Source: a virus. Taken from it: DNA of 10,104 nucleotides. Both the position numbers and the translations under genes were made by a program. The stretch lies in the UHGV virus genome UHGV-0254305; one strand, 5' to 3'. Below, piece after piece: positions 1-10,104 of this stretch. Numbering within the stretch: the stretch's first letter is position 1; every line of letters begins with the position of its first letter. The notes under the pieces are model-generated. The model did no database searches. It had not been told where the DNA came from and saw nothing but the letters and a program-made list of their open reading frames with translations.

Positions 1-191
1 GCCGTTACGCACCACCCCGTCAGTAGCTGAACAGGAGGGACAGCTGATAGAAACAGAAGCCACTGGAGCACCTCAAAAACACCATCATACACTAAATCAG
101 TAAGTTGGCAGCATCACCCAAAGGCCTTTAAAAATTATGTCTCCTACCATTCTGTTAATTTCAAAATCACTTAACTGTGAATAATCCATTG

Positions 192-368
192 TCATTTCCT
201 CGCACGATATCTTAGCCACCGGATATCCCACAGGTGAGCTGTGTAATTGAAGGTTTTTACGTCAGATTCTTTTGGGATTGGCTTGCGTTTATTTCTGGAG
301 CGTTTCGTTGGAAGGTATTTGCAGTTTTCGCAGATGATGTCGGTGAAACTTCGTCGCTGTCGCCTCAT
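192..368 (-). CDS. ninE: NinE-family small basic protein (58 aa)
   Basis: Minus-strand ORF whose internal ATG at 368 overlaps the methyltransferase stop as ATGA (366-368 / 365-367). The translation [58 protein letters not shown] matches my memory of lambda NinE (CxxC, basic). The ORF track extends it to 458 using an upstream start inside the preceding gene. Confidence 0.75.
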
Positions 369-892
369 GCCGCCCTCCTGACGCCCTGCCCGATCGCCAT
401 CAATGCCGCTTTGGATACGGTAGTAAACATCCGTCGAGGACTGATGAACGGTCGCCAAATCAGCAGCATGGAGCCTTTGCTGTTTCCCTTCTTCTCCAGC
501 CCTGTCGATGGTTCGATAAAATTAATCCGTCCATCAGTGATAATGCGAACTTCGTCGACACTCTCCAGAGCCTTGCTGAACCATCCGACTGACATATCCT
601 CTGGCACAAGCATAACTACCGTCTGTCGCTGTTGTATGCACTGCTCAGCAGCTTTTTCCACCCACGGCCTGATATTGCTGTACGGTGGGTTATTCCAGAT
701 TGCACCGTGGCTTACCCACTCAGAATTGAGCGCGTCGTCGGCCTCAGTTAGCCAGTGAGCACACAGAGCATTTTTGTCGCTCGCTGCCGAATCCAGCCAG
801 AATCCAAACTCAATATCCAGTGCATCAAAAAGCCAAAGCGGCGTTTGCCAGCAGTCCTTGTCGTGTGCTGGCGTATTTGATTTGATAGTCAT
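365..892 (-). CDS. Phage DNA N6-adenine methyltransferase (Dam-like, 175 aa)
   Basis: Translation [26 protein letters not shown]...WNNPPYS contains the DxxWQTP motif and the NPPY catalytic motif IV of amino-methyltransferases. Its start ATG (890-892) overlaps the ninB stop (889-891) as ATGA. It sits where lambda carries ninC/ninD. Confidence 0.8.
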
Positions 893-1329
893 GCAGCCCG
901 ATCTCCCCATCTCGCTTTCCACTCCAGAGCCAGTCTCGCTTCGTCTGACCACTTAACGCCACGCTCTGTGCCGAATGCCTGTATAAGCTCTAATAGCTCC
1001 GCAAATTCGCCTACACGCATCCTGCTGGTTGACTGGCCTATTACCACAAAGCCATTCCCGGCAAGGTTAGGAACAACATCCTGCTGCTTTAATGCTGCGG
1101 TAAACACACACTTCCAGCTTTCTGCATCCAGCCAGCGACCATGCCATTCAACCTGACGAGAGACGTCACCTAAGCAGGCCCATAGCTTCCTGTTTTGGTC
1201 TAAGCTGCGGTTGCGTTCCTGAATGGTTACTACGATTGGTTTGGTTGGGTCTGGAAGGATTTGCTGTACTGCGTGAATAGCGTTTTGCTGATGTGCTGGA
1301 GATCGAATTTCAAAGGTTAGTTTTTTCAT
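889..1329 (-). CDS. ninB: NinB recombination protein (146 aa)
   Basis: Translation MKKLTFEIRSPAHQQNAIHAVQQILPDPTKPIVVTIQERNRSLDQNRKLWACLGDV... matches lambda NinB from memory. ATG at 1327-1329 (minus) is preceded by a GAGGGA ribosome-binding site; the ORF-track start at 1347 is a TTG six codons upstream. Confidence 0.9.
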   Translation of the reverse strand: MKKLTFEIRSPAHQQNAIHAVQQILPDPTKPIVVTIQERNRSLDQNRKLWACLGDVSRQVEWHGRWLDAESWKCVFTAALKQQDVVPNLAGNGFVVIGQSTSRMRVGEFAELLELIQAFGTERGVKWSDEARLALEWKARWGDRAA

Positions 1330-1341
1330 GACTTCCCTCTC

Positions 1342-1378
1342 CCCCAAATAAAAAGGCCTGCGATTACCAGCAGGCCTG
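1342..1378 (-). terminator. tR2: Intrinsic terminator, tR2-like (between ren and ninB)
   Basis: On the minus strand: stem AGGCCTGC / GCAGGCCT (1354-1377) followed by TTTTTATTT. This is the position where lambda has tR2. Confidence 0.6.
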
Positions 1379-1402
1379 TTATTAGCTCAGTAATGTAGAT
1401 GG

Positions 1403-1693
1403 TCATCTTTTAACTCCATATACCGCCAATACCCGTTTCATCGCGGCACTCTGGCGACACTCCTTAAAAATCAGGTTCGTGCTCATCTTTCCTTCCCGTT
1501 CTTCCCTGGTAGCAAACCGGTAATACACCGTTCGCCAGACCTTACCTTCGATAACCAGAAGACCTGCCCGTGCCATTTTAGCCGCGGCCTGATTTATGCT
1601 GGTTACTGTTGCGCCTGTTAGCGCGGCAACGTCCGGCGCACAGAAGCTATTATGCGTCCCCAGGTAATGAATAATTGCCTCTTTGCCCGTCAT
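1403..1693 (-). CDS. ren: Ren protein (96 aa)
   Basis: Translation MTGKEAIIHYLGTHNSFCAPDVAALTGATVTSINQAAAKMARAGLLVIEGKVWRTVYYRFATREEREG... matches lambda Ren from memory. ATGA overlap with the P stop. Confidence 0.9.
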   Translation of the reverse strand: MTGKEAIIHYLGTHNSFCAPDVAALTGATVTSINQAAAKMARAGLLVIEGKVWRTVYYRFATREEREGKMSTNLIFKECRQSAAMKRVLAVYGVKR

Positions 1694-2391
1694 ACACTTG
1701 CTCCTTTCAGTCCGAACTTAGCTTTAATTTCTGCGATCTTCGCCAGAGCCTGTGCACGATTTAGAGGTCTACCGCCCATAACAGGAAGTTGTTTTACTGG
1801 TTCAGGTATCGTCTCACCACGGTTAATTCGCGCTGTCATACAGGTCAGTTCATCGGCAGCCTTGCGCCGTAATTCCGCATCAGTAAGCGCATTGGCCCGC
1901 ATGTTCTGATACAGGTTGGTAACCAGCCAGTAGTGCGCGTTTGATTTCCACGGATAAGACTCCGCATCCGGATACAGGCCTCGCTTCCGGCAATACTCGT
2001 AAACCATATCAACCAGCTCGCTGACGTTTGGCAGTCCGGCGATAACGGATGCTTCTTCCCGGCACCATGCAACAAACTGCCCGGGTGATGGCAGAAATGG
2101 TCGATTCTGCCGACGGGCTACGCGCATTCCTGCGTTAACCTGTTCCATTGTGGTGATCCCGTTTTCCCGGAAAGCCAGAACCCACTGGCGGCGGATTTCG
2201 TTCAGTTCGTTCTGGTCACGGTTAGCCAGACTCGCCGGGAAAGTTGCCAGTAACTGGCTGAACACACCGTTGATGATCTGCGCTACCTGCTGTACCTGTG
2301 GCTTTTCGTCGTACTGTTCCGGCATGTTGTTGGCGATCCGACGCATCTGCTCACGGTCAAAGTTAACCATCTGTGCGGCGATGTTTTTCAT
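1690..2391 (-). CDS. P: Replication protein P (DnaB helicase loader, 233 aa)
   Basis: Translation MKNIAAQMVNFDREQMRRIANNMPEQYDEKPQVQQVAQIINGVFSQLLATF... matches lambda P from memory. ATGA overlap with the O stop at 2388-2391. Confidence 0.95.
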   Translation of the reverse strand: MKNIAAQMVNFDREQMRRIANNMPEQYDEKPQVQQVAQIINGVFSQLLATFPASLANRDQNELNEIRRQWVLAFRENGITTMEQVNAGMRVARRQNRPFLPSPGQFVAWCREEASVIAGLPNVSELVDMVYEYCRKRGLYPDAESYPWKSNAHYWLVTNLYQNMRANALTDAELRRKAADELTCMTARINRGETIPEPVKQLPVMGGRPLNRAQALAKIAEIKAKFGLKGASV

Positions 2392-3287
2392 AGATCCACC
2401 CCGTAAATCCAGTCAGTGTTTGTCAGGTCGAGTTTTGGTTTTCCGGCTGTCACGCCAGCCTGTTGCTTGTTACGGTTGATTTCGAGCTGGGTCCACTTGT
2501 CGCGGAGTTTGGCCGGACTCAGCACGTTACCGGACCAGAAGTTGTCCTGGCAGGCCCAGCGGAAAAGCACACACATATCGCGGTGGTTACGTCCGTCACG
2601 TTCACGCATCAGGCGGATATCGTTAGCCCACCCAGCAAAATTCGGTTTTCTGGCTGATGGCGCGATGGTCTTCACCATGTCAAACATCCACTCTGCGGCG
2701 GTCAGGTCTTCTGCTGTTCCCCACTTACTGCCGCTCTGAATTGCAGCATCCGGTTTAACCACAGAAAGATCGTTTTCTGGCTGGTCAGAGGATTCGCCAG
2801 AATTCTCGGACGAATAATCTTTTCTTTTTTCTTTTGTAATAGTGTCTTTTGTGTCCCCCTGTTTTGAGGGATAGCAATCCCCCAATTTGAGGGATGTTTT
2901 ATCCCTCGTTTTAGGGGATTTTCCCTCGTTTTGAGGGATACACCATTCTGAGATGTTTTTATTTGGTCCAAACATGCCGCCTTGCTGCTTGATAATATTC
3001 ATTCTGACGAGTTCTAACTTGGCTTCATTGCACCGTTTGACAGGTAACTTTGTAATCTCGCTAAGTTGAGAATCGGTGATTCTGTCCATTGGTTTATTCC
3101 ACCCATAGGTTTTACGCAGAATGGCAAGCAGCACTTTAAACTGTCGCTTGGTCAGATCTGCGCCCGAATAAGCCTCAAGCAGCATATTTGATAGTCTGGC
3201 GTAACCATCATCGAGATCTGCCACATTACGCTCCTGTCCGGCAAAGTTACCTCTGCCGAAGTTGAGTATTTTTGCTGTATTTGTCAT
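2388..3287 (-). CDS. O: Replication initiator protein O (299 aa)
   Basis: Translation MTNTAKILNFGRGNFAGQERNVADLDDGYARLSNMLLEAYSGADLTKRQFKVLLAILRKTYGWNKPMDRITDSQLSEITKLPVKRCNEAKLELVRMNIIKQ... matches lambda O from memory. AGGAG ribosome-binding site upstream; the ori iterons are embedded in the middle of the gene. Confidence 0.95.
   Translation of the reverse strand: MTNTAKILNFGRGNFAGQERNVADLDDGYARLSNMLLEAYSGADLTKRQFKVLLAILRKTYGWNKPMDRITDSQLSEITKLPVKRCNEAKLELVRMNIIKQQGGMFGPNKNISEWCIPQNEGKSPKTRDKTSLKLGDCYPSKQGDTKDTITKEKRKDYSSENSGESSDQPENDLSVVKPDAAIQSGSKWGTAEDLTAAEWMFDMVKTIAPSARKPNFAGWANDIRLMRERDGRNHRDMCVLFRWACQDNFWSGNVLSPAKLRDKWTQLEINRNKQQAGVTAGKPKLDLTNTDWIYGVDL
2810..2938. repeat. ori: Lambda-type replication origin: four ~18-bp iterons plus adjacent AT-rich region
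   Basis: Four tandem iterons of the form TCCCTC-N-GAGGGA at 2854-2871, 2878-2894, 2901-2918 and 2922-2938, each internally palindromic. They are flanked at 2810-2853 by an AT-rich tract (ttttcttttttcttttgtaatagtgtcttttg). This is the classic organisation of ori-lambda inside O. Confidence 0.85.
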
Positions 3288-3290
3288 AAT
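3262..3290 (+). promoter_or_regulatory. Po promoter for oop RNA
   Basis: -35 TTGAGT (3262-3267), 17-bp spacer, -10 CATAAT (3285-3290); transcription would start near 3297 and run antisense into the cII 3' end. Confidence 0.5.
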
Positions 3291-3296
3291 GACTCC

Positions 3297-3372
3297 TGTT
3301 GATAGATCCAGTAATGACCTCAGAACTCCATCTGGATTTGTTCAGAACGCTCGGTTGCCGCCGGGCGTTTTT
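3297..3372 (+). ncRNA. oop: oop antisense RNA (about 76 nt, antisense to the cII 3' end)
   Basis: Lies downstream of the Po-like promoter and ends at a GC-rich hairpin (ttgccgccgggcg) followed by TTTTTTATT at about 3350-3372. Position relative to cII and O matches lambda oop. Ends are approximate. Confidence 0.55.
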
Positions 3373-3613
3373 TATTGGTGAGAATCGCAGCAACTTGTCG
3401 CGCCAATCGAGCCATGTCGTCGTCAACGACCCCCCATTCAAGAACAGCAAGCAGCATTGAGAACTTTGGAATCCAGTCTCTCTTCCACCTGCTGATCTGC
3501 GACTTATCAACTCCCACAGCTTCCGCTGTCTTCTCAGTTCCAAGCATTGCGATTTTGTTAAGCAACGCACTCTCGATTCGTAGTGCCTCGTTGCGTTTGT
3601 TTGCACGAACCAT
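3320..3613 (-). CDS. cII: Transcriptional activator CII (97 aa)
   Basis: Translation MVRANKRNEALRIESALLNKIAMLGTEKTAEAVGVDKSQISRWKRDWIPKFSMLLAVLEWGVVDDDMARLARQVAAILTNKKRPAATERSEQIQMEF matches lambda CII from memory. ATG at 3611-3613 (minus). Confidence 0.95.
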   Translation of the reverse strand: MVRANKRNEALRIESALLNKIAMLGTEKTAEAVGVDKSQISRWKRDWIPKFSMLLAVLEWGVVDDDMARLARQVAAILTNKKRPAATERSEQIQMEF

Positions 3614-3626
3614 ATGTAAGTATTTC
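3588..3626 (+). promoter_or_regulatory. PRE-like CII-dependent promoter
   Basis: TTGC-N6-TTGC CII-binding direct repeat at 3591-3604 on the plus strand, overlapping the cII start codon region as in lambda PRE. Transcription would run toward cro (antisense) and cI. The -10 and start site are not resolved. Confidence 0.5.
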
Positions 3627-3692
3627 CTTAGATAACAATTGATTGAATGTATGAAAATAAATGCATACACCATAGGTGTGGTTTAATTGGAT

Positions 3693-3724
3693 GCCCTTTT
3701 TCAGGGCTGGGATGTGTAAGAGCG
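3693..3724 (-). promoter_or_regulatory. nutR: nutR (boxA + boxB N-utilisation site)
   Basis: On the minus strand: boxA CGCTCTTACA (3715-3724) and the boxB hairpin GCCCTGAAAAAGGGC (3693-3707), downstream of cro. Just beyond it is an ACACC-TAT-GGTGT hairpin in the tR1 position. Confidence 0.8.
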
Positions 3725-3732
3725 GGAATGTC

Positions 3733-5087
<1,355 letters not shown>

Positions 5088-5137
5088 TCCCCACCTCAAT
5101 CTCGATAACCAAAAAACAAACTATTTTCCGTTTAAAA

Positions 5138-5206
5138 ACAATGGAGTTTGTTTTTCACGCCCCTTTTTTACAATATTTCTTGTTTACAACATACAATCTT
5201 TCTTGT
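5138..5206. promoter_or_regulatory. OL: 434-type left operators OL3, OL2, OL1
   Basis: ACAA-N6-TTGT sites at 5138-5151 (ACAATGGAGTTTGT), 5170-5183 (ACAATATTTCTTGT) and 5193-5206 (ACAATCTTTCTTGT), upstream of nutL and N. Confidence 0.85.
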
Positions 5207-5211
5207 AATTT
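5183..5211 (+). promoter_or_regulatory. PL promoter
   Basis: -35 TTTACA (5183-5188), 17-bp spacer, -10 TAATTT (5206-5211), overlapping OL1/OL2; transcribes toward nutL and N. Confidence 0.5.
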
Positions 5212-5251
5212 TAAGCCATCAGCAGGACGCACTGACCACCATTGAAGGTGA

Positions 5252-5282
5252 TGCTCTTAAAAATTAAGCCCTGAAGAAGGGC
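5252..5282 (+). promoter_or_regulatory. nutL: nutL (boxA-like + boxB)
   Basis: boxB hairpin GCCCTGAAGAAGGGC at 5268-5282, preceded by the boxA-like TGCTCTTAA at 5252-5260 (consensus CGCTCTTA). Confidence 0.8.
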
Positions 5283-5440
5283 AGCATTCAAAGCAGAAGG
5301 CTTTGGGGTGTGTGATACGAAACGAAGCATTGGCCGGAAGTGCGAATCCGGATTAGCTGCAAATGAGCCAATCGTGGGGTGTTTTCGTTCAGGACTACGA
5401 CTCACACACACCACCAAAGCTAACTGACAAGAGAATCCAG

Positions 5441-5764
5441 ATGGATGCACAAACACGCCGCCGCGAACGTCGCGCAGAGAAACAGGCTCAATGGAAAGTA
5501 GCAAATCCCCTGTTGGTTGGGGTAAGCGCAAAACCAGTTAACCGCCCTATTCTCTCGCTGAATCGCAAACCGAAATCACGAGTAGAAAGCGCACTGAATC
5601 CGATAGACCTTACAGTGCTGGCTGAATACCACGAACAGATTGAAAGCAACCTGCAACGTATTGAGCGCAAGAATCAGCGCACATGGTACAGCAAGCCTGG
5701 CGAACGCGGCATAACATGCAGTGGACGCCAGAAAATTAAGGGAAAATCGATTCCTCTTACCTAG
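5441..5764 (+). CDS. N: Antitermination protein N (107 aa)
   Basis: Translation MDAQTRRRERRAEKQAQWKVANPLLVGVSAKPVNRPILSLNRKPKSRVESALNPIDLTVLAEYHEQIESNLQRIERKNQRTWYSKPGERGITCSGRQKIKGKSIPLT carries the arginine-rich boxB-binding motif and matches lambda N with a few substitutions (from memory). The ORF-track start at 5363 is an upstream in-frame extension. Confidence 0.95.
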   Translation: MDAQTRRRERRAEKQAQWKVANPLLVGVSAKPVNRPILSLNRKPKSRVESALNPIDLTVLAEYHEQIESNLQRIERKNQRTWYSKPGERGITCSGRQKIKGKSIPLT

Positions 5765-6316
5765 TTACTTAGATATTGGCCTTGGCTTTATCTCAATATT
5801 ATATGGATCATAGCTGGCAACTAATTCAGTCCAGTAAATATCCTCAATAGGGAATAATATATGCTTCCCGTTCCATCGGGAAAAAGTTTTGTTCAACACA
5901 CCAAGCTCAATCAACTCACTAATGTATGGGAATTGTTTTGATGTAACCACATACTTCCTGCCTTCATTAAGGGCTGCGCACAAAACCATAGATTGCTCTT
6001 CTGTAAGGTTTTGAATTACCGATCGCACTTTATCGTTTTGCATCTTAATGCGTTTTCTTAGCTTAAATCGCTTATATCTGGCGCTGGCAATAGCTGATAA
6101 TCGATGCACATTAATTGCTAGCGAAAATGCAAGAGCAAAGACGAAAACATGCCACACATGAGGAATACCGATTCTCTCATTAACATATTCAGGCCAGTTA
6201 TCTGGGCTTAAAAGCAGAAGTCCAACCCAGATAACGATCATATACATGGTTCTCTCCAGAGGTTCATTACTGAACACTCGTCCGAGAATAACGAGTGGAT
6301 CCATTTCTATACTCAT
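5765..6316 (-). CDS. sieB: Superinfection exclusion protein B (membrane protein, 183 aa)
   Basis: Translation MSIEMDPLVILGRVFSNEPLERTMYMIVIWVGLLLLSPDNWPEYVNERIGIPHVWHVFVFALAFSLAINV... has two hydrophobic helices and matches lambda SieB from memory. Convergent with N, with stops at adjacent bases 5764/5765. ATG at 6314-6316; the ORF track starts at a TTG one codon upstream (6319). Confidence 0.85.
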   Translation of the reverse strand: MSIEMDPLVILGRVFSNEPLERTMYMIVIWVGLLLLSPDNWPEYVNERIGIPHVWHVFVFALAFSLAINVHRLSAIASARYKRFKLRKRIKMQNDKVRSVIQNLTEEQSMVLCAALNEGRKYVVTSKQFPYISELIELGVLNKTFSRWNGKHILFPIEDIYWTELVASYDPYNIEIKPRPISK

Positions 6317-6443
6317 CAAACTGTAGGGGTTGTAATAGTTTATCCGATTTCTCGCTGTAGGGGTACACGAGAACCACCGAGCCTGATGTGGTTAAAAGAC
6401 AGGCACAATCTTTACTACCGCAATCCACTATTTAAGGTGATAT

Positions 6444-6530
6444 ATGGAAGAAGAATTTGAAGAGTTCGAAGAGCATCCGCAGGATGTAATGGAACAGTAC
6501 CAGGACTATCCGTATGACTACGACTATTGA
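6444..6530 (+). CDS. Small acidic protein, lambda orf28-like (28 aa)
   Basis: ATG at 6444 with an AAGGTGA ribosome-binding site at 6434-6440. Translation MEEEFEEFEEHPQDVMEQYQDYPYDYDY. Below the ORF-track length cutoff; in the position of lambda orf28 between sieB and ral. Confidence 0.45.
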   Translation: MEEEFEEFEEHPQDVMEQYQDYPYDYDY

Positions 6531-6693
6531 TAAGAATCAATGGTGTGGACAATTCAAGCGATGCAATGGATGCAAGCTGCAATCGGAATGCATGGTTAAG
6601 CCTGAAGAAATGTTTCCTGTAATAGAAGATGGGAAATATGTCGATAAATGGGCAATACGAACGACGGCAATGATTGCCAGAGAACTTGGTTAA
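6514..6693 (+). CDS. ral: Ral restriction-alleviation protein (59 aa as read here)
   Basis: Translation MTTTIDKNQWCGQFKRCNGCKLQSECMVKPEEMFPVIEDGKYVDKWAIRTTAMIARELG matches lambda Ral from memory. It overlaps the orf28 3' end in another frame. I recall lambda Ral as 66 aa; here no start codon exists further upstream before the in-frame stop at 6487. Confidence 0.8.
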   Translation: MTTTIDKNQWCGQFKRCNGCKLQSECMVKPEEMFPVIEDGKYVDKWAIRTTAMIARELG

Positions 6694-6850
6694 CAGAACA
6701 ACAAAGCTGCCTGATAGTGGCCTTTATTTTTGGCATAAATAACAGAATAAACACTGCACTGTGTATTCATTCCAACGAGTGAATACACGGAGCAATGTCG
6801 CTCGTAACTAAACAGGAGCCGACTTGTTCTGATTATTGGAAATCTTCTTT

Positions 6851-6877
6851 GCCCTCCAGTGTGAGGGCGATTTTTTA
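6851..6877 (+). terminator. Intrinsic terminator candidate upstream of ea10 (tL2-like)
   Basis: Stem GCCCTC (6851-6856) / GAGGGC (6863-6868) with loop CAGTGT, followed by GATTTTTTAT. Confidence 0.55.
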
Positions 6878-6896
6878 TCTATGAGGATATGAACAG

Positions 6897-7265
6897 ATGT
6901 CAAACATCAAAAAATACATCATTGATTACGACTGGAAAGCATCAATAGAAATTGAAATCGACCATGACGTAATGACAGAGGAAAAACTTCACCAGATTAA
7001 TAATTTCTGGTCAGACTCTGAATACCGACTCAATAAACACGGCTCTGTATTAAATGCTGTATTAATCATGCTGGCGCAATATGCTCTGCTTATAGCAATT
7101 TCGAAAGACTTAAATGCATATGGTGTTGTTTGTGAGTTCGACTGGGATGATGGAAATGGTCAGGAAGGATGGCCTCCAATGGATGGTAGTGAAGGAATAA
7201 GAATTACCGATATCGATACATCAGGAATATTTGATTCAGATGATATGACTATCAAGGCCGCCTGA
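6897..7265 (+). CDS. ea10: Ea10 (Ssb-like early protein, 122 aa)
   Basis: Translation MSNIKKYIIDYDWKASIEIEIDHDVMTEEKLHQINNFWSDSEYRLNKHG... matches lambda Ea10 from memory. GAGGA ribosome-binding site upstream. Confidence 0.9.
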   Translation: MSNIKKYIIDYDWKASIEIEIDHDVMTEEKLHQINNFWSDSEYRLNKHGSVLNAVLIMLAQYALLIAISKDLNAYGVVCEFDWDDGNGQEGWPPMDGSEGIRITDIDTSGIFDSDDMTIKAA

Positions 7266-7290
7266 GTGCGGTTTTACCGCATACCAATAA

Positions 7291-7315
7291 CGCTTCACTC
7301 GAGGCGTTTTTCGTT
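7291..7315 (+). terminator. Intrinsic terminator candidate between ea10 and cIII (tL3-like)
   Basis: Stem CGCTTC / GAGGCG (one G-U pair) with loop ACTC, followed by TTTTTCGTT. Confidence 0.4.
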
Positions 7316-7337
7316 ATGTATAAATAAGGAGCACACC

Positions 7338-7502
7338 ATGCAATATGCCATTGCAGGGTGGCCTGTTGCTGGCTGCCCTTCCGAATCTTTACTTGAACGA
7401 ATCACCCGTAAATTACGTGACGGATGGAAACGCCTTATCGACATACTTAATCAGCCAGGAGTCCCAAAGAATGGATCAAACACTTATGGCTATCCAGACT
7501 AA
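7338..7502 (+). CDS. cIII: CIII (FtsH/HflB inhibitor, 54 aa)
   Basis: Translation [54 protein letters not shown] matches lambda CIII. AAGGAG ribosome-binding site at 7326-7331. Confidence 0.95.
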   Translation: MQYAIAGWPVAGCPSESLLERITRKLRDGWKRLIDILNQPGVPKNGSNTYGYPD

Positions 7503-7614
7503 ATTCACTATCGCCACTTTTATTGGCGATGAAAAGATGTTTCGTGAAGCCGTCGACGCTTATAAAAAATGGATATTAATGCTGAAACTGAGATCAAGCA
7601 AAAGCATTCACTAA
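7471..7614 (+). CDS. kil: Kil (host cell-division inhibitor, 47 aa)
   Basis: Translation [47 protein letters not shown] matches lambda Kil from memory. It overlaps the cIII 3' end by 32 nt in another frame, as in lambda. Confidence 0.9.
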
Positions 7615-7985
7615 CCCCCTTTCCTGTTTTCCTAATCAGCCTGGCATTTCGCGGGCGATATTTTCACAGCTATTTCAGGAGTTCAGCCATGAACGCTTAT
7701 TACATTCAGGATCGTCTTGAGGCTCAGAGCTGGGCGCGTCACTACCAGCAGATCGCCCGAGAAGAGAAAGAGGCAGAACTGGCAGACGACATGGAAAAAG
7801 GCCTGCCCCAGCACCTGTTTGAATCGCTATGCATCGATCATTTGCAACGCCACGGGGCCAGCAAAAAAGCCATTACCCGTGCGTTTGATGACGATGTTGA
7901 GTTTCAGGAGCGCATGGCAGAACACATCCGGTACATGGTTGAAACCATTGCTCACCACCAGGTTGATATTGATTCAGAGGTATAA
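7569..7985 (+). CDS. gam: Gam (RecBCD inhibitor; 138-aa long form, 98-aa short form from internal ATG at 7689)
   Basis: Translation ...[98 protein letters not shown] matches lambda Gam from memory. The internal start at 7689 has a strong CAGGAG ribosome-binding site; the 7569 start has none. Confidence 0.9.
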
Positions 7986-7990
7986 AACGG

Positions 7991-8776
7991 ATGAGTACAG
8001 CACTCGCAACGCTGGCTGGGAAGCTGGCTGAACGAGTCGGCATGGATTCTGTCGACCCACAGGAACTGATCACCACTCTTCGCCAGACGGCATTTAAAGG
8101 TGATGCCAGCGATGCGCAGTTCATCGCATTGCTGATCGTCGCCAACCAGTACGGTCTTAATCCGTGGACGAAAGAAATTTACGCCTTCCCTGATAAGCAG
8201 AACGGCATCGTTCCGGTGGTGGGCGTTGATGGCTGGTCCCGCATCATCAACGAAAACCAGCAGTTTGACGGCATGGACTTTGAACAGGACAACGAATCCT
8301 GCACATGCCGGATTTACCGCAAAGACCGCAATCATCCGATCTGCGTTACCGAGTGGATGGATGAATGCCGCCGCGAACCATTCAAAACCCGCGAAGGCAG
8401 AGAAATCACGGGGCCGTGGCAGTCGCATCCCAAACGGATGTTACGGCATAAAGCCATGATTCAGTGTGCCCGTCTCGCCTTCGGATTTGCTGGTATCTAT
8501 GACAAGGATGAAGCCGAGCGCATTGTCGAAAATACCGCATACACTGCAGAACGTCAGCCGGAACGCGACATCACTCCGGTTAACGATGAAACCATGCAGG
8601 AGATTAACACTCTGCTGATCGCCCTGGATAAAACATGGGATGACGACTTATTGCCGCTCTGTTCCCAGATATTTCGCCGCGACATTCGCGCATCGTCAGA
8701 ACTGACACAGGCCGAAGCAGTGAAAGCTCTTGGATTCCTGAAACAGAAAGCCACTGAGCAGAAGGTGGCAGCATGA
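7991..8776 (+). CDS. bet: Bet (Red-beta single-strand annealing protein, 261 aa)
   Basis: Translation [99 protein letters not shown]... matches lambda Beta from memory. Confidence 0.97.
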
Positions 8777-9453
8777 CACCGGACATTATCCTGCAGCGTA
8801 CCGGGATCGACGTGAGAGCTGTCGAACAGGGGGATGATGCATGGCACAAATTACGGCTCGGCGTCATCACCGCTTCAGAAGTTCACAACGTGATAGCAAA
8901 GCCCCGATCAGGAAAGAAGTGGCCTGACATGAAAATGTCCTACTTCCACACCCTGCTAGCTGAGGTTTGCACCGGTGTGGCTCCGGAAGTTAACGCTAAA
9001 GCGCTGGCCTGGGGAAAACAGTACGAGAACGACGCCAGAACCCTGTTTGAGTTCACTTCCGGCGTAAATGTTATTGAATCCCCGATCATCTATCGCGACG
9101 AAAGTATGCGCACCGCCTGCTCTCCCGATGGTTTATGCAGTGACGGCAATGGCCTTGAGCTGAAATGCCCGTTTACCTCCCGGGATTTCATGAAATTCCG
9201 GCTCGGTGGTTTCGAGGCCATAAAGTCGGCTTACATGGCCCAGGTGCAGTACAGCATGTGGGTGACGCGAAAAGATGCCTGGTACTTTGCCAACTATGAC
9301 CCGCGTATGAAGCGTGAAGGACTGCATTATGTCGTGGTCGAACGGGATGAAAAATACATGGCTGGTTTTGACGAAATGGTGCCAGAGTTCATCGAAAAAA
9401 TGGACGAGGCACTGGCTGAAATTGGTTTTGTATTTGGGGAGCAATGGCGATGA
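8773..9453 (+). CDS. exo: Exo (Red-alpha 5'-3' exonuclease, 226 aa)
   Basis: Translation [92 protein letters not shown]... matches lambda exonuclease from memory. ATGA overlap with the bet stop. Confidence 0.97.
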
Positions 9454-9632
9454 AACATCCTCACGATAATATCCGCGTAGGCACGATCACTTTCGTCTAC
9501 TCCGTTACGAAGCGAGGCTGGGTATTTCCCGGCCTTTCTGTTATCCGAAATCCCCTGAAAGCACAGCGGCTGGCTGAGGAGATAAATAATAAACGGGGAG
9601 CTGTATGCACAAAGCATCTCCCGTTGAGTTAA
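9450..9632 (+). CDS. Lambda orf60a-like hypothetical protein (60 aa)
   Basis: ATG at 9450 overlaps the exo stop as ATGA and lies 8 nt downstream of a GGGGAG ribosome-binding site. Translation [60 protein letters not shown]. The ORF-track start at 9444 is too close to the ribosome-binding site. Confidence 0.8.
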
Positions 9633-9796
9633 GAACGAGTATCGAGATGGCACATAGCCTCGCTCAAATTGGAGTCAGGTTTGTGCCAATACCAGTAGAA
9701 ACAGACGAAGAATTTCATACGTTAGCCGCATCCCTTTCACAAAAGCTGGAAATGATGGTGGCGAAAGCAGAAGCAGATGAGAGAGACCAGGTATGA
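9605..9796 (+). CDS. Lambda orf63-like hypothetical protein (63 aa)
   Basis: ATG at 9605 with a GGGGAG ribosome-binding site at 9594-9599. Translation [63 protein letters not shown]. Confidence 0.8.
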   Translation: MHKASPVELRTSIEMAHSLAQIGVRFVPIPVETDEEFHTLAASLSQKLEMMVAKAEADERDQV

Positions 9797-9806
9797 CAAC
9801 CACGGA

Positions 9807-9992
9807 ATGCATTTTTCTGGCAGCGGGCTTCATATTCTGTGTGCTTATGCTTGCCGACATGGGACTTGTTCAATGACACCTCAGCAGGAAAACGCCCTTC
9901 GCAGCATTGCCCGTCAGGCTAATTCTGAAATCAAAAAAGCCAGACAGCAGTTTCCGGATAAAAACGTCGATGACATTTGCCGTAGCGGGTAA
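9807..9992 (+). CDS. Lambda orf61-like hypothetical protein (61 aa); alternative organisation possible
   Basis: ATG at 9807 gives MHFSGSGLHILCAYACRHGTCSMTPQQENALRSIARQANSEIKKARQQFPDKNVDDICRSG (61 aa, matching the name of lambda orf61). The ribosome-binding site is weak, and an overlapping ATGA-coupled 27-aa ORF exists (see findings). Confidence 0.6.
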   Translation: MHFSGSGLHILCAYACRHGTCSMTPQQENALRSIARQANSEIKKARQQFPDKNVDDICRSG

Positions 9993-10104
9993 TGACTCCA
10001 ACTTATTGATAGTGTTTTATGTTCAGATAATGCCCGATGACTTTGTCATGCAGCTCCACCGATTTTGAGAACGACAGCGACTTCCGTCCCAGCCGTGCCA
10101 GGTG

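What the first reader, a model, noticed from the sequence alone, without database searches (positions are those of the whole stretch)
1..195. Left end resembles p15A/pACYC-type plasmid sequence, fused to a 32-aa ORF coupled to ninE
Bases 1 to about 119 (gccgttacgcaccaccccgtcagtagctgaacaggagggacagctgatagaaacagaagccactggagcacctcaaaaacaccatcatacactaaatcagtaagttggcagcatcaccc) match, from memory, the sequence next to the p15A replicon in pACYC184-type vectors, where it is followed by the cat promoter region rather than by what follows here. The similarity ends near 119/120. A minus-strand 32-aa ORF (195..97, [32 protein letters not shown]) starts with an ATGA overlap on the ninE stop and terminates inside the plasmid-like segment. 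This is either natural shared ancestry between a cryptic plasmid and a lambdoid nin region, a recombination event, or a chimeric/vector-contaminated assembly. Lambda ninF is not present after ninE.
Basis: partly seen in the sequence, partly recalled or inferred. Interest (0 to 1): 0.65.

Follow-up and report, generated by a model that had tools for sequence, protein, structure and literature searches.

The report
IS1 insertion truncating prophage gene ninX
The "plasmid-like" left end of the window is the last 118 bases of the common insertion sequence IS1, which has landed in the dispensable ninX gene of a lambda-like prophage; cloning vectors such as pACYC184 carry the same bases as an IS1 leftover, so this is ordinary.

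Summary
Window 1-118 matches the left (IRL) end of IS1 at every base. The same 118 bases occur in a p15A/cat vector-type plasmid, where they are a 144-nt IS1 remnant next to the cat promoter, as at the IS1-catA1 junction of plasmid R100. The break is at 118/119, exactly at the IS1 terminus.

From 119 to 9987 the window is the early region of a lambdoid prophage, 98-99% identical to prophages in 109 complete E. coli genomes. The 32-aa ORF is NinX residues 1-26 plus six residues (VMLPTY) read from IS1. Lambda has no ninX after ninE, which is ordinary mosaicism.

It cuts a 71-aa orf61-like gene. The window looks like a short-read contig that breaks in IS1 on both sides.

Both junctions recur in independent public assemblies, including an E. 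coli isolate draft and gut metagenomes. Vector contamination and shared plasmid/phage ancestry are rejected.

Not testable here: target-site duplications and what lies beyond each IS1. Low interest.

The parts
1..118 (-). Left (IRL) end of insertion sequence IS1, nt 1-118 of the element read on the minus strand. The body of the element lies beyond the window start.
   Evidence: Exact substring of annotated IS1B copies (L002:1201-1318; R100 L005:1527-1644). 118/118 in the alignment.
96..118 (-). IS1 terminal inverted repeat IRL (GGTGATGCTGCCAACTTACTGAT)
   Evidence: Read directly from the sequence. Identical to the end of annotated IS1B, whose 9-bp target duplication CAGATTGGT in L002 marks the terminus.
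1..63 (-). First 21 codons of insA (VASVSISCPSCSATDGVVRNG), running off the window
   Evidence: Translation equals the N-terminus of the annotated IS1B transposase.
119..127 (.). CAAAGGCCT: the 9 bp expected to be duplicated at the far (IRR) side of this IS1 copy if it is a simple insertion
   Evidence: Position follows from the uninterrupted target in L003 (...TTACTTGCC|CAAAGGCCTTTAAAA). The duplication itself lies outside the window and is untested.
97..195 (-). ninX'::IS1 fusion ORF: NinX residues 1-26 (195..118) plus VMLPTY and a stop read from IS1
   Evidence: Protein alignment with intact NinX (113/127 aa annotations). Intact NinX matches PF10765 at 7e-17; the fragment has no Pfam hit.
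192..368 (-). ninE (58 aa), intact
   Evidence: PF05322 NinE, E = 3e-42, full length. Annotated as NinE in L001 and L003.
365..892 (-). Phage Dam-family N6-adenine methyltransferase (where lambda has ninC/ninD)
   Evidence: PF05869, E = 6e-65. RefSeq annotation in L003.
889..1329 (-). ninB
   Evidence: PF05772, E = 2e-54.
119..9987 (.). 9,869-bp early region of a lambdoid prophage: ninX', ninE, dam, ninB, ren, P, O, cII, cro, cI, N, sieB, ral, DUF2528, cIII, kil, gam, bet, exo, DUF1317, DUF1382, orf61-like'
   Evidence: 98-99% identity over 117-9987 to prophages in 109 complete E. coli genomes and to phage Chlobot; 92% coverage by lambda imm434. Gene names from L003.
9873..9992 (+). Truncated orf61-like gene: 38 of 71 codons, then G and a stop from IS1
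   Evidence: The intact 71-aa gene is L003:12758-12973. The target is cut after ...GCCGTAGCG. The exact 39-aa product was reported on 7 contigs; the 4 retrieved all show the junction.
9988..10104 (-). Right (IRR) end of a second IS1 copy (GGTAATGACTCCAACTTATTGAT...). It has the same orientation as the left copy and its body lies beyond the window end.
   Evidence: Exact substring of L002:551-667 and of R100 IS1. Positions 10104..10006 (-) encode the last 33 aa of InsB...HYLNIKHYQ.

Best explanation
A copy of IS1 has transposed into ninX, a dispensable nin-region gene of a lambdoid (imm434-like) E. coli prophage. IS1 is a 768-bp element whose DDE transposase InsAB' is made by a -1 frameshift.

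Shown here:
- The window starts 118 nt inside that IS1 copy. The element's IRL terminus abuts ninX codon 26, leaving a 32-aa NinX'-VMLPTY stub.
- A second IS1 copy in the same orientation interrupts the orf61-like gene at 9987/9988.
- IS1 lies in the same direction as the pR/nin transcript.

Inferred:
- InsAB' bound the terminal inverted repeats and joined the ends to a staggered cut in the target. This should have left an 8-9 bp duplication (expected CAAAGGCCT) on the far side.
- ninX is a null allele. Transcription towards rusA-ylcG-Q must now cross IS1.
- The window is probably a whole short-read contig that stops in the multicopy IS1 repeat on both sides.
- The resemblance to pACYC184 arises because that vector keeps a 144-nt stub of IS1 beside its cat gene.
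For: - Window 1-118 and 9988-10104 are exact substrings of annotated IS1 copies. They encode InsA residues 1-21 and the InsB C-terminus.
- The break is at the terminal IS1 nucleotide, and the phage sequence resumes exactly where an uninterrupted ninX continues.
- NinX residues 1-26 are identical to intact NinX, then diverge.
- IS1 is present in 5134 of 5426 complete E. coli genomes, with a median of 10 places.
- The ninX::IS1 junction product is on 4 contigs. These include the E. coli isolate draft GCA_005387365.1 (GDA08242.1) and a 48.7-kb metagenome contig that is 99.84% identical to window 1-9987 with the orf61-like gene intact.
- The right junction product is on 7 contigs.
- All seven related contigs that I retrieved (of the 11 reported) stop 26-137 nt inside IS1.
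- IS1 properties (768 bp, IRL/IRR, insA/insAB', 8-9 bp duplication) are from PMC12428005.
- The vector link rests.
Against: - Only the terminal 118 and 117 nt of the two IS1 copies are visible. Their completeness, the target duplications and what lies beyond them are not shown.
- No contig found anywhere crosses either IS1.
- Neither junction is present in 5,426 complete E. coli genomes, the phage and plasmid collections, the GTDB species representatives, IMG/VR or the JGI metagenomes. Simple insertion versus IS1-mediated deletion or rearrangement therefore cannot be decided.
Confidence: 0.93

Rival explanations
1. The IS1 copies mark the ends of a prophage remnant. IS1-mediated adjacent deletion, inversion or recombination between IS1 copies removed or moved the rest of ninX-rusA-Q-lysis-structural genes and/or the b-region/int side. 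In that case the junctions are rearrangement scars, not simple insertions.
For: - Two IS1 ends bracket just the early region.
- No far-side junction with the predicted duplication was found in IMG/VR.
- IS1 transposition is mainly replicative (PMC12428005). From general knowledge, replicative transposition favours adjacent deletions.
Against: - The far-side searches covered only one collection.
- A near-identical contig (L011) carries the ninX junction with an intact right side continuing for tens of kb. This fits independent single insertions.
- Nothing in the window requires a deletion.
Confidence: 0.2
2. The 9.87-kb segment with directly repeated IS1 ends is a mobile or autonomous unit. It could be a Tn9-like composite transposon. 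Alternatively it could be a 10.6-kb circle (one IS1 plus the segment) carrying ori-lambda, O, P, the immunity genes and the Red genes.
For: - Both IS1 ends have the same orientation, so the contig could close through a single IS1.
- The segment contains O and P.
Against: - The inner flanks differ (CAAAGGCCT versus GCCGTAGCG), so it is not a single insertion into a circle.
- Each junction occurs elsewhere without evidence of the other; L011 has only the left one.
- cI is intact, which from lambda biology would repress pR-dependent replication.
- No copy was found in the plasmid collection.
Confidence: 0.04
3. Vector contamination or a chimeric assembly joined pACYC184-type DNA to phage DNA, or a p15A-like cryptic plasmid and the nin region share ancestry.
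For: Window 1-118 is identical to a stretch of a p15A/cat vector-type plasmid.
Against: - The shared stretch is IS1, identical in thousands of natural replicons.
- Identity stops exactly at the IS1 terminus rather than continuing into the cat promoter.
- The window holds no RNAI and no cat.
- The other window end is the IRR end of IS1, which was not found in the fetched vector stretch L004.
- The same junction is in at least three independent assemblies made by different projects.
Confidence: 0.01

Closest known systems
IS1 (IS1 family; IS1A/IS1B-type copies of E. coli and Shigella chromosomes and R plasmids)
   Same: - The terminal 118 nt (IRL side) and 117 nt (IRR side) are identical to annotated IS1B copies.
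- The insA start and the insB end are present.
- The junctions sit at the terminal nucleotides.
   Different: Nothing differs in the visible parts. The 533 internal bases, the A6C frameshift site and the target duplications lie outside the window.
IS1 stub next to the cat gene in pACYC184-type p15A vectors (the IS1-catA1 junction, as in R100)
   Different: In the vector-type record the IS1 terminus is followed by the cat promoter, and on the other side only 144 nt of IS1 remain before replicon-side sequence. Here the terminus is followed by ninX and there is no vector sequence. The relation is common descent of the IS1 bases, not a plasmid-phage link.
Classical IS insertions in lambdoid phages (from memory: the IS1/IS2 polar insertions r14 and r32 in the lambda y-cII region; seen here: IS1 in the int gene of phage PhiR11_1_star)
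   Same: An IS1 copy sits inside a lambdoid genome and interrupts a gene of an early operon (for PhiR11_1_star).
   Different: The target differs (ninX, a gene of unknown function in the dispensable nin region). No phenotype is known.
NinX (PF10765, Phage_P22_NinX / DUF2591)
   Same: The first 26 residues are identical to intact NinX of E. coli prophages and Lambda_2E9-type phages. The position directly after ninE is the same.
   Different: Only 26 of 113 residues remain, fused to 6 residues from IS1. The fragment is a disrupted gene, not a new small protein.

Membership tests
IS1 insertion sequence | Terminal inverted repeats with the IS1 sequences (IRL GGTGATGCTGCCAACTTACTGAT, IRR GGTAATGACTCCAACTTATTGAT) | tested here: met
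   Window 118..96 (-) and 9988..10010 (+) carry them. The whole 118-nt and 117-nt ends are exact substrings of annotated IS1B copies.
IS1 insertion sequence | insA starts about 56 nt inside IRL and insB ends just inside IRR | tested here: met
   Positions 63..1 encode InsA residues 1-21. Positions 10104..10006 encode ...HYLNIKHYQ followed by TAA.
IS1 insertion sequence | Complete 768-bp element with the insA/insB' overlap and the A6C -1 frameshift site | not testable with these tools
   The interior lies outside the window. Every related contig retrieved also stops 26-137 nt inside IS1.
IS1 insertion sequence | 8-9 bp direct duplication of the target at both sides of one copy | not testable with these tools
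   Only one side of each copy is visible. The expected duplications are CAAAGGCCT and GCCGTAGCG. The predicted far-side junctions were not found in IMG/VR.
IS1 insertion sequence | The break in homology with the uninterrupted target falls exactly at the element's terminal base | tested here: met
   Alignment with intact ninX (L001, L003) and with IS1B.
pACYC184 / p15A vector sequence | Identity continues beyond the IS1 stub into the cat promoter on one side or the p15A replicon on the other | tested here: not met
   In L004 the 118 bases are followed by CGACGCACTTTGCGCC (cat promoter). In the window they are followed by CAAAGGCCTTTAAAA (ninX). The replicon side cannot be seen because the window starts there.
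pACYC184 / p15A vector sequence | ColE1/p15A-type replicon RNA (RNAI) or a cat gene nearby | tested here: not met
   Rfam finds RNAI in L004. In the window it finds only the lambda cIII thermoregulator. No cat ORF is present.
NinX (PF10765) | Full-length match to the Pfam model | tested here: not met
   Intact homologue: E = 7e-17 over 1-114 of 114 model positions. The window's 32-aa ORF has no hit; it keeps only residues 1-26. It is a gene remnant.
IS1 composite transposon (Tn9-like) | Two IS1 copies in direct orientation flanking a passenger segment | tested here: inconclusive
   The two visible ends are in direct orientation. Completeness of the copies, outer target duplications and movement as a unit are not visible. 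L011 has the left junction without the right one.

The most novel reading that the evidence does not exclude
The two co-oriented IS1 ends may bound a unit that moves or exists on its own. One form would be a Tn9-like composite transposon. The other would be a 10.6-kb IS1-closed circle carrying a lambdoid immunity/replication module (cI-cro-cII-O-P with ori) plus the Red recombination genes, in effect a natural IS1-borne lambda-dv-like element. A weaker variant is that both sites are true IS1 insertion hot spots in lambdoid prophages, since each junction recurs in backgrounds that are 2-4.4% diverged.
Probability: 0.04. Interest if true: 0.4.

Novelty: already known. Interest (0 to 1): 0.07.

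Why it matters
It matters little biologically. IS1 insertions into prophage accessory genes are routine in E. coli and Shigella, and ninX has no known function.

The practical value is as a caution. A perfect match to a cloning vector can be an IS1 stub (or a similar piece of a natural mobile element) that the vector itself inherited. Such a hit is not evidence of contamination.

It also flags that this window is bounded by IS1 on both sides. Its ends are therefore assembly breaks and not biological ends of the prophage.

Tried and rejected
- **Left-junction DNA searches.** Exact-pattern scans found nothing in the GTDB species representatives, IMG/VR or the JGI metagenomes.
- **Right-junction DNA searches.** The same three collections gave nothing.
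- **BLAST of 1-250 and 9805-10104.** No place spans either junction in the plasmid collection or the phage collection (1-250 only) or in 5,426 complete E. coli genomes (both queries). The one '100% covered' hit, H156, is two pieces spread over 829 bp, meaning an IS1 nearby and not this junction.
- **Exact-product look-ups.** The 32-aa (ATG 195) and 44-aa (GTG 231) versions of the fusion ORF and the 71-aa alternative start at 9777 gave nothing. Only the 30-aa (ATG 189) and 39-aa products were on record.
- **Far-side junctions.** The predicted sequences (target duplication plus the other IS1 end) were absent from IMG/VR.
- **Literature.** A search for 'NinX' returned only nickel-nitrogen chemistry and other unrelated papers.
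- **Repeats.** The repeat finder with a 12-nt seed did not report the imperfect IRL/IRR pair; they were identified by eye and by exact matching instead.
- **Considered and rejected.** Vector contamination, p15A/phage shared ancestry, and the 32-aa ORF as a genuine small gene coupled to ninE.

Full report
**What is at 1-195.** The first 118 bases of the window match the IRL end of insertion sequence IS1 at every base. They are an exact substring of a chromosomal IS1B copy (E. coli 14EC033, L002:1201-1318). That copy is delimited by its own 9-bp target duplication, CAGATTGGT. They are also an exact substring of the IS1 beside catA1 in plasmid R100 (L005). Read on the minus strand, 118..96 is the IS1 terminal repeat GGTGATGCTGCCAACTTACTGAT. 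Positions 63..1 encode the first 21 residues of InsA, identical to the annotated transposase. BLAST of 1-250 hits at least 5000 plasmid records and 5134 of 5426 complete E. coli genomes (median 10 places per genome). The feature under these hits is annotated as IS1 family transposase.

**Why it looked like pACYC184.** I rebuilt from memory a 564-nt stretch of pACYC184: replicon side, IS1 stub, cat promoter and the start of cat. I searched it against the plasmid collection.
- One record, a 13-kb engineered plasmid filed under Streptococcus mutans (NZ_CP044494.1), matches all 564 nt at 100%.
- Natural R plasmids (R100, pHCM1 and many others) match only from position 69 on, where the annotation is IS1B plus catA1.
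- In the vector-type record the window's 118 bases are present exactly. They are followed by the cat promoter, and an RNAI gene of a ColE1/p15A-type replicon lies about 700 nt on the other side.

pACYC184's cat gene comes from Tn9 (PMC4574204). I infer that the stub came into the vector together with that cat gene. It is not p15A sequence.

**The junction and the 32-aa ORF.** From 119 onward (117 in BLAST, because the last two IS1 bases CC equal the target) the window is 100% identical to the ninX-ninE region of many lambdoid phages and prophages. The uninterrupted target reads ...TTACTTGCC|CAAAGGCCTTTAAAA. The ORF 195..97 consists of NinX residues 1-26 followed by VMLPTY and a stop supplied by IS1. 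Intact NinX (113 aa) is a full-length PF10765 match, while the stub has no family hit. The ATGA overlap with the ninE stop is real. Annotators differ on the NinX start: ATG 195, ATG 189 or GTG 231. Lambda's homology stops at 195 because lambda has ninF there rather than ninX. This is normal mosaicism, not a loss.

**The rest of the window.** Positions 119-9987 form the early region of a lambdoid prophage. The genes are ninE, a Dam-family methyltransferase, ninB, ren, P, O, cII, cro, a LexA-family cI, N, sieB, ral, DUF2528, cIII, kil, gam, bet, exo, DUF1317, DUF1382 and an orf61-like gene. This segment is 98-99% identical to prophages in 109 complete E. coli genomes and to phage Chlobot. Lambda imm434 covers 92% of the window.

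Every alignment stops at 9987. Positions 9988-10104 are the IRR end of IS1, again an exact substring of annotated copies, and they encode the last 33 residues of InsB. This second copy has the same orientation as the first. It cuts a 71-aa orf61-like gene after codon 38. The window is therefore [...IS1 IRL] - 9,869 bp of phage - [IRR IS1...].

**Independent occurrences.**
- No record spans either junction in the three BLAST collections or the three scanned contig collections.
- The exact 30-aa product of the ninX junction is on four contigs. One is a 41-kb contig of the E. coli isolate draft GCA_005387365.1 (protein GDA08242.1). It has a different immunity region and is 98% identical in the shared parts, with the nearest mismatch 119 nt from the junction. 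Another is a 48.7-kb gut-metagenome contig, 99.84% identical to window 1-9987, in which the orf61-like gene is intact. A third is a Logan contig at 100% identity.
- The 39-aa product of the right junction is on seven contigs. The four retrieved are 95.6-100% identical to the window, and one of them lies in a recE-containing prophage.
- All seven contigs that I retrieved end 26-137 nt inside IS1. The likely reason is that short-read assemblers break at multicopy IS elements.

From this I infer that the window is such a contig. I also infer that the two insertions were separate events, with the ninX insertion present in a lineage that lacks the other.

**Mechanism and consequence.** This paragraph is inferred from established IS1 biology (PMC12428005). 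InsAB' binds the terminal repeats and inserts the element with an 8-9 bp target duplication. IS1 is oriented with the pR/nin transcript, so transcription towards rusA-ylcG-Q has to cross it. From classical genetics (memory) IS1 is polar, and N-modified polymerase can read through such blocks. ninX is inactivated, and the nin region is dispensable in lambda. None of this was tested here.

**What remains open.** The far sides of both IS1 copies are invisible. Simple insertion is my preferred reading. IS1-mediated deletion or rearrangement (about 0.2) and a composite transposon or IS1-closed circle (about 0.04) cannot be separated with the data available. Vector contamination is effectively excluded (about 0.01), for four reasons:
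- The break is exactly at the IS1 terminus.
- The window's other end is the IRR end of IS1, which is not in the fetched vector stretch (L004).
- The window holds no RNAI and no cat.
- The junction recurs in assemblies made by different projects.

**Verdict.** This is an ordinary IS1 insertion allele of a prophage accessory gene. It is already known in kind and of low interest.

Noticed in passing
window 9988-10104 (junction at 9987/9988): The right end of the window is the IRR end of a second IS1 copy, in the same orientation as the left one. It cuts a 71-aa orf61-like gene after codon 38. The window is bracketed by IS1 on both sides and is probably a whole short-read contig.
   Followed up: yes
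L012 (GCA_005387365.1 contig) and L007 (ENA ERZ773139 contig) versus window 119-3400 and 7731-9987: Each IS1 junction recurs at the identical base and orientation in prophage backgrounds that differ by 2% (L012; nearest mismatch 119 nt away, different immunity region) or 4.4% (L007; nearest mismatch 184 nt away, recE-type context). This could reflect one old insertion spread by mosaic recombination, or IS1 insertion hot spots. I did not resolve which.
   Followed up: partly
window 4683-5087 (+): A 134-aa ORF sits directly downstream of cI, where lambda has rexA/rexB. It has no Pfam hit and matches only phrog_2651 (unknown function). Its N-terminus is hydrophobic and looks like a signal peptide (by eye only). 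It may be a lysogen-expressed moron.
   Followed up: partly
window 7325-7383 (+): Rfam finds the lambda cIII thermoregulator element (RF01804, 88.5 bits) at the start of cIII. It is the only Rfam hit in the window.
   Followed up: no
window 365-892 (-): A Dam-family N6-adenine methyltransferase (PF05869) lies between ninB and ninE, where lambda has ninC and ninD. This is a common mosaic alternative.
   Followed up: no
L006 (phage PhiR11_1_star, PV340548.1) 1-1100: This deposited lambdoid phage genome carries an IS1 (InsB is annotated) directly adjacent to a shortened integrase gene. It is another example of IS1 inside a lambdoid phage, at a different site.
   Followed up: no
L003:12758-12973 and cluster 2: Several NCBI records name the 71-aa orf61-like phage protein 'cell division protein ZapA'. 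Pfam gives no hit and PHROGs lists it as unknown function, so the name looks like over-annotation.
   Followed up: no
L004 (NZ_CP044494.1): A 13-kb plasmid filed in PLSDB as a natural Streptococcus mutans plasmid contains a pACYC184-type cassette: an RNAI replicon, an IS1 stub and catA1. It is therefore probably an engineered shuttle vector.
   Followed up: partly

What the first reader, a model, noticed from the sequence alone, without database searches (positions are those of the whole stretch)
365..892. Orphan N6-adenine DNA methyltransferase replaces lambda ninC/ninD in the nin region
Between ninB and ninE lambda has ninC and ninD; here there is one 175-aa ORF with DxxWQTP and NPPY motifs typical of phage Dam-family amino-methyltransferases. 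It is tightly coupled by ATGA overlaps on both sides, so it belongs to the delayed-early PR transcript. Phage-encoded orphan methyltransferases usually protect progeny DNA from host restriction or modulate gene expression. This is a mosaic replacement relative to lambda and may cooperate with ral (also present) in anti-restriction.
Basis: partly seen in the sequence, partly recalled or inferred. Interest (0 to 1): 0.5.

Follow-up and report, generated by a model that had tools for sequence, protein, structure and literature searches.

The report
Common lambdoid phage Dam-like methyltransferase gene

Summary
A 175-aa ORF lies at window 365-892 on the minus strand, with ATGA stop/start overlaps to ninB (889-892) and ninE (365-368). 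It carries WQTP (residues 15-18) and NPPY (68-71). It scores far above the curated cut-offs of Pfam PF05869 "Dam" and NCBIfam TIGR01712 "phage N-6-adenine-methyltransferase". It is 100% identical in protein to VT2-Sakai orf32, annotated dam and listed in REBASE as M.EcoVT2Dam, which the literature reports as GATC-specific. The same gene (at least 95% nt identity) is in 244 phage records and 1,566 of 5,426 complete E. coli genomes, usually between ninB and ninE. Compared with lambda, homology breaks exactly at the ORF borders, so this one gene replaces ninC plus ninD. It lies downstream of a tR2-like terminator on the cro-cII-O-P-ren-ninB strand, and the identical gene in phage Phi24B is expressed with the lytic cycle. 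A predicted structure is a minimal N6-adenine methyltransferase core with no separate target-recognition domain. No restriction partner is nearby. Cooperation with ral is speculation. Separately, both window ends are IS1 ends, so this early region may be a prophage remnant. Verdict: already known, low interest.

The parts
365..892 (-). 175-aa phage N6-adenine DNA methyltransferase CDS (M.EcoVT2Dam-type; ATG 892-890, TGA 367-365)
   Evidence: ORF. PF05869 E = 6e-65; TIGR01712 265.9 bits against a cut-off of 97; phrog_111. 100% aa identity to VT2-Sakai NP_050531.
680..691 (-). Codons for catalytic motif IV, N68-P-P-Y71
   Evidence: Position. Invariant in 42 homologues.
839..850 (-). Codons for the N-terminal W15-Q-T-P18 motif (family signature; role inferred as cofactor or flipped-base pocket)
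   Evidence: Position. T17 and P18 invariant; W15 and Q16 at least 90% conserved.
889..892 (-). ATGA overlap: ninB stop and methyltransferase start
   Evidence: Sequence read directly.
365..368 (-). ATGA overlap: methyltransferase stop and ninE start
   Evidence: Sequence read directly.
362..888 (.). Mosaic block absent from lambda; lambda has ninC plus ninD (record positions 41085-42096) here
   Evidence: blastn of the window against lambda gives homology at 889-3726 and 195-361 only. Lambda annotation. VT2-Sakai shares window 195-899 at 98.7%.
889..1329 (-). ninB/orf recombination mediator, the upstream translationally coupled neighbour
   Evidence: PF05772 E = 2e-54; phrog_72.
192..368 (-). 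ninE, the downstream translationally coupled neighbour
   Evidence: PF05322 E = 3e-42.
1354..1377 (-). Intrinsic-terminator-like hairpin plus T-run between ren and ninB (position of lambda tR2). Genes downstream, including the methyltransferase, would need N antitermination.
   Evidence: Terminator scan. The position matches the ren-ninB gap of lambda. The tR2 identity rests on established lambda knowledge.
3976..4004 (-). PR-like sigma-70 promoter match (TTGACA-17-GAAAAT) upstream of the 434-type cro; presumed origin of the rightward early transcript
   Evidence: Promoter scan, 10 of 12 positions matched. Function is inferred.

Best explanation
The ORF encodes a solitary, single-domain, S-adenosylmethionine-dependent DNA N6-adenine methyltransferase of the small phage family PF05869/TIGR01712. 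It is protein-identical to M.EcoVT2Dam of phage VT2-Sakai, which is reported to methylate GATC.

Shown here: it is an intact full-length family member with an invariant NPPY catalytic loop. It is translationally coupled to ninB and ninE. It sits on the rightward early strand behind a tR2-like terminator. It exactly replaces lambda ninC plus ninD. It has no restriction partner.

Inferred: after induction or infection, N-antiterminated PR transcription makes the enzyme together with the replication and recombination proteins. It flips out the adenine of GATC into the NPPY pocket and methylates N6. This would top up Dam-type methylation on phage DNA that replicates faster than host Dam can follow. 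Fully methylated GATC would protect the DNA from methylation-sensitive GATC restriction (MboI/DpnII type). It would also make the DNA look 'old' to mismatch repair and to Dam-dependent regulation, independently of the host's Dam level. The 33 GATC sites in the phage segment are available substrates.
For: - Family assignment: PF05869, 218 bits, profile positions 1-167 of 169 covered; TIGR01712 equivalog, 265.9 bits against a cut-off of 97; phrog_111 'DNA methyltransferase', E = 9e-88.
- Identity to a characterised enzyme: 175/175 aa identical to VT2-Sakai orf32, annotated 'dam' in AP000422. PMC6602927 states that M.EcoVT2Dam targets 5'-GATC-3', citing Radlinska and Bujnicki 2001.
- Conservation: N68, P69, P70, Y71, T17, P18 and D34 are invariant in 42 homologues.
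- Expression: the identical gene of Phi24B (CM2 'dam', 100% to NP_050531) produces protein in lysogen cultures, and its transcript pattern follows the lytic cycle (PMC3342100).
- Under-methylation of lambda and P22 virion DNA by host Dam is reported in PMC8022706.
- Substrate sites: 33 GATC in window 120-9987, observed/expected 0.69, inside the range of the other 4-bp palindromes.
Against: - The GATC specificity comes from second-hand citation of a 2001 cloning paper that I could not read. Such assays use over-expression, which can give off-target methylation (a caution quoted in PMC10810198).
- The protein has no recognisable target-recognition domain, so how a 175-aa core reads GATC is unexplained.
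- E. coli hosts are already Dam+, so the benefit is unclear.
- In this window the phage segment is bracketed by IS1 and an intact 434-type repressor gene is present, so the gene may be silent here.
Confidence: 0.85

Rival explanations
1. It is an adenine methyltransferase, but not a strict GATC DNA enzyme. It may have relaxed or non-specific DNA specificity, or its preferred substrate may be single-stranded DNA or RNA, possibly with a partner protein such as its translationally coupled neighbour NinB, an ssDNA-binding recombination mediator.
For: - The model is a bare catalytic core of 175 aa, while all structural neighbours are at least 243 aa and carry extra recognition domains.
- The best structural neighbour is an RNA cap m6Am methyltransferase, PCIF1.
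- Another Stx-phage 'GATC Dam-like' enzyme, of the MT-A70 type, turned out to be a 16S rRNA methyltransferase that needs a second subunit (PMC10810198).
- Phage-associated non-specific adenine methyltransferases exist (PMC3299994; Serratia prophage OS31 in PMC7556043).
Against: - M.EcoVT2Dam, an identical protein, is reported as GATC-specific.
- Those precedents belong to other families (MT-A70 with DPPW; the ParB-linked attribution rests on my own knowledge), which this protein does not match in Pfam.
Confidence: 0.08
2. In this particular genome the gene is a silent passenger. It is an intact ORF inside an IS1-bounded fragment of a defective prophage, repressed by the 434-type cI, and contributes nothing to the cell or to any phage.
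For: - Both window ends are IS1 ends in direct orientation. They truncate ninX and a small ORF.
- Related intact prophages continue into rusA/Q on one side and xis/int on the other.
- The cI ORF is intact at 4054-4686.
- SMRT studies could not separate the phage enzymes' contribution from host Dam in lysogens (PMC6602927).
Against: - The ORF is 100% identical to the functional allele, and all early genes in the window are intact.
- The rest of the prophage may simply lie beyond the IS1 copies.
- This rival concerns the state of the locus, not what the protein is.
Confidence: 0.06
3. It is the modification half of a restriction-modification system.
For: None found, apart from the general fact that many N6-adenine methyltransferases belong to such systems.
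Against: The neighbours are NinB and NinE in every record examined. No endonuclease-like ORF is present in the window.
Confidence: 0.01

Closest known systems
M.EcoVT2Dam (VT2-Sakai orf32, NP_050531; also the dam of Stx phages Phi24B, Min27 and others, and of HK97)
   Same: The 175-aa protein is identical, and the nucleotide sequence of window 195-899 is 98.7% identical. The gene sits in the same slot between ninB and ninE with the same ATGA coupling.
   Different: VT2-Sakai has a different ninB allele, different replication genes and a different immunity region. Here the backbone is lambda/434-like (imm434, lambda O/P/ren/ninB) and the segment is bounded by IS1.
Pfam PF05869 / TIGR01712 small phage N6-adenine methyltransferases in T1-like, Vibrio, Klebsiella, Lactococcus and other phages. 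My recollection, not checked here, is that T1 Dam and Haemophilus HP1 Dam are the other characterised members.
   Same: Single-domain proteins of about 165-185 aa with WQTP...NPPY. The family matches in 2,134 of 50,697 phage records by tblastn.
   Different: Those members are only 26-43% identical and sit in other genome contexts. Their specificities are mostly untested.
Canonical Dam (E. coli Dam, T4 Dam, DpnM)
   Different: There is no sequence-level membership: only PF05869 is hit, and identity in the structural alignments is 7-11%. Canonical Dam has DPPY and an inserted DNA-recognition domain, and the solved chains are 241-258 residues against 175 aa here.
Lambda ninC plus ninD (the genes this ORF replaces)
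   Same: Same genomic slot and the same translational coupling in the nin region.
   Different: Unrelated proteins. NinC is annotated as a PAPS-reductase-family protein of 290 aa and NinD is a 57-aa protein.
Stx-phage MT-A70 methyltransferase M.EcoGV / M.EcoPA8orf6770P
   Same: Also a prophage-borne enzyme annotated as a 'GATC Dam homologue' in the same kind of phages.
   Different: A different family (DPPW motif, MT-A70 fold) and a different gene (gp5 of phiPA2/phiPA8). With its partner PNB-2 it methylates 16S rRNA (PMC10810198).

Membership tests
PF05869 / TIGR01712 phage N-6-adenine-methyltransferase (M.EcoVT2Dam type) | Score above the curated whole-protein cut-off, with a full-length match to the profile | tested here: met
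   PF05869: 218.4 bits against 28.1, profile positions 1-167 of 169. TIGR01712 equivalog: 265.9 bits against 97.05, positions 1-165 of 165.
PF05869 / TIGR01712 phage N-6-adenine-methyltransferase (M.EcoVT2Dam type) | Intact catalytic motif IV (NPPY) and N-terminal WQTP signature | tested here: met
   NPPY at residues 68-71 and WQTP at 15-18. NPPY is invariant in 42 homologues.
PF05869 / TIGR01712 phage N-6-adenine-methyltransferase (M.EcoVT2Dam type) | Class I SAM-methyltransferase (Rossmann-like) fold resembling N6-adenine methyltransferases | tested here: met
   [not shown]
PF05869 / TIGR01712 phage N-6-adenine-methyltransferase (M.EcoVT2Dam type) | SAM-dependent m6A formation at GATC in DNA | not testable with these tools
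   Rests on the literature for the identical protein (PMC6602927, citing Radlinska and Bujnicki 2001). The primary paper is not held in the library.
PF05869 / TIGR01712 phage N-6-adenine-methyltransferase (M.EcoVT2Dam type) | Solitary gene in the nin region of lambdoid phages, between ninB and ninE | tested here: met
   Same neighbours in the window and in the listed phage and E. coli records (the gene is in 244 phage records and 1,566 E. coli genomes).
Canonical Dam (E. coli / T4 Dam family) | Sequence match to the canonical Dam family | tested here: not met
   Pfam scan at E up to 0.01 returns PF05869 only. phmmer and profile searches of the PDB do not reach E. coli Dam, T4 Dam or DpnM.
Canonical Dam (E. 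coli / T4 Dam family) | DPPY motif and an inserted target-recognition domain | tested here: not met
   The motif is NPPY. At 175 aa, only about 106 residues align to the 243-residue E. coli Dam chain. The secondary-structure string shows only the core.
MT-A70-type prophage methyltransferases (M.EcoGV / M.EcoPA8orf6770P) | DPPW catalytic motif and an MT-A70 domain | tested here: not met
   No MT-A70 Pfam hit. The motif is NPPY. METTL3/14 and METTL4 are only weak Foldseek matches (E above 0.04).
Restriction-modification system methyltransferase | Adjacent cognate restriction endonuclease (or specificity subunit) | tested here: not met
   The flanking genes are NinB and NinE. All other window genes map to lambdoid early functions.

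The most novel reading that the evidence does not exclude
The 175-aa enzyme, which lacks any target-recognition domain, may not be a plain stand-alone GATC Dam mimic. It might act on the single-stranded or replicating DNA handled by its translationally coupled neighbour NinB and the Red system, or on RNA, as another Stx-phage 'Dam-like' enzyme was recently shown to do. In that case GATC methylation seen on over-expression would be only part of its activity.
Probability: 0.07. Interest if true: 0.55.

Novelty: already known. Interest (0 to 1): 0.07.

Why it matters
It matters little as a discovery. The gene is named by NCBI's annotation pipeline, has its own Pfam and TIGRFAM families, and has a REBASE name. 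It occurs in about 29% of complete E. coli genomes.

Two open points remain, and both concern the whole family rather than this locus. First, how does a 175-aa core without a recognition domain read GATC? No structure of the family has been solved. Second, what advantage does a Dam-type enzyme give a phage whose host already has Dam?

Tried and rejected
- **Stx-phage rRNA methyltransferase.** I checked whether the gene was the enzyme of PMC10810198. It is not: that one is gp5, MT-A70 family, with a DPPW motif.
- **Non-specific adenine methyltransferases.** PMC3299994 does not mention VT2, HP1 or PF05869, so I have no evidence linking the two groups.
- **Solved structures by sequence.** Searches with the single protein and with the 42-sequence profile gave only noise, E at least 0.15.
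- **Source genome.** I tried to identify it from the IS1/phage junction. There was no exact match in one-genome-per-species contigs and no full-length junction match in complete E. coli genomes. No plasmid covers at least 80% of the window.
- **Murphy et al. 2008** (PMC2223730: host Dam and 933W lysogeny) is not held in the library.
- **GATC frequency** in the phage segment (33 sites, observed/expected 0.69) lies within the range of other 4-bp palindromes and says nothing either way.
- **Ral.** I suspected a truncated Ral (59 aa against 66 aa in Chlobot), but the 59-aa form is a natural variant annotated in intact prophages.

Full report
**1. What is in the sequence**

The window is a lambdoid phage early region read in reverse. 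The rightward (PR) operon runs on the minus strand.

The ORF of the finding starts at ATG 892-890 and ends at TGA 367-365, on the minus strand, and encodes 175 aa. Window 889-892 and 365-368 both read TCAT on the + strand, which is ATGA on the coding strand. So the stop of ninB overlaps the start of this ORF, and its stop overlaps the start of ninE.

The flanking ORFs are NinB (PF05772, E = 2e-54) and NinE (PF05322, E = 3e-42).

The protein has WQTP at residues 15-18 and NPPY at 68-71. The coordinates, length, motifs and overlaps are therefore confirmed. The only omission is the strand.

**2. What it is**

- Pfam gives a single hit, PF05869 'DNA N-6-adenine-methyltransferase (Dam)': 218 bits against a cut-off of 28, covering profile positions 1-167 of 169.
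- NCBIfam gives TIGR01712 'phage N-6-adenine-methyltransferase', an equivalog model: 265.9 bits against a cut-off of 97.
- PHROGs gives phrog_111 'DNA methyltransferase', E = 9e-88.
- The protein is 175/175 identical to orf32 of phage VT2-Sakai. The original record AP000422 annotates that gene as dam.
- This enzyme is M.EcoVT2Dam. PMC6602927 states that it 'is known to target 5'-GATC-3'', citing Radlinska and Bujnicki 2001. I could not read the primary paper.
- The same protein is the 'CM2 dam' product of Stx phage Phi24B (100% to NP_050531). It was detected immunologically in lysogen cultures, and its transcript pattern was linked to the lytic cycle (PMC3342100).

**3. How common it is**

- The 528-nt gene is present at 95% identity or more in 244 phage records: wild lambda-like isolates, HK544, Sf6, Sf101 and many Stx1/Stx2 phages.
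- In the listed records that carry annotation, the features under the match are NinB and NinE, or unnamed neighbours.
- It is present in 1,566 of 5,426 complete E. coli genomes, with up to 5 places per genome. There PGAP names it 'phage N-6-adenine-methyltransferase'.
- More distant family members (26-43% identity) occur in 2,134 of 50,697 phage records, including T1-like coliphages and Klebsiella, Vibrio and Lactococcus phages.
- A search of the 5.8-billion-protein collection returned 265 clusters. All of the 120 listed carry PF05869.

**4. Mosaic structure**

blastn against lambda shows 98.2% identity over window 889-3726, corresponding to lambda 38247-41084 and ending exactly at the ninB stop. 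Identity is 95.2% over window 195-361, corresponding to lambda 42097-42263 and starting 7 nt inside ninE. There is nothing in between.

Lambda carries ninC (873 nt) and ninD (174 nt) in that gap. So 527 bp, one gene, replace 1,012 bp, two genes, with junctions at the gene borders. This is the classical pattern of lambdoid mosaicism.

VT2-Sakai shares only window 195-899, that is ninE plus the methyltransferase, at 98.7%. The methyltransferase-ninE pair therefore travels as a module between different ninB alleles.

**5. Expression context**

The gene is co-oriented with the 434-type cro, cII, O, P, ren and ninB. A sigma-70 match, TTGACA-17-GAAAAT, lies at 4004-3976 upstream of cro. An intrinsic-terminator-like hairpin with a T-run lies at 1377-1354 between ren and ninB, where lambda has tR2. 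An N gene is present.

From established lambda biology, genes beyond tR2 need N antitermination.

**6. Mechanism**

An AlphaFold2 model built on 42 homologues (pLDDT 83, pTM 0.84) is a compact alpha/beta core.

N68, P69, P70, Y71, D34, T17 and P18 are invariant across the alignment.

I infer the standard mechanism of this enzyme class. SAM is bound at the carboxyl ends of the first strands; D34 in the 'LDxAAS' strand and E50 are candidate ligands. The target adenine is flipped into the NPPY loop and the methyl group is transferred to N6.

How GATC is read without a separate domain is not explained by anything I could compute. No member of the family has a solved structure by sequence search.

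**7. Biological role**

This part is inference. Virion DNA of lambda and P22 is under-methylated by host Dam (PMC8022706). A phage-borne enzyme made together with the replication proteins would complete GATC methylation. That would protect against MboI/DpnII-type restriction in new hosts. It would also uncouple the phage from the host's Dam level with respect to mismatch repair and Dam-sensitive regulation.

[quoted passage not shown] The 33 GATC sites in the phage segment show no special avoidance or enrichment.

The suggested cooperation with ral is not supported by any evidence found. A Ral-family gene is present at 6514-6693, but from established knowledge Ral acts on type I modification enzymes.

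**8. Rivals**

The most interesting alternative is that the enzyme is not a strict, stand-alone GATC DNA methyltransferase.

In its favour:
- It has a bare core with no recognition domain.
- An RNA cap methyltransferase is its top structural neighbour.
- A different Stx-phage 'Dam-like' enzyme (MT-A70, DPPW) is in fact a 16S rRNA methyltransferase that needs a partner (PMC10810198).

Against it:
- GATC activity is reported for the identical protein.
- DNA enzymes (M.TaqI, Dam) score nearly as high as PCIF1.

I give this rival about 8%. A role as part of a restriction-modification system is excluded by the gene context.

**9. Context noticed in passing**

Window 1-119/120 and 9988-10104 are 100% identical to the two ends of an IS1 copy, in the same orientation. 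The IS1 part of the left end matches 73,030 places in 4,992 E. coli genomes.

The 9.87 kb between the two ends is collinear, at up to 98.9% identity, with intact prophages in 119 complete E. coli genomes. Those prophages continue into ninX-rusA-Q on one side and xis-int on the other. Here IS1 truncates ninX and a small ORF.

The locus may therefore be an IS1-bounded prophage remnant, or a composite-transposon-like unit, in an IS1-rich genome. In that case the methyltransferase, although intact, may be silent under the intact 434-type repressor. The exact junction was not found in the collections searched.

**10. Verdict**

The feature is already known, curated and very common. Interest is low.

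Noticed in passing
window 1-119 and 9988-10104: Both ends of the window are ends of IS1, 100% identical to an IS1B copy, and they lie in direct orientation. The 9.87-kb lambdoid early region is therefore bracketed by two IS1 copies, either as a prophage remnant or as a composite-transposon-like unit. The left junction is absent from complete E. coli genomes and from the species-representative contigs. No plasmid record covers at least 80% of the window.
   Followed up: partly
window 120-189 (-) and 9874-9987 (+): IS1 truncates the ninX-family gene after about 23 codons. It also truncates a small hypothetical gene beyond DUF1382 after 38 codons. Intact versions exist in NZ_AP021892 (locus L004 2232-2573 and 12258-12473).
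   Followed up: partly
window 3733-4686: The immunity region is of the phage 434 type: a 210-aa cI at 4054-4686 and a divergent cro. The replication genes O, P, ren and ninB are 98% lambda-like. The best overall match is Escherichia phage Chlobot (98.2% over 98% of the window).
   Followed up: partly
window 4611-5087 (+): An ORF of 103-158 aa, depending on the start chosen, has a hydrophobic, signal-peptide-like N-terminus ([20 protein letters not shown]...). It sits downstream of cI where lambda has rexAB. It is annotated only as hypothetical in relatives and its function was not examined.
   Followed up: no
window 6514-6693 (+): Ral is a 59-aa variant here, against 66 aa in phage Chlobot. 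The same 59-aa form is annotated as 'antirestriction Ral family protein' in an intact E. coli prophage, so it is a natural allele and not a truncation.
   Followed up: yes
[not shown]
   Followed up: partly
homologue list (P0002, P0005, P0011, P0013, P0022, P0117): Some database proteins fuse the methyltransferase domain to NinE, NinB, RusA or CII domains. These probably reflect frameshifts, read-through at the ATGA overlaps, or other mosaic junctions.
   Followed up: no

What the first reader, a model, noticed from the sequence alone, without database searches (positions are those of the whole stretch)
5252..5443. N leader differs from canonical lambda: boxA-like TGCTCTTAA, long-range stem, and weakened N ribosome-binding site
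nutL boxB (5268-5282) is canonical, but the boxA position reads TGCTCTTAA, with T where the consensus has C (my recollection of lambda is CGCTCTTAA). The sequence before the N start reads AAGAG (5429-5433) rather than the AGGAG I recall for lambda. A long-range complementary pair, CTTTGGGGTGTGTGA (5301-5315) with TCACACACACCACCAAAG (5402-5419), can form a bulged duplex of about 15 bp enclosing about 85 nt, in the position of the known RNase III-processed N-leader structure. Together these suggest altered N translation or antitermination efficiency at nutL in this phage.
Basis: partly seen in the sequence, partly recalled or inferred. Interest (0 to 1): 0.35.

Follow-up and report, generated by a model that had tools for sequence, protein, structure and literature searches.

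The report
Common natural allele of lambda N leader
This is the ordinary leader of the antiterminator gene N of a lambda/434-like prophage, in a version also found base for base in many E. coli prophages; only its weaker ribosome-binding site could plausibly change function.

Summary
Relative to lambda J02459, the window has T, not C, at the first boxA base (5252) and AAGAG, not AGGAG, before the N start (5429-5433). A long-range duplex (5299-5314 with 5405-5421, bulged A5413) encloses about 90 nt.

None of this marks an unusual phage:
- The first boxA base varies freely among nutL copies (T 56, G 38, C 32 of 126). T is the E. coli rrn boxA base, and published consensus and structural work treat this position as tolerant.
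- The duplex is not a difference from lambda. It is the conserved closing stem of the N leader, kept with compensatory changes across five unrelated internal cassettes.
- AAGAG is a real weakening of Shine-Dalgarno pairing (predicted -2.9 vs -7.4 kcal/mol). It is also a common allele: 108 of 743 E. coli records, 17 of 81 viral contigs, always with T at boxA, and present in isolated phage ev099.
- The window's 226-nt leader is identical in 9 viral contigs and in at least 12 complete E. coli genomes, one of them an apparently complete prophage next to ybhC.

Verdict: already known and of low interest. In passing: the 9.87-kb phage segment lies between two IS1 copies.

The parts
5218..5218 (+). 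Inferred first base of the pL transcript (AUCAGCAGGACGC...), downstream of 434-type operators ACAATATTTCTTGT (5170-5183) and ACAATCTTTCTTGT (5193-5206)
   Evidence: Homology with the annotated start of the pL transcript in phage 434 OL657226 and with lambda; operators read directly. Inferred, not mapped.
5252..5259 (+). nutL boxA, TGCTCTTA (lambda: CGCTCTTA)
   Evidence: Position 1 is polymorphic among 126 nutL copies: T 56, G 38, C 32.
5260..5267 (+). boxA-boxB spacer AAAATTAA, identical to lambda nutL
   Evidence: This spacer is the NusA-SKK binding segment of nutL in PMC2724277.
5268..5282 (+). nutL boxB hairpin GCCCTGAAGAAGGGC, identical to lambda
   Evidence: 5-bp stem with pentaloop in every fold.
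5284..5290 (+). GCATTCA, predicted to pair with TGGATGC (5442-5448) across the N start codon. Probability 0.94 in lambda but 0.13 in this allele.
   Evidence: Thermodynamic prediction only.
5299..5314 (+). 5' arm of the conserved long-range duplex, GGCTTTGGGGTGTGTG. Contains the GGTGTGTG motif that I recall being called boxC of nutL (from memory; no held paper gives the boxC sequence).
5315..5404 (+). Internal, variable part of the leader hairpin (lambda-type cassette). Carries several SNPs linked to the AAGAG allele, e.g. GCAAATGAGCC and AATCGT.
   Evidence: Replaced by unrelated cassettes in other leader classes.
5405..5421 (+). 3' arm of the long-range duplex, CACACACC-A-CCAAAGCT, with bulged A5413
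5429..5433 (+). N Shine-Dalgarno region AAGAG (lambda AGGAG), 7 nt before the ATG
   Evidence: Predicted pairing with the 16S 3' end is -2.9 vs -7.4 kcal/mol. The allele is exact in 108 of 743 E. coli records.
5441..5764 (+). N gene, 107 aa, lambda-type; differs from lambda N by A20V, K65E and I107T

Best explanation
The region is the standard leader of the pL transcript of a lambda-type N gene, here joined to a 434-type immunity region.

In order, it contains:
- nutL: boxA, the NusA-binding spacer and the boxB hairpin that binds N;
- a large hairpin closed by a 16-bp bulged duplex, which is the RNase III-sensitive structure of the N leader;
- the N ribosome-binding site.

By analogy with lambda (inferred, not shown here), N and the Nus factors assemble on nutL for antitermination and also repress N translation from the same RNA. 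RNase III cleavage in the closing duplex separates nutL from the ribosome-binding site and relieves that repression.

The three 'differences' are one common natural haplotype, not a special feature of this element:
- T at boxA position 1 is neutral or slightly rrn-like.
- The stem is the same as in lambda.
- The G-to-A change in the Shine-Dalgarno sequence probably lowers intrinsic initiation of N translation somewhat. This may be partly offset by a more open ribosome-binding site in the predicted fold.
For: Identity with lambda:
- The leader is 94.8% identical to lambda and 95.7% to phage 434, with the annotated nutL, ribosome-binding site and N in the same places.

Frequency of the allele:
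- The leader from +1 to the ATG (226 nt) is identical in 9 IMG/VR contigs. The 231-nt query is 100% identical in at least 12 complete E. coli genomes, and 50 records are at 99% or above.
- One carrier, NZ_AP021892.1, is an apparently complete prophage next to ybhC with int, xis, Q, lysis, head and tail genes.
- AAGAG is exact in 108 of 743 E. coli records and in 17 of 81 sampled leaders, always together with T at boxA. It is also present in isolated phage ev099.

boxA position 1:
- T 56, G 38, C 32 among 126 nutL copies.
- The literature has U, C and G at position 1 of BoxA elements in use in E. coli rrn, lambda and Aquifex, and a consensus that starts at the following G.

The stem:
- Predicted in the window and in lambda with probability of about 1.
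- Duplex energy is -27.0 (window) vs -27.4 kcal/mol (lambda).
- Retained in five leader classes with unrelated inserts.
- In 9 distinct arm sets, 16 pairs are 100% paired and 6 pairs show compensatory change, against 49% or less paired for slid controls.
- A G-C to U-A swap is seen in 434-type leaders.

Ribosome-binding site:
- Predicted pairing with the anti-Shine-Dalgarno sequence is -2.9 vs -7.4 kcal/mol.
- Predicted unpaired probability of the Shine-Dalgarno bases rises from 0.46 to 0.67.
Against: - Nothing functional was measured. RNase III cleavage, N autorepression and the effect of AAGAG on translation are all inferred from lambda.
- The primary papers (Kameyama 1991; Wilson 1997, 2002) are not held in the library. 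I rely on recollection plus the summary in PMC5725501.
- AAGAG is rare among deposited phage isolates (ev099 only, 2 of 47 records) compared with about 15-20% in prophage data. It could therefore carry a phenotypic cost or benefit rather than being neutral.
Confidence: 0.85

Rival explanations
1. The T-boxA / AAGAG haplotype is a selected 'low-N' variant. The weaker Shine-Dalgarno sequence lowers N synthesis and shifts the timing of early gene expression or the lysis-lysogeny balance. That would explain why it is common in resident prophages but rare among plaque-isolated phages.
For: - Predicted Shine-Dalgarno pairing drops from -7.4 to -2.9 kcal/mol.
- In this sample AAGAG always travels with T at boxA and with the internal SNPs.
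- It is found in 108 of 743 E. coli records and 17 of 81 viral contigs, against 2 of 47 phage records, both of them ev099.
Against: - Linkage is expected for a 230-nt segment inherited as a block.
- The frequency contrast is small and confounded by clonal sampling and by many duplicate lambda records.
- Predicted folding makes the ribosome-binding site more open in this allele, so the net effect on translation is unknown.
- No expression data exist.
Confidence: 0.15
2. The substitutions are decay mutations in a defective, IS1-bracketed prophage remnant in which N is no longer under selection.
For: - The phage segment (about 118-9987) is flanked by IS1 ends and lacks int, Q, lysis and structural genes.
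- N carries A20V in its RNA-binding motif, seen in no other N allele of the sample.
Against: - The whole leader is base-for-base identical in many other prophages and viral contigs, including an apparently complete prophage.
- The same boxA and Shine-Dalgarno variants are in phage ev099.
- The leader variants therefore predate this remnant. Only A20V could be private decay.
Confidence: 0.03
3. boxA (CUCUU) pairs directly with the N Shine-Dalgarno sequence (AAGAG). In this allele nutL would then occlude the ribosome-binding site by RNA-RNA pairing, the G-to-A change turning a U-G wobble into U-A.
For: - The 5-bp pairing appears in the window's minimum-energy fold and in the alignment consensus fold.
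- Its predicted probability rises from 0.014 in lambda to 0.15 in the window, and to 0.38 for lambda carrying the G-to-A change.
Against: - It is only 5 bp closing a large multiloop, and its probability is low even in the window.
- In vivo boxA is bound by NusB-NusE.
- The only variation at this helix is one-sided, so nothing supports it by covariation.
- Complementarity between a CU-rich boxA and a purine-rich Shine-Dalgarno sequence is expected by composition.
Confidence: 0.04

Closest known systems
Bacteriophage lambda pL leader: nutL, RNase III-sensitive hairpin and N ribosome-binding site (J02459 35356-35583)
   Same: Same order and spacing of elements. boxB, the spacer and the first N codons are identical. 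The same 16-bp closing duplex with a bulged A is present. Overall identity is 94.8%.
   Different: - boxA position 1 is T, not C.
- The Shine-Dalgarno sequence is AAGAG, not AGGAG.
- One extra T lies upstream of boxA (CATTGAAGG vs CATGAAGG).
- There are about 8 substitutions inside the hairpin.
- The operators upstream are 434-type.
Phage 434 (OL657226) and lambda imm434 N leaders
   Same: Same 434-type operators and pL, same leader architecture, 95.7% identity, same extra T.
   Different: 434 has G at boxA position 1, AGGAG, and a compensated U-A pair in the stem where the window has G-C.
Escherichia phage ev099 (LR597635) N leader
   Same: Closest deposited phage for this segment (97.3%). 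It carries both T at boxA and AAGAG, plus the same internal SNPs.
   Different: Lambda-like rather than 434-like operators, and a few single-base differences.
E. coli rrn leader antitermination region (boxA UGCUCUUUA, boxC, RNase III stem flanking 16S)
   Same: The first boxA base is U, as in the window. A boxA-bound Nus complex sits upstream of one strand of a long-range RNase III duplex (PMC2724277, PMC8632103).
   Different: rrn boxA has the extra U (CUUUA). The element order is boxB-boxA-boxC. No N protein is involved, and the duplex encloses 16S rRNA rather than about 90 nt.

Membership tests
Lambda-type nut site (nutL) | 15-nt boxB hairpin with a GAAGA loop, identical or near-identical to lambda nutL boxB | tested here: met
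   GCCCTGAAGAAGGGC at 5268-5282 is identical to lambda and folds as a 5-bp stem with a pentaloop.
Lambda-type nut site (nutL) | boxA core GCUCUUA located 8 nt upstream of boxB | tested here: met
   TGCTCTTA at 5252-5259, spacer AAAATTAA at 5260-5267. Only the first base differs from lambda, and that base is polymorphic.
Lambda-type nut site (nutL) | Lies in the pL transcript upstream of a cognate N gene that has the arginine-rich motif | tested here: met
   N at 5441-5764. Residues 1-22 are identical to lambda N except A20V. The pL start is inferred by homology.
Lambda-type nut site (nutL) | N- and Nus-dependent antitermination activity | not testable with these tools
   Requires reporter assays.
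rrn-type consensus BoxA (GYTCTTTAANA, PMC5725501) | Perfect match to the consensus | tested here: not met
   The window reads GCTCTTAAAAA: A in place of the third T, the same deviation as lambda boxA. It is therefore a lambda-type boxA, not an rrn-type one, despite the U at position 1.
RNase III-processed N-leader hairpin | Long-range duplex of 16 bp or more between nutL and the N ribosome-binding site, homologous in position to lambda's | tested here: met
RNase III-processed N-leader hairpin | Pairing maintained in evolution (covariation) | tested here: met
   16 pairs are 100% paired in 9 distinct arm sets and 6 pairs show changes on both sides, while slid controls are 49% or less paired. 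The short 160-nt class has its own 16-bp arms.
RNase III-processed N-leader hairpin | Cleavage by RNase III in vivo or in vitro | not testable with these tools
   Known for lambda from literature I recall but could not read here (searches failed).
Canonical Shine-Dalgarno site of lambda N (AGGAG) | At least 5 contiguous bases complementary to the 16S 3' end, 5-9 nt before the ATG | tested here: not met
   AAGAG gives only 3 contiguous pairs, predicted at -2.9 vs -7.4 kcal/mol.

The most novel reading that the evidence does not exclude
The linked T-boxA / AAGAG haplotype is a functionally distinct 'low-N' leader allele. It is maintained in resident prophages (about 15-20% of lambda-type N leaders) but is counter-selected in phages recovered as plaque formers. 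It could act through weaker ribosome binding, and perhaps through a boxA:Shine-Dalgarno pairing that adds to N/Nus-mediated autorepression.
Probability: 0.1. Interest if true: 0.35.

Novelty: already known. Interest (0 to 1): 0.08.

Why it matters
It matters little beyond annotation. The result shows that lambda's own C at boxA position 1 is a minority state and that the base is free to vary among T, G and C. It also shows that the closing duplex of the N leader is the part under selection, kept with compensatory changes even when the whole interior is swapped. If the AAGAG allele were shown to lower N translation, it would be a natural variant for studying how N dosage tunes early lambdoid development. 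That would be an incremental point.

Tried and rejected
- Literature: I searched for the primary papers on RNase III and the N leader. Four searches gave nothing directly usable, and searches turned up only reviews that held nothing on the N leader when read. Look-ups of PMC126142, PMC275398, PMC3545037 and PMC6311387 all failed. The exact lambda cleavage positions are therefore not cited.\n- Rfam: the gathering-threshold scan found no family covering the N leader, only the cIII thermoregulator elsewhere in the window.\n- Corrected error: a first arms-only alignment (A3) had a typing error in the window row and put the 160-nt class in the wrong register. It was replaced by A4.\n- Withdrawn idea: I first thought the window gained an extra A5315-U5402 pair over lambda. 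Re-indexing shows A5315 faces A5404, so this is withdrawn. The extra CA only permits an alternative slipped register.\n- First boxA:Shine-Dalgarno probability calculation was off by one position and was redone.\n- Rejected explanation: decay in the IS1-flanked remnant does not explain the leader variants, because identical leaders exist in other prophages.

Full report
**What the window is.** The window holds the early region of a lambdoid phage. N, cI and the recombination genes are on the + strand. Whole-window searches give 98% identity over 117-9987 to phage Chlobot, lambda imm434, phage 434 and lambda-like E. coli prophages. The operators upstream of pL are 434-type: ACAA-N6-TTGT at 5170-5183 and 5193-5206 (434 annotation). 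N (5441-5764, 107 aa) is lambda-type and differs from lambda N by A20V, K65E and I107T.

**Check of the observation.** Every coordinate in the finding is correct.
- Aligned with lambda J02459, 434, ev099, Chlobot, Huey and HK542, the window has T at the first boxA base where lambda has C and 434 has G.
- It has AAGAG where lambda has AGGAG.
- boxB, the 8-nt spacer and the start of N are invariant.

The long-range duplex is in the minimum-energy fold of both the window and lambda, with pair probabilities of about 1.0. The favoured register is 16 bp, G5299-G5314 with C5405-T5421 and a bulged A5413. Below it sits a 3-bp CAG/CUG extension (5294-5296 with 5424-5426). A helix of 16 bp or more that encloses at least 60 nt occurred in 2 of 400 dinucleotide shuffles.

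- Together with the reference phages and the window there are 126 nutL copies: T 56, G 38, C 32, A 0. Lambda's C is therefore a minority state (the least frequent of the three bases seen) and the window's T the commonest.
- PMC2724277 gives rrn boxA as UGCUCUUUA and lambda boxA as CGCUCUUA. [quoted passage not shown]
- PMC5725501 derives a functional consensus, GYTCTTTAANA, that begins at the following G.
- PMC3177189 reports G (Aquifex), U (E. coli) and C (lambda) at position 1. It says the difference at position 1 is tolerated and that positions 8-9 account for lambda's weaker NusB-NusE binding.

The T at 5252 gives no reason to expect impaired antitermination. If anything it is one step towards the rrn sequence. 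The window's nutR (3693-3724, - strand) has the usual CGCTCTTA.

**The stem.** The duplex is not a difference from lambda. The arm-arm duplex energy is -27.0 kcal/mol in the window and -27.4 in lambda.

The sampled leaders fall into five length classes: 160, 207-210, 222, 248 and 318 nt from GGTGA to ATG+14. Their interiors are unrelated, yet each closes with its own 16-17-bp duplex on the shared GGCUUUG / CAAAGCU base. Four of the five classes keep the bulged A.

On an arms-only alignment of 9 distinct arm sets (A4):
- 16 pairs are paired in every sequence;
- 6 pairs show changes on both sides;
- controls with the partner slid by 1-3 columns are 49% or less paired.

Within the lambda-type class, 434-like leaders carry a G-C to U-A swap (12 vs 8 distinct sequences).

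This is the position of the RNase III-sensitive hairpin of the lambda N leader. I recall this from Kameyama 1991 and Wilson 1997 and 2002, which the library does not hold. PMC5725501 summarises that N and the Nus factors at nutL repress N translation and that the intervening leader is highly structured. Cleavage itself cannot be tested here.

**The ribosome-binding site.** AAGAG weakens predicted pairing with the 16S 3' end from -7.4 to -2.9 kcal/mol. In the thermodynamic model the same change has three further effects:
- it removes a small GGA:UCC hairpin over the Shine-Dalgarno sequence;
- it lowers the probability of a GCAUUCA:UGGAUGC pairing across the start codon from 0.94 to 0.13;
- it raises the unpaired probability of the Shine-Dalgarno bases from 0.46 to 0.67.

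The net effect on translation is therefore uncertain.

The allele is common:
- 17 of 81 sampled leaders, always with T at boxA;
- an exact 51-mer match in 108 of 743 E. coli records;
- among deposited phages, only ev099 (2 of 47 records).

This last contrast is weak and confounded by sampling. It is the one hint that the allele might not be neutral.

**How ordinary the allele is.** The window's 226-nt leader, from +1 to the ATG, is identical in 9 viral contigs. The 208-nt boxA-to-ATG segment is the commonest single sequence in the sample, 13 copies including the window. It occurs with both 434-type and lambda-type operators. The 231-nt query is 100% identical in at least 12 complete E. coli genomes. 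One of these, NZ_AP021892.1, carries it in an apparently complete prophage next to ybhC, with integrase, Q, lysis, head and tail genes.

**Mechanism (inferred by homology).** pL transcription starts near 5218. N binds boxB. NusB-NusE bind boxA and NusA binds the spacer, forming the antitermination complex that also represses N translation in cis. The 16-bp duplex is the RNase III target; cleavage uncouples nutL from the ribosome-binding site. The haplotype here probably behaves like lambda's, apart from a possibly lower intrinsic initiation rate for N.

**Rivals.** Three alternatives are scored in the rival section:
- a selected 'low-N' allele (0.15);
- decay within the IS1-bounded remnant (0.03), refuted for the leader by the identical copies elsewhere;
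- a direct boxA:Shine-Dalgarno pairing (0.04).

**Verdict.** The feature is already known and of low interest.

Noticed in passing
window 1-118 and 9988-10104: Both ends of the window are IS1 ends, 100% identical to 'IS1-like element IS1A family transposase' regions in thousands of E. coli records. Both lie on the - strand: the left end shows IRL plus the start of insA, the right end shows IRR. Every phage or prophage match to the window stops at 117 and 9987. The 9.87-kb early region (nin genes to beyond exo) is therefore a prophage fragment bracketed by two directly oriented IS1 copies, lacking int, Q, lysis and structural genes.
   Followed up: partly
window 5498-5500 (N codon 20): N carries A20V inside the arginine-rich boxB-binding motif, two residues after W18. 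This change was seen in no other N allele of the roughly 100 sampled. K65E and I107T are common variants.
   Followed up: partly
loci L006, L041, L014, L011, L026 and relatives; corresponds to window 5315-5404: Lambda-type N leaders come in five length classes (160, about 208, 222, 248 and 318 nt from boxA to ATG+14) with unrelated internal cassettes. All classes keep the flanks and a 16-17-bp closing duplex. This looks like mosaic exchange inside an RNA hairpin with the stem preserved.
   Followed up: partly
phage collection vs E. coli genomes: The AAGAG ribosome-binding-site allele is exact in 108 of 743 E. coli records that carry this N start region, but among deposited phages it is found only in ev099 (2 of 47 records). 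This may reflect sampling or clonality, or it may reflect a phenotype.
   Followed up: no
window 3693-3724, - strand: nutR has the canonical CGCTCTTA boxA and GCCCTGAAAAAGGGC boxB. Its spacer is CACATCCCA, against CACATTCCA in lambda.
   Followed up: partly
window 7325-7383, + strand: Rfam Lambda_thermo (cIII thermoregulator element) matches at 88.5 bits over the full model length.
   Followed up: no
window 5765-6319, - strand: A 184-aa ORF on the opposite strand abuts the N stop codon. It corresponds to the SieB superinfection exclusion gene as annotated in Chlobot and NZ_AP021892.1. Phage 434 instead has a 'Nun C-terminal peptide-containing protein' gene on the same strand as N at this position.
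   Followed up: no
phage record MW057783.1 (H14): A record named 'Campylobacter phage CJLB-4' (48,361 bp) matches the window with exactly the same coverage and identity as lambda, in both the 231-nt leader search and the whole-window search, and its record coordinates are offset from lambda's by a constant 80 bases. It looks like lambda DNA deposited under another name.
   Followed up: no

What the first reader, a model, noticed from the sequence alone, without database searches (positions are those of the whole stretch)
9788..9992. Chain of ATGA-coupled small ORFs overlapping orf61, including a 27-aa hydrophobic peptide
The orf63 stop (9794-9796) overlaps an ATG at 9793 that opens a 27-aa ORF, MTTTECIFLAAGFIFCVLMLADMGLVQ (9793..9876), which looks like a single transmembrane helix. 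Its stop (9874-9876) in turn overlaps an ATG at 9873 that is in frame with the C-terminal 39 aa of orf61 (MTPQQENALRSIARQ...). The conventional 61-aa orf61 start at 9807 has a weak ribosome-binding site. Two successive ATGA couplings suggest the real translated units may be orf63, then a small membrane peptide, then a 39-aa protein. Small hydrophobic peptides in phage early operons are often host-targeting toxins or membrane modulators.
Basis: seen in the sequence. Interest (0 to 1): 0.45.

Follow-up and report, generated by a model that had tools for sequence, protein, structure and literature searches.

The report
Hidden 27-codon membrane-peptide gene inside orf61
A 27-codon reading frame for a greasy, membrane-type peptide sits between two known early genes of lambda-like phages, overlaps the misannotated "orf61", and evolves like a real unannotated gene present in over half of complete E. 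coli genomes.

Summary
The sequence facts hold: ATG 9793 overlaps the orf63 stop (ATGA), opens a 27-aa ORF (MTTTECIFLAAGFIFCVLMLADMGLVQ), and its stop overlaps ATG 9873 (ATGA).

Three corrections:
- Window 9988-10104 is an IS1 end, so the "39-aa protein" is the IS1-truncated form of a 71-aa gene.
- That gene starts at 9873. RefSeq, about 13 remote homologs of 69-74 aa, and mosaic phages that lack orf63 and p27 all agree.
- Lambda's classical orf61 starts at the 9777 equivalent and is an A7-versus-A6 frameshift product.

Across 316 related loci the 27-aa frame carries about twice the expected synonymous changes (12 syn/6 nonsyn/1 stop among variants seen in 3 or more loci, P about 0.001). The orf61-extension frame looks unconstrained. 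Both RTGA overlaps are almost invariant. Where a Dam methylase replaces orf63, homology resumes exactly at the p27 ATG, behind a strong GGGAGG ribosome-binding site. A distant clade has an unrelated 36-aa transmembrane ORF at the same position.

The region is in 3142 of 5426 complete E. coli genomes and RefSeq leaves it unannotated. The published lambda "orf61" frameshift mutation (delta-C9844) lies inside p27. Translation and function are untested.

Verdict: probably a real, new small membrane-peptide gene.

The parts
9605..9796 (+). orf63 (DUF1382), the upstream gene whose TGA stop (9794-9796) overlaps the p27 start
   Evidence: ORF list. Pfam DUF1382 at E=3e-31. Annotated as such in RefSeq phages and E. 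coli genomes.
9779..9785 (+). GAGAGAG, a moderate Shine-Dalgarno-like stretch 7-14 nt upstream of ATG 9793
   Evidence: SD:anti-SD duplex of -5.6 kcal/mol. In the Dam-upstream arrangement it is replaced by GGGAGG at -10.3 kcal/mol.
9793..9796 (+). ATGA overlap 1: p27 start and orf63 stop
   Evidence: ATGA is present in all 286 orf63-type loci despite variation just upstream. It is also kept where Dam replaces orf63.
9793..9876 (+). p27: 27-codon ORF for a hydrophobic single-helix peptide, MTTTECIFLAAGFIFCVLMLADMGLVQ; proposed unannotated gene
   Evidence: The frame is intact in 315 of 316 loci, with 3 of these carrying Q27stop. 269 of 316 encode the identical peptide. There are 14 synonymous changes against 8.7 expected (12 against 5.7 for variants in 3 or more loci, P=0.001). 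GRAVY is 1.62 and the KD19 maximum is 2.33.
9807..9872 (+). In-frame 'N-terminal extension' of orf61 (ATG 9807; also ATG 9777 upstream); probably not coding in this frame
   Evidence: 9 synonymous against 21 nonsynonymous changes, as expected without constraint (P=0.38-0.84). Frequent polymorphisms are all nonsynonymous here. The majority allele T at 9804 makes a TGA in this frame. The extension is absent from mosaic class C and from all remote homologs. AF2 pLDDT is 46-53 for residues 1-20.
9873..9876 (+). ATGA overlap 2: p27 stop and start of the 71-aa gene (GTGA in 34 loci, TAATGA in 3)
   Evidence: RTGA is kept in 314 of 315 loci.
9873..9987 (+). First 38 codons of the 71-aa 'true orf61' gene (MTPQQENALRSIARQ...), truncated here
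   Evidence: RefSeq starts the CDS at this ATG in ev243 and in E. coli genomes. The family of remote homologs of 69-74 aa aligns from residue 1.
9933..9938 (+). A6 run; lambda itself has A7 here, which frameshifts the 71-aa gene and creates the classical 61-aa 'orf61'
   Evidence: Alignment; ORF lists; insertion counted in 14 loci.
9988..10104 (-). End of an IS1 element inserted into the 71-aa gene; supplies the GGT TAA that ends the window's ORF at 9992
   Evidence: Loss of homology at 9987/9988. The translation [33 protein letters not shown] matches Pfam DDE_Tnp_IS1 at E=1.9e-14. There are about 76,000 matching places in E. coli genomes, annotated as IS1 transposase.

Best explanation
The 84 bases 9793-9876 are an unannotated gene, called p27 here. 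It encodes a 27-residue, very hydrophobic peptide with no lysine or arginine and one predicted membrane-spanning helix.

p27 lies in the N-dependent early leftward (pL) operon of lambda-like and Shiga-toxin phages, between orf63 and a 71-codon gene that is the real 'orf61'. A ribosome finishing orf63 (or Dam, in another arrangement) terminates on the TGA of ATGA and re-initiates on the overlapping ATG, helped by a Shine-Dalgarno-like stretch. It translates p27, terminates on the second ATGA, and re-initiates on the weakly signalled start of the 71-aa gene. p27 therefore makes a peptide and also relays ribosomes to its downstream partner.

The annotated N-terminal extensions of orf61 (starts at 9777 and 9807) are not coding in their own frame. 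In this window IS1 has destroyed the 71-aa gene but left p27 intact.

Shown: the ORF, both overlaps, frame-specific constraint, and the mosaic boundaries. Inferred: translation, coupling, membrane insertion, and any action on the host envelope or on the 71-aa partner.
For: 1. Frame-specific purifying selection. In 316 loci, positions 9797-9872 carry 30 distinct changes. In the p27 frame they are 14 synonymous, 15 nonsynonymous and 1 stop, with codon positions 7/8/15. Expected synonymous is 8.7, P=0.012. For variants seen in 3 or more loci the counts are 12/6/1, P=0.001. Synonymous variants are commoner than nonsynonymous ones (Mann-Whitney P=0.0056). The strength matches the C-terminal half of the neighbouring 71-aa gene.

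2. The orf61-extension frame shows no excess (P=0.38-0.84). All frequent polymorphisms are nonsynonymous in it.

3. ATGA is kept at the start in 286 of 286 loci. RTGA is kept at the end in 314 of 315.

4. Mosaic junctions coincide with the gene boundaries. In about 30 loci a Dam methylase replaces orf63 and homology resumes exactly at the p27 ATG. There the ATG has a GGGAGG site (-10.3 kcal/mol) and again overlaps the upstream stop. In 14 loci a 250-aa gene replaces orf63 plus p27, and the 71-aa gene keeps its start with its own GAGG.

5. About 13 remote homologs of the 71-aa protein (31-63% identity, 69-74 aa; one is called at 89 aa) all begin where ATG 9873 is.

6. A distant clade (L430-L432) has an unrelated 36-aa single-helix ORF at the same place. 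Its length is kept despite roughly 55% DNA identity.

7. Hydrophobicity at this level arises in 0.14% of shuffles.

8. No RNA structure (z=+1.76), no Rfam hit and no terminator explains the conservation.

9. The published lambda 'orf61' frameshift (deletion of C at window 9844, PMC4195576 Table 1; mapped) lies in p27 codon 18 and had a phenotype.
Against: - There is no direct evidence of translation. The lambda ribosome-profiling paper (Liu 2013) could not be read. A review says it added only 7-aa and 31-aa ORFs in this block.
- Diversity is low (at least 90% DNA identity), so the test rests on 19-30 distinct changes. With all singletons included P is only 0.012.
- The antisense frame that shares third positions also shows an excess (P=0.004-0.07).
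- The peptide has no flanking positive charges, which is unusual for membrane peptides.
- Three other clades of the 71-aa family, and E. coli class C, have no small ORF upstream. p27 is therefore dispensable for the partner.
- No homolog of p27 exists outside this module.
- The Dam-type and orf63-type contexts may simply share a recent ancestor.
Confidence: 0.68

Rival explanations
1. p27 is translated only as a relay. Ribosomes must pass from orf63 or Dam to the weakly signalled start at 9873, so the frame must stay open and end in RTGA. The peptide itself has no function and is degraded.
For: Both overlaps are nearly invariant. The 71-aa start has a weak Shine-Dalgarno match of -4.0 kcal/mol when p27 is present, but its own GAGG when p27 is absent. 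The 71-aa gene works without p27 in other arrangements.
Against: A pure relay needs only an open frame. It does not predict a two-fold synonymous excess, rarity of nonsynonymous variants, 269 of 316 identical peptides, or extreme hydrophobicity. A direct ATGA junction without any spacer exists in relatives and would be simpler.
Confidence: 0.12
2. The long Orf61 used in the literature (93 aa from ATG 9807, or 103 aa from 9777) is the real product. The 27-aa frame is an untranslated by-product of its sequence.
For: The frame from 9807 is open in every haplotype. Many gene callers predict the 93-aa form; P0002 has 1695 member sequences. A review models an N-terminal helix (PMC8614690).
Against: There are 9 synonymous against 21 nonsynonymous changes in that frame, and every frequent polymorphism changes its amino acid. 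The majority allele at 9804 puts a stop before 9807 and kills the 103-aa form. No properly spaced Shine-Dalgarno precedes 9807. Mosaic class C and all remote homologs lack the extension. pLDDT is 46-53 for residues 1-20. RefSeq starts at 9873.
Confidence: 0.07
3. Nothing here is selected. The spacer is conserved only because all copies are recent descendants of one module, and the third-position pattern is chance or a mutational bias.
For: All copies are at least 90% identical. With all singletons included P is 0.012. The frame stays open in 46% of shuffles. The established gene orf63 shows no significant synonymous excess in the same test, so the test is noisy.
Against: The excess grows when likely sequencing errors are removed (P=0.0018 and 0.0010) and survives conditioning on the full mutation spectrum. 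The frequency-spectrum difference is independent of it (P=0.0056). Mosaic junctions coincide with the ORF ends, a strong Shine-Dalgarno site appears in the Dam context, and an analogous 36-aa ORF occurs in a distant clade.
Confidence: 0.1
4. The constraint comes from an antisense gene, the - strand ORF 9860..9675 of 61 aa, whose third codon positions coincide with those of p27.
For: 10-11 synonymous changes against 4.8-7.5 expected in that frame (P=0.004-0.07).
Against: The same mirror effect appears antisense to the 71-aa gene (P=0.0008), so it is a by-product of sense coding. Only the 22 residues that mirror p27 are shared between contexts: 61 aa with orf63, 44 aa with Dam, and 40-105 aa elsewhere. 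The ATG is lost in 4 loci. There is no constraint where it overlaps orf63 and no promoter-like site nearby on the - strand.
Confidence: 0.03

Closest known systems
Lambda orf61 / Phi24B Orf61 (vb_24B_7c), exo-xis region ORFs studied by the Wegrzyn and Donaldson groups
   Same: Same locus. p27 lies entirely inside the annotated orf61 (lambda J02459 30928..31008). The published delta-orf61 deletions and the delta-C frameshift remove or disrupt p27.
   Different: p27 is in another reading frame and is hydrophobic. The folded part of Orf61 is the 71-aa unit that starts after p27 (review: fold modelled on aa 24-93; here helices at 25-86). Lambda's 61-aa product is a frameshift artefact.
Small single-helix inner-membrane proteins of E. 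coli that modulate larger membrane proteins (AcrZ, MgrB, KdpF, MgtS, PmrR, CydX); comparison from my own knowledge
   Same: Fewer than 50 residues, one hydrophobic helix, missed by annotation and by tryptic proteomics, and often found only by conservation or ribosome profiling.
   Different: No sequence similarity (one search gives only a sub-threshold MtrF match). p27 has no flanking Lys or Arg, is phage-borne, and has no known target.
Type I toxin peptides (Hok, Ldr, Ibs, TisB, ShoB, DinQ, ZorO); comparison from my own knowledge
   Same: Hydrophobic peptides of 18-50 aa, often in prophages, that act on the inner membrane.
   Different: Those have their own promoter, a structured leader and an antisense RNA. 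p27 is an internal cistron coupled by ATGA. It has no - strand promoter-like site, and the local RNA is less structured than shuffles.
Translationally coupled overlapping cistrons (ATGA/TGATG junctions, e.g. lambda bet-exo, trp operon); established mechanism
   Same: Stop and start overlap by four bases at both ends of p27. The same style is used at bet/exo (8773-8776) and exo/orf60a (9450-9453) in this window.
   Different: Here a whole mini-cistron sits between two coupled genes. Relatives have the direct junction without it (L429).
NinA, the 26-aa hydrophobic ORF after ren in lambdoid phages
   Same: A second ATGA-coupled small hydrophobic ORF in this same window (1406..1326, - strand). It occurs in 413 phage records, and a few listed records annotate NinA there.
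   Different: NinA overlaps the tR2 terminator hairpin and T-run, which can by themselves explain both its conservation and its hydrophobic codons. p27 overlaps no such element.
ZapA (PF05164), the name PGAP gives the 71-aa partner
   Same: Weak local similarity of residues 3-35 to ZapA (E=0.014).
   Different: The score of 16.1 is below the 23.8 cutoff. There is no NCBIfam hit and no significant PDB fold match for the three-helix model. The name is not supported.

Membership tests
Genuine protein-coding small ORF | Reading frame kept open across relatives | tested here: met
   315 of 316 loci are intact. Three carry Q27stop, which re-creates TAATGA. One low-coverage contig has a deletion. On its own this is weak, because 46% of shuffles stay open.
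Genuine protein-coding small ORF | Excess of synonymous over nonsynonymous change in this frame and not in the overlapping frames | tested here: met
   14 synonymous against 8.7 expected (P=0.012). 12 against 5.7 for variants in 3 or more loci (P=0.001). Other sense frames give P>0.37. The antisense mirror is weaker.
Genuine protein-coding small ORF | Usable start signal | tested here: met
   The ATG overlaps the upstream stop. The SD-like GAGAGAG gives -5.6 kcal/mol, and GGGAGG gives -10.3 in the Dam context.
Genuine protein-coding small ORF | Direct evidence of translation or of the peptide | not testable with these tools
   Liu 2013 is not held. The peptide string occurs in no held paper or searched supplement. 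The peptide has no Lys or Arg, so tryptic proteomics would miss it.
Single-pass membrane peptide | Hydrophobic stretch of about 19-21 residues | tested here: met
   Residues 6-26 give KD19=2.33 and KD21=2.42. It ranks first of 94 small ORFs. Observed substitutions are mostly hydrophobic to hydrophobic: F8L, G12V, A10V, A21V/S, V26A, I14V.
Single-pass membrane peptide | Positive-inside flanking charges and demonstrated insertion | tested here: not met
   There is no Lys or Arg. The only charged residues are E5 and D22. Insertion itself is not testable here.
Type I toxin-antitoxin toxin | Own promoter, structured leader and antisense RNA regulator | tested here: not met
   It is an internal cistron of the pL operon. 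No promoter-like site lies on either strand within 9454-10104. The RNA is less stable than shuffles and there is no Rfam family.
Type I toxin-antitoxin toxin | Toxicity on expression | not testable with these tools
   Needs inducible expression.
Orf61 N-terminal region (93/103-aa forms) | Protein-level constraint on 9807-9872 in the orf61 frame, and presence in homologs | tested here: not met
   9 synonymous against 21 nonsynonymous (P=0.38-0.84). Absent in class C and in the remote homologs. Low pLDDT.
Termination-reinitiation coupled cistrons | Conserved stop/start overlap at both junctions | tested here: met
   ATGA in 286 of 286 loci and RTGA in 314 of 315. The Dam context also uses ATGA.
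Termination-reinitiation coupled cistrons | Downstream translation depends on upstream translation | not testable with these tools
   Needs reporter fusions with upstream stop mutants.
ZapA (PF05164), for the 71-aa partner | Score above the Pfam gathering threshold, and a ZapA-like fold | tested here: not met
   16.1 bits against a cutoff of 23.8. No PDB fold hit with E<1.
IS1 | IS1 transposase C-terminus abutting the terminal repeat | tested here: met
   DDE_Tnp_IS1 at E=1.9e-14, profile positions 99-131 of 131. Multicopy in E. coli genomes with IS1 annotation.

The most novel reading that the evidence does not exclude
p27 and the 71-aa three-helix protein are a two-part module: a membrane peptide plus a soluble or peripheral partner. 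This is supported by an unrelated 36-aa membrane ORF at the same position in a distant clade.

In this reading p27 either tethers or controls the partner at the inner membrane, or it acts as a membrane-insertion-sensing upstream cistron (MifM/SecM-like) that sets translation of the partner. The module would be the unknown agent behind the 'orf61' pro-lytic phenotypes. It would also explain the exo-xis-dependent induction of envelope-stress genes: degP and htpX are 8-fold and 5-fold lower with Phi24B delta-exo-xis (PMC10789677 Table 4).
Probability: 0.12. Interest if true: 0.75.

Novelty: new member of a known kind. Interest (0 to 1): 0.55.

Why it matters
Lambda is the reference phage, and the exo-xis block is carried by Shiga-toxin phages, where it influences induction and therefore toxin release.

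If p27 is real, there are three consequences:
- A conserved gene has been overlooked in lambda and in prophages of 58% of complete E. coli genomes.
- 'orf61' has been studied with the wrong boundaries, at 61 or 93 aa instead of 27 aa plus 71 aa.
- The published delta-orf61 and orf61-frameshift phenotypes cannot be assigned to Orf61, because both lesions hit p27. In lambda itself the 71-aa gene is already frameshifted, which makes p27 the more likely active element there.

The finding also gives a concrete candidate for a membrane-directed activity in the early operon, and simple mutations that would test it.

Tried and rejected
tblastn against phages found nothing outside this module.
- AlphaFold on p27 is not possible; the minimum is 30 aa.
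- The genome-contig scan with orf63 returned mostly lambda DNA contamination in unrelated genomes and added no diversity.
- The profile of remote 71-aa homologs was too divergent for the search for related loci. The P0078 scan returned only the E. coli module.
- Liu 2013 could not be read by PMC id or by DOI.
- The peptide string occurs in no held paper and in neither of two candidate supplements.
- RNA-element explanations are rejected. The fold is less stable than shuffles, and there is no Rfam hit and no terminator.
- The antisense-gene explanation is rejected.
- The phage 434 'putative membrane protein' annotation turned out to be the 71-aa unit, not p27.
- The fold search gave no significant match, so neither the ZapA label nor the homeodomain-like proposal could be confirmed.
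- My first selection script timed out and a second crashed at the region edges.

Full report
**What is in the window.** The + strand of the right end of the window is the early leftward (pL) operon of a lambda-like prophage. It carries gam, bet (7991..8776), exo (8773..9453), orf60a/DUF1317 and orf63/DUF1382 (9605..9796). The coordinates in the finding are exact. ATG 9793 overlaps the orf63 TGA (ATGA) and opens MTTTECIFLAAGFIFCVLMLADMGLVQ. The TGA of that ORF at 9874-9876 overlaps ATG 9873.

**Three corrections to the picture.**

First, homology to intact phages stops at 9987. From 9988 the sequence is the end of IS1. The - strand encodes the last 33 residues of the IS1 transposase (Pfam DDE_Tnp_IS1, E=1.9e-14) and matches tens of thousands of IS1 copies. 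The stop at 9990-9992 therefore belongs to IS1, and both the '39-aa protein' and the window's 61-aa ORF are truncation products.

Second, in the 100%-identical phage ev243 the frame runs on to give a 71-aa protein from ATG 9873: MTPQQENALRSIARQANSEIKKARQQFPDKNVDDICRSVLKKHRETVTLMGFTPTHLSLAIGMLNGVFKER. RefSeq annotates exactly that CDS in ev243 and in E. coli genomes. RefSeq leaves the 76 nt between orf63 and this CDS empty.

Third, lambda itself has A7 where this window has A6 (9933-9938). The classical 61-aa 'orf61' starts at the equivalent of 9777 and ends prematurely because of that extra A. A published review had already noted that lambda Orf61 looks truncated and that only residues 24-93 of the Phi24B form fold (PMC8614690). 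Residue 23 of that form is the Met at 9873.

**Where the downstream gene starts.** Three independent lines place the start at 9873.
- In 14 loci (for example L003) orf63 and the 80-nt spacer are replaced by an unrelated 250-aa gene. The 71-aa gene keeps the same ATG and has its own GAGG site.
- An exhaustive HMMER search found a family of remote homologs at 31-63% identity. About 13 of them are 69-74 aa long (one is called at 89 aa), and all align from their first residues.
- An AlphaFold model of the 93-aa form has pLDDT 46-53 for residues 1-20 and 74-91 for the three-helix core at 25-86.

The PGAP name 'ZapA' for this protein is not supported. The Pfam score of 16.1 is below the 23.8 cutoff, there is no NCBIfam hit, and there is no PDB fold hit with E<1.

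**Is the 27-aa frame a gene?** I collected 346 related loci from IMG/VR, metagenomes and GenBank. They were anchored on sequence outside the ORF so as not to bias the sample, and 316 cover p27.

The frame is intact in 315 of them, and 269 encode the identical peptide. Positions 9797-9872 carry 30 distinct changes. In the p27 frame these are 14 synonymous, 15 nonsynonymous and 1 stop (Q27stop, which re-creates TAATGA), at codon positions 7/8/15. Simulation conditioned on the observed mutation spectrum expects 8.7 synonymous (P=0.012). Restricting to variants seen in at least 2 or at least 3 loci removes likely assembly errors and gives P=0.0018 and P=0.0010, the latter from 12 syn/6 nonsyn/1 stop. 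Synonymous variants are also more frequent than nonsynonymous ones (P=0.0056).

In the orf61-extension frame the same changes are 9 synonymous and 21 nonsynonymous (P=0.38-0.84). Every common polymorphism changes its amino acid in that frame. The majority allele T at 9804 creates a TGA that kills the 103-aa form.

The signal in p27 is as strong as in the C-terminal half of the 71-aa gene, which serves as a positive control. An antisense ORF that shares third positions shows a weaker mirror signal. The same mirror appears opposite the 71-aa gene. That antisense ORF keeps only the 22 residues mirroring p27 between contexts, and it loses its ATG in some loci.

**Boundaries and signals.** ATGA at the start is kept in 286 of 286 orf63-type loci, although the bases just upstream vary. 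RTGA at the end is kept in 314 of 315.

In about 30 loci a Dam methylase (Pfam Dam, E=1e-53) replaces orf63. Homology resumes exactly at the p27 ATG, the Dam stop again overlaps it as ATGA, and a GGGAGG site (-10.3 kcal/mol) precedes it.

ATG 9807 has no properly placed Shine-Dalgarno match (-3.9 kcal/mol). ATG 9873 has a weak one (-4.0 kcal/mol), which is consistent with dependence on coupling.

The local RNA folds less stably than shuffles (z=+1.76). No Rfam family, terminator or promoter explains the conservation.

**The peptide.** GRAVY is 1.62 and the 19-residue Kyte-Doolittle maximum is 2.33. It is the most hydrophobic of the 94 small ORFs in the window. An ORF that is both open and this hydrophobic arises in 0.14% of shuffles, although openness alone arises in 46%. 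Observed substitutions are mostly hydrophobic for hydrophobic. The peptide has no Lys or Arg, so tryptic proteomics would not see it, and it lacks the usual positive flank. tblastn finds it only in this module: 175 phage records at 92.6% identity or more.

**Distribution and an analogue.** The 97-nt region occurs in 3142 of 5426 complete E. coli genomes, at 4256 places.

Among five distant clades of the 71-aa family, one (L430-L432) has an unrelated 36-aa single-helix ORF immediately upstream of the homolog. In L431 and L432 it is ATGA-coupled to the preceding gene. Its length is kept at roughly 55% DNA identity. Three other clades have a direct junction with the upstream gene.

In L429 that junction (GGAGGCCGCATGACACC) resembles the Dam-p27 junction (GGGAGGCTGCATGACAACC). 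In addition, p27 and the 71-aa gene both begin ATGACA. This suggests, by inference only, that the 80 nt of p27 were inserted into an older direct junction.

**Link to published genetics.** p27 lies wholly inside annotated orf61. The delta-orf61 mutants replaced the whole ORF (PMC6213356).

The lambda 'orf61 frameshift' that delayed phage development deleted the C in CTTCATATTCTGTGTG[C]TTATGC (PMC4195576 Table 1). That base is window 9844, the first base of p27 codon 18. Those phenotypes therefore cannot be assigned to Orf61. In lambda the 71-aa gene is already broken by the A7 frameshift.

Phi24B delta-exo-xis lowers degP (log2 -3.0) and htpX (-2.4) relative to wild type (PMC10789677 Table 4). 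This would fit a membrane-perturbing product, but the deletion removes many genes.

I found no mention of this ORF in the searchable literature. That is not proof that it has never been reported.

**Verdict.** p27 is probably (about 0.7) a real, unannotated, translationally coupled small membrane-peptide gene. Its function is unknown. The likeliest roles are insertion into the inner membrane, with an effect on the host envelope or on the 71-aa partner, together with relay of ribosomes to that partner. It is a new member of a known kind (small membrane proteins, coupled cistrons) in a very well studied phage.

Noticed in passing
window 9988-10104: An IS1 end is inserted after codon 38 of the 71-aa gene. 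The exact junction was not found as a contiguous match in any of 5426 complete E. coli genomes, so this prophage copy is an uncommon disrupted allele.
   Followed up: yes
window 9933-9938; L002 (lambda imm21) about 1994-2000: Lambda has A7 where wild relatives have A6, so the classical 61-aa orf61 is a frameshift product. Proteins P0021 and P0025 look like A7 plus a compensating indel a few codons later, which suggests selection to restore the C-terminal part.
   Followed up: partly
window 1326-1406, - strand: A second ATGA-coupled hydrophobic mini-ORF (26 aa, MTIYITELITGLLVIAGLFIWGRGKS) follows the ren-like ORF 1403..1693. It occurs in 413 phage records, and a few listed records annotate NinA or tR2 there. 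It overlaps the tR2 hairpin and T-run (CAGGCCTGCTGGTAATCGCAGGCCTTTTTATTT), which may explain its conservation.
   Followed up: partly
L001 2146-2241; L104/L105 952-1041 (downstream of the 71-aa gene in intact phages): A 29-31-aa ORF (MNMKSKIIRELQAPFLLFAFTLKRINQQFRD) starts at a GTGA overlap with the 71-aa stop, or at ATG 6 nt later. It lies before orf73. It is annotated in some records and is probably the 31-aa 'orf2313' that a review attributes to lambda ribosome profiling.
   Followed up: no
window 9877-9960: The first 28 codons of the 71-aa gene show no synonymous excess (7 synonymous, 19 nonsynonymous; codon positions 3/12/11). The C-terminal part is strongly constrained (21 synonymous, 15 nonsynonymous, P=0.0005). 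Mosaic variants also differ mainly in this N-terminal part.
   Followed up: partly
window 9611-9792 (orf63): orf63 has a solved NMR structure, yet it shows no significant synonymous excess in the same test (15 synonymous against 13.6 expected). Either the test has low power here or constraint on orf63 is relaxed.
   Followed up: no
window 9514-9536, + strand: A terminator-like hairpin plus T-rich tail (GAGGCTGGGTATTTCCCGGCCTT TCTGTTATCC) lies inside orf60a. From memory this is about where lambda tL3 lies. Transcripts reaching p27 would then need N antitermination.
   Followed up: no
L430 1061-1171; L431/L432 1057-1167: Distant lambdoid contigs carry a 36-aa single-helix ORF (MTSHTKLEKRMLWVIFAMACLIFLSVSGLLIKTFFC / MKMYTNLEKRAVWVIGALAIIAFWAIVIAVSVVGFD) directly upstream of a homolog of the 71-aa protein. 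It is unrelated to p27 in sequence.
   Followed up: partly
L201 about 2540-2600 compared with L348 600-704: In a few Dam-type loci (L201, L283) the long frame that ends at the p27 ATGA is cut short; in L201 Dam instead stops 40 nt before p27. The cause, possibly a length change in a C-run, was not checked. In L201 a 14-codon mini-ORF (MAFGSRILARREAA) then bridges to the p27 ATGA.
   Followed up: partly
Genome-contig loci L005-L023: Lambda-identical orf63 regions turn up in assemblies labelled Shewanella, Bradyrhizobium, Paenibacillus, Kitasatospora and others. This is almost certainly lambda DNA contamination of those assemblies.
   Followed up: no
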